Virus genome (UHGV): UHGV-1747927 | Length of the DNA: 10,821 nucleotides | From: a virus | Direction: 5' to 3' (one strand) | Shown: positions 1 through 10,821 of the stretch, piece after piece | How the letters are laid out: each line of letters begins with the position of its first letter | Position numbering within the stretch: the first letter of the stretch is position 1 | Made by a program: the position numbers and the translations under genes | Notes under the pieces: generated by a model | The model's input: only the letters and a program-made list of their open reading frames with translations | Told to the model about the DNA's origin: nothing | Databases searched by the model: none

Positions 1-422
1 GGGCAAAACGGCAGGAGGTTGTTAGCGCAGCCTCTTGCCACCCGCTTTCACGAAGGTCATATGTAGAAGGCCGCAGCATAACTATCACTGATGAGTTCAG
101 GATAACCAGTGGCTACGGCTCAGTTTGGGTTGTGGCGGTCGGTGCTGAACTCCGACTTAATGACGATAGGCGTGTACCGACGCCTCGTTTTACTTCCTCC
201 GCTTTCACGGCTTCACCCTAGACCAGCTTTACGAAATCCTCGTAAACCTAACCGCGGCAGATATGACCGGCACGGTGTGCCATATCACGGACCGGCGGGT
301 GTCTCGTTCACCTGATTAACGCATCAGCCTGCGTATTCACCACAACGATAAGAGTACTGCGCGGCACCTTTCACCAATTCCGCGAGGTCTGCGGGTTCAA
401 TGCTCTTACCTGTTGTGCAAAC

Positions 423-463
423 AAAAAAGCCACCGTTGCAACTTAAGAGTCACTAACGGCAGC
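423..463 (-). terminator. Intrinsic terminator-like hairpin plus T6 tract just downstream of the putative Q gene (tR'-like)
   Basis: Minus strand reads GCTGCCGTT, a 17-nt loop, AACGGTGGC, then TTTTTTG. The stem is about 9 bp with two G-U pairs. The flanking GCACAACAGGTAAGAGCATTGA resembles the lambda tR' region as I recall it. Confidence 0.55.
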
Positions 464-473
464 TTACCCTCTA

Positions 474-503
474 ATTATGGCTAAATGGCTAATTGCATGT
501 CAA
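474..503 (-). promoter_or_regulatory. Candidate late promoter pR' overlapping the 3' end of the putative Q gene
   Basis: Minus strand has TTGACA (503..498), an 18-nt spacer and CATAAT (479..474). It sits about 10 nt upstream of the terminator hairpin, where a Q-dependent late promoter is expected. No other sigma-70-like match lies between Q and the terminator. Confidence 0.4.
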
Positions 504-999
504 GGTTTTTAACAGCAACATGCTTAACTTTCTCAACACGTTTACGCATTTTGAAAGCATTTTGCATTGGTTGGTACAAAACAAATAATGACGCTTTCAG
601 GATGTCGTCAATTTCGTTTCTACAGGTTGCCAGTGAAGGTTTTCTCCATCCCTCGCCACCACGTCCACACATCTTGCGTGGCTTTGCAGTCGCGTGATAG
701 TAGGATGCAATTGCTCGCTTAGATGAACCATGAGCGTAGTAGCTGAGGAGGATGCCAAAGGCTTTTTTGTCAATGTACATGACGGAATCGACGACCTGAG
801 AAATCAACATTCCATCATCATCATTGCACATTGGCCTTGTCATAACTCTTCCCGGCTCTACGCTCTCCATGAACTTCGCTATTACGCTGCTCATGCGCTT
901 TTCCAGACGACCTGAATAAACCCATGCGCCCCACAGTTCAAGCCAGCCATTCAGCCACTCGTGCTGTTCTTTGGTGAGGTTTAGTTCTCTTATGCTCAT
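481..999 (-). CDS. Putative late-gene antiterminator Q-family protein (172 aa)
   Basis: ORF sits directly downstream of ninH with an ATGA overlap and directly upstream of the promoter-plus-terminator arrangement, as Q does in lambdoid phages. The assignment is by synteny; the family is not recognised from sequence alone. Confidence 0.55.
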   Translation of the reverse strand: MSIRELNLTKEQHEWLNGWLELWGAWVYSGRLEKRMSSVIAKFMESVEPGRVMTRPMCNDDDGMLISQVVDSVMYIDKKAFGILLSYYAHGSSKRAIASYYHATAKPRKMCGRGGEGWRKPSLATCRNEIDDILKASLFVLYQPMQNAFKMRKRVEKVKHVAVKNLDMQLAI

Positions 1000-1184
1000 G
1001 GCCTTCCCCTTTTGCCCTGTTTGACCATCAGGACGCCGTTAACTATTACGTGACGCTCGCCTTTGCTGTCTCGGTTGTACTTGAGCACTGTTCCTCTTGC
1101 GCAGGAAAGCATCCTCGCCACTTCGGTCTGATTGCCTCGTGTCTGGATAAGAAGCTCTGGTATCGTTTGAATTGTGGCGTTCAT
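996..1184 (-). CDS. ninH: NinH-like small DNA-binding protein (62 aa)
   Basis: The motif GNQTEVARMLSCARGTVLKY...HVIVNGVLMV matches the lambda NinH pattern as recalled. Its position immediately upstream of Q and the ATGA-coupled starts fit. Confidence 0.7.
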   Translation of the reverse strand: MNATIQTIPELLIQTRGNQTEVARMLSCARGTVLKYNRDSKGERHVIVNGVLMVKQGKRGRP

Positions 1185-1543
1185 ACGCTCTCCAGTTCGG
1201 TGATTTTTATTCCAAGCCTTCCGCCTGGTACTTTCACGCCACGAATTACGCGAATGTCATCGAATTGCTCGTCGTCTTCCGCAAATCCGGCGTGGATAAG
1301 AGAGTCGAGTAAACCTTTCAGGATGTTATCGAGGTCGCGGCGGCGGGAGTCTGGAACGTCTGCGATGACTTTGATGCGGAGTCGTGATTTGGTGAAAATG
1401 TCTAACTTGAGTTGGCGGATGATTTGCTGAACGTCTTTTCGGTATTTCTGGCCTTTATCGCTGATGTAGTATTGGCTTCCCCGTCTTCGCCAGTAGGTAT
1501 TCACCGACGGCGGGTATGGAAGCACAAACTGATATTCGTTCAT
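1181..1543 (-). CDS. rusA: RusA-family Holliday junction resolvase (120 aa)
   Basis: Length and motifs (LPYPPSVN.YW, RRRDLDN, GGRL.I.I.E) match E. coli RusA as recalled. The start overlaps the upstream stop. Confidence 0.85.
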   Translation of the reverse strand: MNEYQFVLPYPPSVNTYWRRRGSQYYISDKGQKYRKDVQQIIRQLKLDIFTKSRLRIKVIADVPDSRRRDLDNILKGLLDSLIHAGFAEDDEQFDDIRVIRGVKVPGGRLGIKITELESV

Positions 1544-1830
1544 GGCTTAATCTTTCCCTCCTTCAGCAGTATCGCCTGCGTCCTGATCACGCCTTCGAGG
1601 TGGTAAAGTCTGGCGTCTTTGTTGTCGAGGTTATGGGTGCGTCGGTCGATTTCATCGTGACACGCGCTACAAGCCCATGCACCGATCAGGTCGTCAGGCT
1701 TCATTCCCGCTCCGCAAATTCCAGCCATCCGGTAATGTGCCAGAACTGTAGTTTCAGGATTGCCATTGCATATGCCGTAAATACGTACCTGGCATTCTCT
1801 GCCGCGTGCTTCTTTGCGTAGGTTAGCCAT
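1540..1830 (-). CDS. ybcO: YbcO-like (DUF1364) Cys-rich putative nuclease (96 aa)
   Basis: RGRECQVRI.G.CNGNPETTVLAH and ACSACHDEIDRRTH motifs resemble DLP12 YbcO as recalled. It lies in the nin region beside rusA, as in DLP12. Confidence 0.65.
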   Translation of the reverse strand: MANLRKEARGRECQVRIYGICNGNPETTVLAHYRMAGICGAGMKPDDLIGAWACSACHDEIDRRTHNLDNKDARLYHLEGVIRTQAILLKEGKIKP

Positions 1831-2099
1831 TATGGTTCACTCCAGTAATTCTCAATTGCAGCAGCCATTCTCTGCATCCACTCAGCCAGCTTTAACGCGG
1901 CTTCTCTTTCAGAACCACATTTAGGGAAATCCTTCATTTCCATGCTGGCCTTATATGTTCTGAATGCCAGGTCTCCGGTAATAACCAGCTCCTGATCAAG
2001 CACAGAGCGTTTATTCCGGTGTTGAACGTAATAGACAGATTCAGTCCGCATTTCTTCTCTGTCTTTTTTGAAGGAAATAAGCTCAGAGAAATCACTCAT
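1830..2099 (-). CDS. Hypothetical nin-region protein (89 aa)
   Basis: Long ORF co-oriented with and tightly packed against its neighbours. Its start overlaps the 3' end of the upstream NinF-like ORF. No family recognised. Confidence 0.5.
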   Translation of the reverse strand: MSDFSELISFKKDREEMRTESVYYVQHRNKRSVLDQELVITGDLAFRTYKASMEMKDFPKCGSEREAALKLAEWMQRMAAAIENYWSEP

Positions 2100-2262
2100 C
2101 GTCTTCTTCCTCGTACATTGAGCTATTCGGATCGCTCATCAGCTCTGCGCAGCAGAGCTCACACACGTTAACTTCCAGCACATGCAGCTTCTGACCGCAG
2201 TTAGCGCACGTTAAAGCTCGCTCGACGCTTTCTTGTTCGTAACTTCGATTTGGGTCAATCAC
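2092..2262 (-). CDS. ninF: NinF-like zinc-ribbon protein (56 aa, GTG start)
   Basis: Not in the supplied ORF track; found by hand. The minus strand encodes (V)[55 protein letters not shown] with a CxxC...CxxCC pattern. The GTG start overlaps the ninE stop as GTGA. It resembles lambda NinF as recalled. Confidence 0.55.
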
Positions 2263-2441
2263 CTTGTTTTCCTCGCACGTTCTCTAAGCCACCGGATATC
2301 CCACAGGTGAGCCGTGTAATTGAAGGTTTTTACGTCAGATTCTTTTGGGATTGGCTTGCGTTTATTTCTGGAGCGTTTCGTTGGAAGGTATTTGCAGTTT
2401 TCGCAGATTATGTCGGTGAAACTTCGTCGCTGTCGTCTCAT
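2259..2441 (-). CDS. ninE: NinE-like protein (60 aa)
   Basis: A 60-aa basic protein directly after ninB with an ATGA overlap. It has the same size and position as lambda NinE, and the ICENCKYLP motif is recalled from NinE. Confidence 0.6.
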
Positions 2442-2848
2442 TCGTACCTCCTGTCGGTAAATCTGACACCCTGACCAATAGCCCAGGCTGTTGTGTACTC
2501 GATCAGACTTGCCATACGCTTCACGCTCATCTGCGCGCTGCTTTCGCGAATGTTGACGTATTCGCCTTCAAGGCCGGGCAAAACATCAGCTTCCTGCTTT
2601 GTAGCCACTGCATGACCGCTTATCAACAAAACCTTCCATTGTTCCGGTTTTAACCATTTTCCGCACCATTGAACCTGACGTGCGATATCCGCCAGCATCG
2701 CGTGAAATTTTGCGTTCTGGTCAAGGTTGCGCTTGTAGTCAGTAATGCGGATGGTAACTGGCTTGTCTTTATCGAGAGGAGTTGCGAGGATGGCGTTGAT
2801 TGCGGCTTGCTGTTGTTGCTTAGTTCGGAGGAATATTGTTTGCTTCAC
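2438..2848 (-). CDS. ninB: NinB-like recombination protein (136 aa)
   Basis: Pattern R.LDQN.K..A.L.D...QV.W.GKWL..E.WK is similar to lambda NinB as recalled. It is the first gene of the nin cluster. Confidence 0.75.
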
Positions 2849-2859
2849 TGAACACTCCT

Positions 2860-3051
2860 TTATTTTTTATGCCTGTAACCCCATTCTTCCAGCAACCTTG
2901 CGGCGTACCACCCAAGAAACAAAGGAAAGAACATTACAATGAGATATTCCCCGCCACGGTCAATGTTCGAAATTGACCAGATTACGATGTAACCAGTGCA
3001 GGACAGGAATATTACAAACCCCAAAAAGCTACTTCGTCGACTCATGCTCAC
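2860..3051 (-). CDS. Small predicted membrane protein (63 aa, two hydrophobic segments)
   Basis: ORF in a co-oriented packed array. It contains two hydrophobic stretches (FLGFVIFLSCTGYIVIW and YLIVMFFPLFLGWY). Confidence 0.4.
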   Translation of the reverse strand: MSMSRRSSFLGFVIFLSCTGYIVIWSISNIDRGGEYLIVMFFPLFLGWYAARLLEEWGYRHKK

Positions 3052-3368
3052 TCCTTCACTTTGATTCCAGCGGCGCAGATAGCCTCTACATCGCTTTCGT
3101 ATTGCGATTCTGCACCTGAGTCATAGCCAATGTGATAATCACCGGGAAGTGGGCCTTTCTTTGGCTTTTGCAGCTCAATCTCGATAGCTGCTCGCGATGC
3201 CTGCCATAAAGTCCACCACTCATTTAAGGAGTGACGAATATCCATGCTTGAAAATGCGAAGTACCTATCACCATTTCTTGCCTCGGTTATCATCTCGAAT
3301 GGTAATTTCAATTTTTTGGCAACGTATTCCTCAAACTTCTTTCTTGATTCGTCCATATCACTCTCCAT
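3048..3368 (-). CDS. Hypothetical protein (106 aa)
   Basis: Long ORF whose stop overlaps the next start (ATGA). It occupies the slot between the replication genes and ninB where lambda carries ren. Confidence 0.5.
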   Translation of the reverse strand: MESDMDESRKKFEEYVAKKLKLPFEMITEARNGDRYFAFSSMDIRHSLNEWWTLWQASRAAIEIELQKPKKGPLPGDYHIGYDSGAESQYESDVEAICAAGIKVKE

Positions 3369-3383
3369 CGATGATTTTTTGGG

Positions 3384-3566
3384 TTACCAATAATATTTGA
3401 TAGTCGCCATAATTATCGGTAGCAACGCGCAGACGACTGAAAACCGTAAAACAAAACCTACCCCCAATATGCGATATGCATTATCCCAGAGAACAAAACT
3501 CATCATCAGAAGGAATCCATGAAAAATCGCGACAAGAAATAAACTACAAATAAATGCATTTACCAT
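3384..3566 (-). CDS. Small predicted membrane protein (60 aa, two hydrophobic segments)
   Basis: ORF that begins just after the helicase terminator. It is strongly hydrophobic (FICSLFLVAIFHGFLLMMSFVLW and FSVVCALLPIIMATI). Confidence 0.4.
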   Translation of the reverse strand: MVNAFICSLFLVAIFHGFLLMMSFVLWDNAYRILGVGFVLRFSVVCALLPIIMATIKYYW

Positions 3567-3592
3567 CGGTACTTACCCCTCGCTCTTAATCC

Positions 3593-3623
3593 AATAAAAA
3601 AGGGCTACTGTGTAAATAGCCCC
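3593..3623 (-). terminator. Intrinsic terminator downstream of the helicase gene (tR2-like position)
   Basis: Minus strand reads GGGGCTA, a 9-nt loop, TAGCCC, then TTTTTTATT. It lies 27 nt after the helicase stop. Confidence 0.5.
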
Positions 3624-3649
3624 TGTTATTAGCTCAGTGATGTAGATGG

Positions 3650-5026
3650 TCATACGTCCGCCCCTTGTGCATATCGTCTGCCACGCGCAGCAGGTGCATT
3701 TGATGCTGTGCAAATCTGTCTGGCTTCATCCTGGTCACATGCAACAAAGTGTCCGTTGCAGAACCGCTGGTAAACCGTACCAAGTGAGCCAAAACGGTTT
3801 TTCGTCACGATGATTTCAGCAAATGGCGCGGCGCTACTGTTCTCGTCATATACCGCTTCCCGATAGAGCATGATGATTGAGTCTGCGTCCTGTTCAATGC
3901 TTCCTGAATCACGCAAATCTGCGTTTGTCGGGCGTTTGTTTGGTCGCTTCTCAACATCGCGCGAAAGCTGACTCAGGGAGATAACAGGCGTTTTCAGGTC
4001 TTTCGCCATCGCCTTCAGGCTTCCGGAGATGTGAGCAATTGCGAGGTCGTTGCGATCTGCTTTCGGCTTCTCAATCAGGCCAAGATAATCCGCCATGATG
4101 AGTGACAGGTTTGGATTTTCCTGTTTGTGCCGTTCTGCGATTGAGCGTATTTCTTCGACCGATAACCGCGAGGCATCGACTACCCATACATCCAAATCTG
4201 CAAGCTGACTCATGCCGTTAGCAACACGCGCCCAGCCTTCGTCATCCATCGATGCAGGATTTCGCAGTACGCTAACCGACATCCTCCCGGCGTTGGCAAT
4301 GCTTCGCTCTGCAATCTGCAATGCGCTCATTTCCATCGAGAAAATCAATACCCCGCGCCGGACGTCAGAACCAGGAATAACGCGGCTTGCAACGCCTTCG
4401 GCAATCTTCAGAGCCAGTTCGGTTTTCCCCATACCAGGACGAGCAGCGATTATCACCAGGTCTTCCGCGTTCATCCCTCCGGTGATGGCATCAAGTTCTT
4501 CGATTCCGGTCTTCAGGGTATCTGACTCTTCTCCGTTCCTCAGACGCCTGTCAAGCGTGTCAGTGTAGTCGGTGATGATTTCCCCTAACCGTACCGGTTT
4601 AACCTCGTCACGGGGCTTTCTGATGGCTGAAAGACGCTTTACAAGCTCATCCATCGCCTGACTCGATGCGTCGATGGTTCCGCTCTGAATTGGTTCACGC
4701 ATTTCATCCATGATTTCCAGCACCAGACGGCGGTGATAGTTATCCGCGACCATTCCGGCATATCCCTTCAGGTTTGCGGCACTCGGGCAGTTTTTGCTGG
4801 TCATCAGGATTGACGTGAAATGCTCCTCTCCGCACGCCTCGGCAACCATCAGCGCGTCGATTAGGTTTCTGTTTCTCGCCTGCTTGCGGATAACCTCGAA
4901 GGCTTTCCGGTAGAGCGGAATTGAAAACGCTTCCGGCTCCAGCGTTGCCAGAACGTCGCTGGCGGTTGGTGTTAATCCACCAATCAGCAGGCCACCGATA
5001 ACGCTCGCTTCGATATCCTGTCTCAT
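3650..5026 (-). CDS. DnaB-family replicative DNA helicase (458 aa)
   Basis: N-terminal DnaB-like motif (EASVIGGLL); Walker A (AARPGMGKT); and the DnaB C-terminal motifs [38 protein letters not shown]. The start overlaps the O stop (ATGA). Confidence 0.9.
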
Positions 5027-5844
5027 GCAATCCCCCTGTCTGCAAACTTCCCTTCCCGTACTCCAGTTAACGAATCTTCCCTCAGCAGGTAATCAAAATC
5101 AGCTGTCCAGCCCGTGTCGTTGTCTCCGAAGTAAAACGGCTTGGCCTGATGCACAAACGCCCTGACATACGCTCTGAAACCGTCCACGTTTGGCGTTTTC
5201 AGTTGCGGGATGATTTTCTTCAGGCGGCGTTTGCGTTTCTCGTTGACCGCAACAGCGTGTGGCAGTCTGTCACCGACTTCGGTGTTGTAGGCGTTCAGGA
5301 AGGATTCGTAGTCGATTCGTTCTGCCTTGCGACGTTCAGGTTTAACCTGCCCATCACCGCCCCCGTTAGGGGGTAAGGGGGTATTTGTATTTATTGTCTT
5401 TTGTATATTGTCTTTTGTGTTTAGCTGACTTGGCTTATACCCATTAGCCGACTTGGCTAATGTTTTATTAGCTGTTTTAGCTAATGTTAAGCTGTCCTGG
5501 CTAATCCACTGAGAAACCACCTTGTTCACTCCGATTTTCACGCCATCAGCAATGAGGAATTTACGCTCGATAAGCTGGCGCTTGGCAGCGCAAACATGAG
5601 TGTGATGAATACCTGTCATGGCTGCTATCTGCGTGTTTGTGAGTCGATCCATCGGCTTATTGAATCCGTATGTCTTGCGCATGATAGCGAGCATCACCTT
5701 CAACTGCCGGACGGTTAAATCAGCCATCAGCAGACTGTCGGTAATCTCGTTAGCAACGCGCATGAAACCATCTTCGGTATCTGCCACGCGATGCTCCACG
5801 ACCTCCAGTTGAGGCCTGTAATCAGCTAACTTAACGACGCCCAT
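5023..5844 (-). CDS. O: Lambda O-like replication initiator (273 aa)
   Basis: The N-terminal domain ([39 protein letters not shown]) closely resembles lambda O as recalled. The iterons and AT-rich tract lie inside the gene, as in lambda ori. Confidence 0.85.
5381..5505. repeat. Replication origin: four about 17-bp iterons with internal dyad symmetry plus an adjacent AT-rich tract, inside the O gene
   Basis: Iterons TTAGCTGACTTGGCTTA (5421-5437), TTAGCCGACTTGGCTAA (5444-5460), TTAGCTGTTTTAGCTAA (5468-5484) and TTAAGCTGTCCTGGCTAA (5488-5505) are spaced 20-24 bp apart. The AT-rich tract at 5381-5420 contains ATTGTCTTTTGT direct repeats. Confidence 0.6.
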
Positions 5845-5992
5845 GTTTCACTCCTGCTTTGGCTAGTCTGTAAACACCAACAAGGCGCTCTGCGAACGCC
5901 CTGTTATTTGCTGCGGCTACCACTAATCCCTCAGGTGAATCAGGGTGTCGAATCTCTTCTTTTTCCTGGTATTTCTTACGACGTTTTGTCAT
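5831..5992 (-). CDS. Small basic ORF (53 aa) between cII and O
   Basis: Not in the ORF track; found by hand. AGGAG lies 5 nt upstream of the ATG. It encodes [53 protein letters not shown]. The 3' end overlaps the O start by 14 nt and carries the O Shine-Dalgarno. Confidence 0.4.
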   Translation of the reverse strand: MTKRRKKYQEKEEIRHPDSPEGLVVAAANNRAFAERLVGVYRLAKAGVKHGRR

Positions 5993-6024
5993 AATTACTC
6001 CTGTGGATTGATCCAGTAATTCCC

Positions 6025-6321
6025 TCAGAATTGCATATCAATTTGCTCAGAATCCTCGGTGGCAGCCGGGGATTTTTTCTTTGTGATTCCATCCAATGCA
6101 TACTTAAAAGCCCTGCTAATCGGACTGATGTCTGATGCCATTCCGAAAGCACACAAGACCGAAGCAATAAATCTCCAGTCCGTTCTGCTTATCTTCGATT
6201 CATGACAGCCAATCATCTTTGCCAGACCGCGCTGGGTAAGCGTTGACAGGTTGATGAGTAAATCAGTTTCAGCGCGATCAATTTCTCGCTGTGTTGGCTT
6301 GCTATAACTTGCTTGTGTCAT
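6025..6321 (-). CDS. cII: cII-like transcriptional activator (98 aa)
   Basis: Positioned between cro/nutR and O as in lambda. The C-terminal region (KKKSPAATEDSEQIDMQF) resembles the lambda cII C-terminus as recalled. The rest is divergent. Confidence 0.7.
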   Translation of the reverse strand: MTQASYSKPTQREIDRAETDLLINLSTLTQRGLAKMIGCHESKISRTDWRFIASVLCAFGMASDISPISRAFKYALDGITKKKSPAATEDSEQIDMQF

Positions 6322-6405
6322 TTGTTAATTTTCCAATAGTGAATAGTTAGTTGAAAGGTATGCGTGGAAACGCATATGGCCTTAGTTGGTCAGATATCTT
6401 GGGGC

Positions 6406-6451
6406 TCGCTTTGTCAGCGACGTAGGACGAATGTCCATTGTGAAAAGAGCG
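6406..6451 (-). promoter_or_regulatory. nutR-like site: boxA-like CGCTCTTTT and boxB hairpin UCGCU-GACAA-AGCGA
   Basis: Minus strand just after the cro stop. boxA-like at 6451..6443, boxB at 6420..6406 with a 5-bp stem and GACAA pentaloop. The boxA-boxB spacer is 22 nt, longer than in lambda. Confidence 0.5.
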
Positions 6452-6458
6452 GTGTTAC

Positions 6459-6659
6459 TTATGCAGTTGTTTTTTTGTTACTTGGGAAGGGCTTTATTTC
6501 TTCCGCATAAACGCTTCCATCAGCGTTTATAGTTAAAAAAATCTTTCGGCCTGCATGAATGGCCTTGTTAATCGCGCTTTGATATACGCCGAGATCTTTA
6601 GCCGTCTTGGTTTGCCCAAAGCGTATTGCATAATCTTTCAGGGTTATGCGTTGTTCCAT
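6459..6659 (-). CDS. cro: Cro repressor (66 aa), lambda-type
   Basis: The protein ([11 protein letters not shown]...[40 protein letters not shown] pattern) matches lambda Cro as recalled. It is divergent from cI across the OR operators. Confidence 0.9.
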
Positions 6660-6685
6660 ACAACCTCCTTAGTACAGGCAACCAT

Positions 6686-6753
6686 TATCACCGCTAGAGG
6701 TAAAATAGTCAACACGCACGGTGTTAGAAGTTTATCCCTTGCGGTGATAGATT
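6686..6753. promoter_or_regulatory. OR1-OR2-OR3 operators with divergent promoters pR (toward cro) and pRM (toward cI)
   Basis: OR1 is TATCACCGCTAGAGGTA (6686-6702), OR2 CAACACGCACGGTGTTA (6710-6726), OR3 TATCCCTTGCGGTGATA (6733-6749). pR -35 is TTGACT (6712..6707) and -10 GATAAT (6689..6684) on the minus strand. pRM -10 is TAGATT (6748-6753) with the cI ATG 7 nt downstream (leaderless, as in lambda). Confidence 0.85.
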
Positions 6754-6756
6754 TAA

Positions 6757-7473
<717 letters not shown>

Positions 7474-7504
7474 TTGTTTTATTTTTCACGTAATAGGATG
7501 ATTT

Positions 7505-7846
7505 ATGACACAATTTCAACTTGCATTAATCGCTAGAGAAGTTGATGGAGAAGTCATCCATCTTCGCACCAAAGACGGATACATCAATGCCACCGCGATG
7601 TGCAAGTCTGCGGGGAAGCTACTTGCTGACTATACACGACTAAAAACAACACAAGATTTTTTTGATGAATTATCACGCGATATGGGGATTCCCATATCGG
7701 AGTTAATTCAATCATTTAAAGGCGGAAGAGCAGAGAATCAAGGGACTTGGGTTCATCCAGACATCGCAATTAATTTAGCTCAGTGGCTATCTCCAAAATT
7801 TGCAGTGCAAGTATCGAGATGGGTGCGTGAGTGGATGTCAGGTTAA
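7505..7846 (+). CDS. KilA-N domain protein (113 aa) in the rexAB position
   Basis: KilA-N/Bro-N-like motifs (INATAMCKSAGK, GTWVHPDIAINLAQWLSPKFAVQVSRWV). AGGA lies 6 nt upstream of the ATG. It starts 31 nt after the cI stop on the same strand. Confidence 0.7.
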   Translation: MTQFQLALIAREVDGEVIHLRTKDGYINATAMCKSAGKLLADYTRLKTTQDFFDELSRDMGIPISELIQSFKGGRAENQGTWVHPDIAINLAQWLSPKFAVQVSRWVREWMSG

Positions 7847-7885
7847 AGAGCGCCTGCCGAACTCCCTATCCACCTTAAGCGGTAT

Positions 7886-8264
7886 ATGACAAACCGAGGC
7901 AGAGTTCCTCATACGCACTTTTCTATGCTTAATGAACTGACGTTTAACTTGGTTGCGCCACTTGAACAGGCCGGATATACGCTGCCAGAAAAAATGGTCC
8001 CTGATATTTCAGAGGGTAGGGTTTTCTCGCAATGGCTCCGTGACAACCGGGGGGTTGAGCCGAAGACATTCCCAACATATAACCATGAGTACCCAGATGG
8101 CCGGACATTCCCGGTACGTCTATACCCAAACGAATATTGCAGATTTCAAACAATACTTCAACGAAGTGTGGCTGCCTCAGTACGCTCCTAAATATTTTGC
8201 TGAACGAGACCAAAGGGCATTGACGTTGATTGAGAAAATCATGCTACCTGACCTTGATTCCTAA
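7886..8264 (+). pseudogene. Downstream ORF with apparent +1 frameshift (frames 7886-8191 and 7953-8264), in frame with KilA-N across a single TAA
   Basis: The 7886 frame looks protein-like up to about 8130 (...RTFPVRLYPNEY). The +1 frame looks protein-like only from about 8130 (ADFKQYFNEVWLPQYAPKYFAERDQRALTLIEKIMLPDLDS) and ends 8 nt before a terminator. The 7886 frame is the KilA-N frame and only one stop (7844-7846) separates them. Confidence 0.4.
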
Positions 8265-8272
8265 ATGTTATT

Positions 8273-8299
8273 CCCGGCCACAGAGCCGGGTTTTCTTTG
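8273..8299 (+). terminator. Intrinsic terminator ending the cI-KilA-N transcription unit
   Basis: CCCGGC, loop CACAGA, GCCGGG, followed by TTTTCTTTG. It lies directly after the stop at 8262-8264. Confidence 0.6.
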
Positions 8300-8335
8300 C
8301 CTCACGATCCCCCTCACCCAAGAACACATAACCAA

Positions 8336-8365
8336 TTGTATCTATTTGAAAATAAATAGATACAA
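8336..8365. repeat. Perfect 12-bp-arm palindrome with 6-nt spacer (TTGTATCTATTT GAAAAT AAATAGATACAA)
   Basis: Read directly from the sequence. It lies in the AT-rich intergenic region between the terminator and OL3. Confidence 0.5.
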
Positions 8366-8450
8366 CTCACTAAACATAGCAGTTCAGATCTCTCACCTAC
8401 CAAACAATGCACCCCTGCAAAAAATAAATTCATATAAAAAACATACAGAT

Positions 8451-8513
8451 AACCATCTGCGGTGATGAATTATCTCTAGCGGTGTTGACATAAATACCAC
8501 TGGCGGTGATACT
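8451..8513 (+). promoter_or_regulatory. pL promoter with OL3-OL2-OL1 operators
   Basis: OL3 is AACCATCTGCGGTGATG (8451-8467), OL2 TATCTCTAGCGGTGTTG (8471-8487), OL1 TACCACTGGCGGTGATA (8495-8511). -35 TTGACA (8485-8490), 17-bp spacer, -10 GATACT (8508-8513). Nearly identical to lambda pL as recalled. Confidence 0.85.
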
Positions 8514-8581
8514 AAACACATCAGCAGGACGCACTACTCACCAGGGCGGTGAATATACAACGATTCAAATATGAATCTACG

Positions 8582-8596
8582 GCGCTGACAAAGCGC
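8582..8596 (+). promoter_or_regulatory. nutL boxB hairpin GCGCU-GACAA-AGCGC
   Basis: A 5-bp GC-rich stem with GACAA pentaloop about 60 nt downstream of the pL start. The same loop occurs in the nutR boxB. It matches the P22 boxB-left sequence as I recall it. No clear boxA was seen upstream. Confidence 0.5.
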
Positions 8597-8608
8597 AATA
8601 ACCAAAGT

Positions 8609-8710
8609 GAACTTTGGGGTGAATGCAGAAGCTAACCTTCTCGGCGGAGGCGCTTTGCAATGATTACGCTACCGGAGTTAGTCGCCCGGCTGTATTCACC
8701 GCCAAAGTTC
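8609..8710 (+). promoter_or_regulatory. Long-range leader stem enclosing about 70 nt upstream of N1 (candidate RNase III processing or translation-control structure)
   Basis: GAACTTTGGGGTGAAT (8609-8624) pairs with ATTCACCGCCAAAGTTC (8694-8710) with one bulge. The 3' arm ends 4 nt before the N1 Shine-Dalgarno (AGGAGG). The analogous stem before N2 carries compensatory changes. Confidence 0.45.
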
Positions 8711-8724
8711 ACCAGGAGGTCTAT

Positions 8725-9108
8725 ATGACACGCAGAACTCAGTTCAAAGGCAATTCACGTTCTCGTCGTCGTGAGCGTTTAAAGGCAAAGGCATTAGCTA
8801 ACGGCGTACTGGCCCGCGAAGAAGCAATAAGTTCAGAAGTATTACACCGCCCTACTCTAAGCAGAGCGCAGATTCAGGCTAAAGGTACTCACGAAACGCC
8901 TGAGCGCATAGAAGACGCTAAGCCAATTAAGTTCATGGCACAGGACGTGATCTGGCAACAGAAAGAATACAGACGCAATCTGGAGAGAGCGGCCATTGTG
9001 TACGCGAATGAGTTTGGACATAAGCAACCAGAAACTGGTGTATGTCTTCCAAATGTAGCTCTTTACGCAGCAGGATACCGGAAATCAAAACAACTGACGG
9101 CGAGATGA
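8725..9108 (+). CDS. N: N-like transcription antiterminator N1 (128 aa from the Shine-Dalgarno-supported ATG)
   Basis: First gene after pL and nutL. AGGAGG lies 6 nt upstream of the ATG at 8725. The N-terminal arginine-rich motif (KGNSRSRRRERLKAKALANG) resembles the P22-type ARM as recalled. The track start at 8623 would lie inside the leader stem and lacks a Shine-Dalgarno. Confidence 0.7.
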   Translation: MTRRTQFKGNSRSRRRERLKAKALANGVLAREEAISSEVLHRPTLSRAQIQAKGTHETPERIEDAKPIKFMAQDVIWQQKEYRRNLERAAIVYANEFGHKQPETGVCLPNVALYAAGYRKSKQLTAR

Positions 9109-9158
9109 CTTGTGTTGGTCGCCAGAAAATGAAATTAGGCAGCAAACCACTTATTTGA
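9105..9158 (+). other. 17-codon mini-ORF or fossil encoding a lambda-N-like C-terminus (MTCVGRQKMKLGSKPLI), -1 frame relative to N1
   Basis: Its ATG overlaps the N1 stop as ATGA. The peptide resembles the lambda N C-terminus (..ITCSGRQKIKGKSIPLI) as recalled. It is not in the N1 reading frame. Confidence 0.3.
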
Positions 9159-9166
9159 GGTGAGAT

Positions 9167-9637
9167 ATGACAAAATCATGGAGCGTACCTTTTCCTGAAT
9201 CAGAAACTGAACATGATGGAATGCCTGTTTTCTGGAGATTCCAAGCGACAGTTGAAGAAGATGGAATCAAAATATTCGCACTTCAATATATAGCTTTTCA
9301 TCAGACAGAGCATTATGCATGGTTGGTTCCTGCGCATTGGATTGTTAATTTTAAACCAGCACCAAATCAGTGGTTACAGGAATGGAAACAAAAGAGAAAT
9401 AGATATGCAATTAAGAAAGTAGCAAAAAATGCAGAAAGATCTTTTGCATTCCCAACGAAGAAACTTGCCATTGAGAGTTTATTGCGCCGGAAGAAATACC
9501 ATTTAATGAGAATCAAACAAGATTTGGCTGTTGTATCAACTCTTGTTGATGGGATGAAGAATATTGATACATCAACACCAGATATTGAATATAACTTTGG
9601 ACACAACCAAGAAACAGAAAATTGGGTATTCTACTAG
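9167..9637 (+). CDS. Hypothetical basic protein (156 aa), AT-rich cassette gene 1
   Basis: GAGGTG lies 5 nt upstream of the ATG. The composition is visibly AT-rich relative to the flanks and the C-terminal half is lysine/arginine-rich. No family recognised. Confidence 0.6.
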   Translation: MTKSWSVPFPESETEHDGMPVFWRFQATVEEDGIKIFALQYIAFHQTEHYAWLVPAHWIVNFKPAPNQWLQEWKQKRNRYAIKKVAKNAERSFAFPTKKLAIESLLRRKKYHLMRIKQDLAVVSTLVDGMKNIDTSTPDIEYNFGHNQETENWVFY

Positions 9638-9683
9638 GGCGCATAGCCGACTTTATTTTTGGCATAAACAATATGGGGTAAAA

Positions 9684-10010
9684 ATGAAAGTTTTAATGGT
9701 TTATGAAAATGTTCCAGAGTCGACTGAAATCTATATTTTTGATGCCAATGAAGATGAAGTTAACGATTTGAAATTGTCTCACGGAAATTACACAAATGCT
9801 AATTGTGATGAAAGTATCGAAAAAGCACTATCACGAGTTCTTGTCAGAATCAGTGATCCAGAACATTGTGATGATGATTGGCTTTCTTATTGTGAATCGG
9901 TAAAAACTGATGCAGGAAAATGGAGTAAAAGTAAAGTTGATAACTCAACCCCAATCATTATGAAAGATAGTGATATTGAAATGGTAATAATAACCGGAAT
10001 GATTATGTAG
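9684..10010 (+). CDS. Hypothetical acidic protein (108 aa), AT-rich cassette gene 2
   Basis: ATG at 9684 is preceded by GGGG. The track start at 9564 would overlap the upstream gene. The protein is Asp/Glu-rich and AT-rich. No family recognised. Confidence 0.5.
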   Translation: MKVLMVYENVPESTEIYIFDANEDEVNDLKLSHGNYTNANCDESIEKALSRVLVRISDPEHCDDDWLSYCESVKTDAGKWSKSKVDNSTPIIMKDSDIEMVIITGMIM

Positions 10011-10026
10011 GCTGCGAATAAGCACT

Positions 10027-10054
10027 GTGTATTCATTCCGACGAGTGAATACAC
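10027..10054. repeat. Perfect 9-bp-arm inverted repeat (GTGTATTCA, 10-nt spacer, TGAATACAC) 17 nt after the cassette stop
   Basis: Read directly. No U-tract follows on either strand, so it is not a canonical intrinsic terminator. Confidence 0.4.
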
Positions 10055-10400
10055 GGAGCAATGTCGCTCGTAACTAAACAGGAGCCGACTTGTTCTGATT
10101 ATTGGAAATCTTCTTTGCCATCCGAAATGCGGGAACTGAGTTTAACCAAACAGGAGGTGCCGTAATGGTGCACTAACGCGGTTAGACCGCAGCCGAAAGG
10201 CAATGCAGCAGTAATGATGCTGCCCCGAGTCGCGTAATGGCGAGCAGGTTTAGCAGACCGATGTGAGGGTAAATAAGGGAACATGCTCCGGAAAGGCAGC
10301 GCGAATGCCAGACGCGCACCGGTTATCAGCGGCTAATAAGCGACAGAGACTCAAGGGCATGAGCGCGCTCACTGCGAGAGTGTGAGTCAAAGAGTAGTTG

Positions 10401-10475
10401 GCTTTGGGGTGACGTGAAGTGCAGCTGCACGACGGCAACCGGAAGATAAGCACCCGGCGCGTCACCGCCAAAGTC
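10401..10475 (+). promoter_or_regulatory. Leader stem upstream of N2, analogous to the N1 leader stem
   Basis: GCTTTGGGGTGACG (10401-10414) pairs with CGTCACCGCCAAAGTC (10460-10475). The arms are the same as in the N1 stem except AAT/ATT is replaced by ACG/CGT, which preserves pairing. It is followed by the Shine-Dalgarno GGAGG and the ATG at 10493. Confidence 0.4.
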
Positions 10476-10492
10476 AATCATCGGAGGTCAAC

Positions 10493-10765
10493 ATGACAGT
10501 AGTCATTACTTATCTGGCTGACGATAACGCCAGAAATCGCCGCAGAGCACGCAGACAGGCTCAACGTGAACAGGCAATGCAAGAGCAGCGACTGGCGCGA
10601 AAAATTGCGCTGAAGCTCTCTGGTTGCGTCAGAGCAGATAAAGCAGCATCACTCGGAAGCCTTCGCTGCAAGAAGGCAGATGAATGCAGTGGAAGTATTT
10701 GCCTGCCAAACGTAGCCATTTACGCGGCAGGCTACCGGAAATCAAAACAACTGACAGCGAGGTAA
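10493..10765 (+). CDS. Second N-like protein N2 (90 aa) with a lambda-like arginine-rich motif and the same 21-aa C-terminal tail as N1
   Basis: GGAGG lies 6 nt upstream. The N-terminal ARM (NARNRRRARRQAQREQ) resembles the lambda N ARM (QTRRRERRAEKQAQ) as recalled. The C-terminal CLPNVAIYAAGYRKSKQLTAR is shared with N1. Confidence 0.6.
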   Translation: MTVVITYLADDNARNRRRARRQAQREQAMQEQRLARKIALKLSGCVRADKAASLGSLRCKKADECSGSICLPNVAIYAAGYRKSKQLTAR

Positions 10766-10768
10766 GTG

Positions 10769-10821
10769 ATGAATCAGACATACATTCCATCATGCTTGAG
10801 AAATCTGCCAAAGCAGAAAGC
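10769..10821 (+). CDS. Start of a further ORF running off the window (MNQTYIPSCLRNLPKQK...)
   Basis: ATG 3 nt after the N2 stop, open to the window end. Only 17 codons are visible, so support is weak. Confidence 0.2.
   Translation, partial: MNQTYIPSCLRNLPKQK

Follow-up and report, generated by a model that had tools for sequence, protein, structure and literature searches.

A probable Q21-type late-gene control cassette at the end of the Q gene of a lambdoid phage genome

The end of the Q gene in the UHGV virus genome UHGV-1747927 very probably forms the late-gene control cassette of a lambdoid phage of the Q21 type. A Q protein of the PF06530 family, a sigma-70 promoter at the end of its gene, repeats with an 8-bp period, a pause element, and a terminator are all present. 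We conclude that this switch is real, functional-looking, and of a kind that is already known. The DNA analyzed is a single stretch of 10,821 nucleotides (referred to as the window), and its features described below lie on the minus strand unless stated otherwise. The reference for phage 21 is its complete genome record OL657228 (referred to as locus L004), which cites PMID 1704887, 31455742, and 31663818.

The Q gene (481-999) encodes a 172-aa late antiterminator of the Q21 family, as assigned by its ORF and translation, Pfam, and PDB, and ends with the stop codon TAG at 483-481. The protein matches PF06530 (Phage_antitermQ), a family with a sigma-R4-like fold, at 1.1e-25, and the Pfam search gave no match to the lambda-Q family, PF03589. 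Lambda Q belongs to this second, unrelated family, and Pfam treats both Q21 and Q82 as the single family PF06530 (10.1101/651190). Because PF06530 is common to Q21 and Q82, the decisive typing evidence is the PDB match, together with the DNA alignment: the protein matches the Q21 chains 6jnx and 6p18 with an E-value of ~1e-91 over residues 1-162. An earlier note on this DNA had suggested that Q might be of a type other than lambda, with another site geometry, and proposed that Q be classified by HMM. Both points are borne out, as the PF06530 match, the Q21 chains at ~1e-91, and a layout that follows phage 21 base for base place this Q in the 21 type, with the reservation that PF06530 alone spans Q21 and Q82.

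In the alignment to the PDB chains, residues 1-101 are nearly identical to Q21, and residues 102-162 are diverged. Residues S93, K94, H95, R113, A124, T125, R127, and R128 of Q21 contact its Q-binding element (QBE) (PMC6606751). The window Q keeps S93, K94, R113, A124, T125, and R127, and replaces H95 by R and R128 by N. It also extends 10 residues beyond the end of Q21, with the sequence VKNLDMQLAI. The codons of this extension (481-510) run across the -35 element and the Q-binding repeats, with CTT GAC ATG reading through the -35 and the final ATT TAG falling inside the downstream repeat. As the extension is encoded by the promoter and its repeats, protein and promoter constrain each other. 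The extension follows a KVKHVA motif, and the corresponding C-terminal residues of Q21 touch RNA polymerase in the loading complex (10.1101/651190).

The predicted late promoter, pR', consists of a -35 TTGACA inside Q codons (498-503) and a -10 CATAAT (474-479) with a spacer of 18 bp, and matches the sigma-70 consensus at 11 of 12 positions. Both hexamers come from the promoter scan and are the same in 79/79 related loci; the -35 is further supported by the alignment to phage 21, and the -10 by its phage 21 spacing to the pause element. CATAAT lies one base past the Q stop codon, and its first base also belongs to the downstream repeat. The placement given in the earlier note, with the -35 inside the last Q codons and the -10 just past the stop, agrees with the coordinates (503-498 and 479-474, around a stop at 483-481), as does its description of the site as the sole sigma-70-like match, since no other site with at least 11/12 matches occurs on either strand of the 10.8-kb window. 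By itself, a match of this quality is only modestly unlikely: dinucleotide shuffles of the window contain a mean of 0.16 sites with at least 11/12 matches, and 11.5% of the shuffles contain at least one. Based on alignment to the annotated phage 21 start (L004 2031), late transcription is predicted to start at G467, 7 nt past the -10 and directly ahead of the pause element.

Between the -35 and the -10 is a predicted Q-binding element (479-494), identified by alignment to the phage 21 QBE and by comparison with the phage L QBE. It consists of two direct 8-bp repeats, AATTAGCC (494-487) and ATTTAGCC (486-479), both with the hexamer core TTAGCC, and the Q stop codon falls within the downstream one. 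Q is predicted to bind these TTAGCC repeats, which align column for column with the phage 21 QBE, ATTGAGCA/AATGAGCA, as annotated in OL657228. Their cores differ from those of phage 21 at positions 2 and 6, i.e., at 2 of 6 positions in both repeats. Further downstream, the -10-like hexamer TAAGCT (461-466, +2 to +7) is identical to the sigma-dependent pause element of phage 21 (L004 2032-2038), and also contributes to the 5' arm of the terminator hairpin. By analogy with phage 21, RNA polymerase would be expected to pause at this element.

The pause element leads directly into a tR'-type intrinsic terminator (419-465), assigned by its fold, by the phage 21 terminator (L004 2033-2080; PMID 1704887), and by the annotation of HK75 and Sf6. 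Its hairpin (465-427) has a core from G463 to C429 with a 1-nt bulge and a 4-nt loop, and is followed by T6 at 428-423, a G, and TTT. The 49-nt RNA from 467 to 419 is predicted to form only this hairpin (-20.2 kcal/mol, z = -4.43), with a stability that 0/200 shuffles reached. Counted from G467, the hairpin occupies +3 to +41, with the stem ending at +39 and the 3' arm at +29 to +41, and the terminated RNA is predicted to be ~46 nt long. The terminator is thus found close behind the promoter, as claimed earlier, and the terminated RNA is indeed short; its length was put at ~40 nt, and the alignment to phage 21 with a start at G467 gives ~46 nt instead. A simple terminator scan did not report the hairpin at 465-427, probably due to the 1-nt bulge in the stem. 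No family came up when the whole window was scanned against Rfam at the gathering threshold, which places the short leader RNA outside the curated RNA families.

The annotated elements of phage 21 follow one another in the same way. According to OL657228, its Q ends at L004 1989, the -35 is at L004 1996-2001, the QBE at L004 2004-2019, the -10 at L004 2019-2024, the late transcription start at L004 2031, the sigma-dependent pause element at L004 2032-2038, and the terminator at L004 2033-2080 (+3 to +50). Starting at TAAGCT and through the final base of the terminator stem, the window has the same sequence as phage 21. The two have in common the -35 TTGACA, repeats of 8-bp period between -35 and -10, the distance from the -10 to the pause element, and the same terminator hairpin, hence the same ~46-nt terminated RNA, where the size for phage 21 is based on the GenBank annotation. 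They differ in the repeat cores (TGAGCA in phage 21, TTAGCC in the window), in the spacer (17 bp in phage 21 and 18 in the window, which has one base more from the -35 to the pause element), and in the -10, which is AACACT in phage 21 and closer to consensus in the window. The phage 21 Q stops 6 nt ahead of the -35, whereas the window Q is 10 residues longer and overlaps the -35 and the repeats. Finally, the terminator of phage 21 is followed by genes for tRNA-Asn and tRNA-Thr, and that of the window by a lambda-like leader. With its terminator at +3 to +50, phage 21 indicates that the compact layout is the canonical Q21 design and not the result of a deletion.

The mechanism worked out for phage 21 most likely applies to this locus. 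In structures of Q21, a pair of protomers sits on the direct repeats, a ring occupies the RNA exit channel, and the RNA passes through this ring (10.1101/651190; PMC6606751), and the Q21-engaged complex is arrested at +14, after 20 nt of RNA (PMC6606751). In the window, sigma-70 RNA polymerase would initiate at pR', at about G467, and sigma region 2 would re-bind the -10-like TAAGCT at +2 to +7, so that the polymerase would pause after a short RNA. In the absence of Q, the hairpin at +3 to +41 would form and transcription would stop in the U-tract, releasing the ~46-nt RNA and leaving the lysis and virion genes off. When Q is present, two protomers would occupy the direct repeats (494-479) between the -35 and the -10, and engage the polymerase, which sigma region 2 would be holding at the -10-like element. 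A ring, or "nozzle", of the upstream protomer would then enter the channel through which RNA leaves the paused polymerase, and the 5' end of the RNA would thread through this ring. With the ring in the channel, no hairpin would form there, resulting in read-through of tR' and of later terminators. As Q would load when the RNA is shorter than ~20 nt, ahead of the 3' arm of the hairpin (+29 onward), a terminator this near the start is workable, and the short leader fits the Q21 loading mechanism. That the window Q acts as an antiterminator in this way is transferred from the phage 21 work.

Over its first 1,020 nt, the window shares 98% identity with CUS-3, and the Q proteins of L/ST64T, Sf6, HK75, and CUS-3 are 97.7-98.8% identical to that of the window (phage L, 97.7%). 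All of these phages have the same -35, -10, downstream repeat, pause element, and terminator. The upstream repeat core is TTAGCC in the window and Sf6, and TTATCC in L, HK75, and CUS-3. After the terminator, Sf6 and L carry tRNA genes, whereas the window, CUS-3, and HK75 carry the lambda-like leader. HK629 shares the Q allele, -35, repeats, and -10, and has a pause-like TATGCT at the same position; its leader differs, however, and is of the HK629/Hafnia yong1 type, with the terminator stem ending at +53 and an RNA of ~60 nt.

The region is therefore known already, contrary to the novelty that the earlier note implied: the HK75 record has pR' and tR' annotated at exactly homologous positions, and the Sf6 record describes a promoter "nearly identical to phage 21 late promoter", together with a qut site and tR'. 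The variant repeats have been discussed for phage L, in which AATTATCC/ATTTAGCC replace the phage 21 QBE as the likely QBE, with the late start placed nearby (PMC8022706). The same study noted that the divergence between the Q proteins of L and 21 is located in the DNA-contacting C-terminal part, and expected a different specificity (PMC8022706).

A search of IMG/VR confirmed 598 matches with the same Q allele, and among its carriers are phages of E. coli, Shigella, and Salmonella, both P22-like and lambda-like. In the 79 IMG/VR loci of this allele used to examine conservation (among L006-L085), the -35, the -10, and the downstream repeat are invariant, and the pause element is TAAGCT in 62/79 and TATGCT in 16/79. 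Variation in the control region is mostly limited to the 7 nt that separate the -10 from the pause element and to the length of the T-tract. Such invariance across 79 loci argues against a chance arrangement.

Downstream of the terminator, the window turns lambda-like. The homology detected by blastn begins in the terminator T-tract, where 428-397 matches lambda 44776-44807 at 29/32 bases as the start of a lambda-like late leader, and it resumes at 134-1, which matches lambda 44936-45069 at 91% as the late leader upstream of the holin gene. The ~260 nt between the two pieces have no blastn match in lambda, and so the resemblance to the lambda late leader claimed earlier, from the terminator onward, holds at both ends and fails in the middle. 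Lambda 44776-44807 should lie at or just after tR', which has no annotation in the lambda record. The window ends ahead of gene S, and the holin gene of CUS-3 starts ~117 nt past the window end.

In the unmatched stretch (135-395), no ORF was convincing, Rfam gave no match, and the predicted fold was not unusual (z = +0.25). Full-length copies are found only in CUS-3 and Huey (100%), and an 85% copy in IME10. A tRNA scan of the window found none, while phage 21, Sf6, and S135 have tRNA-Asn and tRNA-Thr right behind the homologous terminator, and phage L likewise has two tRNA genes after it (PMC8022706). At the position of 135-395, phage 21 and Sf6 thus have tRNA genes, and HK629 an HNH endonuclease gene, so that this position in the late leader looks like an insertion hot spot. 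Among the 79 loci with the same Q allele, the downstream flank is lambda-like in 39 and carries phage-21-like tRNA genes in 33, and both kinds join at the T-tract. The leader module directly after CATAAT is of the 21 type in 62/79 and of the HK629 type in 16/79. The joints at the T-tract and at CATAAT are thus mosaic junctions, located exactly at the borders of functional elements, and the CUS-3 record labels one such junction as "boundary sequence".

Mosaicism is also apparent in the rest of the window, where 995-10684 is a mosaic lambdoid early-right region; ~60% of it matches HK97 at 97% identity, with the cI, O, P, roi, and nin genes in the matching part. Unlike this HK97-like remainder, the segment with Q and the late control matches CUS-3/Sf6-type phages. 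Within Q, on the plus strand and antisense to the gene, positions 674-706 contain a CII-type site, TTGCGTGGCTTTGC (TTGC-N6-TTGC, 674-687), and a -10-like TAGGAT (701-706). This region aligns with the phage 21 paQ antisense promoter and CII site inside Q (L004 1794-1826), suggesting that CII-activated antisense control of Q is probably kept in the window.

Lambda itself uses the same logic in its pR'-qut-tR' region: the promoter behind Q is constitutive, Q acts at a site located between the -35 and the -10, a sigma-dependent pause occurs close to the promoter, and Q overrides the terminator. The downstream leader of lambda is partly homologous to that of the window. Its terminated RNA is ~194 nt, and it requires an additional -35-like element. 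Its pR' starts at ~44587, with the ~194-nt 6S RNA as the product. The window could accordingly be read as a lambda-type late region that lost most of the 6S leader, so that tR' was brought near pR', a possibility already raised in the earlier note. The lambda homology that starts at the terminator T-tract (29/32 bases) and resumes near the window end is what this reading has in its favor. Yet the Q of the window is a PF06530 protein that matches the Q21 chains, with a predicted terminated RNA of ~46 nt, and neither a PF03589 Q nor a leader of ~194 nt was found. The promoter, repeats, pause element, and hairpin match phage 21 and not lambda, and neither the hairpin nor the pause element aligns to lambda tR' or qut; the reading was rejected. 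Moreover, the terminator of phage 21 itself is equally close to the start, and the lambda homology begins only past the hairpin, at the mosaic junction in the T-tract, where other phages carry phage-21-like tRNA genes. A deletion from a lambda-type region is thus extremely improbable.

It is also conceivable that the hairpin is simply the terminator of the early-right operon after Q, that the promoter match is a by-product of Q coding, and that late transcription starts elsewhere. The -35 and the upstream repeat do lie in coding sequence, where conservation could partly reflect constraint on the protein; an 11/12 match turns up in about one shuffle in nine; and the annotators of HK629 marked a "putative pR'" ~150 nt further downstream. 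However, CATAAT and the pause element are non-coding and (nearly) invariant while the 7 nt between them vary, the spacing of the elements is also kept where Q ends ahead of the -35, as in phage 21 and other relatives, and the phage 21 start is annotated at the homologous position. On these three grounds the reading was rejected, and we regard a fortuitous promoter as very unlikely. A role of the hairpin in ending read-through from pR could coexist with its role in the Q21-type switch.

The Q21-type switch was further compared across ~65 loci of diverse Enterobacterales and phages, comprising 54 loci from one-genome-per-species bacterial assemblies (L096-L149) and the phage loci L001-L004, L086-L091, and L093-L095. 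L142 (mis-parsed), L137 (ambiguous), and five loci with 29-bp spacing that were one base off were judged by eye or set aside. In all interpretable loci, the -35 is at or over the stop codon of Q, and with it come a pair of hexamers with a period of 8 bp, a -10, and TAnnnT at fixed spacing, although the recurrence of TAnnnT is partly built in, as this pattern and its spacing were search criteria. In many members of the Q21 family, as seen from negative offsets in the survey, the -35 is located within Q or over its stop codon. The end of the first terminator stem is at +38 to +41 in 22/65 loci and at ~+51 to +69 in most others, and the median predicted terminated RNA is 68 nt over the 65 loci, which makes short leaders a trait of the Q21 family. 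In five loci from Proteus, Morganella, and a Salmonella phage (L089, L123-L125, and L132), the terminator with a U-tract is further downstream, with the stem ending at ~+62 to +65. By eye, these keep the first hairpin segment (e.g., GTGACTCTTAAGT) after the pause element without a U-tract, which may hint at a second role of this segment, e.g., in pausing or RNA folding.

Across this survey, residues of Q (in Q21 numbering) vary together with positions of the hexamer in the downstream repeat. Residue 128 tracks position 2, with R accompanying G and N or K accompanying T in every interpretable locus. Position 6 goes with residue 95, where R occurs mostly with C, and H, Y, L, and I with A, and residue 124 tracks position 3, where R occurs with G. 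The hexamer is TGAGCA when R128 is combined with H, Y, L, or I at 95, TGAGCC with R95 and R128, TTAGCC with R95 and N128 (as in the window), TTAGCA with L or H at 95 and N128, and TGG(A/C)CA with R124 and R128. All four combinations of positions 2 and 6 are thus seen (TGAGCA, TGAGCC, TTAGCC, and TTAGCA), and with TGGACA, TTGGCA, and TTACCC the survey contains at least six repeat classes. One exception to the association was found, in L099, which pairs R95 with TGAGCA. The counts represent loci and not independent evolutionary events, and the association is inflated by shared ancestry. From this pattern, we consider it an even chance that the Q21 family follows a simple combinatorial recognition code, with the window as one of several orthogonal specificity classes.

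For the window, the features that make up the DNA specificity of Q21 (TGAGCA repeats read by H95, A124, R127, and R128) were not all found. The TTAGCC repeats in place of TGAGCA, together with the H95R and R128N replacements, make it probable that this Q allele reads its own site and not that of phage 21. The region is a member of the Q21 family but probably represents a separate specificity class, in line with the proposal for phage L. If the repeat differences were functionally neutral, the window Q would be interchangeable with Q21, which is compatible with the almost identical N-terminal 101 residues, including the ring that contacts RNA polymerase, with the pause element and terminator identical to those of phage 21, and with L099, in which the pairing of R95 with TGAGCA means that residue 95 is not a strict determinant. 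We nevertheless find interchangeability rather unlikely, given that both repeats are altered alike, that the base-contacting H95 and R128 (PMC6606751) are both replaced, that residue 128 tracks repeat position 2 throughout the interpretable loci, and that a different specificity was expected in PMC8022706.

The value of this analysis is mainly a correct annotation of the region, in which the late promoter, the Q-binding site, the pause signal, and the terminator are now located, and the very short leader is recognized as the normal Q21-type design and not as damage. The Q allele of the window and a phage-21-type Q probably do not cross-talk. Since phage-21-type Q is present in certain Stx2/Stx2c-converting phages, the absence of such cross-talk could matter for the induction of co-resident prophages. 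With the specificity difference of phage L anticipated in PMC8022706, only the family-wide code would be new. If it is true, the Q21-type switches of prophages residing in one cell would each be shielded from the Q of the others, and pairs of Q and QBE would be open to rational redesign.

Follow-up and report, generated by a model that had tools for sequence, protein, structure and literature searches.

Two small predicted membrane proteins and a PF26207 protein in a variable accessory slot between helicase and ninB of a P22-like Escherichia coli prophage

What is encoded between the replicative helicase gene and ninB of a P22-like E. coli prophage, and do the genes found there form one system or an assembly of separate cassettes? 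In the window analysed here, the whole 10,821-nucleotide stretch of virus genome UHGV-1747927, this interval holds three closely spaced accessory genes on the minus strand. Prophage Gally of E. coli LF82 is ~99% identical to the window, and the upstream flanking gene is a replicative DNA helicase in the LF82 and Gally annotation; its homologues carry Pfam DnaB/DnaB_C. An initial annotation, made from the sequence, had described a 60-aa, a 106-aa and a 63-aa protein, co-oriented and tightly packed at 2860-3566 between the helicase terminator and ninB. Our analysis agrees with this: the ORFs span 3384-3566, 3048-3368 and 2860-3051 on the minus strand, between the helicase (3650-5026) and NinB (2438-2848). 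We also recovered the terminator it had placed between helicase and block (hairpin-like at 3624-3600, followed by a T-run) and its pattern of two small proteins with two hydrophobic segments around a soluble one, with GRAVY values of 1.56 (p60), 0.40 (p61) and -0.69 (the middle protein, p102). Read 5′ to 3′ on the minus strand, the order is helicase, a NinA mini-ORF with the terminator, p60, p102 (PF26207), p61 and NinB:

3650-5026, minus strand: DnaB-type replicative helicase, 458-aa ORF; upstream flank, outside the block
3573-3653, minus strand: NinA mini-ORF, 26 aa, with an ATG that overlaps the helicase TGA (ATGA); phrog_5907, E = 7e-16
3592-3624, minus strand: intrinsic-terminator-like hairpin (3624-3600) and T-run, tR2-like, inside the NinA ORF
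3384-3566, minus strand: p60, probable 60-aa two-segment membrane protein, from its ORF and hydrophobicity; RBS present
3048-3356, minus strand: p102, soluble and mostly helical; PF26207 (Phage_phiTE_015) / phrog_343
2860-3045, minus strand: p61, predicted 61-aa two-helix inner-membrane hairpin; start ATG 3045, with AAGGAG 5 nt upstream
2438-2848, minus strand: NinB, downstream flank

The block lies in an ordinary hypervariable accessory slot, which runs from the helicase gene (or from ren, where present) to ninB in the early-right (PR) operon of P22-like and lambdoid prophages. Genes of the nin region are non-essential and show tight ATGA packing (PMC8022706), and the block genes are presumably dispensable as well. 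The slot had been called accessory from the outset, and this description stands; a characterised homologue was found for none of the three proteins. The block does not occupy the position of ren itself, as had been proposed, but lies downstream of the Ren homologue where one is present (loci L105 and L032). An identical block in L105 sits behind a DnaC-type loader and Ren, and in L032, L105 and L014 Ren-like proteins of 84 and 96 aa (MTGKE...) have genes of their own, placed upstream of the block. Like the ren-ninB cargo slot of lambda, the interval belongs to the PR operon, is non-essential, and follows the replication genes and precedes ninB. The corresponding slot of K-12 DLP12 carries renD, emrE, ylcJ, ybcK, ybcL, ybcM and ylcH, then ybcN (NinB family), and likewise includes membrane proteins (EmrE and the 49-aa hydrophobic YlcJ); comparison ruled out YlcH and YlcJ as relatives of the block proteins. 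An Rfam search of both strands matched no RNA family in the region, and a repeat search of the region found none.

A fourth ORF, the 26-aa NinA (3573-3653) that holds the terminator hairpin, had been overlooked in the initial annotation. It matches the phrog_5907 profile and has the ATGA position directly after the helicase gene; phrog_5907 is labelled ‘NinA’ in HK620/HK630, and the corresponding 27-aa ORF is annotated NinA in HK630. With NinA of HK620, HK630 and P22 it shares its position, the ATGA coupling to a helicase or Ren gene and the N-terminal MTIYITEL, and the exact peptide occurs on 814 contigs. Across loci the N-terminus of NinA is conserved and the C-terminus is of three types, the C-terminal half and embedded hairpin of the window being a minority type. 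The stem here has 10 pairs (AGGGGCTATT/AGTAGCCCTT, then TTTTATTGGA), whereas most relatives have a hairpin of wholly different stem (AGGCCTGC..GCAGGCC and a T-run) at the equivalent place; both types fold at about -17 kcal/mol. The block genes would be transcribed as delayed-early genes, through N-antiterminated read-through of this terminator, and translation of p60 may be coupled through NinA.

The middle gene most likely begins at ATG 3356 (102 aa), because this ATG is preceded by GGAG at a distance of 4-5 nt, the L007 allele lacks the first ATG, and the protein has 102 aa in Gally and RefSeq; the 106-aa ORF from 3368 is the mechanical maximum. HMM searches, which had been proposed for all three proteins, classified this one, whereas p60 and p61 match no PHROG or Pfam family. 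The phrog_343 profile aligns over the full length (residues 1-106, E = 5e-28), and among 228 homologues the precomputed PF26207.1 assignment is present on all 120 matches listed, one of them at 97% identity. Our local Pfam copy evidently lacks the PF26207 model, because no family member matched it. The motifs DESR..FE, W..W.ASR.AIE and I..AG.K.KE are all present in p102, and the invariant columns of the family are D2, E3, S4, R5, F8, W48, W51, S54, R55, A57, I58, E59, I93, G97, K99 and K101. On this sequence evidence we assign p102 to PF26207/phrog_343, a large, widespread and uncharacterised phage family, with which it shares the full-length match, the invariant motifs and a position just upstream of NinB. 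It differs from the rest of the family in nothing of kind, being one particular mosaic of an ‘EYVAKKL...’ N-half and a ‘ELQKPKKGPLPGDYHIGYDSG...’ C-half. The AF2 model (mean pLDDT 74.7) comprises four helices and short strands. Compared with PDB folds it gave no match with E < 1, and the weak LacI-HTH and Dbf4 entries were rejected; a p102 profile found no relative among PDB sequences, the designed-PPR match being spurious, with no passing stretch. In BFVD, only uncharacterised phage proteins were retrieved (E about 0.01). The depositors’ label ‘similar to P22 EaD’ was discarded, as BLASTP gave no alignment to Gally EaD, and we found nothing specific in the literature on phiTE_015. PF26207 would have a separate, general phage function, apart from the roles of p60 and p61.

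p61 codes for a protein of two-helix hairpin design and is under purifying selection. Compared with a relative of 72% identity (P0007/L012), it has a dN/dS of 0.19 at a dS of about 1, its variants fall 23/11/28 on the three codon positions, and none of 20,000 dinucleotide shuffles of the region gave a similar ORF with two hydrophobic segments. Topology prediction, also proposed earlier, supports a membrane hairpin: the AF2 model places helices at 3-26 and 31-60, and the charge pattern (basic at the N-terminus, MSRRSS, and in the C-tail, YRHKK; acidic in the loop, NIDRGGE) leads us to infer an N-in/C-in protein inserted in the inner membrane. NinB starts at a GTG 12 nt past the p61 stop and has its own AGGAG. 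The exact p61 sequence occurs on 997 contigs from E. coli, Shigella and Salmonella, among which it has no conserved partner gene. Four phage records contain it, and its single occurrence among 185,579 species-representative genomes is probably a mis-binned MAG. A HMMER search of the p61 profile against 1.84 billion representatives found no relatives, and a 283-aa protein with a borderline match (E = 9.5e-4, four stretches) was treated as transmembrane bias; a fold search with the model matched nothing. Both PGAP and the Gally record omit p61. Small phage membrane proteins are systematically under-annotated and repeatedly prove to be exclusion, anti-defence or lysis-timing factors. Since p61 is unchanged on about 1000 contigs and clearly selected, it has some role in lambdoid phages that infect major pathogens, with Stx phages and the AIEC strain LF82 among the cases.

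p60, too, is likely to be a gene. The positive charges of this protein lie in the loop between its two hydrophobic segments (WDNAYR...R), which predicts an N-out/C-out orientation in the inner membrane. T makes up 55% of codon position 2, and an ORF of like length with two hydrophobic segments arose in only 27 of 20,000 dinucleotide shuffles (0.14%). None of the 13 DNA alleles or of the roughly 35 loci has a disrupted ORF, and across alleles it carries no indel, whereas its flanks do; the stop position is kept through a TAA to TGA change, and homology to other alleles begins at the SD, marking a cassette boundary. Other gene callers predict p60. The protein forms only three 90%-identity clusters among 5.8 billion proteins and is absent from the 185,579 species-representative genomes. 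In other phages its position is held by TM68 (phrog_1165; HK022, HK629, mEp235 and Stx phages), a 68-aa two-segment membrane protein directly 5′ of PF26207 that is a real gene under clear purifying selection (dN/dS 0.34). TM68 is far more widespread, with 107 phage records against one for p60 and four for p61, and is not homologous to either: hhalign among the three gave probabilities of 0.2-1.6%, ruling out a common origin. Three mutually unrelated families of small two-segment proteins use the slot in different phages.

These observations bear on whether the 183 nt are instead a T-rich spacer or regulatory region that is open by chance and possibly contains a promoter of the p102 transcript, which we regard as unlikely. 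Selection on p60 is weak: dN/dS is 0.27-0.85 pairwise, 0.57 pooled and 0.64-0.85 between divergent alleles, and of 27 distinct variants 18 change the amino acid, a share that does not depart significantly from neutrality. PGAP leaves p60 uncalled in LF82, O26 and SJC33, it is missing from the Gally record, and the lack of a PHROG or Pfam family fits the same explanation. Weak promoter-like sites lie inside p60 (-10 GATAAT ending at 3480 and 3412), and LF82 RNA-seq indicates a transcript start between helicase and p102. Set against this are the intact, indel-free ORF with its conserved stop, the rarity of such ORFs in shuffles and the T-rich second codon position.

We compared the cassettes of more than 150 related loci. 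The three genes are real and adjacent, as the initial annotation held, but they are not a fixed unit, as the cassettes recur in other orders and combinations. Absence of the ORFs from close relatives, which that annotation had named as counting against them, does occur, but as cassette replacement with no gene decay. Exchange partners are the TM68/phrog_1165 and DUF7301 cassettes, and arrangements include TM68>PF26207>p61, DUF7301>p61>p60>PF26207 and a p61 homologue alone after the helicase, without PF26207. Three short blocks within the PF26207 gene coincide with the boundaries of similarity:

3327-3356, minus strand: mosaic joint 1, inside the PF26207 gene, coding MDESRKQFEE
3170-3206, minus strand: mosaic joint 2, inside the PF26207 gene, coding W..WQASRAAIEIEL
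3048-3080, minus strand: mosaic joint 3, at the PF26207 C-terminus, coding AI(R/C)AAGIKVKE and including the SD of p61

Joint 1 is the only stretch that the window has in common (93% nt) with the otherwise unrelated PF26207 alleles of L002 and L034, and its residues are invariant in the protein alignment. Joint 2 shows identity islands of 92-100% nt with L002, L034 and L183, and module A (3604-3181) terminates there; module B (3076/3080 to 2838) starts at joint 3 in L002, L034 and L117. The PF26207 gene is a three-part mosaic, and its three conserved ~30-nt blocks are the points at which alleles and neighbouring cassettes are exchanged. Its 5′ half travels together with p60, its last ~10 codons with p61. 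They offer a concrete example of short conserved coding blocks serving as joints for lambdoid mosaicism. The block is probably not one system but a locally assembled set of accessory cassettes, each exchangeable on its own.

It is improbable that the three genes form a single functional module, with PF26207 as a soluble effector or adaptor and interchangeable hairpins upstream (p60 or TM68) and downstream (p61), for example a membrane-anchored complex or a toxin-antidote set. Three unrelated membrane families converge on PF26207 as neighbour; p60 is immediately upstream of it in all 35 IMG/VR loci, as in every complete p60-bearing locus, p61 is directly 3′ of it in most loci, and tandem arrays of the type TM68>PF>p61>p60>PF exist. 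p60 and PF26207 could be a functional pair rather than independent cassettes. However, among 76 loci a two-segment small protein lies immediately upstream of PF26207 in 42, while in 34 the upstream neighbour is soluble (wHTH-like 66 aa, DUF7301) or missing, and NinB follows directly in 45; p61 is also found after DUF7301, as well as in the locus without PF26207 mentioned above. The sampled loci are not independent, p60 alleles are at least 78% identical in amino acids so that the linkage may reflect only recent common descent, and the weak structural relatives of p102 are uncharacterised proteins of other phages. Under the cassette explanation, p60 and p61 would each work alone, on targets in the membrane, while the phage develops; as a tentative proposal, they may block DNA entry of competing phages or neutralise membrane-based host or prophage defences, as Ren does against Rex, cell killing not being a favoured role. 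Ren is an accessory-gene precedent in this slot for countering membrane-based (Rex) exclusion; it differs from the block proteins in being soluble and has no sequence similarity to them.

That p60, p61 or both damage the membrane as toxins (holin-like, Hok/TisB-like, or Abi effectors that depolarise the inner membrane) seems very improbable. Class II holins have two TM helices, an N-in/C-in topology and a charged, basic C-tail. p61, by the positive-inside rule and its AF2 hairpin, would share this layout, while p60 departs from it by the positive charges in its loop; the extreme hydrophobicity of p60 does fit a toxin, and small hydrophobic phage proteins are often toxic when over-expressed. 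In size class and one- or two-helix design, p60 and p61 resemble small inner-membrane exclusion proteins (T4 Imm, HK97 gp15, P22 SieA/SieB) and class II holins or pinholins (S21), but no sequence or fold relationship to these was detected. The block belongs to the early operon and is remote from the lysis cassette; Gally has a separate, annotated set of holin, lysin and Rz. A type I toxin would not typically have two segments and about 60 aa, Rfam revealed no antitoxin RNA on either strand, and the one antisense promoter-like site (3384-3413, plus strand) is no more than shuffles give; p61, moreover, has no constant partner. The exclusion-factor or toxin role first suggested for these genes found no support. 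Searches of Pfam, NCBIfam and PADLOC with the three proteins gave nothing meaningful (Acyl_transf_3, DUF6560 and QcrA_N were sub-threshold, hydrophobic noise), none of the four ORFs had a PADLOC match at E <= 1, and no PHROG match carried an exclusion annotation. The block proteins showed no homology to exclusion, defence, anti-defence, holin or toxin models, and no structural analogue was found; the literature yielded nothing specific on small membrane proteins in the nin region. Sie-type proteins are prophage-expressed. The region of the block is at background in LB-grown LF82 lysogens, but its p102 gene exceeds its flanks in culture medium and macrophages (PMC9928086). Overall the block holds nothing surprising in kind, and we offer it as a candidate list for experiments and not as a discovery.

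Published LF82 RNA-seq data allow expression of the middle gene to be followed; within the block, the tables quantify the p102 gene. Its level in stationary-phase LB cultures is that of the prophage background (PMC9928086 S1 Table). In macrophages it is 8-20 times above both flanking genes (PMC9928086 S1, S4 Tables): at 1 h, GALLYPH_39 has log2(fpkm+5) values of 7.08/6.56, the helicase 3.5/3.6 and NinB 3.8. GALLYPH_39 is higher in MB6 than in LB (log2FC 2.18, q = 3.7e-5), and the p102 gene also exceeds its flanks in cell-culture medium (PMC9928086). Cross-mapping is unlikely because the query region has a single place in the LF82 chromosome. These values suggest a separate transcript for the middle gene in macrophages; a model of delayed-early read-through alone does not predict a signal above both flanks. 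The block, or at least p102, might be a conditionally expressed moron active in the lysogen (lysogenic conversion or niche adaptation, for example to macrophages) rather than in lytic growth, to which we give a low probability. Absolute p102 levels are modest, differential mRNA stability in a sub-population under partial induction could account for part of the signal, and the RNA-seq authors list no moron in Gally (PMC9928086). Promoter scans of the block found no consensus promoter, only the weak sites inside p60, and promoter-like sites in the block are no commoner than in shuffles; the top matches of the scans were pR (6712) and pR′ (503). A wider proposal, which we consider a long shot, is that the helicase/ren-ninB slot is a specialised cassette array in which mosaic PF26207 joints swap at least three hairpin families. 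PF26207 and the adjacent hairpin would form a modular membrane-targeted system for phage-phage interference or counter-defence, and in Crohn’s-associated LF82, with its own macrophage-responsive transcript, this would be a cryptic, condition-specific moron overlooked by an LB-based screen. If true, independent transcription of the middle gene in macrophages would mean amending the published view that Gally has no morons.

Megablast returned a single full-length match to 2400-3800, Escherichia phage Gally (OV696608, Lederbergvirus; 98.5%), and the E. coli LF82 chromosome has one copy of 2860-3660, with 99.4% identity. All relevant genes occupy the minus strand; read from high coordinates to low, the pR/cro/cII-like genes are followed by O, a DnaB-type helicase, the three-gene block, NinB, NinE and the remaining nin genes. 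A simple PWM scan gave pR at 6712 (TTGACT-17-GATAAT) and the late promoter at 503 as its two top minus-strand matches, confirming this operon layout. The features discussed here are:

3650-5026, minus: DnaB-type helicase (1377 nt)
3573-3653, minus: 26-aa ORF, NinA
3624-3600, minus: hairpin with a 10-pair stem, then a T-run
3384-3566, minus: p60, small two-segment membrane-type protein
3048-3356, minus: middle gene (309 nt), PF26207/phrog_343 family, GALLYPH_39 in the LF82 prophage
2860-3045, minus: p61, small two-segment membrane-type protein
2438-2848, minus: NinB (411 nt)

The three block ORFs lie where the initial annotation placed them, all on the minus strand, and its description of two small two-segment hydrophobic proteins holds, with two hydrophobic segments (Kyte-Doolittle) in each and none in the middle protein. 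The observation was correct, and the ORFs are for the most part real. When dinucleotides were shuffled, an equally long ORF with two hydrophobic segments arose in 27 of 20,000 versions of the p60 region and in 0 of 20,000 of the p61 region, so the pattern is not due to chance. The middle gene most likely starts at ATG 3356 (102 aa), since GGAG lies 4-5 nt upstream, the alternative ATG 3368 lacks a Shine-Dalgarno (SD) sequence and is absent from the L007 allele, and 102 aa is the length in both the Gally and RefSeq annotations. p61 starts at ATG 3045 (61 aa; AAGGAG 5 nt upstream), with a GTG at 3051 overlapping the same SD. Among LF82 locus tags RS04850-RS04870 (NC_011993.1), RS04855 and RS04865 are skipped exactly at p60 and p61, which suggests that both were once called and later dropped on re-annotation.

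p61 is a gene. Compared with its 72%-identical relative P0007 (loci L012/L013), it shows 21.8 synonymous and 24.2 nonsynonymous changes (dS ~1.0, dN 0.19, dN/dS 0.19), and variants among 17 DNA alleles are distributed 23/11/28 over codon positions 1/2/3. The exact protein is found on 997 E. coli, Shigella and Salmonella contigs and in every case bears the label ‘hypothetical’. A variant on a gut metagenome contig (L225, 1950-2183) has an insertion or frameshift after codon 5, with a 59-aa hairpin ORF recovered from another start (MTTRLLGFVIF...); given the low coverage of the contig, this may be a sequencing error.

The status of p60 is less certain than that of p61, and we consider it probably translated. 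It is uncalled by PGAP and in the Gally record, forms only three 90%-identity clusters in 5.8 billion proteins, and has a dN/dS of 0.64-0.85 when divergent alleles are compared; of its 27 distinct variants, 18 are nonsynonymous, and the pooled ratio, ~0.57, is not significantly lower than 1. Several features favour a gene: the ORF is intact in all 13 DNA alleles, the single indel in a four-allele alignment falls upstream, in the SD region, the stop stays in place although TAA becomes TGA, homology among alleles sets in at the SD, ~25 nt before the ATG, and T content is 55% at codon position 2, against 32% at position 1 and 42% at position 3. The position of p60 is also occupied in other phages by TM68, a 68-aa two-segment membrane protein under clear selection (dN/dS 0.34 at dS ~1.1). 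One TM68 allele (VAEFMLVALKCVGV*WILL...), present in 6 fetched loci, carries a premature stop at codon 15, and the cassette is decaying in that lineage.

Pfam, NCBIfam, PADLOC and PHROG hold no family for p60 or p61, and an exhaustive HMMER search of 1.84 billion representatives with a p61 profile found no relatives. TM68 (phrog_1165) is present in 107 phage records, including HK022; profile-profile comparison showed p60, p61 and TM68 to be mutually unrelated. The AlphaFold2 model of p61 is a hairpin of two helices (residues 3-26 and 31-60; pLDDT 71), for which no informative structural neighbour was found. The positive-inside rule predicts N-in/C-in for p61 (MSRRSS..., loop NIDRGGE, tail YRHKK) and N-out/C-out for p60, whose only positive charges are at R32 and R41 in the loop and at K57.

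Along its whole length the middle protein is a match to phrog_343 (E = 5e-28), and all 228 of its homologues carry the precomputed domain PF26207 (Phage_phiTE_015); our local Pfam copy, which gave no match for any member, apparently lacks that model. The family alignment has three invariant blocks, MDESRKQFEE, W..WQASRAAIEIEL and AIRAAGIKVKE, separated by segments that exist in several unrelated versions. An AlphaFold2 model from an 18-sequence alignment is mostly helical (mean pLDDT 74.7), with no significant PDB relative by fold or sequence; in BFVD it matches only phage proteins that are uncharacterised, and those weakly (best E = 8e-3). The depositors’ label ‘similar to P22 EaD’ is unsupported, as BLASTP gave no alignment to the Gally EaD.

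We fetched more than 150 related loci via PF26207, p60 and p61. The three genes are adjacent in the window, as the initial annotation had it, but the block is not a unit: its components recur in other orders and combinations.

Architectures from replication gene to NinB in loci fetched via p60 and p61 (a contig may count under both queries)
TM68>PF26207>p61: 24 loci
DUF7301>p61>p60>PF26207: 12 loci
TM68>PF26207>p61>p60>PF26207: 8 loci
p60>PF26207>p61 (window type): about 6 loci
p60>PF26207: 4 loci
TM1_106>wHTH66>PF26207>p61: 4 loci
Other architectures: various loci

Of the 76 PF26207-fetched loci, 42 have a small two-segment protein as upstream neighbour and 34 have a soluble one or none; the gene directly downstream was NinB in 45 and p61 in 15. 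A p61 homologue stands alone directly after a helicase in L012, upstream of a NinA-like ORF. The identical block, with the same NinA and terminator, follows a DnaC-type loader and a Ren homologue in L105; the block thus lies downstream of ren rather than replacing it, contrary to the ‘ren position’ first assigned. Tandem TM68>PF26207>p61>p60>PF26207>NinB slots with two different PF26207 alleles occur in L034 (~1550-2860), L125, L137 and other IMG/VR loci. Divergent p60 alleles (L007-L011, L014-L019; L007 ~3455-3994) sit in a conserved run of TM68, an N-terminally membrane-anchored protein of 106 aa (phrog_5903), p60 and PF26207, and this run is found behind a DnaB-type helicase, a Toprim primase-helicase or a DnaC-like loader with Ren, three different replication modules.

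Breakpoints were mapped by pairwise blastn. Positions 3604-3181, running from the spacer through p60 and the PF26207 5′ half as far as the WQASRAAIE block, share 98% identity with one segment of L034, L117 and L183, and 3076-2838 (the last ~10 PF26207 codons, p61 and the NinB start) are 98% identical to another; in L034 and L117 the p61-type segment lies directly upstream of the p60-type segment, reversing the window order. Unrelated PF26207 alleles share only three ~30-nt islands (3356-3327, 3206-3170 and 3080-3048, minus strand; 91-100% identity), which coincide with cassette breakpoints, so the coding sequence acts as a set of recombination joints. The window arrangement is the outcome expected of a crossover inside PF26207 between a ‘p60>PF>NinB’ and a ‘TM68>PF>p61>NinB’ phage, which fits known homeologous recombination and mosaicism in lambdoid phages (PMC2327257, PMC3945230). 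Gally encodes RecT.

The helicase terminator proposed initially is real as a motif. It is tR2-like and lies within the 26-aa ORF, overlooked at the time, whose start codon, ATG, overlaps the TGA that ends the helicase. The ORF is a match to phrog_5907 (E = 7e-16), and its counterpart is annotated NinA in HK630 and HK620. The N-terminus MTIYITEL is conserved across loci, and the embedded hairpin has two wholly different stem sequences, each of ~-17 kcal/mol with a T-run; HK022 lacks a strong hairpin and has a longer, 33-aa hydrophobic peptide instead. NinA is joined by ATGA to the helicase (in L105, to Ren), and 6 nt separate its stop from the p60 ATG; ribosomes translating through the hairpin could therefore influence termination and couple translation of the genes downstream. 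In public Salmonella records the peptide is named ‘histone H1’, an evident annotation error spread over 814 contigs.

Genes of the nin region are dispensable and closely spaced, with ATGA overlaps (PMC8022706), and position predicts that the block would be expressed delayed-early, by N-antiterminated read-through of the terminator. In LF82 lysogens in LB at stationary phase, GALLYPH_39 is at prophage background, and the authors’ statement that Gally has no moron rests on LB data only (PMC9928086). Their tables for other conditions place it well above both neighbours: in macrophages at 1 h, log2(fpkm+5) in two replicates is 7.08/6.56, against 3.50/3.59 for the helicase and 3.82/3.76 for NinB, with raw counts of 65/63 against 14/22 for the helicase, and MB6 versus LB gives a log2FC of 2.18 (q = 3.7e-5) (PMC9928086). 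In macrophages the gene (LF82 1,011,623-1,011,931) is 8-20x above both of its neighbours, which it also exceeds in culture medium. Read-through from pR cannot produce this pattern, which suggests either a local promoter or a processed fragment of high stability. The only promoter-like sites are weak, both inside p60 (-10 GATAAT ending at 3480 and 3412). These RNA-seq data make a condition-specific moron a possible, though less favoured, reading.

For these real cassettes, whose design, shuffling and context the analysis shows, we infer a function. We favour p60 and p61 as single-acting inner-membrane accessory proteins of phage development, which would interfere with competing phage or act in counter-defence, much as Ren does against Rex. 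We rank lower the idea that they are toxins, for which we found no family match, partner gene, antisense RNA or link to a lysis cassette, and likewise that of a single three-part module, because every component occurs without the others.

The slot itself is well known to be hypervariable; p60 and p61 are accessory cassettes there, ORFans or nearly so, on either side of a protein from a known, uncharacterised family. The counterpart slot in the K-12 prophage DLP12, from renD to ybcN (NinB family), carries as cargo genes emrE, ylcJ, ybcK, ybcL, ybcM and ylcH. YlcJ (L228, 4696-4845), a very hydrophobic 49-aa protein directly after emrE, is another small membrane-type ORF in this ren-ninB slot, unrelated to p60 and p61.

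Follow-up and report, generated by a model that had tools for sequence, protein, structure and literature searches.

In phage lambda, cII and the replication gene O are separated by a gap of 32 nt (cII end 38653, O start 38686). A layout in which a further reading frame, 'orf', lies between oop and O (cII-oop-orf-O) was already described by Hayes et al. 2012 (PMC3349717). That study gave lambda as naturally lacking the orf, placed the promoter pO at this site, and took as position 1 of its alignment the ATG common to lambda O, to the P22 orf48 homologs and to the HK97 gp53 homologs. The frame of the HK97 type is annotated in HK97 (AF069529) and in many later records, and other names for members of this family are ES18 gp58 and epsilon34 gp49. 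Searches of the literature on gp53/HK97, on the peptide sequence and on orf48 found no functional or expression study. The 'orf48' of two accessory-gene papers was considered as the P22 gene and rejected, because the name is a library number there.

The window analyzed here, a stretch of 10,821 nt from the virus genome UHGV-1747927, contains a lambdoid immunity and replication region in the orientation opposite to that of the lambda map (Table 1). A first-pass annotation of this DNA had reported an unannotated 53-aa ORF at 5831-5992, where lambda has only a short spacer, with a near-consensus Shine-Dalgarno sequence 5 nt ahead of its start, a 14-nt overlap with the start of O, and the Shine-Dalgarno of O inside it. 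The physical description was accurate throughout, including the short lambda spacer. The ORF runs on the minus strand from an ATG at 5992-5990 to a TAA stop at 5833-5831, the 5-nt spacer (TAATT) separates this ATG from the AGGAG at 6002-5998, the ATG of O is at 5844-5842 on the minus strand, and the internal AGGAG is at 5855-5851. The gap from the cII stop to the small-ORF ATG is 32 nt, the same as the lambda cII-O gap.

Table 1. Coordinates of features in and around the small ORF in the window.
Feature	Position	Strand	Basis
DnaB-like helicase	3650-5026	-	
O-like replication initiator, HK97 Gp54 type, 273 aa	5023..5844	-	Pfam Phage_rep_O, E 5.8e-33; PHROG 345 'replication initiation O-like'
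Mosaic cassette, 204 bp: oop 5' end, pO, small ORF, first 10 O codons	5814..6017	.	BLAST block edges
Overlap of small-ORF end and O start, 14 nt (ATGGGCGTCGTTAA)	5831..5844	-	Sequence
Small ORF, 53 aa, HK97 gp53 family (PHROG 1331)	5831..5992	-	ORF call, profile match, conservation
O Shine-Dalgarno AGGAG within small ORF, codons 47-48 (Gly-Val), 6 nt ahead of O ATG	5851..5855	-	Sequence
mRNA hairpin, 13-bp stem in window allele, inner 8 bp conserved, loop is GCA codon of Ala34	5878..5906	-	Minimum-free-energy folds, RNAalifold
CCCUGAUUCACCUG, predicted to pair with O SD/AUG region, weak	5932..5945	-	Minimum-free-energy folds, RNAalifold 4-bp piece
pO extended -10 (TGTCATAAT); CAT is complement of small-ORF ATG	5987..5995	+	Lambda match, Hayes et al. 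2012
Small-ORF Shine-Dalgarno AGGAG, 5 nt ahead of ATG; counterpart of lambda O SD	5998..6002	-	Sequence, lambda alignment
oop-like antisense RNA, overlap of about 55 nt with cII 3' end; terminator stem 6049-6076	6003..6080	+	Lambda homology
cII, directly upstream of small ORF	6025..6321	-	Pfam Phage_CII, E 5.1e-34
cro	6459-6659	-	Pfam Cro
cI	6760-7473	+	

The word 'unannotated' did not survive comparison with the catalogs. The protein is 100% identical to HK97 Gp53 (AAF31131.1) and to Sf6 gene 42 (tblastn), its residues 1-53 match the 53-position profile of PHROG 1331 with an E value of 1.4e-37, and the gene is present in dozens of phage records and in RefSeq. Identical 'hypothetical proteins' were found in many coliphages, Salmonella phages and Stx phages, and the gene is carried by 571 of the 5,426 complete E. 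coli genomes, with the RefSeq label 'hypothetical protein'. The gene order cII / ORF / O is the same in the window, HK97, Sf6 and HK629. In HK97 gene 53, Sf6 gene 42, ES18 gp58 and epsilon34 gp49 the protein, its position between cII and O, the 14-nt overlap and the flanking oop/pO are as in the window; no difference from that family was found, and the window carries that gene.

Homology between the window and lambda is continuous from the 3' end of cII through oop and the Shine-Dalgarno sequence to ATGACAAA, and is lost after that point. The shared stretch includes the extended -10 of pO, and the small ORF uses the ribosome-binding site and ATG corresponding to those that open O itself in lambda. 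The lambda O start is thus, in the window, the start of a separate 53-codon frame, and O begins 148 nt further on with a second Shine-Dalgarno. On the opposite strand the start codon contributes to CATAAT, the -10 hexamer of the antisense promoter pO, and this is proposed to be what fixes the sequence of the small-ORF start site. A start-codon mutation would for the same reason also alter oop expression, which makes it a confounded test. A simple promoter scan did not call pO because its -35 is weak. The oop-like RNA has a two-hairpin fold (-30.4 kcal/mol, z -4.0) with its 3' end at about 6080 and a terminator-like site at the stem listed in Table 1; no Rfam family matched within 5500-6700, and Rfam has no model for oop.

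The length of the small ORF is uninformative, since the window has 122 ORFs of at least 30 aa and 53 codons taken alone are within chance. The ORF was judged real because of comparative evidence, which came from 261 related loci in species-representative genomes and IMG/VR. Conservation of the frame in relatives, one of the checks proposed in the first-pass annotation, was nearly complete: a frame of 52-55 aa starting with ATG was intact in 260 of the 261 loci. These loci span several Enterobacterales genera (Escherichia, Serratia, Brenneria and others), and the intact ones represent 79 distinct proteins and 113-114 distinct DNA sequences, with identity down to 57% in the homologs from Serratia, Rahnella and Brenneria. 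In the remaining locus (L173, metagenomic, IMGVR_UViG_3300012248_000001) the small ORF was fused in-frame to O. All indels in the family were multiples of three.

One explanation for such conservation is that a chance ORF lies in a non-coding recombination linker, a 'boundary sequence', and has been kept by recent horizontal spread of identical DNA. Among the E. coli records of the small ORF, 566 of 573 are at least 99% identical, and a 33-bp 'bsq5 boundary sequence' annotated in Sf6 coincides with the left edge of the cassette in which the ORF lies, as this explanation would predict. However, homologs with 57-80% amino-acid identity, from Serratia, Rahnella, Brenneria, Yokenella, Enterobacter and Citrobacter, retain the frame together with its start, its stop and the overlap, and most of their differences are synonymous. 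These diverged homologs argue strongly against a chance ORF, which is considered highly improbable.

Another proposed check, the balance of synonymous and non-synonymous change, pointed the same way. Change was mostly synonymous: in a set of 28 representatives with pairwise identity below 88%, pN/pS in the small-ORF frame was 0.28 overall and 0.18-0.20 for the central codons, whereas the two remaining forward frames gave 1.54 and 2.50. In the 113 unique DNA sequences, the summed entropy at codon positions 1, 2 and 3 was 26, 16 and 60 bits. Twelve residues were invariant in this set, most of them with highly variable third bases (P, A, F, A, E, R and G). Because pN/pS is low in this frame only and invariant residues are combined with free third bases, the comparison identifies the small ORF as a true protein-coding gene whose peptide is under purifying selection.

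Not all of the constraint appears to act on the peptide. On the best account of the locus, three cis elements lie within the gene, with pO near the start, a hairpin mid-frame and the ribosome-binding site of O near the stop. Codons 9-12 (alignment numbering; TACCAGGAAAAA) hardly vary at their synonymous sites in the family, and the unrelated orf48-type ORF has the same TACCAGGA at nt 22-29. Together with a lower pS over pO (0.54, codons 2-12), these observations fit a location of the -35 part of pO within the small ORF. It could then be argued that the cis elements account for all of the conservation, and that the frame is only a leader for delivering ribosomes to O, with a peptide of no consequence. 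Such a reading would accommodate the near-fixed codons and the shared motif, the depressed pS over pO and over the O initiation region (0.34), and the compensatory changes in the hairpin described below. Yet outside the pO, hairpin and O-initiation elements the third positions are free (pS 0.64-0.75) and the amino acids are fixed (pN/pS 0.18-0.34). The high third-base entropy at most of the twelve invariant residues, the strictly in-frame indels and the low central pN/pS likewise form a pattern that a sequence-independent leader peptide or uORF, in which the peptide is free to vary, would not show. An irrelevant peptide is regarded as unlikely.

The protein itself offers few clues. AlphaFold2, run with a 32-sequence alignment (mean pLDDT 70), predicted coil for residues 1-20, which include the segment KRRKK and have no regular structure, followed by helices at 21-29 and 31-49. 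This model suggests a basic, Lys/Arg-rich disordered N-terminus joined to one long amphipathic helix. Searches of Pfam, NCBIfam, PADLOC and PDB sequences with the protein or its profile gave no match, in the case of the PADLOC defense components at E values up to 1. An HMM search of 1.84 billion representative proteins recovered only 24 clusters of relatives, all 29-84 aa in length, and found neither fusions to known domains nor remote homologs. These searches mark it as an orphan family, restricted to prophages of Enterobacterales. With no profile or PDB match there and only 24 short relatives, any function given to the protein is a guess; the most likely guess is a dispensable accessory factor of the early or replication program that would bind nucleic acid or a replication protein.

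The junction with O is strongly conserved. The overlap was 14 nt in 256 of the 260 intact loci and 17 nt in 2, and in 258 of the 260 a long downstream ORF, O-like where it could be classified, overlapped the end of the small ORF. GGAG or GGGG was conserved 6-9 nt ahead of the O ATG in all common variants, and an SD-like GGAG or GAGG was conserved across loci upstream of the small-ORF ATG. Translationally coupled genes that overlap in the operons of phages and bacteria show this geometry, with the upstream stop inside the start of the downstream gene, a few codons in, and the downstream Shine-Dalgarno in the upstream frame, both conserved. It differs from such pairs in that coupling is here read from sequence geometry alone, with no demonstrable conserved RNA structure that occludes the downstream start.

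An RNA structure that would hide the O ribosome-binding site until the small ORF is translated could not be established. In 4 of 7 diverse homologs, minimum-free-energy folds predicted that nt 48-61 of the ORF pair with the O initiation region, and no compensatory changes were found in this long-range helix. Accessibility of the O initiation region was, family-wide, like that of synonymous resamples: no tuning of synonymous sites to hide it was seen (mean z -0.13, 15 of the 28 representatives negative), while the HK97/window allele taken alone gave a z of -2.0. Since there is no family-wide tuning for occlusion, any coupling would rest on the overlap.

The geometry also recurs with unrelated genes. 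Three unrelated upstream frames (gp53, orf48 and T5orf172) have their stops within the first five O codons, and this recurrence supports the view that the junction has been selected for termination and reinitiation. Three unrelated genes ending inside the first codons of O offer a clean natural argument for coupling. The small ORF and O are probably translated as a coupled pair, and from the arrangement we infer reinitiation of terminating ribosomes on O. The first-pass annotation had suggested a small regulator, which stays a putative role, or a device for coupling O translation; the conserved overlap geometry is what such a device would show, but a purely mechanical device is insufficient because the amino-acid sequence is itself under purifying selection.

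Two observations concern the weight to be given to coupling. The recurrent stop inside O is the best evidence available here for a coupling-selected junction. Weighing against coupling, O has a good Shine-Dalgarno of its own and could initiate independently.

The explanation favored for the locus, with slightly more confidence than doubt, is that a gene of the HK97 gene 53 family encodes a protein of about 6 kDa, stands first in the replication segment of the pR operon and is probably co-translated with O. Ribosomes would load at the strong AGGAG-N5-ATG, the site that drives O directly in lambda. They would translate the 53 codons through the conserved hairpin and over the internal O Shine-Dalgarno, and would stop at the UAA that ends the overlap. 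Having terminated there, they could restart on O, which would tie O synthesis to translation of the small ORF.

The slot between cII and O was surveyed in 80 loci selected through a shared cII protein, not through the small ORF. A gene of the gp53 type was found in 37 loci, with one further copy frameshifted, orf48 in 30, and a T5orf172 gene in three; in seven the slot was empty and O started directly, as in lambda. The orf48 gene of P22 and HK022 (48 aa, MTKQLSPYQDK..., PHROG 1913) occupies the same slot with the same Shine-Dalgarno, the same ATGACAAAA start and the shared motif noted above. It too stops inside O, with an overlap of 8 nt in 30 of 30 loci (ATGAGTAA), and like the gp53 type it combines with several O types. 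In contrast, its protein is non-homologous, the O downstream of it has a different N-terminus (MSN...), and its predicted mRNA fold is different. The hhalign probability for gp53 and orf48 was 0.6%, and only the 10 N-terminal residues aligned, a segment encoded by the shared pO DNA. The third occupant, a 214-aa gene with a T5orf172/MUG113 domain, overlapped O by 14 nt in 3 of 3 loci.

BLAST comparisons showed that the gp53-type gene moves in a 204-bp block that is 99-100% identical between loci and has sharp, recurrent edges. The edge at 6017 was found in 82 loci with differing cII and the edge at 5814 in 44 loci with differing O. The second of these falls after codon 10 of O, and the first 10 residues of O travel with the small ORF. 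Downstream of the small ORF were O proteins of the HK97 type, of the Sf6/HK022 type (with a non-homologous N-terminal domain) and of 361 aa, and in one locus (L299) a lambda-like O followed by a Toprim-helicase. This variety of O types argues against a specific partnership with one initiator, and O-type replication in general does not depend on the gene, since lambda and its close relatives lack it.

Specificity of the small ORF for DnaB-type helicase modules was also considered. The small ORF is common there, but it also occurs with the Toprim-helicase of L299, and modules with an Sf6-type O and helicase often carry orf48 instead; this candidate was rejected.

The main rival to the favored explanation is that the small ORF is an accessory gene, for example one active in host takeover, anti-defense or exclusion, that sits in a hypervariable slot at a mosaic junction and is functionally unlinked to O, the overlap being merely compact joining. 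This is possible, though held to be less probable than not. Loci with the same cII hold unrelated occupants or none, the gene travels as a sharp-edged cassette beside many cII and O genes, lambda does without it, and a small, fast-spreading family restricted to Enterobacterales prophages is typical of accessory genes. A moron, however, would carry its own promoter and terminator, and neither a sigma-70-like promoter nor a terminator was found on the coding strand around the small ORF; the only terminators near it were that of oop, on the other strand, and one inside cII. The recurrence of the stop inside O with three unrelated occupants suggests selection on the junction over accident. The lack of a PADLOC match and a predicted single helix with a basic tail, which gives no hint of an anti-defense fold, also count against an accessory gene of this kind.

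In many lambdoid prophages, a large share of them, the gene stands where lysis-lysogeny control (cII/oop) adjoins the replication module. Carriers amount to about 1 in 10 complete E. coli genomes and include the Stx-converting phages of E. coli O157:H7. If the gene sets the level or timing of O, it would affect the speed of prophage replication after induction and hence the dosage of the Shiga-toxin gene.

The hairpin in the middle of the small ORF was conserved as RNA as well as protein-coding sequence. Its eight inner pairs were kept in 73-100% of the 113 unique sequences. In 72 distinct 45-nt segments, 83% of cells were paired, compared to 34-47% in slid-partner controls, and the covariation score was 0.29, compared to 0.03-0.11 in the slid controls. 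Covariation is most informative where the first base of codon 32 (G for Ala, C for Pro, U for Ser) pairs with the third, synonymous base of Arg36; this pair was found as GC 26 times, CG 21, GU 13, UG 7 and UA once, with 4 mismatches. Serine at codon 32 has at least three origins in different sequence backgrounds, always accompanied by a matching Arg codon. When codons were permuted within amino-acid classes, a control that ignores phylogeny, the observed pairing was reached in 0 of 1000 permutations. These patterns make it probable that the hairpin is a selected RNA element. No published explanation for the covariation was found, and the hairpin covariation and the convergent stop inside O are the only points here that go beyond the databases and papers found.

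Two other roles for the hairpin were considered and rejected. The scan for intrinsic terminators did not pick it up, and there is no conservation of its U-tract. It is also not suited to the antisense strand, where many of its sense G-U pairs would be A-C; because of these G-U pairs, the hairpin can work only in the rightward mRNA.

Like lambda N/boxB, the locus combines a short basic stretch at the N-terminus of the protein (KRRKK) with a small conserved hairpin on one transcript; this likeness is a lead only. The protein does not match Pfam N_peptide (PF25694), which the two genuine N genes of the window do match, the loop is a 3-nt GCN and not a GNRA-like pentaloop, and there is no nut-like boxA. 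The Lys/Arg-rich N-terminus might bind the GCN-loop hairpin in the pR transcript as an autoregulatory RNA-protein switch, throttling its own frame and, through the 14-nt overlap, O. Alternatively, the hairpin might act in mRNA processing or stability, so that cII and O mRNAs meet different fates after oop-directed cleavage. Both versions are held to be unlikely; the switch, if true, would be a post-transcriptional brake on replication that is missing in lambda.

The small ORF (the 53-aa frame of the HK97 gp53 family between cII and O) carries a conserved mRNA hairpin within its coding sequence, and the changes in its stem were compensatory: the first base of codon 32 was tracked by the synonymous third base of Arg36. 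A published explanation for this hairpin was looked for and none was found. The start of the ORF is also shared with another element, as its ATG is included in the -10 of pO, the antisense promoter on the opposite strand. The pO/oop-like RNA unit overlaps the 3' end of cII, and there was no family for oop in Rfam.

Features located in the window
Feature	Position	Strand	Remarks
Conserved mRNA hairpin in small ORF	5878-5906	minus	compensatory changes
pO extended -10 and oop-like antisense RNA with terminator	5987-6080	plus	
KilA-N domain gene	7505-7846	plus	directly downstream of cI
101-aa ORF	7886-8191		after KilA-N domain gene
N-type antiterminator gene	8623-9108	plus	Pfam N_peptide
N-type antiterminator gene	10493-10765	plus	Pfam N_peptide

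Codons 1-10 of O (5814-5844, minus strand) are part of the mosaic cassette that carries the small ORF. The same ten codons were joined to O genes in which the domains that follow are non-homologous, which places a mosaic joint within the O reading frame itself.

Two other genes were found in the place between cII and O. A 48-aa ORF of the P22/HK022 orf48 type (MTKQLSPYQDK...), unrelated to the small ORF and overlapping its own O start by 8 nt, was present at L267:5330-5476 and in 29 other loci sampled via the same cII protein. It matches PHROG 1913, which is labeled 'tail protein', but because of the position of the orf48-type gene this label looks like a mis-annotation. A 214-aa gene with a T5orf172/MUG113 domain was encoded at L265:5330-5974 and in two similar loci; it starts at the same ATG as the small ORF and ends 14 nt inside its own O gene.

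Aberrant copies of the small ORF were seen in two loci. In L173 (IMGVR_UViG_3300012248_000001, approximately 3001-3138) it forms one continuous reading frame with the O-like gene (…RLALSHQEVSMGVARLEDYRK…), an in-frame fusion that is either real or a sequencing error; if real, the fusion hints at a physical link with O. In L306 the slot ORF lies about 32 nt past the cII stop and its A-run was one A short (CAGGAAAAGAAG), which cuts it to a 22-codon frame; the gene may be a pseudogene here, or else the homopolymer was misread in sequencing.

Two contigs that contain this enterobacterial prophage region were filed under names from outside the enterobacteria, a 'Bacillota bacterium' MAG (L001, JAEZIN010000021.1; 100% protein identity) and 'Chryseobacterium sp.' (L004, CACSKA010000001.1; 83% protein identity), likely due to contamination or mis-binning.

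Elsewhere in the window, the KilA-N domain gene occupies the place where lambda has rexAB, and the 101-aa ORF had no match in Pfam. The two N-type genes are 1.6 kb apart, and each ends in a copy of a 67-nt direct repeat, the copies being 85% identical, a sequence pattern which suggests that the pL region was duplicated or recombined.

Follow-up and report, generated by a model that had tools for sequence, protein, structure and literature searches.

A probably inactivated bstA-family gene between cI and the Timm terminator of a lambdoid virus genome

Introduction

BstA proteins are a known family of prophage defence, and their homologues are commonly located downstream of prophage repressors (Owen et al. 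2021, PMC8585504). BstA is produced in the lysogen. When a second phage infects, BstA colocalises with its replicating DNA, blocks the replication and makes the infection abortive (PMC8585504). It is suppressed by aba, a 63-bp DNA element that begins 29 bp before bstA and ends 34 bp inside it, when aba is amplified on the prophage's own replicating genome, and this suppression is homologue-specific (PMC8585504). Early stop codons in BTP1 bstA led to loss of the defence, while aba immunity was kept (PMC8585504). Two further members, BstA-Ec of E. coli NCTC10963 and BstA-Kp of K. pneumoniae Kp52.145, protect against lambda, P1, T7 and P22-like phages, each with a cognate aba of its own (PMC8585504).

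We analysed a 10,821-nucleotide stretch of UHGV virus genome UHGV-1747927 (hereafter the window), in which the gene behind cI is related to BTP1 bstA. The intact form of this gene encodes an N-terminal KilA-N domain and a C-terminal BstA_C domain, as BTP1 BstA has a KilA-N-like domain and BstA_C, and both proteins belong to PHROG 6287. The order of repressor, bstA, terminator, PL and N is also the same in BTP1 and in the window, with bstA right behind the repressor on the same strand. However, BTP1 BstA has 307 aa and the intact form here 253 aa, the N-domain here is a canonical Pfam KilA-N whereas that of BTP1 BstA is only a remote “KilA-N-like” one, the C-domains share only ~29% identity, and the window copy, unlike BTP1 bstA, is interrupted by a stop codon and by the loss of 2 bp. 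The window lacks the BTP1 aba sequence, which contains CCCGCC repeats, and any aba of this locus would be a different, cognate one. BstA-Ec and BstA-Kp are members of the same family and are also adjacent to prophage repressors, but they have ~298 aa and belong to the BTP1-like branch, with a C-domain identity to the 253-aa form that is, as for BTP1 BstA, only about 29%, and the 253-aa clade lies outside the tested proteins. Among the entries of Table S1, part one of two, this clade was not found. The literature after 2021 added no mechanism for BstA.

The same position is occupied by other genes in related phages. In lambda, the interval between cI and Timm contains rexAB. RexAB is comparable with the gene studied here in its slot, its co-transcription with cI and its role as exclusion or abortive-infection cargo of the lysogen, but it has no sequence or domain relationship to BstA; RexAB is a two-protein membrane-depolarising system, and BstA is a single DNA-associated protein. 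In mEp234 and HK106 the cI-Timm interval contains hicAB plus one ORF. Their cI is about 96% identical to that of the window and the Timm, OL/PL and N flanks are the same, but the cargo is a toxin-antitoxin pair and not bstA. Since hicAB is found between the same flanks, the slot is an exchangeable cargo site.

Organization of the locus

The window is a lambdoid early region, and its plus strand corresponds to the leftward direction of lambda. The minus strand carries cII (6025-6321), cro (6459-6659) and the PR promoter (6712-6684), and the plus strand carries a cI repressor gene of 237 aa (6760-7473), an ORF which is annotated as LexA-family protein or cI in identical loci. This immunity module was 97% identical to that of HK97 and 96% identical to those of mEp234 and HK106, which are wild phages with lambda immunity. 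The cI gene is the upstream gene of the bstA' operon (bstA' being the broken window copy), whose transcription is predicted to start from PRM. Comparison of the whole window with complete E. coli genomes gave a coverage of 66% at most, and an Rfam search of the whole window gave no matches.

The N-terminal ORF of bstA' (7505-7846, plus strand) encodes 113 aa with an intact KilA-N domain at residues 13-112 (Pfam E 1.7e-27) and ends at a nonsense codon. This TAA (7844-7846) is located in the interdomain linker, at the place where the alignments have GAA (Glu114) in intact alleles. It is followed by 13 orphaned linker codons (7847-7885, 39 nt, RAPAELPIHLKRY), equal to residues 115-127 of the intact protein, and then by an ORF of 101 aa (7886-8191) which contains BstA_C residues 128-211 up to position 8137 and 17 out-of-frame residues. 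The two ORFs share one frame, as 7505 and 7886 are both 2 mod 3. The site of the 2-bp deletion (TC/CT) is at 8137/8138, where Leu212 was removed and the frame was shifted. The C-terminal 41 native BstA_C codons and the stop (8139-8264) now lie in the +1 frame, within the ORF 7953-8264, with residues 213-253 of the native protein encoded at 8139-8261. The PADLOC BstA model matched both downstream pieces, the first with E 4.3e-12 and the C-terminal one with E 8e-4, so the structure of the downstream ORFs is not a product of chance; the 55-aa ORF of identical loci also has a precomputed weak Pfam match to BstA_C. The Rho-independent terminator Timm (8273-8298, with a stem at 8273-8290 and a T run), homologous to the annotated Timm of mEp234, would end the cI-bstA transcript, and it is followed by the OL operators and PL promoter (8470-8520, hexamers within 8485-8513) and then by N (8725-9108), all on the plus strand.

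This layout agrees with the first-pass annotation, made from the sequence of the window, which described a stand-alone KilA-N gene right after cI on the same strand, a single TAA and 13 codons before an ORF in the same frame, and a protein-like reading which switches to the +1 frame near 8130 and runs to a terminator. The switch is now placed at 8137/8138, and the joined pieces, expected to give about 250 aa, would give 253 aa.

The two lesions

E. coli G1/2 and PhiR5_2, a phage that infects K-12 and for which no paper was found, have intact alleles with 99.4% identity to the window gene. In both, a single 762-nt gene encodes a 253-aa protein and directly follows a near-identical cI, at the same position as in the window. 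The alignment of the window with these alleles showed four differences: a synonymous G to A change at 7513; G7844T, which changes GAA (Glu114) to TAA; the loss of 2 bp (TC/CT) after the TAT at 8135-8137, with the native frame back at 8139; and a C to T change at 8154, which is His to Tyr in the native frame. Comparison with intact homologues, as had been suggested for locating the stop and the indel, thus placed both exactly: the in-frame stop of the window is a nonsense mutation and its +1 frameshift is a 2-bp deletion. The frameshift causes loss of the last two helices (residues 210-248 in an AlphaFold model), which hold several residues invariant in the family.

The broken copy of E. coli strain 81 (L007) had an additional 1-bp deletion in the G-run corresponding to window positions 8045-8050 and a CC to TA change at 8101-8102. 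Together with the 2-bp deletion these changes bring the downstream frame back. The assembly is rich in annotated frameshifts, and the extra changes may be errors.

Identity of the intact protein

The intact 253-aa protein matched PHROG 6287, “BstA abortive infection system, replication inhibitor”, over residues 1-252 with E 1.8e-82, and the PADLOC BstA model over residues 120-237 with E 2.5e-20. In BLASTP its residues 133-251 aligned with residues 171-302 of BTP1 BstA (29% identity, E 5e-15), and hhalign of a 40-sequence profile against BTP1 BstA gave 198 aligned columns with a probability of 97.9%. Homologues carry precomputed Pfam matches to KilA-N and to PF26567, which is called BstA_C by another tool, while the local Pfam and NCBIfam libraries gave no match in the C-terminal half, including none to PF26567. 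The N-domain was also matched by PHROG 129, “transcriptional regulator” (E 8e-24). In an AlphaFold model (pLDDT 90.9) of an intact homologue with 86% identity, a coil connects two domains, and a pLDDT dip together with the coil at about residues 111-122 marks the interdomain linker. No solved structural counterpart was found for the C-domain of this model.

The window has the N-terminal KilA-N (or KilA-N-like) DNA-binding domain of the BstA family. The BstA_C domain homologous to that of BstA-BTP1 is present in the intact allele, and in the window it is present as two out-of-register fragments. Members of the family have both domains in one polypeptide of about 250-310 aa; it is so in the sister alleles of G1/2, PhiR5_2 and MB51 and in 79 of 80 species-representative homologues, and not in the window. 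The position on the same strand just 3' of a repressor, with an own Rho-independent terminator, is also that of the family. Because of the stop and the 2-bp deletion, the window copy is regarded as a pseudogene of the BstA family and not as a working member.

Proteins of ~250 aa with KilA-N and BstA_C were also found far beyond enterobacteria with 52-60% identity (loci L063-L142), in Verrucomicrobiota, Bacteroidota, Planctomycetota, Nitrospirota, Spirochaetia and Gracilibacteria. Such conservation and breadth is unusually strong for a phage-defence gene.

Relatives and spread of the broken allele

A search of 5426 complete E. coli genomes with an 827-bp segment gave 22 close relatives, and the phage collection contributed one more. 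The gene was intact in 17 of the 22 E. coli copies and in 22 of 23 GAA-bearing IMG/VR copies. The 79 uninterrupted species-representative homologues (out of 80) are spread across many phyla, and the best 120 of 2748 database homologues were nearly all about 250 aa long. If a 113-aa KilA-N protein with a separate downstream gene were the normal state, the idea of decay in the first-pass annotation would fall; the homologues are uninterrupted, and the idea stands.

The exact gene sequence of the window was present in 23 fetched copies, and several more had 1-3 changes. The 23 copies came from complete genomes, draft isolates, IMG/VR contigs and gut metagenomes of different projects. Copies with “GGT TAA” that cover the site all have the 2-bp deletion, A7513 and T8154 as well. 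The broken allele is one nearly clonal lineage, which moves with the lambda-type cII-cro-cI module through different phage backbones. The exact 113-aa protein was listed in 1970 blocks of the collection and on at least 1000 contigs, versus 924 contigs for the intact 253-aa protein, and it is at least as common as the intact protein in public data. “Dead” fits the BstA function of the window allele, not necessarily its KilA-N fragment, whose ORF is intact. A scan of the genome-contig collection for the TAA allele found none.

Many carriers of the broken allele (L012, L014, L017, L020, L021) were degraded prophages adjoining the pectinesterase gene ybhC, on the att-lambda side, with truncated N, integrase and DnaB genes.

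A second E. coli subfamily, with about 77% DNA identity and about 257 aa, was found elsewhere in lambdoid prophages of 117 genomes, and both examined copies (L005, L011) were intact. The DNA upstream of it is unrelated to that of the window type, and divergence between the two is greatest over the first ~55 nt of the coding sequence. Such 5' divergence between the subfamilies is compatible with a cognate aba at the 5' end, without proving one.

A mobile module in the cI-Timm slot

By blastn, the mobile bstA module contains the last ~30 nt of cI, the RBS, bstA and the terminator (7441-8301, plus strand). The homology with E. coli H5, which has an XRE-type repressor, covers 7447-8301, and that with MB51, which has another LexA-type repressor, covers 7441-8301. 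Because the same module sits behind two unrelated repressors, bstA is an exchangeable cargo cassette. The cI-proximal slot had been pointed out as a site for exclusion genes, and this is matched with the intact occupant, a BstA-family gene between cI and Timm.

An edge of the module at 27-29 bp upstream of the ATG, like the BTP1 aba, was considered and rejected, as sensitive blastn extended the homology to 7441-7447, inside cI.

In H5 (L003 2940-3030) and MB51 (L004 2700-3030), a lambda-type cI 3' remnant (…ACGTTTGGGTGA) precedes bstA, though the resident repressor is unrelated. The long intergenic region of MB51 contains several copies of a ACAGGAAGCATG-like motif.

Proposed function and its predicted loss in the window

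The window locus is very probably an inactivated (pseudogenised) gene of the bstA family, of the prophage abortive-infection type. BstA is known as a defence family in this location, and its inactivation here is an ordinary event. The intact gene lies directly after cI on the same strand, with an own RBS and the Timm terminator, and because of this position the 253-aa protein is expected to be made in the lysogen from the repressor transcript, like rexAB in lambda. By analogy with the tested BstA proteins, it would accumulate where the DNA of a superinfecting phage replicates, stop this replication and render the infection abortive, and a short 5' DNA element (aba) would spare the prophage's own lytic growth.

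In the window, the cI-bstA' transcript would still be made and end at Timm, while translation would halt at 7846, so that the KilA-N domain would be released as a separate 113-aa fragment. The C-terminal part could at best yield an impaired product without the last two helices, as the 2-bp deletion puts the last 42 residues of BstA_C, several of them invariant across the family, out of frame. Because early-stop mutants of BTP1 bstA lose defence, no BstA defence is expected from the window allele. The exclusion gene in decay which the first-pass annotation had offered as one reading is thus recognised as a BstA-family gene in its intact form, carrying a nonsense mutation and a 2-bp deletion against 99.4%-identical alleles.

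The putative aba-equivalent position, taken from the position of BTP1 aba only, is 7476-7538. According to the variable-site tables, A7513 is inside this stretch, is synonymous and is private to the broken lineage. The family shares no common sequence signature of aba, and the repeats found near the start codon, where an aba-like pattern was sought, were matches of only 6-7 nt, no better than chance. Since the aba-equivalent 5' DNA is kept apart from A7513, the phage may still escape a cognate intact BstA.

Recurrence of the Glu114 stop

The Glu114 stop was found on at least two haplotypes, and probably on three, and the C-terminal ORF is intact in the other lineages. In E. coli H5 and H6 (L003, L008) and in the IMG/VR contig L031, the sequence is “GGC TAA” and belongs to a different haplotype, whose C-terminal ORF is intact. 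This haplotype and its closest intact relative differ at 5 sites, and a second G to T change at the same base is the most parsimonious history. L028 is a recombinant of the “GGC TAA” allele. Protein sequences alone point to a third background in Klebsiella, where a 113-aa protein (T81A) occurs together with C-terminal ORFs of exactly the MB51-type sequence.

Of the 2277 single-base changes that the gene could undergo, only 109 create a stop, so chance is an unlikely reason for a repeated stop at one site. The stop could have spread by short-patch gene conversion between co-resident prophages, the cut at this place could be selected, or it could be tolerated because the in-frame ATG 13 codons downstream could restart the C-domain. 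Other truncations, of 69, 81, 93, 124, 175 and 176 aa, also circulate, and so repeated pseudogenisation of a costly abortive-infection gene is the default explanation. The split form might keep activity in lineages with an intact C-terminal ORF. As the C-domain of the window is frameshifted too, the recurrent stop does not change the verdict on the window.

It is quite unlikely, in our estimation, that the Glu114 stop is a selected allele, recurrent or spread by recombination, which gives a split BstA in H5/H6 and Klebsiella and an anti-BstA decoy or regulator in the window. If it were so, H5/H6 and Klebsiella could make a two-polypeptide BstA re-initiated at the ATG 13 codons downstream, and in the window the KilA-N fragment and the aba-equivalent DNA could benefit the prophage as decoy or regulator. 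With A7513 in the aba-equivalent region, the full-length protein may then have become self-toxic upon induction, which would have selected for its loss.

Alternative explanations

A truncation that is functional, in which the KilA-N fragment, with or without a separate C-domain, is under selection as a decoy or regulator against cognate BstA or, in lineages that lack the 2-bp deletion, as half of a two-polypeptide BstA, is unlikely. The stop lies exactly in the interdomain linker with an in-frame ATG 13 codons downstream, and it occurs on “GGT TAA”, on “GGC TAA” (H5/L031) and, at the protein level, in the Klebsiella allele, a coincidence which the count of 109 in 2277 does not lead one to expect. 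Later changes in the broken lineage were one synonymous change in the N-part versus four disruptive ones in the C-part, though these counts are tiny and some of the changes are homopolymer indels that may be assembly errors. The frameshifted C-domain excludes a two-part BstA in the window lineage, and the broken alleles are almost identical, so that there was little time for decay and an intact ORF says little. One stop could also be spread by gene conversion between co-resident prophages, of which the recombinant L028 is visible. Truncations within KilA-N itself (69, 81 and 93 aa) circulate as well, and the linker split is absent from the 80 species-representative genomes. A few natural N-only and C-only homologues were noted by Owen et al. 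(PMC8585504).

The other explanations concern how the interruption is read and what kind of gene it is. Expression by programmed recoding, with readthrough at 7844 and a +1 ribosomal frameshift near 8137 giving the full-length protein, had been offered in the first-pass annotation and is most improbable. Its geometry would fit, with the pieces on one strand and a joined length of 253 aa, but the 99.4%-identical sister alleles and the family at large are plain single ORFs which need no recoding, the interruption is not conserved among homologues, and the signals would need two very recent origins. Further, the 2-bp gap is a plain loss of bases relative to those alleles, and one nearly clonal lineage alone carries it. 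Positions 8129-8143 show neither a slippery nor a stop-stimulated shift site, and Rfam gave no recoding element. In E. coli, UAA is read as a stop with higher efficiency than the other stop codons. The chance of a sequencing or assembly artefact, raised earlier as a possibility near 8125-8140, is practically nil, as both lesions recur base for base in the 23 fetched isolate, viral-contig and metagenome copies from different projects. A KilA/Ant-type antirepressor, likewise put forward before, or a host-killing gene in place of a defence gene is very improbable: KilA-N domains are known in antirepressors and in P1 KilA, and PHROG 129 matches the N-domain, but the C-terminal domain is BstA_C, the best full-length match is the BstA PHROG, and KilA-C, ANT and Bro gave no match at E <= 1 on the intact protein or the window fragments. 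Co-transcription of an antirepressor with cI in the lysogen would also be self-defeating. An inactivated bstA gene is kept as our reading of the locus.

Implications for annotation

The 113-aa “KilA-N domain-containing protein” of many enterobacterial assemblies is the stump of bstA, and prophages with it should therefore be left out of counts of BstA-armed prophages. The cI-Timm slot of lambda-immunity phages is one more case of exchangeable defence cargo (rexAB, hicAB, bstA), and it shows how fast such cargo gets lost. If the linker stop is selected, this would matter for understanding how the two domains of BstA work together and how prophages avoid the cost that abortive-infection genes of their own impose.

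Genes downstream of the slot

Two complete N-type antiterminator genes were found in tandem on the plus strand, at 8725-9108 (127 aa) and 10493-10765 (90 aa). Between them, at 9167-10010, is a cassette of two ORFs with a GC content of 0.34-0.36, encoding 156 aa (PHROG 1636) and 108 aa (PHROG 4658); neither had a significant PADLOC match. Both N-type genes match Pfam N_peptide and PHROG 271, and their arginine-rich motifs differ while the C-terminal tails are nearly alike.

Follow-up and report, generated by a model that had tools for sequence, protein, structure and literature searches.

A conserved, usually imperfect inverted repeat behind the repressor-operon terminator of lambdoid phages, possibly an RNA stem-loop of a back-up Rho-type stop

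The locus and its palindrome

We analyzed a 10,821-nt stretch of the viral genome UHGV-1747927 (the whole of which we call the window), a lambdoid prophage with lambda immunity whose orientation is reversed relative to the lambda map. The repressor gene cI lies at 6760-7473 (Pfam domains HTH_3 and Peptidase_S24), and a disrupted defense gene of the BstA family, with a KilA-N domain at its N terminus (Pfam KilA-N, E=1.7e-27), occupies positions 7505-8264 of the + strand. In PhiR5_2 the homologue of this gene is intact, encodes a 253-aa member of an abortive-infection family, and is matched by PADLOC as BstA (E=2.5e-20); the copy in the window is a pseudogene, with a GAA-to-TAA change at 7844-7846 and a 2-nt deletion near 8137, and it ends with a TAA at 8262-8264. 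A t_imm-type intrinsic terminator of the cI operon (8273-8298, + strand), reported by a terminator scan and composed of the stem-loop CCCGGCCACAGAGCCGGG (8273-8290) and TTTTCTTT (8291-8298), is homologous to the annotated Timm of HK544 and tM of 933W. Homology to annotated lambda and HK544 operators places OL3 at 8451-8467, OL2 at 8471-8487, and OL1 at 8495-8511, all on the + strand, and a promoter scan together with operator homology places pL on the same strand (−35 at 8485-8490, −10 at 8508-8513), with a start at ~8520 taken from the annotated HK544 pL start. Further on are the window's own nutL, with a boxB-like GCGCTGACAAAGCGC at 8582-8596, and an N gene of the 933W/H-19B type (8725-9108), found by domain search. 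The phage is thereby a mosaic, in which the cI gene and operators of lambda are joined to an N gene and nutL of the 933W/H-19B type; OL3 ends in G (8467) where lambda has A, and OL2 carries A (8478) where lambda has G, the A being the majority base among the sampled lambda-immunity copies.

Between the terminator and OL3, beginning 72 nt downstream of the bstA stop codon and spanning −184 to −155 relative to the pL start, lies the palindrome that is the subject of this work (8336-8365, + strand). The original prediction had described it as two perfect 12-bp arms around a 6-nt spacer, located between the cI-operon terminator and OL3 and more perfect than chance structure, and each of these points is borne out. 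The arms TTGTATCTATTT (8336-8347) and AAATAGATACAA (8354-8365), of 12 nt each, are 100% complementary and enclose the loop or spacer GAAAAT (8348-8353). Among all inverted repeats in the window with a spacer of at most 12 nt, this is the longest perfect one, the runners-up having 9-nt arms, and dinucleotide-preserving shuffles of the window reached 12-nt arms in 2 of 300 cases. As + strand RNA, the palindrome has a folding energy of −11.6 kcal/mol (z = −6.8), and as − strand RNA one of −14.8 kcal/mol (z = −5.5); each value was matched by none of 200 shuffles. The stem holds two G-C pairs here (G8338-C8363 and C8342-G8359) and one in most relatives. To the right of the palindrome, the + strand reads CUCACUAAAC, and the − strand continues past it with UUGGUUAUGUGUU, which is U-rich and interrupted. 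We rejected an intrinsic terminator on either strand, as the stem has fewer than three G-C pairs, a U-tract is lacking, and the terminator scan did not report the site.

The t_imm-OL3 stretch is among the most closely studied DNA in biology, yet the curated records examined (lambda J02459, 933W, and HK544) carry no annotation at the position of the palindrome, and we found no publication on the site in the searchable literature. A second palindrome, CGATATGGGGATTCCCATATCG (7678-7699; 9-nt arms, 4-nt spacer), lies within the KilA-N coding part of the bstA pseudogene; since BstA proteins have cognate DNA elements in their own locus, it may merit attention of its own.

A block shared across immunity types

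A BLAST search of phage genomes matched window positions ~8273-8394 to lambda and to the heteroimmune phages 933W, Stx2-86, BP-4795, 2B8, ev017, WGPS6, and Stx2-II, the heteroimmune matches having upstream genes and downstream operators unrelated to those of the window. The matching sequence is a noncoding block of ~120 bp that starts with the t_imm hairpin and its T-run, goes on through a C-rich spacer whose last bases are ACACATAACCAA, and then contains the inverted repeat followed by CTCACTAAAC..GCAATTC.GATCTC. With a search anchor placed solely to the left of the palindrome, we collected 208 copies of the block from three sequence collections; the motif ACATAACCA, which is part of this anchor, is also invariant in the BLAST-derived alignment. 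In these sampled lambdoid copies, lambda included, the block lies between the repressor-operon terminator and the pL operators. The t_imm stem that forms its left edge (8273-8290, + strand) is nearly invariant among 16 block variants, with five of its seven pairs never varying. The spacer that follows the terminator (8299-8335, + strand) is C-rich and G-poor (17 C and 3 G in 37 nt) and near-invariant at its end, and the right flank CTCACTAAACATAGCAGTTCAGATCTCTC (8366-8394, + strand) closes the block, homology with heteroimmune phages stopping just after it in the alignments. Within this flank, CTAAAC (8370-8375) and GATC (8387-8390) are invariant in a 13-sequence alignment; a further GATC in the spacer (8306-8309) occurs in most, not all, variants. 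The OL/pL unit (8451-8513) is outside the block. The RNAalifold consensus of the block contains two helices only, t_imm and the palindrome hairpin, the remainder being unstructured, and a small open reading frame in the block finds no support, the indels not being multiples of three.

By BLAST, the 400-nt sequences preceding the terminator form at least 26 mutually unrelated clusters, with annotated genes that include rexB, stk, hicAB, a DUF1828 gene, and several hypothetical genes, and the right-hand boundary of the block is constant beside at least four unrelated operator regions. Since, in addition, the same palindrome alleles occur beside lambda-type and non-lambda operators, the block is a mosaic unit of its own. 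Conservation in related prophages had been put forward as a check on the original prediction, and the position is indeed occupied in lambda, in Stx phages, and across the 208 sampled copies; the palindrome is real, non-random, and conserved. Among the copies are 17 matches from the genome collection, most of which carry the lambda-length anchor (45 nt) and belong to assemblies from unrelated organisms, among them Paenibacillus, Shewanella, Desulfovibrio, Kitasatospora, and Pseudomonas, several lying on contigs of ~48.4-48.5 kb (among L133-L148). Most of these matches are almost certainly lambda control-DNA contamination of the assemblies, and the host range from that collection is therefore uninformative.

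The perfection of the repeat is not what is conserved. The palindrome position carries 29 variants among the 208 copies, and the perfect 12/12 form is a minority found in 12 of them. The commonest alleles, that of lambda included, have T opposite G at arm position 7 and a mismatched closing pair, so that the lambda allele TTGTATTTATTGAAAAATAAATAGATACAA has 10 Watson-Crick pairs, one T/G, and one mismatch. The window allele equals an allele present in three copies, TTGTATTTATTTGAAAATAAATAGATACAA, plus a single T-to-C change at 8342 (arm position 7), and it is this C, pairing with G8359, that makes the repeat perfect; in RNA, G-C would thereby take the place of the usual G.U, in an allele whose closing pair was U-A beforehand. 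The perfect palindrome is an allele-specific detail of a family-wide imperfect hairpin. Across the copies the arms are better conserved than the loop. In 24 of the 208 copies, all of the 933W lineage (L002, L007, L012, and about 20 other loci of 933W-type phages), a 12-nt deletion has taken out the loop together with the beginning (5' side) of the right arm and left the rest of the block in place; the 933W-type allele folds into a hairpin on neither strand, which makes it a natural hairpin-less allele. In three metagenome copies (among L150-L208), ACATAACCA marks the exact end of homology, with unrelated sequence in place of the palindrome, which makes the left edge of the repeat a mosaic junction there.

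RNA stem, relic, or DNA site

Pair counts over the 19 distinct ungapped alleles set the two strands apart. Read as + strand RNA, 93.0% of the cells are paired, and seven pairs vary on one side yet stay paired through G.U; read as − strand RNA, 80.7% are paired, and seven pairs depart solely by breaking. In the allele table, six positions within A-U pairs show A-to-G transitions and no such position shows T-to-C, the sole T-to-C being that of the window, which converts U.G to C-G at a pair where one lineage has U-A. The folds of individual relatives point the same way: the lambda allele gives −8.9 (z −4.3) on the + strand versus −7.2 (z −1.7) on the − strand, the 2B8 allele −7.8 (z −2.6) versus −1.9 (z +1.3), and the ev017 allele z scores of −3.2 and +0.3. 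The bidirectional RNA hairpin that had been suggested holds for the window allele only, whereas across relatives just the + strand hairpin is kept. The substitution pattern is as expected from selection on a + strand RNA stem, for which it provides thin evidence: the bias amounts to ~7 substitution events, with a one-sided p of roughly 0.04-0.06 by binomial count, and could reflect chance or strand-biased mutation. A/G versus T/C polymorphism stands at 8:3 in the arms and 9:16 in the flanks, a comparison confounded by base composition. Compensatory covariation was not detected in the stem, where no change on both sides was seen except at the closing pair and the shuffle controls were not exceeded.

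It is possible, although in our view doubtful, that the inverted repeat is an AT-rich relic with no selected function, carried along by the conservation of the surrounding block, which would be kept for the function of t_imm or because its homology links modules in recombination, and that the perfect form of the repeat here is the chance product of one or two point changes. A relic would account for the rarity of the perfect allele (12 of 208), the imperfection of most others, the absence of half of the repeat in 24 of 208 copies, and the missing covariation, and the three metagenome copies do lose homology at the left edge of the palindrome, as in a mosaic junction. Identity between lambda and the window is, moreover, no higher in the block (~92%) than in the neighboring cI (~95%), so that strong purifying selection is not evident. 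It is harder to see why a relic should have arms that are better conserved than its loop, substitutions that are strongly one-sided in favor of + strand pairing, a right-hand block boundary kept beside at least four unrelated operator regions, and a C-rich composition retained even where the sequence differs. Were the repeat functionless, the perfect palindrome would be an ordinary allele of an imperfect repeat and no operator for the neighboring gene.

We consider it unlikely that the palindrome acts as DNA, that is, as an AT-rich dyad, ~170 bp upstream of pL, through which a bound host protein of the IHF, Fis, or H-NS type, or a bound dimeric regulator, would affect pL or the looping between OL and OR. 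Conservation across immunity types would suit a host factor better than a phage repressor. The half-sites, however, lack symmetry at arm positions 7/24 and 12/19 in the majority alleles, additional pairs of the repeat are broken as DNA in several lineages, and one arm is missing from the 933W lineage; the changes that have accumulated spare RNA pairing, not dyad symmetry. Nor is the position fixed: from the palindrome center to the −35 element of pL, 61 lambda-immunity copies show seven spacings (133-140 bp), so that helical phase is not preserved and an architecture phased to pL can be rejected, and the distance to t_imm varies as well (28-36 nt). Additional half-sites are found at chance level, with 3 matches in the window against 1.0 expected, a number reached by 12 of 200 shuffles; the lambda-type left arm TTGTATTTATTG recurs once, at 5385-5396, inside a − strand open reading frame (5023-5844). 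A generic dimeric regulator, one of the binders originally suggested, is thus weakly supported at best, and a + strand RNA stem is a better fit than a dyad recognized as DNA by a dimeric protein. Named candidates fared no better. The half-sites resemble LexA half-sites (CTGTAT) on inspection, but they are 18, not 4, nt apart; by eye, we saw no convincing match to a DnaA box, to the CRP, IHF, or Fis consensus, or to a lambda Int arm-type site, the last of which would also be unsuited to phages with different integrases. An operator-type site is disfavored by the asymmetry of the half-sites in most relatives, the unfixed position and phase, and the lack of a promoter in the block.

Still less probable, and in our judgment very unlikely, is a − strand promoter formed by TTGTAT (8365-8360) and TACAAT (8340-8335), from which a short transcript, perhaps a small RNA, would end at the reverse face of t_imm. 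TACAAT, the complement of 8335-8340, does fall in the best-conserved part of the block and reads TATAAT in ev017, but some lineages have TACAAA or TACATT instead, the hexamers are 19 bp apart, the wrong spacing, and the scan found no promoter scoring at least 9/12 on either strand in the block. Likewise, the U-rich run that can be read after the reversed t_imm in lambda is not conserved, owing to the differing upstream cargo, and the − strand hairpin is not preserved. A known small RNA was rejected, too: no Rfam 15 covariance model matched anywhere in the window at E <= 1, and known prophage small RNAs map to the late region, with Pas, AgvB, and AsxR lying in the Q/lysis region.

The adjacent KilA-N protein, which had been named as a conceivable binder, can be dismissed, a role for the palindrome as its operator or immunity site being effectively refuted by the distribution of the element: adjacency and the DNA-binding propensity of its kind (KilA-N domains are putative DNA binders, and BstA has a cognate DNA element, aba [PMC8585504]) are set against an element that stands behind at least 26 unrelated cargos, lambda rexB among them, and so is not specific to the KilA-N gene, and against a bstA gene that is broken here. 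The 63-bp element aba overlaps the start codon of bstA, carries direct repeats of CCCGCC at its ends, and has a specificity that goes with the individual BstA variant (PMC8585504), all of which is unlike the palindrome, where no CCCGCC repeats were found.

A candidate Rho-type stop and its known counterparts

The palindrome hairpin sits in a region whose composition resembles that of Rho loading sites. The C-rich, G-poor spacer on its left is matched by a segment of the same kind directly on its 3' side (8366-8425, + strand; 20 C and 5 G in 60 nt), which we propose as a downstream rut half, and the 150 nt from 8293 contain 42 C and 11 G, placing them in the top 0.1% of windows on both strands. 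This composition outlasts the sequence itself. All 36 spacer variants have 11-19 C versus 1-4 G despite changes in sequence and in length (28-36 nt), the latter including a poly-C length polymorphism (window 8299-8335; L013-L208), and the equivalent 60 nt downstream of the hairpin average 21 C and 6 G in 39 distinct relatives, non-homologous sequence included. On the + strand, the transcript strand, an uninterrupted C>G bubble extends over 8216-8507 (215 windows, area ~3200 %.bp, maximum skew 23%, rank 5 of 214), well beyond 78 nt; it contains [(YC)N9-13] x4 and x6 motifs, those listed lying at 8247-8315, and 29 YC dimers fall within 8291-8520. All tested templates with a bubble of >78 bp or an area of >700 %.bp terminated with Rho in vitro (PMC6144790). 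C>G bubbles are common in genomes, however, at about 2.2 per kb (PMC6144790), and such rut-like criteria are consequently of low specificity. Rho-dependent 3' ends of Escherichia coli generally lie just after a stable stem-loop that lacks a U-tract, with a rut site immediately downstream (PMC6061677), and the palindrome provides such a stem-loop (−11.6 kcal/mol, z −6.8) with 60 rut-like nucleotides directly downstream.

We therefore favor, tentatively and as a reading that the present data make possible rather than probable, the idea that the palindrome is a + strand RNA stem-loop in the read-through trailer behind t_imm and part of a back-up Rho-type stop that shields pL, nutL, and N. Since the cI operon is transcribed in the + sense, read-through of t_imm is the sole obvious source of the hairpin RNA. 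RNA polymerases that start at pRM, pRE, or their equivalents and escape t_imm would transcribe a C-rich, G-poor tract that, lying after the TAA at 8262-8264 and after t_imm, is presumably untranslated, and that the hairpin would divide into an upstream rut half (8299-8335) and a downstream one (8366-8425). Rho could load on this tract and halt transcription before it passes pL and nutL into N. In lambda tR1, boxB separates rutA from rutB. The palindrome hairpin may take the part of boxB in this arrangement, and/or it may serve as the protective or pause stem-loop, free of a U-tract, that is typical of Rho-dependent 3' ends. We infer this read-through, the action of Rho, and any phenotype they might have from the features of the locus, and some of these features speak against a Rho-type stop. 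The hairpin-less 933W lineage keeps the rest of the block, which means that the hairpin is dispensable at least there; covariation is absent, and the strand bias rests on ~7 events. Also, t_imm looks strong, so few transcripts may reach the hairpin.

A broader and more doubtful extension of this proposal concerns the whole ~120-nt block, which might be an unannotated composite insulator, t_imm followed by a hairpin-split Rho loading region, common to lambdoid phages of many immunity types. Whatever the immunity type or cargo, it would separate the lysogenic from the early-lytic unit, stop lysogenic read-through before nutL and N, and contribute to lysogen stability. Rho is known to silence toxic prophage genes (reviewed in PMC12360218). 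A back-up Rho-type stop, if real, would explain how strong transcription from pRE and pRM is excluded from the pL-N unit, would give lysogen stability in lambda and the Shiga-toxin phages a further layer that depends on a host factor, and would account for the free exchange of defense or cargo genes (rexAB, bstA, stk, hicAB, and others) on the upstream side of a boundary that is itself constant. The insulator, if confirmed, would be a previously unrecognized component of the lambda genetic switch.

Several known systems bear comparison with the palindrome. The aba element is likewise short, noncoding DNA, associated with a bstA locus that neighbors the repressor gene of a prophage, but it is located at the start of bstA, whereas the palindrome is found beyond the terminator, whatever the cargo gene. 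With lambda tR1, the region has in common two C-rich, G-poor, unstructured RNA segments that are split by a short hairpin in an untranslated lambdoid regulatory region. The two differ in that the palindrome comes without boxA or an N-binding boxB, in that the boxB of tR1 is a 5-bp GC stem with a GAAAA pentaloop and the palindrome an AU-rich stem of 11-12 bp, and in that tR1 follows a translated gene, whereas the candidate Rho region described here follows an intrinsic terminator. We rejected the palindrome as an N-type boxB, its loop being GAAAAU on an AU stem, boxA being absent, and the phage having a boxB in its own nutL. The stem-loops at Rho-dependent 3' ends of E. coli (Dar and Sorek 2018; PMC6061677) are similar in being stable, in lacking a U-tract, and in having a C-rich, rut-like region directly downstream; at the palindrome, in contrast, most transcripts would already have the protection of the intrinsic terminator's own hairpin, 45 nt further upstream. 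Finally, the palindrome shares its block and strand with the t_imm/tM terminators and lies 45 nt further on, so that the pair resembles a tandem stop, although the palindrome, with its one or two G-C pairs and no U-tract on the + strand, falls outside the definition of an intrinsic terminator. The palindrome is most plausibly an RNA stem-loop in a terminator or insulator region, an element of a known kind in an unannotated but widely shared block.

Follow-up and report, generated by a model that had tools for sequence, protein, structure and literature searches.

The stretch of phage DNA analysed here (10,821 nucleotides of the virus genome UHGV-1747927, referred to below as the window) carries two intact genes for N antiterminators, with different N-terminal ARMs, behind one pL promoter, as the preliminary description had proposed. 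The downstream gene, N2, is best read, with a probability of about 0.68, as a genuine N of the HK620 class that was captured by illegitimate recombination and is now a neutral, or nearly neutral, passenger without a role in cis. The two genes and the elements attached to them are the following.

6407-6419, minus strand: nutR boxB TCGCUGACAAAGCGA, GACAA loop (exact pattern match)
8485-8513, plus strand: pL promoter, lambda-type, TTGACA-17-GATACT, within lambda-type oL operators (promoter scan, 10/12 positions)
8582-8596 (core 8583-8595), plus strand: nutL boxB GCGCUGACAAAGCGC (core CGCTGACAAAGCG), GACAA loop (exact pattern match)
8607-8712, plus strand: long stem of the N1 leader, fold -50.5 kcal/mol, z -4.1, lambda N-leader (RNase III-site) type
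8725-9108, plus strand: N1, 127-aa N antiterminator of the HK97/H-19B/933W type (PF25694)
10397-10478, plus strand: long stem of the N2 leader, fold -41.3 kcal/mol, z -3.4, homologous to the N leader of HK620
10493-10765, plus strand: N2, 90-aa N antiterminator of the HK620 type, intact (PF25694)
10695-10761, plus strand: 67-nt direct repeat, second copy (first copy at 9038-9104; 85% identity, spacing 1657)

When searched against the N and Nun families, both proteins fell into the N family. N1 matched Pfam PF25694 (N_peptide) with an E-value of 9.8e-16 (58.5 bits, cutoff 27.9) and the PHROG family phrog_271 ('anti-termination protein N-like') with an E-value of 9.5e-39; the corresponding values for N2, which combines an N-terminal ARM with an N-type C-terminus as expected of an N_peptide member, were 1.1e-15 and 4e-34. 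Each gene has its own GGAGG Shine-Dalgarno sequence with a long leader stem just 5' of it, the N1 stem ending immediately 5' of the Shine-Dalgarno; for N2, both elements had already been recognised. N1 is ca. 98% identical in nucleotide sequence to the N genes of HK97 and H-19B, and 99% identical to HK97 N at the protein level. N2 shows 98% nucleotide identity to HK620 N and to mEp213_047, differs from HK620 N at 2 of its 90 residues, and has a leader stem that folds identically to that of HK620 N. Similarity between N1 and N2 is limited to the last 22 residues (20 identical), which are encoded by the direct repeat, and the ARM sequences do not align.

N1 is the first gene of the pL operon, with nutL upstream and the same boxB at nutR, which is the lambdoid N layout. 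An identical CGCTGACAAAGCG is present at nutL and, on the opposite strand, at nutR, and a pattern search revealed no third GACAA-loop boxB in the window. The nutL and nutR hairpins fold with -8.5 and -6.4 kcal/mol, respectively, and a boxA, CGCTCTTT, lies 5' of the nutR boxB in the cro-cII intergenic sequence. As had been suspected, N1 matches the phage's own nut sites: the two GACAA boxBs are its predicted cognate sites. The N protein of H-19B is a studied 127-aa antiterminator that requires residues R3, S11, R15, and R18 of its ARM, and whose C-terminal residues are of importance at distal terminators (PMC3526286). From the DNA identity to this characterised gene, N1 would be expected to bind boxB through its ARM and to confer resistance to termination.

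Recognition of boxB by the N proteins of lambda, P22, and phi21 is specific. The cognate boxB of N2 was defined from HK620 and the loci L006, L008, and L009, all of which have an intact CCCGC-CGAAAU-GCGGG hairpin (CCCGCCGAAATGCGGG) at both nutL and nutR; the same boxB occupies both nut sites of every single-N2 phage examined. In mEp213 and locus L007, lambda boxB at both nut sites goes with a lambda-type upstream N, and in all loci read N type and boxB type co-vary strictly. An intact boxB stands upstream of N2 in each of the 56 evaluable single-N2 loci; only half of it is left in the tandem loci (2/2). Both nut sites within the 10.8 kb of the window are of the GACAA type, not that of N2, and pattern searches of the window found no intact HK620-type boxB (CCCGCCGAAAUGCGGG hairpin) elsewhere and, in agreement with the preliminary description, no lambda-type boxB. 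The earlier assignment of N2 to the lambda boxB type has to be abandoned, since its cognate is the HK620-type hairpin, half a copy of which lies upstream of the gene. As only 10.8 kb of the phage are visible, an HK620-type boxB may be present elsewhere in its genome.

The window copy of N2 shows no decay: L006 and L009 have the identical protein as their one N, and its exact sequence was the only N_peptide gene in all ten distinct prophage contexts returned. In other phages, this identical protein is encoded by the first pL gene; here it comes after N1, orf156, and orf108, 1.4 kb downstream of N1. The region between the two N genes contains a remnant of a lambda-type N, two reading frames, and a recombination joint.

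9105-9158, plus strand: remnant of a lambda-type N C-terminus (MTCVGRQKMKLGSKPLI and a stop), within the ORF 9042-9158 and directly after N1
9167-9637, plus strand: orf156, homologue of HK97 gp45 (HK97 annotation; phrog_1636, E 5e-112)
9684-10010, plus strand: orf108, an insertion relative to HK97 (phrog_4658, E 3.6e-37; no Pfam match)
10022-10117, plus strand: HK97-type segment normally found 5' of the tL terminator, matching HK97 up to the terminator (alignment A3)
10118-10135, plus strand: recombination joint, in which the left hairpin arm of HK97 tL runs into an HK620-type boxB reduced to its loop and 3' arm (GAAATGCGGGAAC; alignment A3)

The joint could be mapped to the base, which bears out the suggestion that N2 was acquired by recombination. 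Its left arm reads GCCATCC (GCCCTCC in HK97), the surviving 3' half of boxB occupies 10122-10133, and the truncated copy as a whole, at 10118-10133, was retrieved by pattern matching with two mismatches in the 5' arm. The hairpin at the joint folds with -2.9 kcal/mol, compared to -10.5 and -12.5 kcal/mol for the intact HK620 boxB and -11.1 kcal/mol for HK97 tL; the joint destroyed both the HK97-type terminator and the N2 recognition site. The HK97-type segment upstream contains a hairpin and a Shine-Dalgarno sequence with a TTG-TTC-TGA mini-ORF. The remnant following N1 is an older mosaic scar; the same MTCVGRQKMKLGSKPLI-stop motif also ends the lambda-type N of mEp213, and in many loci N2 is followed by remnants of a similar kind. 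The P63C protein of locus L090, tried as a BstA reference, had no match in the window.

The tandem layout had been called unusual. It is rare, yet not without precedent: GenBank annotates two N genes in tandem in mEp213, and one E. coli prophage has a second, different tandem-N joint. The two joints were found in 0 and 1 of 5426 complete E. coli genomes, and 2 of the 58 evaluable N2 loci have the layout. The exact joint had no match in one genome per GTDB species and none in JGI metagenomes, and a literature search revealed neither a description of tandem N genes nor one of the N genes of mEp213. Derivation of the L007 joint from that of mEp213 by deletion was considered and rejected: L007 retains an additional base of the original boxB, and its upstream partner is not the same.

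We propose that the crossover took place between two hairpin-forming sequences, the tL terminator after gp45 of an HK97-like phage and the nutL boxB of an HK620-type phage, and that the donor pL, boxA, and boxB 5' arm were lost while the recipient terminator was destroyed. On induction, RNA polymerase would start from pL, and N1 acting on the GACAA boxB at nutL and nutR would make transcription resistant to termination. The pL transcript would then cross orf156, orf108, a structured leader RNA (described below), and N2, which would presumably be translated from its own Shine-Dalgarno sequence. No plus-strand terminator was found between N1 and N2. A consensus scan for σ70 promoters in the same interval, which weak promoters can escape, yielded one 9/12 match (9976-10003), a count below the shuffle mean, and no convincing promoter. 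We infer that N2 is expressed from pL and is without function in cis: lacking a cognate boxB on the phage's own RNA, it would therefore take no part in the phage's own antitermination, and any action of it would have to be in trans, on HK620-type nut sites belonging to phages that are induced or infect at the same time. The fact that N2 is intact in three backgrounds with two joints, with the same boxB 5' arm cut and the whole leader kept each time, could nevertheless reflect selection and not neutrality.

The block captured along with N2 includes a further element, located between the half boxB and N2.

10155-10398, plus strand: conserved structured leader RNA of ca. 240 nt with a 5' Shine-Dalgarno sequence and mini-ORF (covariance model match, 233 bits)

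The mini-ORF reads ATG GTG CAC TAA (10165-10176). Most helices were lost when RNAalifold was applied to a 55-sequence alignment, owing to a central domain that comes in at least three lengths; a structure built by hand was used in place of its consensus. With this structure, 95.3% of alignment cells are paired and 16 of 34 pairs are compensatory. Covarying pairs such as 212-226, in the region of the 3' hairpin, were dropped as evidence, since the 3' module comes in two types with linked differences at many positions. The RNA is present in at least 120 viral contigs. A search of the window with the 4227 Rfam covariance models gave nothing at E ≤ 1, Rfam likewise gave no match over the RNA in 16 loci with diverged copies, and its conserved sequence strings were not found described in the literature. 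Its own covariance model, run on the long N1-type leaders of HK97 and mEp213, picked up no diverged copy in either. It is possible, though clearly less probable than a neutral passenger, that the captured block is a cassette whose key part is this undescribed structured phage RNA, a new regulator of lytic gene expression in cis or in trans, with the orphan N2 travelling along. The RNA family would then consist of a Shine-Dalgarno sequence and a conserved mini-ORF of 1-3 codons followed by ca. 210 nt with at least eight covarying helices, and would be found solely in the leaders of operons under antitermination: downstream of nutL in pL operons and, in late operons, between Q and holin, the Q-holin copies often being flanked by terminators. 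As a smaller possibility, N2 may be kept for HK620-type nut sites of co-induced prophages.

That last idea can be put more generally, as selection on N2 for being an antiterminator of a second specificity, which would work in trans on co-induced prophages with nut sites of the HK620 type (as help or as parasitism) or allow the phage to take up immunity and nut modules of either specificity during mosaic exchange. Partners would be plentiful, as modules with an HK620-type N and nut abound (5316 indexed collection blocks have the exact N2 protein, and relatives are encoded in 504 viral contigs), and both the intactness of N2, the same as working alleles, and the recurrence of the layout in three backgrounds with two joints are in line with this. 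We consider it improbable nonetheless: the layout is very rare at the frequencies given above, and intactness is uninformative for recent events, the copies being 98-100% identical.

Slightly less probable still is that the leader RNA is the selected cargo and N2 a hitch-hiker downstream of it. The RNA is carried by all tandem-N cases, compared to ca. 14% of N2 leaders otherwise (8 of 56 single-N2 loci; HK620 lacks it), and both joints lie 20-37 nt or less from its 5' end. It also behaves as a mobile module, being seen in other operon leaders. The sample is tiny, however, with two joints in loci that are not independent, and in other phages the RNA is present without any N.

We regard it as quite unlikely that N2 cross-recognises the GACAA boxB, or works untethered at high concentration, and serves as a back-up or modulator of N1 through the polymerase-binding C-terminus that the two have in common. 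The near-identical C-terminal residues, the richness of both ARMs in arginine, and the loss of the tL terminator, due to which N2 would be made once pL fires, agree with such a role; the strict pairing of N and boxB types across the loci read, the failure of the two ARMs to align, and the specificity of boxB recognition known for other N proteins argue against it. Finally, N2 has been proposed as a Nun-like exclusion factor, which the prophage would make and which would terminate transcription of superinfecting phages at their nut sites. Nun of HK022 is a pL-proximal ARM protein acting on nut sites of other phages; for N2, the proposal draws on its position in the pL operon and on the mismatch between its ARM and the resident nut sites. 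It is very improbable, because N2 has no sequence similarity to HK022 Nun (no BLASTP alignment at E ≤ 100), no promoter of its own was found upstream, and it lies behind the cI-repressed pL; in addition, its C-terminus is N-type and lacks the His/Trp-rich Nun tail, and many phages have the identical protein as their sole N.

If N2 is a captured passenger, the operon amounts to a natural experiment, in which two N proteins with different RNA-recognition heads and the same polymerase-binding tail would be made from one transcript, one of them having a tethering site. Such an arrangement puts directly to the test how strict a limit boxB tethering sets on N in vivo, and whether an N without a tether is a competitor of the resident system, a help to it, or indifferent to it, or has its effect on co-induced prophages. 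The joint itself is a base-level record of illegitimate recombination between functional RNA-hairpin sequences, a terminator and a boxB, through which a foreign regulatory module was absorbed after losing its promoter and recognition site. The leader RNA is perhaps the larger pay-off, being widespread, structurally supported, not in Rfam, and located in leaders that control early and late lytic transcription.

The window has in common with the lambda N/nut system the order of pL, nutL, structured leader, and N as the first gene, a single boxB type at nutL and nutR, and, in N1, a protein with an N-terminal ARM and a C-terminal polymerase-binding tail. It differs in that the operon contains an extra N gene, different in specificity, 1.4 kb downstream and, relative to the HK97/H-19B/933W variant to which N1 belongs, lacks the terminator that usually follows gp45. 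HK620 (AF335538) has the same leader stem and Shine-Dalgarno sequence and, but for the two residues, the same N; there, however, N is the first pL gene, with annotated nutL and nutR containing boxA and intact boxB, whereas in the window the 3' half of one boxB is left and the leader has an insertion, an RNA element of 266 nt. The closest parallel is mEp213 (JQ182733/PV340538), with the same joint, one base different, and the same module of leader RNA and N2. Its upstream N is of the lambda type, unlike the HK97/H-19B-type N1 with GACAA boxB found here, and the genes between its two N genes are not the same. Since both of its nut sites are of the lambda type, N2 would be orphaned in mEp213 as well, and the presence of the same joint behind a different upstream N suggests, therefore, that the block moves as a module.

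Two N-like genes in tandem behind one pL, as the preliminary description had it, were confirmed: N1 (8725-9108, 127 aa) and N2 (10493-10765, 90 aa) both match Pfam N_peptide (E 9.8e-16 and 1.1e-15, respectively) and PHROG 271, 'anti-termination protein N-like'. Read along the plus strand, the window follows leftward (pL) transcription of a lambdoid phage, and these features lie upstream of N1:

6760-7473, lambda-type cI, with Peptidase_S24 and HTH domains
7505-8264, plus strand, broken bstA-like gene, after cI and before pL
8273-8290, terminator
8485-8513, plus strand, lambda-type pL, TTGACA-17-GATACT

This bstA-like gene, of the abortive-infection kind, is split in three pieces: the KilA-N part (7505-7846, profile positions 6-121), a piece past a stop codon with the frame unchanged (7886-8191, profile positions 164-253), and the C-terminus of an ORF at 7953-8264 in another frame (profile positions 245-301). 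The gene at 7505-8264 looks like a pseudogene.

A GGAGG Shine-Dalgarno (SD) sequence precedes each N gene, and 5' of it, in both cases, lies a long lambda N-leader-type stem (z -4.1 for N1 and -3.4 for N2). The two proteins align over their last 22 residues only (20 of 22 identical), this shared C-terminus corresponding to a 67-nt direct repeat of 85% identity. From pL through N1 and orf156, a homologue of HK97 gp45, the sequence is ca. 98% identical to HK97, H-19B, and many Stx phages. N1 is the N of HK97/H-19B, and the 127-aa H-19B N is a characterised antiterminator (PMC3526286). A boxB with a GACAA loop occurs exactly twice in the window, at nutL (8583-8595, plus strand) and at nutR (6407-6419, minus strand; preceded by boxA), in agreement with the proposed fit of N1 to both sites. 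N1, which matches both nut sites and is the first pL gene, is most likely the functional antiterminator. Just 3' of N1 (9105-9158, plus strand) lies a remnant of a lambda-type N C-terminus, …TCVGRQKMKLGSKPLI; similar remnants are found 450-1000 nt 3' of N2 in the comparison loci L010, L011, L019, L087, and others. The remnants, which adjoin intact N genes of other types, are scars of older recombination and mark the N region as a recurrent mosaic boundary.

N2 DNA is 98% identical to the N genes of HK620, HK630, HK140, and mEp213_047, and two prophages, L006 and L009, encode the identical protein as their N. The cognate site of N2 was read from HK620-type phages: in HK620, where nutL and nutR are annotated, and in prophages L006, L008, and L009, boxA GCTCTTTAACA is followed by CCCGCCGAAATGCGGG at nutL and nutR alike. 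The intact hairpin CCCGCCGAAATGCGGG (-10.5 to -12.5 kcal/mol) lies no more than 700 nt upstream of N2 in 56 of 56 evaluable loci with N2 as the single N. Indexing of a public assembly collection places the exact N2 sequence in 5316 blocks; all 10 distinct contexts listed contain no other N_peptide gene and have N2 immediately behind the repressor region. This frequency and sole-N status indicate that N2 is, in all likelihood, a mainstream, working N elsewhere.

Before N2, the window reads TTTGCCATCC joined to GAAATGCGGGAAC. At the equivalent place, HK97 has TTTGCCCTCC-AGTGT-GAGGGC-TTTTTT, the annotated putative terminator after gp45 (tL), and HK620-type phages have TGTCCCGCC joined to GAAATGCGGGAAC. 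In alignment A3, the window tracks HK97 as far as the tL hairpin's left arm and then, starting with the boxB loop, the HK620-type leader, with the crossover within the near-identical arms CCCTCC (HK97) and CCCGCC (HK620-type). The acquisition of N2 by recombination, one of two origins considered earlier, is thus borne out. The hybrid hairpin at the joint (-2.9 kcal/mol, versus -11.1 for HK97 tL and -10.5 for boxB) folds as neither, and the T-run of tL is gone. A pattern search of the whole window revealed no second HK620-type or lambda-type boxB; the preliminary description was right about the absence of the latter, but the site read for N2 from HK620, L006, L008, and L009 is HK620-type, not lambda-type as had been supposed. 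A promoter and terminator scan of the plus strand between N1 and N2 found no terminator and no convincing promoter. Taken together, these observations indicate that N2, which has lost its own pL, boxA, and boxB, would be co-transcribed from pL.

Compared with HK620, the N2 leader is longer by a cleanly inserted 266 nt, placed after boxB and before the leader stem, where the following element lies:

10155-10398, plus strand, leader RNA: SD and mini-ORF (10165-10176), then a structured part of ca. 210 nt

The leader RNA is without annotation in every record carrying it, and Rfam gave no match over it, whether in the window or in any of 16 loci whose copies have diverged. SD and mini-ORF open 90 of 108 distinct copies; 68 of the 90 have a mini-ORF of exactly three sense codons, variable in sequence. 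When a hand-built set of eight helices was applied to 55 sequences of <96% identity, 95.3% of cells paired and 16 of 34 pairs contained compensatory change; no measure was reached by any of 500 shuffles, and slid controls paired at 26-37%. One further hairpin has at least five compensatory stem variants. Covariation supports at least eight helices of this model. Phages of Hafnia, Klebsiella, Providencia, and E. coli carry related copies (70-89% identity), a conserved 27-mer matches at least 120 viral contigs, and 113 of 5426 E. coli genomes contain the element itself. Copies lie in the pL leader after nutL or in late-operon leaders, between a Q-like gene and holin or after spanins; in late contexts, intrinsic terminators often flank them on one or both sides and tRNA genes sometimes adjoin. 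These data support a genuine structured RNA that is associated with the leaders of antiterminated operons.

In Klebsiella phage RothC and another viral contig (L094 2789-2948; L155 796-868), tRNA genes lie directly 3' of the leader RNA, so that it belongs there to a group of strongly transcribed RNA genes clustered after Q. Viral contig L138 has, ca. 900 nt from a copy, two sub-threshold CRISPR-DR4-like repeats (2241-2312, minus strand; E 0.004 and 0.014), which could form a mini-array or a lone repeat unit. In L009 (E. coli BY63; 4370-4570), an extra insertion of ca. 200 nt, with its own SD and an ATG-TGA start-stop, separates the N2 leader stem from the N2 SD; the N leader appears to act as an insertion hotspot for noncoding modules. 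At 10071-10103 (plus strand), the widely conserved segment that precedes the HK97-type tL contains TAACTAAACAGGAG and then a TTG-TTC-TGA mini-ORF. Its SD context nearly matches the leader-RNA start TAACCAAACAGGAG at 10143, and the two may be a related leader-module boundary.

In the operon so arranged, N2 would be made from N1's transcript and would have nothing on its own phage's RNA to bind; it is best read as a passenger of the mosaic joint. The intactness of N2 is little information on selection, because its copies are 98-100% identical to working alleles. Alternatively, N2 may hitch-hike with the leader RNA, which is present in every tandem case versus 8 of 56 single-N2 loci, or may act in trans on HK620-type nut sites of co-induced prophages. 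It may also act weakly untethered or cross-bind, but N type and boxB type co-vary with zero exceptions among the loci read, which argues against recognition of the resident boxB by N2. The Nun-like exclusion role suggested earlier was not supported: sequence comparison revealed no similarity to HK022 Nun, the N2 C-terminus is N-type, and no promoter for prophage expression was found between N1 and N2. The preliminary description was thus correct in what it observed and partly right in its interpretation.

The joint of the window is shared with phage mEp213, and none of 5426 complete E. coli genomes spans it; it was not found among GTDB species representatives or JGI metagenome contigs. In E. 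coli 97.3 (L007) and viral contig L041, a lambda-type N is followed by N2 only ca. 390 nt on; their joint, GGAAT joined to GCCGAAATGCGGG, differs from that of the window, has another upstream partner, also lacks the boxB 5' arm, and is spanned in one of the 5426 genomes. An N lies upstream of N2 in two of 80 N2-encoding viral contigs, mEp213 itself and L041. The window's N1/N2 combination was not found elsewhere in the loci and genomes searched, and a literature search found no paper discussing two N genes. The tandem layout is real, recurrent, and rare, and is present in deposited records without published description; the arrangement is unusual, as had been claimed, but has a precedent in mEp213. 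The joints lie at window 10118-10135, L007 3990-4012, and L002 2555-2580. At the two joints, which have different upstream partners, only the boxB 5' arm is lost, cut at the same few bases, and the loop, 3' arm, and entire leader are kept; this shared breakpoint may reflect either recombination favoured at the hairpin, as a hotspot, or selection against a second nut that is intact.

Novelty in the interval rests most with the leader RNA. Judging from the sequence comparisons, the tandem N is the ordinary N/nut system in a rare mosaic form, its second N orphaned. The annotation of mEp213 (JQ182733; re-sequenced as PV340538) has two 'antitermination protein N' genes, and its joint matches that of the window bar one base (GCCCTCC versus GCCATCC in the window). 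In contrast to the window, its upstream N is lambda-type and both its nut sites contain lambda boxB, so that N2 is predicted to be likewise orphaned there. The orphaned second N poses a clean, testable question about tethering, with one sequenced phage as precedent.

Follow-up and report, generated by a model that had tools for sequence, protein, structure and literature searches.

Each of two tandem N genes in a lambdoid prophage is preceded by a conserved long-range hairpin, probably a copy of the lambda N-leader RNase III element

What is a long RNA hairpin doing directly ahead of each of two N genes in the same phage? The question is raised by a 10,821-nt stretch of the virus genome UHGV-1747927 (called the window below), which is the early region of a lambdoid prophage. 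A sequence-only reading had noticed a stem in each N leader, had argued from its covariation that it is a functional RNA structure, and had likened it to the RNase III site that controls N translation in lambda. The answer reached here is that each stem is probably a local copy of this lambdoid hairpin for RNase III processing and control of translation. The finding is correct and is essentially already understood; it is not a new mechanism. The lambda-type assignment is well supported for the first gene, N1, which has its own nutL just upstream, and is weaker for the second, N2, an operon-internal gene that lacks an intact cognate nut site.

The two N genes (Table 1) are of different types. 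N1 and its leader are 98% identical to those of H-19B/933W and other Stx phages, while the N2 region shares 98% identity with its counterparts in mEp213 and HK620, and N2 with its leader has matches in HK620, HK630, and mEp213. Between N1 and N2 lie two plus-strand open reading frames without a Pfam match. The deposited complete phage genome of mEp213 carries a tandem N pair too, with the same N2 block, and the whole two-N arrangement was found in one place in none of the complete E. coli genomes of the collection. At their 3' ends, the two N genes share a direct repeat of 67 nt (9038-9104 and 10695-10761, 85% identity), and recombination between these copies could therefore swap or delete N modules.

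Which of the two N proteins serves this prophage? The boxB of nutR matches that of the nutL ahead of N1, and N1 is therefore the cognate antiterminator of the prophage. A 19-nt stretch of the N1 nutL region is, moreover, 95% complementary to the nutR region at 6407-6425. For comparison, two hairpins have been described in the nutR of H-19B (PMC3526286). Only N1 fits the nutL and nutR boxB of the prophage; N2 has no intact cognate boxB nearby. N2 also lies about 1.9 kb into the PL operon rather than being promoter-proximal, and a promoter scan found no promoter near it. The nearest boxB-like sequence is a degenerate remnant whose stem is, by our own reading of the sequence, disrupted. A larger segment, 10022-10130, was considered as a nutL for N2 and rejected, as it is a widely conserved element of about 100 nt that is normally found 1 to 1.5 kb downstream of N. 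This sequence (10022-10123) is 94 to 98% conserved in nearly all lambdoid loci fetched, contains a hairpin, GTGTATTCA...TGAATACAC, at about 10028-10056, and usually sits 1 to 1.5 kb downstream of the N-leader stem; in VT1-Sakai it is directly upstream of an ea10/ssb homologue. In the window, it is the junction where the N2 block was joined.

Table 1. Features of the early region, in coordinates of the window
Feature	Position	Strand	Remarks
nutR boxB, UCGCUGACAAAGCGA	6406-6420	-	same type as the N1 nutL boxB
cI, lambda-type	6760-7473	+	
PL promoter, TTGACA / 17 nt / GATACT	8485-8513	+	promoter scan, 10/12 matches; near-identical to lambda PL
PL transcript start (putative)	A8520	+	CATCAGCAGGACGC motif
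nutL of N1	8562-8596	+	spacer hairpin and boxB, both recovered in the full-leader fold
Spacer hairpin GAUUCA-AAUA-UGAAUC in N1 nutL	8562-8577	+	
boxB GCGCUGACAAAGCGC in N1 nutL	8582-8596	+	
Alternative local hairpin CCAAAG-UGAA-CUUUGG	8602-8617	+	-6.4 kcal/mol; competes with the lower long-range stem
N1 stem, 5' arm	8607-8628	+	core CUUUGGGGUG at 8612-8621; from MFE pair list and covariation
N1 stem, interior	8629-8689	+	variable, 61 nt, three small hairpins; from MFE folds
N1 stem, 3' arm	8690-8712	+	core CACC-G-CCAAAG at 8697-8707; bulged G8701
N1 Shine-Dalgarno, AGGAGG	8714-8719	+	
N1 gene, H-19B/933W type	8725-9108	+	127 aa; Pfam N_peptide, E = 1e-15
Degenerate boxB remnant, CCATCCGAAATGCGGGAAC	10116-10134	+	nearest boxB-like sequence to N2, 265 nt from the stem
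Structured element of ~265 nt	10122-10387	+	unannotated; between boxB remnant and N2 stem
Mini-ORF ATG GTG CAC TAA	10164-10175	+	3 codons, strong Shine-Dalgarno; in the ~265-nt element
3' hairpin of ~265-nt element, CACUGCGAGAGUGUG / CUCACUGCGAGAGUGUGAG	about 10368-10386	+	conserved
N2 stem, 5' arm	10397-10416	+	core at 10402-10411; from MFE fold and covariation
N2 stem, interior	10417-10457	+	41 nt; GUGAAgUGC motif and sub-hairpin CCGG-AAGAUAAGCAC-CCGG
N2 stem, 3' arm	10458-10478	+	core at 10463-10473; bulged G10467
N2 Shine-Dalgarno, GGAGG	10483-10487	+	
N2 gene, HK620/mEp213 type	10493-10765	+	90 aa; Pfam N_peptide, E = 1e-15

Computational folding of the two leaders returned both stems in the minimum free energy (MFE) structures, and at 22 bp for N1 and 20 bp for N2 they are longer than the 14 to 17 bp first claimed. 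Each has one bulge, and the arm duplexes have predicted energies of -34.2 kcal/mol (N1) and -31.1 kcal/mol (N2). The stems are missing from the top gapless inverted-repeat matches because the bulge splits them, and they were assessed by folds and pair counts instead. The 131-nt N1 segment folds at -52.5 kcal/mol (z = -4.8) and the 111-nt N2 segment at -43.5 kcal/mol (z = -3.6); in neither case did any of 200 shuffles do as well. The 3' arm stops just before the Shine-Dalgarno sequence, as had been noticed from the start, leaving a gap of 1 nt in N1 and 4 nt in N2, with the start codons at 8725 and 10493.

Could the helix be purely a structural clamp, one that limits ribosome access by the Shine-Dalgarno sequence or protects the message, with no processing by RNase III? 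The 1 to 4 nt between 3' arm and Shine-Dalgarno sequence and the tightly fixed distance to the start codon would suit such a role, as would the pairing, in the N1 fold, of C8602-C8603 with G8715-G8716 of the Shine-Dalgarno sequence. Yet the Shine-Dalgarno sequence and start codon are otherwise largely unpaired in both folds, and a length of about 20 to 22 bp together with a strictly conserved core fits recognition by the enzyme. In addition, it is established that RNase III acts on the homologous helix of lambda, according to passages of PMC5371410 and PMC7315355 that cite the original work. Given the lambda precedent, a clamp independent of RNase III is less likely than an RNase III hairpin, and overall we consider it unlikely.

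A strong, GC-containing helix ahead of a gene may also bring to mind an intrinsic terminator or attenuator, a reading to which we give almost no weight. A U-tract is missing after both 3' arms (the next letters are CAGGAGG in N1 and CAUCGGAGG in N2), a plus-strand terminator scan was empty at both sites, and interiors of 41 to 61 nt far exceed the loop of a terminator. An intrinsic terminator was rejected on the missing T-run and the missing plus-strand match.

What, then, ties the stems to the RNase III hairpin of lambda? The likeness first suggested is supported by direct sequence homology of the arms. In lambda (locus L002), the N leader between the nutL boxB and the N Shine-Dalgarno sequence reads GGCUUUGGGGUGUGUG ... 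CACACACC-A-CCAAAGC, and lambda, N1, and N2 all match the pattern CTTTGGGGTG...CACC-N-CCAAAG. Common to the three is a 10-bp core, CUUUGGGGUG paired with CACC-R-CCAAAG, that has a bulged purine at the same position of the 3' arm (G in N1 and N2, A in lambda). They are also alike in their position in the PL transcript, in the distance from core to start codon, and in having a variable interior inside the helix. What differs are the five pairs above and the five below the core, where the changes are compensatory, and the interiors, which at 61 nt (N1) and 41 nt (N2) compare with about 91 nt in lambda and are unrelated to it in sequence. In lambda, the helix with this core is known as the RNase III site of the leader, located after nutL and before the ribosome-binding site of N; the cuts presumably fall at G88/G89 and C197/C198, positions not used as evidence here. 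Canonical substrates of E. coli RNase III are about 20 to 22 bp long, as these helices are, and both stems reach the required two turns or so (about 20 bp). As passages of PMC5371410 that cite Steege et al. 1987 describe, RNase III acts on the N leader of lambda and thereby modulates translation of N; PMC7315355, citing Wilson et al. 2002, also names this leader as an RNase III target.

Both stems thus have the arm homology with its bulged purine, the length, and pairing that has been kept in evolution. Placement is where they part. The lambda order of PL, nutL, stem, Shine-Dalgarno sequence, and N is complete at N1; at N2 the stem does directly precede the Shine-Dalgarno sequence, but the leader is not promoter-proximal and, in place of an intact cognate nutL, has a degenerate boxB 265 nt away.

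The two copies in the window already provide a first view of how pairing is retained. When pairs are matched by their distance from the shared 10-bp core, six of them are changed on both sides: A-U/C-G, U-A/G-C, G.U/U.G, and C-G/G-C above the core and A-U/G-C and G-C/U-A below it. Two further pairs are changed on one side only, to a wobble, and 12 are identical. The sequence-only reading had listed three compensatory positions, AAT/ATT versus ACG/CGT; the compensation is real, but it was undercounted, and the first A-T of that list is the same in both copies. The same reading had called the enclosed loops unrelated. They mostly are, except that both interiors end in a similar sub-hairpin adjoining the 3' arm, ACCGG-(A)AG(A/U)UA(A)G..C-CCGG, with an alignment score of 30.5 against 22.3 +/- 3.3 in shuffles (8 of 500 as high).

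Does the covariation extend beyond one prophage? The argument from covariation to a functional RNA structure holds, and it extends to more than 100 distinct leaders. A pattern scan with the two core arms, CTTTGGGGTG...CACC-N-CCAAAG, and the interior left free returned 205 viral contigs, in which there are 104 distinct hairpins with interiors of 69 to 127 nt belonging to many unrelated sequence classes. The interiors differ widely and have been exchanged wholesale between phages. For 78 distinct arm sets a gap-free alignment was made, in which the core is invariant by force of the search pattern. All 10 pairs that the pattern leaves free, five above and five below the core, covary. In these 78 arm sets, 93.1% of cells are paired, compared with 78.2% when shuffled and 38 to 46% when the partners are slid, and cells with a double change number 200, compared with 54 +/- 6 shuffled and 26 to 76 slid.

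A second sample, unbiased as to the stem, was drawn by way of the N protein, with one genome per species. The search profile was the C-terminal 34 residues of N, the diverse full-length N proteins having no stretch that is conserved enough. Of 24 loci obtained, 22 were usable, among them loci from Citrobacter, Enterobacter, Leclercia, Pantoea, Brenneria, Lonsdalea, Serratia, Ewingella, and Cedecea, and the helix with its bulged purine is present in all 22. In this sample the core covaries as well: GGGAUG/CAUC in Enterobacter, Atlantibacter, and others, GGAGUG/CACU in Serratia, UUUUGG/CCAAAA in Lonsdalea, GGGAUU/AAUC in Leclercia, and GGGUUU/AAAC and GGGCAAG/CUUGC-A-CCC in two more loci. In 135 of 141 loci, 17 to 21 nt separate the core's end from the start codon. 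The stem precedes N genes of two C-terminal types and of many arginine-rich N-terminal types (by eye, about ten). Ahead of the stem, the leader usually begins with the PL start, marked by the CATCAGCAGGACGC motif, which recurs at this position in most loci compared, and continues with a small hairpin, boxA, boxB, and 15 to 18 nt before the 5' arm; boxA and boxB precede the stem in most leaders, and in HK620 the annotated nutL is immediately upstream of it.

These same comparisons bear on whether the arms act at the level of DNA, as boundary sequences that promote homologous recombination at module junctions and have no function as RNA. The arms do lie at mosaic junctions (homology to HK620 starts at window position 10388, directly before the N2 5' arm), the interiors between them are exchanged as wholes, and the entire cI-N intergenic region of CUS-3 is annotated as "bsq5; boundary sequence." A recombination linker, however, needs identity and not complementarity between two sites, whereas covariation is seen at all 10 variable pairs and, in distant genera, in the core as well, and the position relative to the Shine-Dalgarno sequence is fixed. 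That the arms serve as boundary sequences without any RNA function is therefore very unlikely, and a boundary role and an RNA role are not mutually exclusive.

The helix, in sum, is found in every N leader examined across Enterobacterales, with an almost invariant core, covarying flanks, and exchangeable interiors. It shows neatly, in natural sequences, how a site of RNA processing can be modular, and it lends itself readily to an Rfam-style model. An Rfam scan of the whole window at E <= 1 gave no match, so the N-leader hairpin is evidently not an Rfam family, and a search of a paper library for the literal core sequences found no match.

Besides the long-range helix, the leaders have further conserved features. 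One is an upstream box, CCAAAG or CAAAG, located 4 to 9 nt before the 5' arm and able to pair with CUUUGG, giving the alternative local hairpin of Table 1; the N2 counterpart of this pairing is at 10388-10406. In 38 of 72 distinct contexts, compared with 3.1 expected, the 20 nt upstream contain the reverse complement of the 5' arm's first 5 nt. In three relatives whose arm reads CUUCGG, the upstream box is CCGAAG or CCGGAG, and the long-range partner is not adjusted. The alternative hairpin could arise as an intermediate of cotranscriptional folding, or it could protect the 3' end of the nutL RNA after its release. The other features lie in the interior. Hairpins of the N2 class have an invariant unpaired motif, GUGAAuUGC (GUGAAgUGC in N2 itself), after the upper stem; 36 of 114 distinct hairpins have it, at a constant spacing from the 3' core. 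The sub-hairpin at 10439-10457 has the loop GA(A)GAU(A/C)AGCA and is always 10 to 12 nt before the 3' core, and in the alignment of the class its stem covaries (CCGG/CCGG, GCCG/CGGC, CUGCG/CGCAG, CACG/CGUG). N1 has a diverged version at 8672-8689. The conserved sub-hairpin and unpaired motif suggest a specific ligand or tertiary contact. Taken together, the near-invariant core, the unpaired interior motifs, and the upstream CCAAAG point to constraints beyond those on any helix that RNase III can cut.

How might the hairpin work? The following scheme draws on what is generally known of N control in lambda. In RNA made from PL, a long-range helix of about 20 bp would form downstream of the nut site and upstream of the N ribosome-binding site, keeping the region just 5' of the Shine-Dalgarno sequence in duplex. 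It would also tie the start of N to nutL RNA loaded with N and Nus factors, and N translation would be dampened. Host RNase III would then cut the conserved core and detach nutL and the variable interior from the N message, relieving both the structural clamp and the repression in cis by N, with an increase in N translation. The supply of N would in this way follow the level of RNase III, i.e., the growth state of the host. For both leaders, cleavage by RNase III is predicted from the identity of their core with that of lambda, and an effect of the stem on N translation is expected on the same precedent.

The full scheme would apply to N1 only. N2 has no functional cognate nutL next to it, and relief of N-nutL repression therefore cannot apply to it as such. 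At most, its helix may be cut by RNase III or may clamp the ribosome-binding site, and so set the translation of N2 and the stability of its message. Even so, two more N genes, one of the Stx-phage H-19B/933W type and one of the HK620 type, become assignable to a lambda-style RNase III control element. For the Stx phages, this would mean that early expression, and indirectly the development of a toxin phage, is tied to the level of host RNase III.

Like the alternative hairpin described above, two side observations are more novel than the stem itself, and they might lead to something new: an unannotated structured RNA with a mini-ORF, and cargo tRNAs within the hairpin. The first of these is the ~265-nt element between the boxB remnant and the N2 stem. 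In other phages, it is inserted exactly between the nutL boxB and the stem of true PL leaders, and in an alternative setting it follows a terminator and precedes tRNA genes. It occurs in at least 120 viral contigs, which form 87 clusters at 93% identity, a few of these being chance matches of coding sequence to the 15-nt seed. RNAalifold gives 41 pairs, 21 of them with compensatory changes, and the whole-window Rfam scan (E <= 1) has no match to the element. Among complete E. coli genomes it is present in 113 of 5,426; no ncRNA annotation (RefSeq) was found at its sites in these genomes, and in one listed row a "hypothetical protein" overlaps it. The mini-ORFs vary from 1 to 4 codons. The stop codon of the mini-ORF abuts the first hairpin of the element (GCGGWUAGACCGC), which suggests a translation-coupled switch. 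Apparently a structured leader RNA that has not been described, the element is probably the window's most novel feature. A second type of insert, about 220 nt long, lies between the stem and N in some HK620-type leaders (L005 about 7847-8070, L023 about 4721-4945, and L174 about 165-384), and it has a strong Shine-Dalgarno sequence with a start-stop mini-ORF, AGGAGGATTT ATG TGA or ATG TAA. The 265-nt and 220-nt elements together suggest that N leaders are a preferred site for structured inserts with mini-ORFs.

The second observation concerns what the hairpins enclose in other lambdoid phages. In L051 (5485-5557), the Rfam tRNA model matches inside the N-leader hairpin with 45.5 bits and ARAGORN calls a tRNA-Gly(CCC); in L056 (370-450), the match is 34.8 bits and the call tRNA-Pro(AGG); and in L148 (5855-5955), the match is 33.4 bits. 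Relaxed ARAGORN settings add tRNA-like elements with inserts in L211, L222, L213, L225, and L167. In the hairpins with a tRNA or tRNA-like interior, the upper stem is at the same time the acceptor stem, and the conserved core takes the part of a leader-trailer helix. In the window itself, ARAGORN and the Rfam tRNA model found no tRNA or tRNA-like sequence. A tRNA reading of the N1 and N2 interiors was accordingly rejected, as no cloverleaf was detected.

Is it, then, the main role of the helix to excise a cargo RNA as a leader-trailer helix in the manner of rrn boxC, with control of N a secondary matter? The 5' arm, behind the nut site, would in that case pair with the 3' arm as soon as the cargo has been made, and processing would free the interior as an RNA of its own, be it a tRNA, a tRNA-like RNA, or a different small RNA. 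The three tRNA matches are above the gathering threshold, the tRNA-like elements of L211, L222, L213, and L225 would be further cargo, and the N2-class interior has its invariant unpaired motifs and covarying sub-hairpin. The rrn boxC, too, lies in the 5' strand of a leader-trailer helix cleaved by RNase III, downstream of boxB and boxA (PMC10250234). Against this, tRNA-like content is found in just 2 to 8 of 114 distinct hairpins, nothing tRNA-like is in the N1 or N2 hairpin, and most interiors are unrelated to one another. As the primary role, cargo excision is improbable. A broader proposal is that the N-leader stem is a general, rrn-like cassette in which a boxC-like strand pairs with a trailer and RNase III excises an exchangeable cargo RNA; this is doubtful, if somewhat less so. 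Equally tentative is its extension to the nature of the cargo, which might be a tRNA in some phages, tRNA-like in others, and in the N2 class a small RNA with the GAAGAUMAGCA loop. If the cassette proposal were true, the cargoes could supply tRNA, act as a decoy, or counter host defence, and the nutL RNA, once released, would be refolded by the upstream CCAAAG so that a protective hairpin closes its 3' end.

As a probable local copy of the lambda control hairpin, the stem can be set beside other RNase III sites. Lambda cIII and the early intercistronic sites of T7 are phage hairpins that adjoin ribosome-binding sites and are processed by host RNase III (PMC5371410). Unlike the N stem, a long-range helix with an exchangeable interior, they are hairpins formed locally, and they have neither sequence similarity to it nor a link to a nut site. 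The rrn operons offer another parallel. There, as in the N leader, an antitermination signal (boxB, boxA) is followed by a G/U-rich, conserved 5' strand that pairs long-range with a downstream strand and encloses a cargo, and the rrn helix is an RNase III substrate. The 5' arm of the N leader presumably overlaps the historical boxC of nutL. The two differ in that the rrn cargo is a 1.5-kb rRNA whose helix is needed for ribosome assembly, whereas that of the N leader is 40 to 130 nt; in that the downstream strand abuts a protein-coding start in the N leader and flanks 16S rRNA in rrn; and in sequence, the rrn boxC (UCUGUGUGGG) being distinct from the N-leader core. The core of the rrn leader-trailer helix, too, is highly conserved and still covaries (PMC10250234).

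What the first reader, a model, noticed from the sequence alone, without database searches (positions are those of the whole stretch)
9043..9158. Shared 3' tail of N1 and N2 under purifying selection, with a lambda-N-like C-terminus left in the -1 frame after N1
The last 22 codons of N1 (9043-9108) and N2 (10700-10765) align without gaps. Of 10 nucleotide differences, 8 are synonymous third-position changes, 1 is Leu to Ile, and 1 changes one stop codon to another (TGA to TAA). That pattern indicates selection on the annotated frame in both copies. Yet right at the N1 stop, in the -1 frame, an ATG-initiated 17-codon ORF encodes MTCVGRQKMKLGSKPLI, which resembles the RNAP-binding C-terminus of lambda N as I recall it. 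A run CAAAAC at 9089-9094 lies where a -1 slip would join the frames. The options are a fossil of a displaced N 3' end, a separately translated micro-protein, or a frameshift product.
Basis: partly seen in the sequence, partly recalled or inferred. Interest (0 to 1): 0.65.

Follow-up and report, generated by a model that had tools for sequence, protein, structure and literature searches.

The report
Leftover N-gene end at a phage mosaic joint
The short reading frame after the first antiterminator gene is an untranslated leftover of the end of a phage-21-type N gene, left at a recombination joint that many E. coli prophages share; this is an ordinary product of phage mosaicism.

Summary
The last 22 codons of N1 (9043-9108) and N2 (10700-10765) align without gaps. 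They differ at 10 bases: 8 synonymous, one Leu/Ile, one TGA/TAA (pS 0.48, pN 0.02, P about 5e-5). This tail is the phage P22 gp24-type C-terminus, and it is the functional end of both proteins.

The 17-codon ORF at 9105-9158 is real and matches phage 21 N (15/17) and lambda N (11/17). At DNA level, 9106-9169 is 62/64 identical to the 3' end of phage 21 N plus the ribosome-binding site of the next gene. Homology starts exactly at the N1 stop codon. The ORF is therefore a relic of a displaced N 3' end.

Its ATG comes from a synonymous AGG/AGA wobble in N1; about 61% of related loci have GTG, the Val codon of 21 N. It has no Shine-Dalgarno sequence. The CAAAAC run (9086-9091, not 9089-9094) is broken as often in loci with the relic as in loci without it. 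No RNA structure follows it, and many N1 genes lack the relic.

Relics and intact 21-type tails share the same variants and the same downstream genes, so the relic probably serves as a homology patch for module exchange. The micro-protein and frameshift readings are not supported. Interest is low.

The parts
8485..8513 (+). PL-like sigma-70 promoter (TTGACA-17-GATACT) that drives the N1..N2 operon
   Evidence: 10 of 12 consensus matches. No comparable site lies in the N2 leader.
8577..8596 (+). nutL boxB-like hairpin (GCGCTGACAAAGCGC) in the N1 leader
   Evidence: 18/19 match to the cro-cII gap (6407-6425, minus strand), which is nutR. 933W annotates nutL at the equivalent place.
8725..9108 (+). 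N1, a 127-aa antiterminator N of the HK97 / H-19B / 933W type
   Evidence: 97-98% nucleotide identity to annotated N genes. Pfam N_peptide PF25694, 58.5 bits, residues 2-127 reach the end of the profile. Shine-Dalgarno pairing -11 kcal/mol.
9043..9108 (+). P22 gp24-type C-terminal tail of N1 (CLPNVALYAAGYRKSKQLTAR*), shared with N2
   Evidence: pS 0.48, pN 0.022. P22 gp24 ends LLPGVALYAAGHRKSKQITAR*. Enterobacter homologues keep the peptide with pS about 0.75.
9086..9091 (+). CAAAAC run, the proposed slip site; not a functional element
   Evidence: the run is broken to CCAAAC in 26 of 98 relic-bearing tails and 8 of 36 relic-less tails. P22 and the Enterobacter homologues lack it.
9105..9108 (+). 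Mosaic joint: N1 stop codon TGA fused to the 21-type sequence; the ATG/TGA overlap arises here
   Evidence: homology to phage 21 N starts at 9106; all 98 relic-bearing loci have the same joint, AGR-TGA|CTTGTGTTGG. The first codon is GTG in 60, ATG in 37 and ATA in 1.
9106..9158 (+). Relic of the last 17 codons of a phage-21-type N gene (ORF 9105-9158, MTCVGRQKMKLGSKPLI*), judged non-coding
   Evidence: 62/64 nucleotide identity to the phage 21 N 3' end over 9106-9169. for peptide identity; no Shine-Dalgarno sequence (-1.8 kcal/mol); same variant pool and same downstream genes as intact tails.
9156..9169 (+). TGAGGTGAGATATG: relic stop codon overlapping the Shine-Dalgarno sequence and start codon of the next gene; the part of the relic that still works
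   Evidence: SD pairing -6.9 kcal/mol; the last 21-27 nt plus the SD recur without the rest of the relic behind other small genes.
9167..9637 (+). HK97 gp45-like gene (156 aa, unknown function), one of about 11 alternative genes found after the relic
   Evidence: HK97 gp45, 933W L0079; phrog_1636..
9684..10010 (+). 108-aa gene of unknown function between the two N modules
   Evidence: phrog_4658, E=3.6e-37.
10022..10492 (+). Leader of N2, homologous to the region upstream of N in HK620, mEp213 and CUS-3; no promoter-like site
10493..10765 (+). N2, a 90-aa antiterminator N of the HK620 / HK140 / JEP4 / mEp213_047 type
   Evidence: 100% identical to JEP4, 97.8% to HK140 and HK630. PF25694, 58.4 bits, residues 11-90 reach the end of the profile.
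10700..10765 (+). P22 gp24-type tail of N2 (CLPNVAIYAAGYRKSKQLTAR*), TAA stop, no relic downstream

Best explanation
Window 9106-9158 is a relic of the 3' end of a phage-21-type N gene.

Origin (inferred). One ancestral illegitimate recombination event joined an N allele with the P22 gp24-type C-terminus to a 21-type N gene 17 codons before its end. The likely crossover point is the microhomology GTGA.

What works now (shown by comparison). The upstream N keeps its own tail and stop codon, and these are its functional end. The 21-type remnant is no longer part of N and is most likely not translated. Its last 15-25 nt remain functional as the Shine-Dalgarno and start region of whatever gene follows.

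Current role (inferred from population data). The remnant stays almost identical to intact 21-type tails in other lambdoid phages. It therefore acts as a short homology patch. Phage and host recombinases can cross over in it, which swaps the genes downstream of N between phages that carry different N alleles.

The shared tail. The 66-nt tail common to N1 and N2 is the conserved functional C-terminus of this N class, and it too can serve as a homology patch.
For: Identity of the relic. Window 9106-9169 is 62/64 identical to the phage 21 N 3' end plus the following SD and start, and identity begins exactly at the N1 stop codon.

Single origin. All 98 relic-bearing tails share the joint AGR-TGA|CTTGTGTTGG, although they sit on at least 4 different N bodies.

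The start codon. The relic's first codon is GTG, the Val of 21 N 'GVTCVG', in about 61% of loci. It is ATG only where N1's last Arg codon is AGA.

Dispensability. 36 tails of the same type have no relic and show at least 6 other downstream contexts. P22 and the Enterobacter homologues also lack it.

Which end is functional. Pfam N_peptide aligns N1 and N2 to its last column. The tail has pN/pS = 0.045. Purified 127-aa H-19B N antiterminates, and deleting residues 101-127 abolishes action at distal terminators (PMC3526286).

Use as a homology patch.
- In an exact-word scan of IMG/VR there were 80 intact tails and 37 relics with the same sequence variants: M/I, and the PLI, LLYEG, PLYEG and SIPAYYD endings.
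- 10 of the 11 downstream gene types found after relics also follow intact tails.
- All four combinations of AGG/AGA with downstream gene type occur for five gene types.

Other relics. Shorter relics with two further joints exist. One SIPAYYD-type relic carries a 1-nt insertion.

Prevalence. The composite tail plus relic occurs in 641 of 5426 complete E. coli genomes.

Mechanism in the literature. Red/Rad52-type recombinases recombine short and diverged phage sequences (PMC3945230; PMC2327257).
Against: The relic ORF is intact in every 54-nt copy of the PLI class that I saw. It also has 0 segregating sites in 50 nt among 17 haplotypes of N1 + relic + gp45. For comparison, 18 of 157 third positions vary in gp45 and 4 of 106 in the N1 body. 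This is lower than a free-running pseudogene would show.

I attribute the low diversity to two things: the joint is young, and intact 21-type tails themselves fall into discrete allele classes that are almost invariant. Constraint at the nucleotide level is not excluded.

The ATGA or GTGA stop-start overlap is the classical layout for termination-reinitiation, and both variants are usable start codons.

No expression data were available. The crossover role is inferred from population patterns and was not observed directly.
Confidence: 0.82

Rival explanations
1. The relic ORF is translated as a 17-aa micro-protein by termination-reinitiation at the ATGA/GTGA overlap with N1. The peptide either acts on RNA polymerase like the lambda/21 N C-terminus, or the ORF simply relays ribosomes to the Shine-Dalgarno sequence of the next gene.
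For: The N1 stop codon and the relic start codon overlap by 4 nt, and 97 of 98 copies have ATG or GTG there. The ORF is open in all PLI-class copies, with 0 of 50 segregating sites. Its stop codon sits inside the SD of the next gene, exactly as in intact 21-type N genes.
Against: There is no Shine-Dalgarno sequence (-1.8 kcal/mol against -6 to -11 for the real genes). ATG/GTG is fully explained by the AGA/AGG wobble of N1's Arg codon, and one copy has ATA. About a quarter of N genes with the same tail lack the relic. Truncated relics only 21-27 nt long serve the same downstream genes. A related relic is frameshifted. The next gene has its own strong SD. PMC3526286, citing Franklin 1992, reports that the last 14 residues of lambda N are dispensable.
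Confidence: 0.08
2. A programmed -1 ribosomal frameshift at the CAAAAC run produces an N1 variant that ends in the 21-type RNA-polymerase-binding tail.
For: The -1 frame is open from 9024 to 9158, so a slip on A-AAA at 9087-9090 would join the frames.
Against: There is no X XXY YYZ heptamer. The downstream RNA folds no better than shuffled sequence (z=+0.86). The A-run is broken by a synonymous TCA to TCC change in 26 of 98 relic-bearing tails and 8 of 36 relic-less tails, which is the same rate. All 9 N1/N2 differences are non-synonymous in the -1 frame. The 127-aa protein is sufficient in vitro, and deleting residues 121-127 causes no defect.
Confidence: 0.02
3. The 50-nt segment is kept invariant because it carries a cis-acting DNA or RNA signal, for example an RNA processing site or a dedicated recombination site. 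It would then be more than a passive relic.
For: 0 of 50 segregating sites, against about 10% at third positions of the flanking genes. The same sequence is nearly invariant in intact N genes as well, including synonymous positions. The segment lies at the edge of a slot with variable gene content.
Against: No Rfam match and no significant fold. Other N tail classes (lambda, SIPAYYD, LPYGAY, P22-type) occupy the same position with unrelated nucleotide sequences. Low within-class diversity is the usual state of lambdoid mosaic segments. Against the N1 body baseline the deficit is not significant (roughly P=0.07, from the counts).
Confidence: 0.06

Closest known systems
Phage 21 N protein C-terminus, homologous to lambda N residues 91-107 (RNA-polymerase-contacting CTD; lambda N chain in PDB 6GOV)
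   Same: The relic is 62/64 nt and 15/17 aa identical to the end of 21 N and 11/17 aa identical to lambda N. It has the same stop codon overlapping the same Shine-Dalgarno sequence.
   Different: It is cut off from any N body by the N1 stop codon, lies in another frame, and has no ribosome-binding site of its own. It is a gene fragment and does not form part of a protein.
P22 gp24 / H-19B N C-terminal domain (Pfam N_peptide PF25694)
   Same: Both N1 and N2 end in this tail. 17 of 21 residues match P22 gp24, and both proteins match the Pfam profile to its last column.
   Different: The tail sits on two unrelated N bodies in one operon. In N1 it is followed by the 21-type relic, which P22 and N2 lack.
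Mosaic joints and short conserved boundary (linker) sequences of lambdoid phages (modular theory; HK97/HK022 and HK620 comparative genomics; relaxed homologous recombination by Red/Rad52-like recombinases)
   Same: A short block of near-identity sits at a module border in otherwise different genomes. Different genes lie on either side, and there is four-gamete evidence of exchange across it (PMC3029335; PMC3945230).
   Different: Here the linker is recognisably a gene fragment whose origin and joint can be read to the base. The one boundary sequence annotated near N in a record I checked (bsq5 of CUS-3) lies upstream of N, not at its 3' end.
Translationally coupled ATGA overlaps and programmed -1 frameshift sites (for example dnaX)
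   Same: There is a 4-nt stop/start overlap, and a short A-run lies upstream of an open -1 frame.
   Different: There is no SD, no slippery heptamer, no stimulatory structure and no conservation of the run. The start codon identity follows a wobble base.

Membership tests
Lambdoid antiterminator N (Pfam N_peptide PF25694), tested for N1 and N2 | Match to the family profile above the curated cut-off, covering the C-terminal tail | tested here: met
   N1 scores 58.5 bits and N2 58.4 bits (cut-off 27.9). Both reach profile column 100 of 100.
Lambdoid antiterminator N (Pfam N_peptide PF25694), tested for N1 and N2 | First gene downstream of PL, with a nut site (boxB hairpin) in its leader and a matching nutR | tested here: met
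   Met for N1: PL-like site at 8485-8513, and a boxB-like hairpin at 8577-8596 that matches 6407-6425 on the minus strand. Not met for N2: no matching nutR was found in the window.
Lambdoid antiterminator N (Pfam N_peptide PF25694), tested for N1 and N2 | Antitermination activity of the annotated protein | not testable with these tools
   Published for the near-identical 127-aa H-19B N (PMC3526286). Not tested for N2.
Functional lambda/21-type N C-terminal segment | Sequence similarity to the C-terminus of 21 N or lambda N | tested here: met
   15/17 and 11/17 residues; 62/64 nt.
Functional lambda/21-type N C-terminal segment | In frame with, and continuous with, an N body (arginine-rich motif plus NusA-binding region) | tested here: not met
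   The segment is separated from N1 by TGA at 9106-9108 and lies in the -1 frame.
Programmed -1 ribosomal frameshift site | Slippery heptamer X XXY YYZ in the zero frame | tested here: not met
   The sequence reads A TCA AAA C, which allows only single-tRNA slippage on A-AAA.
Programmed -1 ribosomal frameshift site | Stimulatory structure downstream, or an SD upstream | tested here: not met
   MFE -15.3 kcal/mol against a shuffle mean of -18.0, z=+0.86.
Programmed -1 ribosomal frameshift site | Slip site conserved wherever the second frame is present | tested here: not met
   the run is broken in 27% of relic-bearing tails and 22-28% of relic-less tails.
Independently translated small ORF (translational coupling) | Start codon with a ribosome-binding site, or a stop/start overlap | tested here: inconclusive
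   The ATGA/GTGA overlap is present in 97 of 98 copies, but there is no SD, and the start codon identity is set by N1's Arg wobble base.
Independently translated small ORF (translational coupling) | Purifying selection in its own frame | tested here: inconclusive
   Too few variants to test: M/I, one L to S and one synonymous GGC to GGT. One frameshifted relic of a sister class exists.
Independently translated small ORF (translational coupling) | Evidence of translation | not testable with these tools
   No ribosome profiling or proteomics data were accessible.
Mosaic-joint relic / boundary (linker) sequence of lambdoid phages | Near-identical short block shared by genomes whose flanks differ | tested here: met
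   at least 4 N bodies lie upstream and 11 gene types downstream. 10 of the 11 are shared with intact tails.
Mosaic-joint relic / boundary (linker) sequence of lambdoid phages | Evidence of exchange across the block | tested here: met
   all four combinations of the AGG/AGA allele with downstream gene occur for five gene types.
Mosaic-joint relic / boundary (linker) sequence of lambdoid phages | Direct demonstration of crossovers within the block | not testable with these tools
   This needs phage crosses with mapped junctions.

The most novel reading that the evidence does not exclude
The relic is not silent. Ribosomes that terminate at the N1 stop codon reinitiate at the overlapping ATG or GTG and translate the 17 codons. 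They then terminate inside the SD of the next gene. This would preserve the N-to-downstream-gene translational coupling that intact 21-type N genes have, and it could also release a free peptide equivalent to the extreme C-terminus of lambda/21 N that might contact RNA polymerase. The unbroken ORF and the absence of any polymorphism in the relic would then reflect selection.
Probability: 0.05. Interest if true: 0.55.

Novelty: new member of a known kind. Interest (0 to 1): 0.2.

Why it matters
This is a cleanly resolved mosaic joint in some of the best-studied temperate phages (HK97, H-19B, 933W and other Stx phages). It is present in about 12% of complete E. coli genomes.

It shows base by base how a new antiterminator allele was grafted in front of the last 17 codons of an older one. 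It also suggests that the leftover still works as a ribosome-binding region and as a homology patch for shuffling the genes behind N.

It warns annotators and small-ORF hunters that an ATG-initiated, N-like mini-ORF overlapping a stop codon can be pure history.

The finding does not change how N antitermination is understood. As a side point, the P22/H-19B-type C-terminal tail is under strong purifying selection but has no sequence match to any solved structure.

Tried and rejected
1. The 'bsq5 boundary sequence' annotated near N in phage CUS-3 might have been this element. It is not: bsq5 lies between cI and N, upstream of the gene. It corresponds instead to the N2 leader region.

2. PGAP's second 'antitermination protein, missing N-terminus' feature in E. 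coli strain 81 might have been an annotated relic. It is only the tail of a frameshifted N1.

3. An Rfam scan and RNA folding of the region found nothing.

4. A polymorphism test for constraint on the relic gave 0 of 50 segregating sites. It is confounded, because the neighbouring N1 tail is hypervariable from mixing of diverged alleles, and intact tails fall into near-invariant allele classes. I do not read it as evidence of selection.

5. Literature. Juhala et al. 2000 (HK97/HK022) and Franklin 1992 could not be read. Four of the seven full-text searches were aimed at finding a description of this relic or of the tandem N layout, and none turned one up. I therefore cannot say whether it has been described in print.

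6. The genome-contig scan returned only 6 loci. These still supplied the two diverged Enterobacter-type homologues, which lack the relic.

Full report
CONTEXT

The window is the early region of a lambdoid prophage, read in the opposite direction to the lambda map. It contains, in order:
- a LexA-family cI-like repressor at 6760-7473 on the + strand;
- a PL-like promoter at 8485-8513;
- N1 at 8725-9108;
- an HK97 gp45-like gene at 9167-9637;
- a 108-aa gene at 9684-10010;
- a 470-nt leader, then a second N gene, N2, at 10493-10765.

N1 is 97-98% identical in DNA to the annotated N genes of HK97, H-19B, 933W and many Stx phages. N2 is identical or nearly identical to the N of JEP4, HK140, HK630 and mEp213_047. 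Both match Pfam N_peptide (PF25694) to the last profile column.

CHECKING THE OBSERVATION

The two 22-codon tails align without gaps. Of the 10 differences, 8 are synonymous, one is Leu/Ile and one is TGA/TAA. Similarity begins abruptly at the Cys codon and ends at the stop.

Nei-Gojobori counts give pS=0.48 and pN=0.022, with Fisher P=5e-5. Random placement of nine substitutions gives at least 8 synonymous changes with probability 5e-5. In the -1 frame all nine differences change the amino acid.

The same peptide ends P22 gp24 (LLPGVALYAAGHRKSKQITAR*, 45/66 nt identical). It also ends two Enterobacter-type homologues with pS of about 0.75. The annotated frame is therefore under strong purifying selection, and the tail is the P22 gp24-type C-terminus.

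The ORF 9105-9158 (MTCVGRQKMKLGSKPLI*) exists, and its ATG overlaps the N1 stop codon. It is 15/17 identical to the end of phage 21 N and 11/17 to the end of lambda N. The 21 N tail matches the lambda N chain of the solved antitermination complex (6gov_N residues 74-110). The CAAAAC run is at 9086-9091, three bases upstream of the coordinates given.

WHAT THE ORF IS

At DNA level, 9106-9169 is 62/64 identical to the 3' end of phage 21 N together with the TGAGGTGAnATATG that follows it. That sequence is the N stop codon overlapping the Shine-Dalgarno sequence and start codon of the next gene. Identity starts exactly at the N1 stop codon; upstream of it the two sequences are unrelated.

In HK97 and 933W the last Arg codon of N is AGG, so the ORF begins with GTG. 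GTG is the Val codon of 21 N's 'GVTCVG'. Among the 98 relic-bearing copies collected, 60 have GTG, 37 ATG and 1 ATA. The ATG in this window is thus a by-product of a synonymous AGG to AGA change in N1.

All 98 copies share the same joint (AGR-TGA|CTTGTGTTGG), although the tail plus relic sits on at least four different N bodies. This points to a single ancestral illegitimate event, probably at the microhomology GTGA.

TESTS OF THE CODING ALTERNATIVES

Ribosome-binding site. The relic start has no Shine-Dalgarno pairing (-1.8 kcal/mol). The values for N1, gp45, the 108-aa gene and N2 range from -6 to -11 kcal/mol.

Dispensability. 36 tails of the same type have no relic and are followed by at least six other sequences. 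N2, P22 and the Enterobacter homologues also lack it.

Slip site. The A-run is broken by a synonymous TCA to TCC change in 26 of 98 relic-bearing tails and in 8 of 36 relic-less tails, so it is not preferentially kept. There is no X XXY YYZ heptamer. The 106 nt around and after the run fold no better than shuffled sequence (z=+0.86). Rfam finds nothing.

Published biochemistry. Work on H-19B N used the purified 127-aa protein. It showed that deleting residues 101-127 abolishes action at distal terminators, whereas deleting 121-127 causes no defect. The same paper cites Franklin 1992 for the dispensability of the last 14 residues of lambda N (PMC3526286).

Decay. A sister relic of the SIPAYYD class in E. 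coli strain 81 carries a 1-nt insertion that breaks its frame.

HOW THE RELIC IS USED

An exact-word scan of IMG/VR for the first 17 nt of the relic returned 80 copies that are the true end of an N gene and 37 relics. The two groups carry the same sequence variants: M/I, and the PLI, LLYEG, PLYEG and SIPAYYD endings.

Across all loci held, relics are followed by 11 kinds of downstream gene, and 10 of these also follow intact tails. All four combinations of the AGG/AGA allele with downstream gene type occur for five gene types. These counts include some contigs sampled twice.

Shorter relics, consisting of the last 21-27 nt plus the SD, sit behind two other small genes with two further joints (loci L004, L005, L295, L296). 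The constant element is therefore the last 15-25 nt plus the SD, which is the translation-initiation region of the next gene. How much more of the old N gene is retained depends on where each joint fell.

Phage Rad52-type recombinases are known to recombine short and diverged phage sequences (PMC3945230; PMC2327257). The relic is thus a plausible crossover patch. This step is inferred from population patterns and was not observed.

The composite tail plus relic occurs in 641 of 5426 complete E. coli genomes.

AN UNRESOLVED POINT

Among 17 haplotypes of N1 + relic + gp45, the relic has no segregating site in 50 nt. The adjacent N1 tail has 10 in 63. The N1 body has 4 in 106 third positions, and gp45 has 18 in 157.

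Against the gp45 baseline this is a significant deficit. Against the N1 body baseline it is not. Intact 21-type tails fall into discrete allele classes that are each almost invariant, which is typical of lambdoid mosaic segments. The N1 tail is inflated by mixing of diverged alleles. I read the low diversity as youth plus homogenisation. A nucleotide-level constraint, or translation of the relic as a relay ORF, is not excluded; I give these together roughly 0.1 to 0.15.

COMPARISON WITH KNOWN KINDS, AND VERDICT

N1 and N2 are ordinary members of the N family. The relic resembles the lambda/21 N C-terminus but fails the defining requirement of being part of an N protein. It also fails the defining features of a programmed frameshift site. 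It fits the known class of mosaic-joint remnants and boundary sequences of lambdoid phages.

No record I examined annotates the relic, and I found no paper describing it. The HK97 genome paper and Franklin 1992 could not be read.

The finding is real and well observed. The biology is ordinary, and interest is low.

Noticed in passing
window 8725-9108 and 10493-10765; L005 (mEp213) 453-785 and 1938-2210: Two different N antiterminator genes lie in tandem in one PL operon. N1's leader boxB-like hairpin (8577-8596) matches the nutR position in the cro-cII gap (6407-6425, minus strand). N2's leader has no such partner and no promoter-like site, so N2 looks like a passenger. Phage mEp213 has the same two-N layout with a different first N.
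   Followed up: partly
L295 about 620-660; L296 about 495-531; L004 5130-5165; L005 2470-2503: Truncated relics, consisting of the last 21-27 nt of the 21-type N gene plus its SD (GCAGCAAACCACTTATTTGAGGTGAnATATG), recur behind other small early-left genes with two further distinct joints. Among the loci held there are 22 'linker only' copies and 201 full copies.
   Followed up: partly
L004 (E. coli strain 81) 4520-5165: N1 carries a 2-nt insertion, so PGAP calls it as two 'antitermination protein' features. Downstream, a small gene (MLKKVKRRLYKEG...) sits between a frameshifted SIPAYYD-type relic and a truncated PLI-type relic.
   Followed up: partly
window 9043-9108 versus 10700-10765: The two tails form a 66-nt direct repeat at 85% identity, with a 23-nt perfect core (TACCGGAAATCAAAACAACTGAC), 1657 nt apart in the same operon. 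Recombination between them would delete gp45, the 108-aa gene and the N2 body, and leave a hybrid N.
   Followed up: no
window 8725-9105 (N1 protein): The H-19B/HK97/P22-type N has no sequence match to any solved structure. Its C-terminal tail is strongly conserved and unrelated in sequence to the lambda N tail seen in PDB 6GOV, so how it contacts RNA polymerase cannot be read from any solved structure.
   Followed up: no
window 10026-10058: An inverted repeat (GTGTATTCA...TGAATACAC) lies just after the 108-aa gene, at the start of the block shared with HK97 and HK620. In HK97 a putative terminator is annotated a little downstream of gp45. It may be an early-left terminator that N-modified polymerase reads through.
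   Followed up: no
window 8623-9108: The mechanical ORF list starts N1 at ATG 8623 (161 aa). The annotated and SD-supported start is ATG 8725 (127 aa). The upstream extension overlaps the nutL leader.
   Followed up: yes
L214-L293: N genes related to phage 21 N carry at least three unrelated C-terminal endings...CVGRQK[MI]KLGSKPLI...CSGRQKQRGKSIPAYYD and ...HAVQKIKLYSKLPYGAY. Each class is almost invariant at nucleotide level, so the N 3' end is itself a swappable module.
   Followed up: no

Follow-up and report, generated by a model that had tools for sequence, protein, structure and literature searches.

Two small AT-rich genes lie between two genes for N antiterminators in a lambda-like prophage, and the question raised by this locus is whether they work as a pair or as separate passengers, and what they do for the phage that carries them. 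The DNA analysed is a stretch of 10,821 nucleotides of the virus genome UHGV-1747927, which is referred to as the window throughout this paper. An earlier note, made from the letters of this DNA, described the two genes as an inserted cassette encoding a basic and an acidic protein, suspected horizontal acquisition, and proposed a toxin-antitoxin or abortive-infection pair or, for the acidic protein, an anti-restriction DNA mimic. Here, the upstream gene is called gene 1 and the downstream one gene 2.

Genomic setting, coding status and expression

The window covers the immunity and early region of a lambda-like (lambda-immunity) prophage, in which leftward (pL) transcription runs on the + strand. 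The elements are, in order, a lambda-like cI gene (6760-7473), a BstA-like gene, the OL/pL region (about 8470-8520), the first N gene (N1), gene 1, gene 2, a non-coding stretch of 482 nt, and the second N gene (N2). The BstA-like gene, of the abortive-infection type and located near the cassette, is broken, and a tblastn search with Serratia BstA against the window found divergence too great for alignment. The pL promoter (8485-8513, + strand; TTGACA-17-GATACT) lies inside the OL operator region and was the sole strong + strand promoter upstream of the cassette in a consensus scan; its sequence resembles that of lambda pL. In the leader of N1, a hairpin on the + strand at 8582-8596 (GCGCTGACAAAGCGC) is the probable nutL boxB, presumably of the P22 type, and the homologous leader of 933W has an annotated nutL.

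N1 (8725-9108, + strand, 127 aa) is of the 933W/H-19B/HK97 type, belongs to phrog_271 and matches the N protein of 933W, and N2 (10493-10765, + strand, 90 aa) is of the HK620/mEp213_047 type; the final 21 residues of N2 are nearly equal to those of N1. Both proteins matched the Pfam family N_peptide at about 1e-15 (E 9.8e-16 for N1 and 1.1e-15 for N2), which bears out the claim that the cassette is located between two N genes. N2 is preceded by a non-coding leader of about 370 nt (10124-10492, + strand; 52-56% GC), which was present in about 2,250 of 5,426 E. coli genomes. An Rfam scan of the window, this leader included, gave no match, and the folding of the 370-nt leader was not significant (z-score -1.6). 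Leader and N2 together are 98.6% identical to mEp213.

Both open reading frames of the cassette were confirmed, gene 1 at 9167-9637 (156 aa) and gene 2 at 9684-10010 (108 aa), adjacent on the + strand and 46 nt apart. Their AT-richness, which had been noticed from the sequence, was also confirmed: 9167-10010 has a GC content of 34.8%, compared with 47.9% for the remaining window, and the 844-bp stretch of lowest GC in the window begins at 9149, the minimum elsewhere being 42.1%. The check by codon position gave a GC3 of 0.29 for gene 1, 0.24 for gene 2, and 0.37-0.56 for the other genes. The good ribosome-binding sites attributed to both genes were found for gene 1 (GAGGTGA), but that of gene 2 is only moderate (GGGGT). 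Comparisons with relatives yielded dN/dS values of 0.03-0.23 for both genes, indicating purifying selection; for gene 2 against an 81%-identical copy, the value was 0.08 across 66 substitutions. Based on these values and on the conserved protein families to which their products belong, gene 1 and gene 2 are genuine coding genes.

A consensus scan of the + strand revealed no promoter between pL and gene 2, although the scan was a simple one and leaves room for a weak internal promoter that is active in lysogens. No convincing terminator was found between N1 and N2, the terminator of the boundary sequence downstream of gene 2 (linker B, see below) being lost in the window. Both genes are thus carried by the pL transcript, and neither has a promoter or terminator that could be detected. 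With only pL to drive them and no terminator in between, they would be silent in the lysogen and, once the phage infects or is induced, would be expressed as delayed-early genes dependent on N. This early timing from pL would fit functions that help the phage early, e.g., host takeover or counter-defence.

Linkers and mosaic anatomy of the accessory slot

The slot that holds the two genes is framed by two conserved sequences. Linker A (9106-9166, + strand) is the boundary after N; a lambda/21-type N gene has left its 3' end here as a remnant, which also bears the ribosome-binding site of gene 1. Sequences with 89-100% identity to linker A follow N in Dewey, 933W, mEp213 and two E. coli prophages, and in prophage L003 the linker A sequence falls inside the N gene. 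Linker B (10014-10123, + strand) is a strongly structured boundary (z -4.0, with a 12-bp hairpin at 10027-10054) and marks the end of the slot in 933W, HK97, Dewey, CurroJimenez, mEp213 and two prophages despite their differing cargo. Across this set, linkers A and B surround the variable cargo with an identity of 89-100%. Linker B ends in an intrinsic terminator in HK97 (where it is annotated), 933W and Dewey; in the window, this terminator is interrupted by the change to the N2 leader and has lost its T-run. A 'boundary sequence' is annotated in CUS-3 under its match to window positions 10022-10684, linker B included.

Junction mapping placed gene 2 in a module of about 369 bp (about 9646-10014, + strand), which is a clean insertion relative to 933W between L0079 (its gene 1 homolog) and linker B. 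The match to 933W jumps from 9645 to 10015, and prophages L003 and L004 match from 9636/9651 on. These junctions indicate that the gene 2 module moves as a unit into other prophages. The insertion that had been assumed for the whole cassette was therefore supported for gene 2, relative to both 933W and HK97, but not for gene 1, which is the usual neighbour of that N type in these phages. The linker layout and the clean insertion of gene 2 match the boundary-sequence model of lambdoid mosaics, in the form in which this model (Clark et al., 2001) is cited in PMC3029335. The two genes are separate items of cargo in a hypervariable accessory region of the lambdoid early-left (pL) operon, the slot being bounded by linker A after N and by linker B before the next module, and homologous recombination at such linkers would swap cargo in and out. 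Gene 1 is the common occupant of the place after an N gene of the 933W/HK97 type, and gene 2 is an extra module between gene 1 and linker B.

Exactly this two-gene arrangement was met again in at least 24 contigs from public sources, two NCBI draft genomes and gut metagenomes among them, which shows that it is not an assembly artefact. The phage mEp213 shares with the window the succession of an N gene, small accessory genes, a partial linker B, a 370-nt leader and a second N gene, but it has another first N and carries mEp213_050, _049 and _048 where the window has gene 1 and gene 2. Since mEp213 likewise has two N genes with small cargo between them, the double-N layout is a natural and viable mosaic. 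The view that the slot after N is used for accessory genes agrees with the content of related prophages, which carry ral and superinfection-exclusion genes there. Horizontal acquisition was likewise supported, the two genes being AT-rich and horizontally mobile, with a patchy presence and varied neighbours.

Morons, as reportedly defined by Juhala and Hendrix, are AT-rich genes that have their own promoter and terminator and are inserted between conserved genes. Genes 1 and 2 resemble morons in that they are AT-rich compared with their flanks, are variably present between conserved sequences and look dispensable; unlike classical morons, they have no detected promoter or terminator of their own around either gene. 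Because they ride the pL transcript, they are better described as accessory-region cargo than as classical morons. One of the closest known counterparts is the 'ral' accessory region of Silas et al., which is the same slot with the same linker B and with cargo that is small, variable and exchangeable. Ral itself alleviates type I restriction (bioRxiv 10.1101/2023.04.06.535777), but genes 1 and 2 have no sequence similarity to it (no PF11058 match). They also differ from exclusion proteins of the SieB type in having no membrane-spanning segments: none was predicted in either protein, and the maximum 19-residue hydropathy was 0.56 for gene 1 and 1.10 for gene 2, compared with 2.37 for a membrane ORF used as a control. 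Cargo genes of lambdoid accessory regions are known as a kind of element, and genes 1 and 2 are uncharacterised examples.

Distribution of the two genes and the question of a pair

Gene 1 encodes a soluble protein that is the same protein as HK97 Gp45, 933W L0079 and an ORF of H-19B, 156 aa in length and located directly after the same N type in all three phages. Its identity is 100% to the unannotated H-19B ORF, 99.4% to L0079 and 98.7% to Gp45. The full-length profile of phrog_1636 was matched with an E value of 5.4e-112 (residues 1-156 of 156 positions), and this family has no assigned function in the databases and literature searched; literature searches for L0079, for the PHROG identifiers and for functional work on HK97 gp45 returned nothing. 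Gene 1 had been listed as unrecognised, which was correct insofar as no characterised function was found, but it is a long-sequenced, unnamed ORF. Besides HK97 and the Shiga-toxin phages 933W and H-19B, it is carried by about 600 of 5,426 complete E. coli genomes (roughly one in nine). The family is restricted to Enterobacterales, and in a set of 23 sequences, the least similar at 55% identity, 40 columns are invariant. In Brenneria and Pectobacterium prophages, gene 1 stands just before xis-int and not after N; a Vibrio phage and a Salmonella phage likewise have distant relatives within early gene blocks. Given this variable position, gene 1 is to be regarded as mobile early-operon cargo and not as a partner of N. 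In prophage L003, the place of gene 1 is filled by Nmad5; a relationship between the two proteins was considered and rejected (hhalign probability 0.3%).

Gene 2 was found in 16 of the 5,426 complete E. coli genomes. In its E. coli carriers, it follows a gene of the Nmad5 family or ral and precedes a superinfection-exclusion gene or cIII and kil; ral is immediately upstream in two prophages, and a superinfection-exclusion gene is immediately downstream in a third. A 46%-identical copy is located between the repressor gene and kil in two Serratia prophages, one of which has an intact BstA alongside. Relatives with 28-35% identity occur in 111 phage records, all of them from virulent phages, with Klebsiella jedunaviruses, RB43/RB16-type pseudo-T-evens and Slopekvirus as carriers. 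The family of gene 2, phrog_4658, is common to lambdoid prophages and to virulent T4-like and Jedunavirus phages of Enterobacterales, and an exhaustive HMMER search yielded 56 representatives at the 50% identity level. The relative in RB43 is located between ndd and t, where the early region is plastic; a similar setting surrounds a relative on a metagenomic T4-like contig. All copies of gene 2 are annotated as hypothetical.

This distribution bears directly on the proposal that the two genes form a toxin-antitoxin or abortive-infection pair, in which the basic protein would be the toxin and the acidic protein its antidote. The nominal charges are indeed opposite (pI 9.05 and 4.32), the genes are close neighbours on one strand, and a BstA-like abortive-infection gene lies in the neighbouring region. 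The distribution largely refutes the proposal: not one of the 5,426 complete E. coli genomes has the two genes side by side, and their adjacency is restricted to one prophage lineage. Gene 1 occurs without gene 2 in about 600 of these genomes as well as in HK97, 933W and H-19B, which means that it does not depend on gene 2 for an antidote; gene 2, for its part, occurs with other neighbours and in the 111 virulent phages. Moreover, neither protein matched a toxin, antitoxin or defence family in Pfam, NCBIfam or PADLOC, the basicity of gene 1 is not conserved across its family, and no promoter belonging to the pair was found upstream, the last being a weak negative from a simple consensus scan. 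Charge complementarity and adjacency in this cassette are thus no indication of a toxin-antitoxin pair, and such a pair is very improbable. The results show that genes 1 and 2 are two independent cargo genes and not a two-gene system, and their proteins would each act alone.

Predicted proteins and candidate functions

The description of a basic and an acidic protein was accurate for gene 2, which is clearly acidic (pI 4.32, net -12), but less so for gene 1, which is mildly basic (pI 9.05, net +3) in a family where this property is not conserved (pI 6.6-9.2, median net +2). The charges of gene 1 are laid out in an acidic/basic/acidic order (-5/+13/-5), with a net charge of +13 over residues 61-122. 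The strongly basic central helical region of this soluble protein would contact nucleic acid or an acidic partner. Since the predicted model of gene 1 is poor (pLDDT 65), it is the charge layout by itself that points to a nucleic-acid-binding role.

The gene 2 protein matched the profile of phrog_4658 over its full length (E 3.6e-37, residues 1-108 of 109 positions). Acidity is a property of the whole family, with a median pI of 4.33, a median net charge of -12, and a pI below 5 in 30 of 34 members. In the alignment, 11 columns are at least 60% acidic, and acidic patches are conserved in position at the N-termini of two helices. A set of polar positions is near-invariant (P11-E12, H33, N38, G78-K79-W80, D/E99, T104-G105). 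These conserved polar residues could equally mark a small-molecule site. The predicted structure is a confident alpha/beta model (pLDDT 97), for which no neighbour was found among PDB structures, including Ocr, ArdA, Arn, Tad1, Tad2, Acb1 and Acb2. With a confident prediction and no solved relative in the PDB, the fold is apparently new. Neither gene 1 nor gene 2 had a significant match in Pfam, NCBIfam or PADLOC, PHROGs gave only the respective function-unknown families, and single-sequence and profile searches of PDB sequences returned nothing for either protein. In these databases, neither protein thus showed confident homology to a characterised one.

The characterised cargo of the lambdoid post-N slot (Ral, SieB, orf184) all touches host immunity, and genes 1 and 2 are reasonable candidates for counter-defence. 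By analogy with their neighbours, both probably have a counter-defence or host-takeover role, since ral and superinfection-exclusion genes lie next to them and since orf184 and ral come from the same region. In an accessory-gene screen, this region contributed ral and orf184, the latter a trigger of the abortive system Gop-beta-cII (bioRxiv 10.1101/2023.04.06.535777). For gene 2, the small cytoplasmic acidic protein would bind a host protein and block it by means of its conserved acidic patches and its conserved polar site; the target would most likely be a defence or DNA-binding protein, and stoichiometric binding would be the most likely mode. Acidity is frequent among small early phage proteins, however, so that the charge by itself is weak evidence. 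It is considered moderately likely that the two genes are independent, early-expressed cargo genes of the pL operon with an early role of the host-takeover or counter-defence type. A more specific proposal, in which phrog_4658 is a new-fold inhibitor of a host defence or DNA-binding protein and gene 1 an independent early effector, the two being new counter-defence families, is possible but doubtful.

Two alternatives concern gene 2. Like Ocr of T7, ArdA, and Arn of T4, gene 2 encodes a small protein that is strongly acidic throughout its family and is predicted to be cytoplasmic and expressed early. An anti-restriction DNA mimic that works like these proteins but is unrelated to them would agree with the conserved acidity and the small size, with the presence of ral directly beside gene 2 in two prophages, and with the place of the RB43 relative in the plastic early region between ndd and t, since the corresponding region of T4 holds arn and stp. 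However, Asp and Glu make up 20% of the residues of gene 2, a lower content than in Ocr. The conserved His/Asn/Trp/Lys site also suggests a pocket and not a DNA-like charge ladder, despite the 11 acidic columns. In contrast to Ocr, ArdA and Arn, gene 2 has no sequence homology to a solved mimic, and its predicted model has no fold similarity to one. Since this confident model has no PDB neighbour, gene 2 is not a relative of Ocr, ArdA or Arn, and the Ocr/ArdA-like mimic fold suggested for the acidic protein did not hold up; a mimic of independent origin is rather unlikely. The near-invariant polar constellation in a compact alpha/beta domain could instead belong to a protein that binds or degrades a small molecule such as an immune signalling nucleotide, i.e., a sponge or a small enzyme, and the gene 2 family spans unrelated phage types, as known sponges do. 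Yet this is a speculation drawn from residue conservation alone: no solved protein, Tad1, Tad2, Acb1 and Acb2 included, matches the gene 2 model in structure, and a Pfam scan of the 34 family members gave no match and hence no nucleotide-binding family. Such a function is regarded as distinctly unlikely.

The other two alternatives concern both genes. Expression of one or both genes from the prophage for the protection of the lysogen, by superinfection exclusion or as a prophage-encoded defence (cf. sieB, rexAB), would be in keeping with the superinfection-exclusion genes found in the same slot of related prophages and with the gene 2 relative that adjoins an intact BstA in a Serratia prophage; AT-rich DNA often conceals weak promoters, and that of the cassette could do so as well. 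Nevertheless, no + strand promoter was found before either gene, and because cI represses pL, genes with no such promoter of their own should be silenced in the lysogen. The proteins have no transmembrane segment, unlike SieB-type proteins, and no PADLOC match. Strictly virulent phages, in which relatives of gene 2 are common, form no lysogen that would need protection; this argues against a lysogen-protecting role, which is considered unlikely. Alternatively, both genes might serve the early programme of the phage itself, in regulation, recombination or replication, and have no part in the conflict with host immunity. In every case, gene 1 and its relatives are part of an early, recombination or replication block of genes, the basic central region (+13) could bind phage DNA or RNA, and the gene is common and well conserved, with its 40 invariant columns. 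What speaks against this explanation is the patchy presence of the genes among otherwise similar lambdoid phages, the variable position of gene 1, and the AT-rich composition, which is typical of dispensable cargo and not of core functions; a role in the phage's own programme is thus judged fairly unlikely.

If the counter-defence role of the two independent cargo genes is true, they represent two novel counter-defence families from one of the best-studied phage regions, and both are cheap, well-defined candidates for counter-defence screens. Owing to its breadth and its apparently new fold, as predicted, the gene 2 family would be a more attractive target than gene 1. Gene 1, gene 2 and recognisable relatives of them were absent from the 200-gene library of the accessory screen, and neither protein sequence was found in the supplements of three anti-defence or accessory-gene papers. 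For phages that carry gene 1, the anti-defence module of DefenseFinder was reported to detect only methyltransferases, Ral and Gam (PMC12502783). The orf184 gene of the Silas screen was identified as mEp213_045, the last gene before linker B, and corresponds to neither gene 1 nor gene 2.

The two N genes and the joints between them

One pL operon in the window carries two N antiterminator genes, N1 (8725-9108, + strand) and N2 (10493-10765, + strand), whose final 21 residues are nearly identical, reading CLPNVA[L/I]YAAGYRKSKQLTAR. The same double-N layout is present in phage mEp213 (N genes at 1453-1785 and 2938-3210 of its locus), in which the leader and N2 are 98.6% identical to those of the window. 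The stretch that separates N1 from gene 1 (linker A, 9106-9166, + strand) was identified as a remnant of an N gene of the lambda/21 type, from its 3' end, and reads ..TCVGRQKMKLGSKPLI*. In the E. coli prophage L003 a 100% identical sequence forms the genuine 3' end of the N gene, which shows that the ends of N genes act as recombination joints.

N2 is preceded by a non-coding, GC-rich (52-56%) leader of 370 nt (10124-10492, + strand). Of 5,426 complete E. coli genomes, about 2,250 contain this leader with 95-100% identity, mostly without annotation. No match to this leader was obtained in Rfam, and its excess folding was not significant (z -1.6).

Linker B and the end of the accessory slot

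A conserved and strongly structured element, linker B (10014-10123, + strand; fold z -4.0), with a 12-bp hairpin at 10027-10054, follows the accessory slot in all phages and prophages compared. About 2,250 E. coli genomes gave matches to a query that included part of linker B, but most of these matches started downstream of the element. In the phages HK97, 933W and Dewey, linker B terminates in an intrinsic terminator, whereas in the window the T-run of that terminator is gone; the recombination junction falls inside the terminator and deletes the T-run. Upstream, the 3'-terminal part of gene 2 includes a weak promoter-like site (9976-10003, + strand; TTGAAA-16-AATGAT, 9/12 matches) that is oriented toward linker B and N2. 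Such sites were not more numerous in the surrounding region than in shuffled sequence.

The slot that holds genes 1 and 2 in the window is occupied by other cargo elsewhere. In mEp213, the final cargo gene ahead of linker B is mEp213_045 (AFM76385.1; 3501-3824 of the L005 locus), which corresponds to orf184 of a published accessory-gene screen, and it was reported that orf184 triggers the Gop-beta-cII abortive system (Silas et al., bioRxiv 10.1101/2023.04.06.535777). In prophage L003, an Nmad5 gene (4384-5007) takes the position of gene 1, immediately ahead of gene 2; gene 1 was considered as an Nmad5 relative and rejected, as the two proteins are unrelated. In the source prophage lineage, an Nmad5-family gene, with a putative role in nucleotide modification, is located downstream of N2, where the order (L012, 7085-9140) is a 74-aa ORF, the Nmad5-family gene, a 322-aa Glu/Lys/Ala-rich coiled-coil ORF, and then cIII and kil.

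BstA-like genes and related prophages

Just downstream of cI lies a broken BstA-like abortive-infection gene (7505-8264, + strand), pieces of which matched both PHROG 6287 and PADLOC BstA. Its first piece, a KilA-N ORF (7505-7846), is stopped by an in-frame TGA, past which the frame is open to 8191 before a frameshift leads into the frame of 7953-8264. A sequencing error could produce such a split; this explanation was ruled out, because identical split gene calls recur at the locus in independent public contigs, and the gene is therefore a pseudogene of the lineage.

Several other copies of this prophage (L012, L013 and L016) differ at the replication O gene: the window and a further copy, L015, have DnaB there, whereas in these copies (positions 1-2161) genes for a P22-type coat protein and an HNH protein abut O instead. 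They look like deleted or rearranged prophages and are probably defective.

Two distinct prophages, separated by about 47 kb, are present in the chromosome of Serratia marcescens GCA_030185195.2. Just before kil, both have a homologue of gene 2 that is identical between them and shares 46% identity with that of the window. In one of the two, an intact BstA gene encoding 308 aa neighbours this homologue.

Follow-up and report, generated by a model that had tools for sequence, protein, structure and literature searches.

A recombinant leader upstream of a phage N gene carries a predicted pseudoknotted RNA with a mini-ORF

What does a phage keep in almost 500 nt of DNA in which no protein is evident? 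The window, that is, the whole 10,821-nt stretch of viral DNA analysed here (UHGV-1747927), has such a spacer at 10011–10492, between an AT-rich cassette and N2, a gene whose product matches PF25694 (N_peptide) and phrog_271. A first-pass annotation, made from the sequence alone, had seen no convincing ORF in the spacer, and our searches agree: all seven ORFs tested in or overlapping it, on both strands, were without a match in Pfam or PHROGs, in contrast to the ORFs on either side of the spacer, which have matches. Homology to a protein-coding gene, which the annotation had named as one finding that would count against its view, was found with these databases on neither strand, and no frame is open across the family of homologues described below (median of 3–5 stop codons per reading frame in 163 distinct homologues). 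The contrast in composition that had been noted is also real, GC content rising from ~0.35 in the cassette (9150–10050) to 0.52–0.56 at 10050–10500. The spacer strand is purine-rich, as in stable RNAs.

Sequence comparison reveals the spacer to be a recombinant leader, a mosaic of three pieces that we call A, B and C (Table 1). The single recombination joint that had been suspected turned out to be three, at ~10056, ~10122 and 10387/10388. In a comparison with related phages, as the annotation had recommended, each piece proved to be conserved (A at 98% identity, B in hundreds of contigs, C at 99–100%), and because A, B and C are conserved elsewhere, the features of the spacer are more than chance.

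Segment A is 98% identical to DNA downstream of L0079/N in 933W, H-19B and many Stx phages, and sits here behind an extra ORF (9684–10010). The perfect 9-bp inverted repeat GTGTATTCA/TGAATACAC was correctly placed at 10027–10035 and 10046–10054; it extends to arms of 17 nt (10022–10038/10043–10059), and a perfect arm of such length as that of the repeat at 10027–10054 occurs in 8 of 300 dinucleotide shuffles. The hairpin that it forms is probably the 3ʹ end of the upstream module's transcript or a processing hairpin; in mEp213 another hairpin (ATAGCAGA...TCTGCTAT) takes this place. Further downstream, the alignment indicates that the terminator of segment A was halved by recombination with the boxB hairpin of a nutL site. 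The hybrid hairpin left behind takes its 5ʹ arm from a 933W tL-type terminator (GCCCTCC...) and its loop and 3ʹ arm from an HK620-type nutL boxB (CGAAATGCGGG), with the joint at ~10122. As a boxB it is not intact: with a 5ʹ arm derived from the 933W terminator, the window's CCAUC-CGAAAU-GCGGG has lost two of the five pairs of the HK620-type CCCGC-CGAAAU-GCGGG. A scan of 10011–10492 for boxA (CGCTCTTTA-like) found none, and there is none upstream of module B; GCTCTTTAACA, present at this place in a Stx2c phage and in HK620, is replaced in the window by 933W trailer DNA. Since boxA is absent, N2 is without an intact nutL of its own.

Segment C is 99–100% identical in HK620, mEpX2, many P22-like phages and several hundred E. 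coli genomes. It contains the N2 leader stem that had been noted from the sequence, found here as a 20-bp helix (10397–10416/10458–10478) with a predicted folding energy of −43.5 kcal/mol (z = −3.6; none of 200 shuffles folds as well). Among relatives there are at least six arm variants with complementary changes, and the apical inserts are 41–198 nt long. We infer that the stem serves for processing of the RNase III type. The N1 leader is built in the same way, at ~8602–8708. A CUUUG motif at 10402–10406 can pair with CAAAG at 10388–10392 or with CAAAG at 10470–10474.

Module B, which lies between the two, is missing from HK620, where GCGGGAAC directly adjoins CAAAGAG. Its sequence recurs in hundreds of contigs, and lambdoid phages, prophages and IncI-like conjugative plasmids of Enterobacterales together hold more than 160 distinct members of its family. 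The module always points the same way as the operon around it, and these operons are run by N, Q or a NusG paralogue. The “upstream of N” setting given for the spacer holds in the window but is only one of four. Hafnia phage yong1, Stx2c phages and at least 15 viral contigs carry module B between nutL and N; in other elements it comes right behind Q and the tR' terminator, follows lysis genes, or lies in the leader of a pilus operon on IncI-like plasmids that encode a NusG paralogue (confirmed by PF02357). In Klebsiella phage RothC it directly adjoins two tRNAs. Most replicons have a single copy, in an early or a late operon. The genes downstream of module copies fall into 67 clusters, the gap to the next ORF ranges from −8 to 462 nt, and in a Pectobacterium plasmid the next annotated gene is ~700 nt away; so widely varying a distance speaks against a role in controlling any one start codon. 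A promoter scan of the window's spacer found none for module B. In the Q contexts, the module's Shine-Dalgarno (SD) sequence follows the upstream terminator after only ~10 nt. Two public records annotate hypothetical proteins on the opposite strand across the module.

In at least 19 loci there is a long stem with compensated arms 3ʹ of the core; in most of 29 other loci an intrinsic terminator begins 5–10 nt after P12; and in eight loci outside the window the apical insert of the neighbouring stem is a copy of 16S helix 11 (SSU model, E = 8e-8). We considered two kinds of mobile insert and rejected both. The boundaries of the module have neither the terminal repeats nor the target duplications of a transposable insert. 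For a group I intron, there is no RF00028 match at E ≤ 10, and the boundaries defined by HK620 (empty) and the Stx2c phage (filled) leave ...AAC at the end of the exon and ...GAGU at the end of the insert (in group I introns the 5ʹ exon ends in U and the intron in G).

Table 1. Coordinates, in window numbering, of the features of the leader and of predicted RNA structures within it.
Feature	Position	Strand	Basis or remark
Segment A, trailer of 933W-type N-L0079 module	10015–10123	+	98% identity to DNA just downstream of L0079
Hairpin, perfect 9-bp core, no U-tract	10022–10059	+	identical in 933W
Hybrid hairpin remnant	10117–10133	+	alignment of window, mEp213, 933W, Stx2c phage and HK620
Module B, inserted structured-RNA module (TGAGTTTAACC...GTGTGAGT)	10137–10387 (251 bp)	+	HK620 empty site, family retrieval, covariation
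Mini-ORF Shine-Dalgarno sequence, GGAGG	10153–10157	+	7 nt before AUG
Mini-ORF, ATG GTG CAC TAA (peptide MVH)	10165–10176	+	start codon 13 nt before P2
P2 hairpin, GCGG-UUAGA-CCGC	10178–10190	+	98% of cells paired, little variation
P3 hairpin, GCC-GAAA-GGC	10192–10201	+	3/3 pairs compensated
P4 hairpin, GCAGCA-GUAAUGA-UGCUGC	10205–10223	+	6/6 pairs compensated; 95.5% of cells paired
P5 (CCC 10224–10226/GGG 10267–10269), enclosing P6 and P7	10224–10269	+	alignment covariation
P6	10230–10233/10240–10243	+	within P5
P7	10247–10249/10257–10259	+	within P5
Pseudoknot, AGC (10252–10254, P7 loop)/GCU (10285–10287)	10252–10287	+	mutual information
P8 (CCGG/CCGG), enclosing P9	10288–10322	+	alignment covariation
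P9, GCGCG/CGCGC	10299–10303/10313–10317, within P8	+	5/5 pairs compensated
P11 hairpin, CUCA-AGGGCA-UGAG	10350–10363	+	most conserved block of the family
P12 hairpin, CUCAC-UGCGAGAGU-GUGAG	10368–10386	+	2 pairs compensated; 98% of cells paired
Segment C, HK620-type N leader	10388–10492	+	99–100% identity
Long stem, 20 bp, G10467 bulged, 41-nt apical insert	10397–10478	+	folding, arm variants
N2 Shine-Dalgarno sequence (GGAGG, 10483–10487) and start codon (10493)	10483–10495	+	sequence

An alignment of 64 family sequences shows, by covariation, that module B encodes a compact pseudoknotted RNA on the + strand, with a predicted ~11 helices. That the spacer could hold a structured RNA had been no more than suggested, and covariation now supports it strongly. 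In the alignment, 93.2% of pair cells are paired, against 30–37% when the partners are slid; double changes occur at 26 pairs (252 cells); and the covariation score is 0.32, a value reached by none of 500 shuffles and to be compared with 0.04–0.075 in the slid controls. There are 168 G.U pairs and 40 A.C pairs. Together, compensation and the surplus of G.U pairs indicate an RNA on the + strand. Folded as a single sequence, the window's core has an unremarkable energy (z = −0.9).

The helices differ in how they vary among relatives. P3 is variable and sometimes absent; P4 has a conserved loop, GUNRUGA. In the region of P5 to P7, column pair 131–193 is C-G in 48 sequences, U-A in 13 and U-G in two; the register of P5 and P7 in the window was set by eye, MAFFT misaligning the window's subclass. 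The pseudoknot pair 10252–10287 takes five pair types, two pseudoknot pairs are compensated, and whole variants occur by class (UGC/GCA, CACAC/GUGUG). P9 is found in compensated forms such as GCGUA/UACGC and AGAACGA/UCGUUCU, around a conserved loop, AANGCCARA. P11 has been compensated twice independently (CCCA/UGGG and CUCG/CGAG), as seen in copies retrieved with a different anchor, and P12 is GCCAC...GUGGC in most relatives. Among the unpaired bases, AGGGCA, GCCARA, CCCGAGUC and GGUUA are invariant. RNAalifold predicts a helix that could not form together with P2 (columns 84–86/315–317); neither this candidate long-range helix nor a putative P10 hairpin has double changes in the alignment.

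These hairpins account for the 12-bp palindrome TGAGCGCGCTCA. The palindrome does lie at 10360–10371, between GACTCA (10348–10353) and TGAGTC (10383–10388), as annotated, but its interpretation as a set of nested palindromes that form a functional feature or a protein-binding site in DNA did not survive: what is conserved and compensated is instead two separate hairpins. TGAGCGCGCTCA is composed of the 3ʹ strand of P11 (UGAG), CGCG, and the 5ʹ strand of P12 (CUCA). Most of the family has TGAGCG(C/T)GGCCA at this place, a sequence without palindromic symmetry, and the outer GACTCA...TGAGTC pairing is specific to the window's subfamily. Alone, the palindrome is not significant, being matched in 26 of 300 shuffles. 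It is incidental.

The second constant element of the module is a mini-ORF ahead of the folded core. Of 139 distinct family members, 137 have an SD sequence of 3 nt or more; a start codon with an ORF of 1–6 codons is present in 139 of 140 distinct cores (AUG in 131), and the distance from start codon to P2 is 12–13 nt in 133 of the 140. The mini-ORF has one codon in 22 cores, two in 29, three in 84 and six in four, and it is also present in the plasmid copies of the module. Its peptide is not conserved: there are at least 36 different ones, and 22 copies are a bare start–stop. The last sense codon varies too (CAA, CAG, CAC, AAG, GUG, CUG and others, for Gln, His, Lys, Val, Leu and others), and none of the common classes has AUA or AGA, codons of scarce tRNAs, at this position. 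As a leader peptide, then, the mini-ORF has the SD sequence, the start and the in-frame stop, and lacks a conserved peptide, conserved regulatory codons and a constant downstream gene regulated through terminator/antiterminator alternatives.

The search against RNA family models that had been advised was run, and no Rfam family was matched. None of the 4227 models of Rfam 15 gives a gathering-level match anywhere in the window; at E ≤ 10, the only match in 9950–10560 is snoR35 (E = 5.8, 12.6 bits against a cut-off of 40); and in 12 other module-bearing loci there is no match on the core. ARAGORN predicts no tRNA or tmRNA in the window and none overlapping the module in 31 loci, and the SSU and LSU models match neither the module core nor the window's stem. 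The core motif AUCAGC...GCGAUGA and the window's GAAGAUAAGCACCCGGC bear an h11/h18-base resemblance, visible by eye only. Mimicry of rRNA by the core is not supported for the window, blastn-short against the E. coli rrnH operon giving 13-nt chance matches only in the core. An antisense match of CUCAAGGGCA to 16S 837–846 was rejected: it occurs in 8 of 300 shuffles, and it is undercut by the P11 variants, which keep the hairpin, not the 16S pairing. Text searches of the literature returned nothing on the invariant 13–16-mers, on structured RNAs of lambdoid phages, or on minigenes that matches the module; Pas sRNA (a preprint) and entries of two RNA-motif catalogues are unrelated to it. The family has no Rfam model, no RefSeq/GenBank annotation and no trace in the searchable literature.

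What is the function of an RNA that recurs in so many operons? We propose that the spacer is a recombinant leader carrying a structured module that parks a ribosome and is processed from the transcript; the function is one that we infer, with a probability of roughly 0.5. The module RNA would be transcribed within the pL operon, and a ribosome would initiate at the AUG at 10165, with the folded core predicted to begin 13 nt past the start codon. A fold at 13 nt would lie at the mouth of the ribosome's mRNA entry channel. The ribosome would halt after a few codons at most and so be parked 5ʹ of a rigid fold, and ribosome and fold would together keep 5ʹ-end-dependent RNase E and Rho away from the untranslated leader and from the transcript behind it. 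The adjoining long stem, which elsewhere is an intrinsic-terminator hairpin, may be a processing or 3ʹ-protection site that would separate the module from the downstream mRNA, here that of N2.

Several observations sit poorly with ribosome parking. A plain stabiliser should not need ~235 nt and many invariant unpaired bases, and such conserved unpaired bases suggest that a protein, the ribosome or a ligand recognises the RNA specifically. The fold energy of the window core as a single sequence is unremarkable (z = −0.9), and polymerases modified by N or Q are already Rho-resistant. In the window itself nutL is broken, which leaves the module a mid-operon passenger that may be neutral. The usual single copy per replicon, in an early or a late operon, fits a trans-acting product equally well or better. 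It is unlikely, though by no means negligible, that the module is such a product: a stable RNA cut from the operon transcript, by RNase III at the stem or with protection by a terminator, that binds a host factor as its decoy, sponge or RNP scaffold, the candidates being the ribosome, a ribosomal protein, a translation factor and a defence nuclease. It would be active in lytic growth or in plasmid donors, with the mini-ORF bringing it to ribosomes. This would accommodate the many invariant unpaired nucleotides and their independence of flanking DNA, the one copy per replicon whatever the operon, the processing-type hairpins on either side, the purine-rich strand typical of stable RNAs, a niche like that of phage tRNA genes (two of which the module adjoins in RothC), and the mimic of 16S helix 11 in the neighbouring stem of eight loci (E = 8e-8). 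However, the core has no significant likeness to rRNA or tRNA; a 10-nt match like that between the P11 block and 16S 837–846 arises in 8 of 300 shuffles, and the P11 variants undercut it; and the pilus-operon context implies only modest expression. We regard it as improbable that the module is a sensor or attenuator, in which occupancy of the mini-ORF or a ligand would switch pairings (P2 against the long-range CGC:GCG helix, or the CAAAG/CUUUG hairpin against the long stem) and so control terminator read-through, or the processing or translation of the next gene. The layout of SD, short ORF and structure is that of leader-peptide control, a terminator stands close behind the core in 29 loci, RNAalifold offers a helix that excludes P2, and CUUUG at 10402–10406 has two possible CAAAG partners. 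Yet neither the codons nor the peptide are conserved and bare start–stop ORFs exist, neither a downstream gene nor an expression platform is constant, in the phage contexts the polymerase resists terminators already, and the alternative helices are without compensatory changes.

An effect on N2 alone, with the module as a nut-site extension or as the operator by which N regulates itself, is very unlikely. In its favour are the position between nutL and N (yong1, Stx2c phages, at least 15 viral contigs) and the module's GNRA-type hairpins (GCC-GAAA-GGC, C-GAGA-G), which resemble boxB loops. Nevertheless, it occurs with no N nearby after Q, after lysis genes and in pilus leaders, a distribution that largely refutes a role specific to N; HK620 has the same N and leader stem without the module, P3 is variable or absent among relatives, and the window lacks boxA and has a broken boxB. 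Slightly less credible still is a poisonous minigene of the lambda bar/CreT type, in which heavy translation of an ORF of 2–3 codons would tie up a tRNA as peptidyl-tRNA and so slow translation in the host, while the structure would do no more than stabilise the RNA. A strong SD sequence and an ORF of 1–3 codons are indeed present in nearly every copy, in keeping with the general properties of minigenes. However, the last sense codon is neither fixed nor rare, the 22 bare start–stop copies load no elongator tRNA, and a conserved pseudoknotted fold of 220 nt far exceeds what a stabiliser needs. We give least credence to the absence of any RNA function, that is, to a recombination scar, DNA sites for a repressor or recombinase, or a hidden small protein gene. 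The three mosaic joints, the 12-bp palindrome and the two records with opposite-strand hypothetical proteins could be read in this way. But the palindrome is unconserved as such and is matched in 26 of 300 shuffles, no frame is open family-wide and there is no Pfam or PHROGs match, and the compensated pairs, with G.U more frequent than A.C, indicate a + strand RNA; the covariation contradicts this reading.

How does the module compare with known leaders? In lambda, according to PMC5725501 (citing Wilson 1997 and 2002), the nutL–N leader is highly structured and translation of N is modulated by RNase III. Segment C and the N1 leader share with the lambda N leader a boxB hairpin, a long imperfect duplex and an N Shine-Dalgarno sequence, and the predicted stem in the window is a duplex of this type, 20 bp with one bulge, between the nut remnant and the N2 SD sequence. 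There is no sequence similarity between the two leaders, however; in the window boxA is missing and boxB broken, and neither lambda nor HK620 has a counterpart of the 251-nt module between boxB and stem. HK022 put and Bacillus EAR resemble the module as sense-oriented structured RNAs near the start of, or inside, long antiterminated operons on mobile or accessory DNA. Whereas put has ~70 nt and two stem-loops and replaces N, the module has ~235 nt, is pseudoknotted, has a putative translated mini-ORF, and occurs where N, Q or a NusG paralogue is present. No Rfam family matches the module, and EAR (epsC) is among those families.

Other parallels are with RNAs that hold ribosomes or lie on mobile elements. 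The ermC leader and the STAB-SD of cryIIIA, 5ʹ stabilisers that work through a bound or stalled ribosome, and obstacles to scanning by RNase E would be parallels in mechanism as proposed here. By analogy, the module may resemble them in its strong SD sequence near the 5ʹ side of a structure and in the irrelevance of coding capacity; they differ in being short, not elaborately folded, not mobile and not conserved across phages and plasmids. With the lambda bar/CreT minigenes the module shares an SD sequence, an AUG, one or two sense codons, a stop, a hairpin and a mobile element, but it has no fixed rare codon, many bare start–stops, and a large conserved pseudoknotted domain. GOLLD and ROOL are likewise orphan RNAs with many conserved unpaired bases, linked to phages and sometimes beside tRNA genes; they are 600–800 nt long, in contrast to the ~235 nt of the module, which is found in Enterobacterales, has an integral mini-ORF and is without Rfam homology.

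The early and late leaders of lambdoid phages are among the best-studied regulatory regions in biology. The module is set apart by an obligatory mini-ORF joined to a pseudoknotted core at a fixed start-to-core spacing, and by its recurrence in long operons of mobile elements with a processive antiterminator. An RNA model for it would allow cleaner annotation of phages and plasmids, in which gene callers put spurious “hypothetical proteins” at this place. We tentatively suggest, at well below even odds, that the module defines a new class of ribosome-docking RNAs at the head of operons driven by N, Q or NusG paralogues, with a fold that would sit against the ribosome's mRNA entry site and hold a ribosome there, and would either couple or stand in for translation, or else act as a decoy in trans. 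It could be an RNA device on antiterminated transcripts that protects them from Rho and RNase E; or it could be a trans decoy for the ribosome or a ribosomal protein, which the 16S helix-11 copies of its relatives would fit. If either parking or decoy is true, there would be an RNA component in the protection or exploitation of antiterminated transcripts by phages and plasmids.

The window covers the immunity and early-left region of a lambdoid phage. An oL1-like TACCACTGGCGGTGATA accompanies the pL promoter, and the gene order from pL is N1, the L0079 homologue, an extra ORF, the spacer (10011-10492) and N2. Two unlike N antiterminator genes, N1 and N2, lie in tandem in this one pL operon. 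The same layout is found in mEp213 with another first N, and the mEp213 spacer is 99% identical to that of the window from 10056 onward. Relative to 933W, the extra ORF is an insertion that separates the L0079 homologue from its trailer hairpin. The N1 leader (8520-8724) has, behind its boxB, a long stem (GAACUUUGGGGUGAAU...AUUCACCGCCAAAGUUC) with the architecture of the N2 leader stem; the 5ʹ arm of this stem could alternatively form a small hairpin, CCAAAG-UGAA-CUUUGG. A boxA-like GCTCTTTAC with one mismatch lies at 9058-9066, where the 3ʹ end of N1 encodes VALYAAG; at least two matches of this quality occurred by chance in 168 of 200 shuffles.

Features of the window, and of one related locus, discussed in the text
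Feature	Position	Strand	Remarks
DnaB-type helicase, O, cII, cro		-	
cI, lambda-type	6760-7473	+	
Terminator	8273-8290	+	
pL promoter	8485-8513	+	TTGACA-17-GATACT; identical to lambda's pL
boxB of N1 leader, P22-type	about 8574-8588	+	GCGCTGACAAAGCGC; downstream of pL
N1	about 8725-9108	+	933W-type N (933W/H-19B type)
Homologue of 933W L0079	9167-9637	+	phrog_1636
Extra AT-rich ORF	9684-10010	+	108 aa, unknown function; phrog_4658
Piece A of spacer	10015-10123		DNA 3ʹ of L0079 in 933W-type phages
Piece B of spacer (RNA module)	10137-10387		missing from HK620
Mini-ORF Shine-Dalgarno	10153-10157	+	
Mini-ORF	10165-10176	+	ATG GTG CAC TAA
Piece C of spacer	10388-10492		HK620-type N leader; 99-100% identical in many P22-like phages
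N2 leader stem	within piece C	+	20-bp helix; z = -3.6
N2	10493-10765	+	HK620-type N; PF25694, phrog_271
Helix-11 near-copy	L080 1179-1225		SSU model positions 237-283; E = 8e-8

BLAST searches of phage and E. coli collections and a five-way alignment resolved the spacer into a mosaic of three pieces, so the first-pass annotation was right to suspect a recombination joint. Piece A holds a hairpin at 10022-10059, where mEp213 has a different one. The 933W counterpart of piece A closes with an intrinsic terminator (GCCCTC-CAATGT-GAGGGC, then a T-run); the window and mEp213 have kept its 5ʹ arm alone, which is joined at about 10122 to an HK620-type boxB loop and 3ʹ arm (CGAAATGCGGG). A boxA scan found no boxA upstream of N2 within the spacer. 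With boxA lost and terminator and boxB fused, the terminator is destroyed and N2 is left without an intact nutL. In HK620, nutL (...GCGGGAAC) directly adjoins CAAAGAGTAGTTGG..., whereas a Stx2c phage has an intact nutL, piece B, and a leader as in piece C, in that order. Hence, piece B is a discrete insert of about 250 bp; its boundaries have no terminal repeats and no target duplication. Piece C is also 99-100% identical in several hundred E. coli genomes. Piece B entered as an insertion between nutL and the stem of the N leader; later, piece B and N2 were brought jointly into the middle of the pL operon by recombination between the terminator hairpin and boxB.

The GC-rich character of the spacer, noted at first pass, was confirmed (GC content rises from about 0.35 to about 0.55), as was its lack of a convincing ORF: spacer ORFs on both strands match no family in Pfam or PHROGs. 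The repeats were all found where they had been reported. Nonetheless, the nested palindromes singled out at that stage are incidental. The perfect 9-bp inverted repeat and the 12-bp palindrome are equalled in 8 and 26 of 300 dinucleotide shuffles, respectively. The nested palindrome is an accidental juxtaposition of two helices of the piece B RNA, P11 (CUCA/UGAG) and P12 (CUCAC/GUGAG in the window subfamily); P12 reads GCCAC/GUGGC in most relatives, and hence the 12-bp palindrome vanishes there.

The suggestion of a structured RNA proved correct for piece B. When its most conserved block was used as an exact search pattern, at least 120 stretches were found in IMG/VR and 64 in species-representative genomes, the latter essentially all from Enterobacterales (Kluyvera, Citrobacter, Morganella, Xenorhabdus, Providencia, Proteus, Pectobacterium, Edwardsiella, Erwinia and others). 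Two matches lie in assemblies labelled Firmicutes, a Vagococcus sp. contig (L165) and a Bacillales MAG contig (L184); all other matches are from Enterobacterales. These labels likely reflect contamination or mis-binning. By BLAST, piece B is present in 115 of the 5426 complete E. coli genomes, as well as in 13 deposited phage records and 18 plasmids, none of which annotates it as an RNA; there is usually one copy per replicon. Hypothetical proteins annotated on the opposite strand across the element in RothC (L006, 2916-3252) and a Providencia plasmid (L204, 2572-2877) are probably spurious gene calls.

RNAalifold, mutual information and inspection yielded a model of 11 helices, including one pseudoknot, which we tested on a 64-sequence MAFFT alignment against 500 shuffles and against controls with 3ʹ partners slid by 1-3 columns. 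Standard pairs fill 93.2% of pair cells (30-37% in slid controls), and the covariation score is 0.32 (0.04-0.075 in slid controls); 26 pairs and 252 cells are changed on both sides (shuffle means 18.6 and 64.5). No shuffle reached any of the observed values. Compensation occurs at every pair of helices P4 and P9. P11 (CUCA-AGGGCA-UGAG) is the most conserved block of the family and seemed invariant only because it had served as the search key; copies fetched via BLAST or a second anchor contain the independent double changes CCCA/UGGG and CUCG/CGAG. The excess of G.U over A.C pairs (168 and 40) indicates that the RNA is read from the + strand, which is the operon strand. The case for structure is comparative: the single-sequence fold energy of the window core is unremarkable (z = -0.9). 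No open frame is common to 163 distinct copies. Rfam contained no family for the core at gathering threshold or E<=10, neither a tRNA nor a tmRNA was found in piece B, there is no group I intron signature or splice-compatible boundary, and our literature searches found no description of the module. The invariant CUCAAGGGCA (10350-10359) is perfectly complementary to positions 837-846 of E. coli 16S rRNA, in the apical part of helix 26 (UGCCCUUGAG). Complementarity over 10 nt was attained in 8 of 300 shuffles, and the compensatory variants of P11 favour the hairpin, rather than this pairing, as the selected feature.

Copies of piece B open with a Shine-Dalgarno sequence and, after a 6-9 nt spacer, a start codon that begins a very short ORF. 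Among 140 distinct cores with a recognisable first hairpin, 139 have this mini-ORF and 137 the Shine-Dalgarno sequence; 131 start with AUG and the rest with UUG, AUC or AUA. The mini-ORF has one (22 cores), two (29), three (84) or six (4) codons, and encodes at least 36 different peptides. The start codon lies 12 or 13 nt upstream of helix P2 in 133 of these cores. Thus, the start is fixed relative to the fold, and the stop floats. In established ribosome geometry, the mouth of the mRNA entry channel lies just short of any helix that starts 13-14 nt past the first P-site base, so that a ribosome initiating here would abut the core with no need to melt it. The anatomy is the firm part of our account: the module is a pseudoknotted RNA of the sense strand, in which a ribosome-binding site and a mini-ORF are obligatory.

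3ʹ of the core, pL leaders have a long helix, GCUUUGG-GG(N7)...(N7)CC-R-CCAAAGC, with a conserved bulged purine; at least six variants have compensated arms. The apical inserts of this helix vary greatly (41 to about 200 nt), the N2 leader stem being the shortest version. An RNase III-sensitive structure of similar position and shape in the lambda N leader is described as modulating N translation (PMC5725501, citing Wilson et al. 1997, 2002); by analogy, we infer that the long stem may be cleaved by RNase III. In eight viral contigs (L080, L052, L100, L118, L121, L123, L126 and L127) the apical insert is a near-copy of 16S rRNA helix 11, 86-95% identical to that of E. coli, which may be RNA cargo or a decoy; another contig (L043) carries a T-arm-like GGUUCGACUCC in its place. 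An Rfam model scan found no significant rRNA match for the window's insert. In other contexts an intrinsic-terminator hairpin follows the core (29 loci), mostly 5-10 nt after P12.

The module is in the sense orientation in all contexts. It lies between nutL and an N-type gene in Hafnia phage yong1, Stx2c phages and at least 15 viral contigs, with an rrn-type boxA (GCTCTTTAACAA) about 45 nt upstream in several of these loci. Elsewhere it lies about 150 nt 3ʹ of Q, directly after a tR'-like terminator and often ahead of a second one (mEp237; RothC, where it adjoins two tRNA genes; an E. coli prophage), or after spanin or lysis genes and ahead of head genes. Furthermore, it lies in the leader of the type IVB pilus operon on MPF_I conjugative plasmids of Pantoea, Rahnella and Pectobacterium (L197-L201); on Pectobacterium plasmid pLPa1526, traA, a NusG paralogue (PF02357) and a traC-like ORF are found upstream of it. 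Plasmid copies retain the Shine-Dalgarno sequence and mini-ORF. The distance to the next gene varies widely, and neither a promoter scan of the window spacer nor the Q-context loci revealed a promoter belonging to the module. All contexts share a long mobile-element operon transcribed by polymerase modified by N, Q or a NusG paralogue.

What might such a module do? We propose that a ribosome is loaded and then held at the 5ʹ edge of the rigid fold, that the stem or terminator hairpin after the core sets the 3ʹ side, and that together these would shield an untranslated part of a fast, antiterminated transcript and punctuate it. The proposal is favoured by the fixed start-to-fold spacing, by a peptide whose sequence does not matter, by positions in operon leaders and by hairpins of the processing type; it is weakened by the large amount of unpaired sequence that is conserved and by the presence of a single copy per replicon. 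Taken on its own, the ribosome-holding mechanism is tentative; for the whole statement, anatomy and mechanism combined, we put the probability at about 0.5.

The main alternative, somewhat less probable again than ribosome holding, is that the module acts in trans, as a stable RNA or a decoy engaging either the ribosome or one of its proteins; the helix-11 cargo of some relatives and the tRNA-gene niche are consistent with this alternative. We consider it less likely that the module senses translation as a switch, serves as an operator specific to N, or encodes a minigene toxin, or that the spacer is a scar without function. Whichever role applies, this RNA module is widely distributed and apparently undescribed, and its coupling of a mini-ORF to a fold is unusual.
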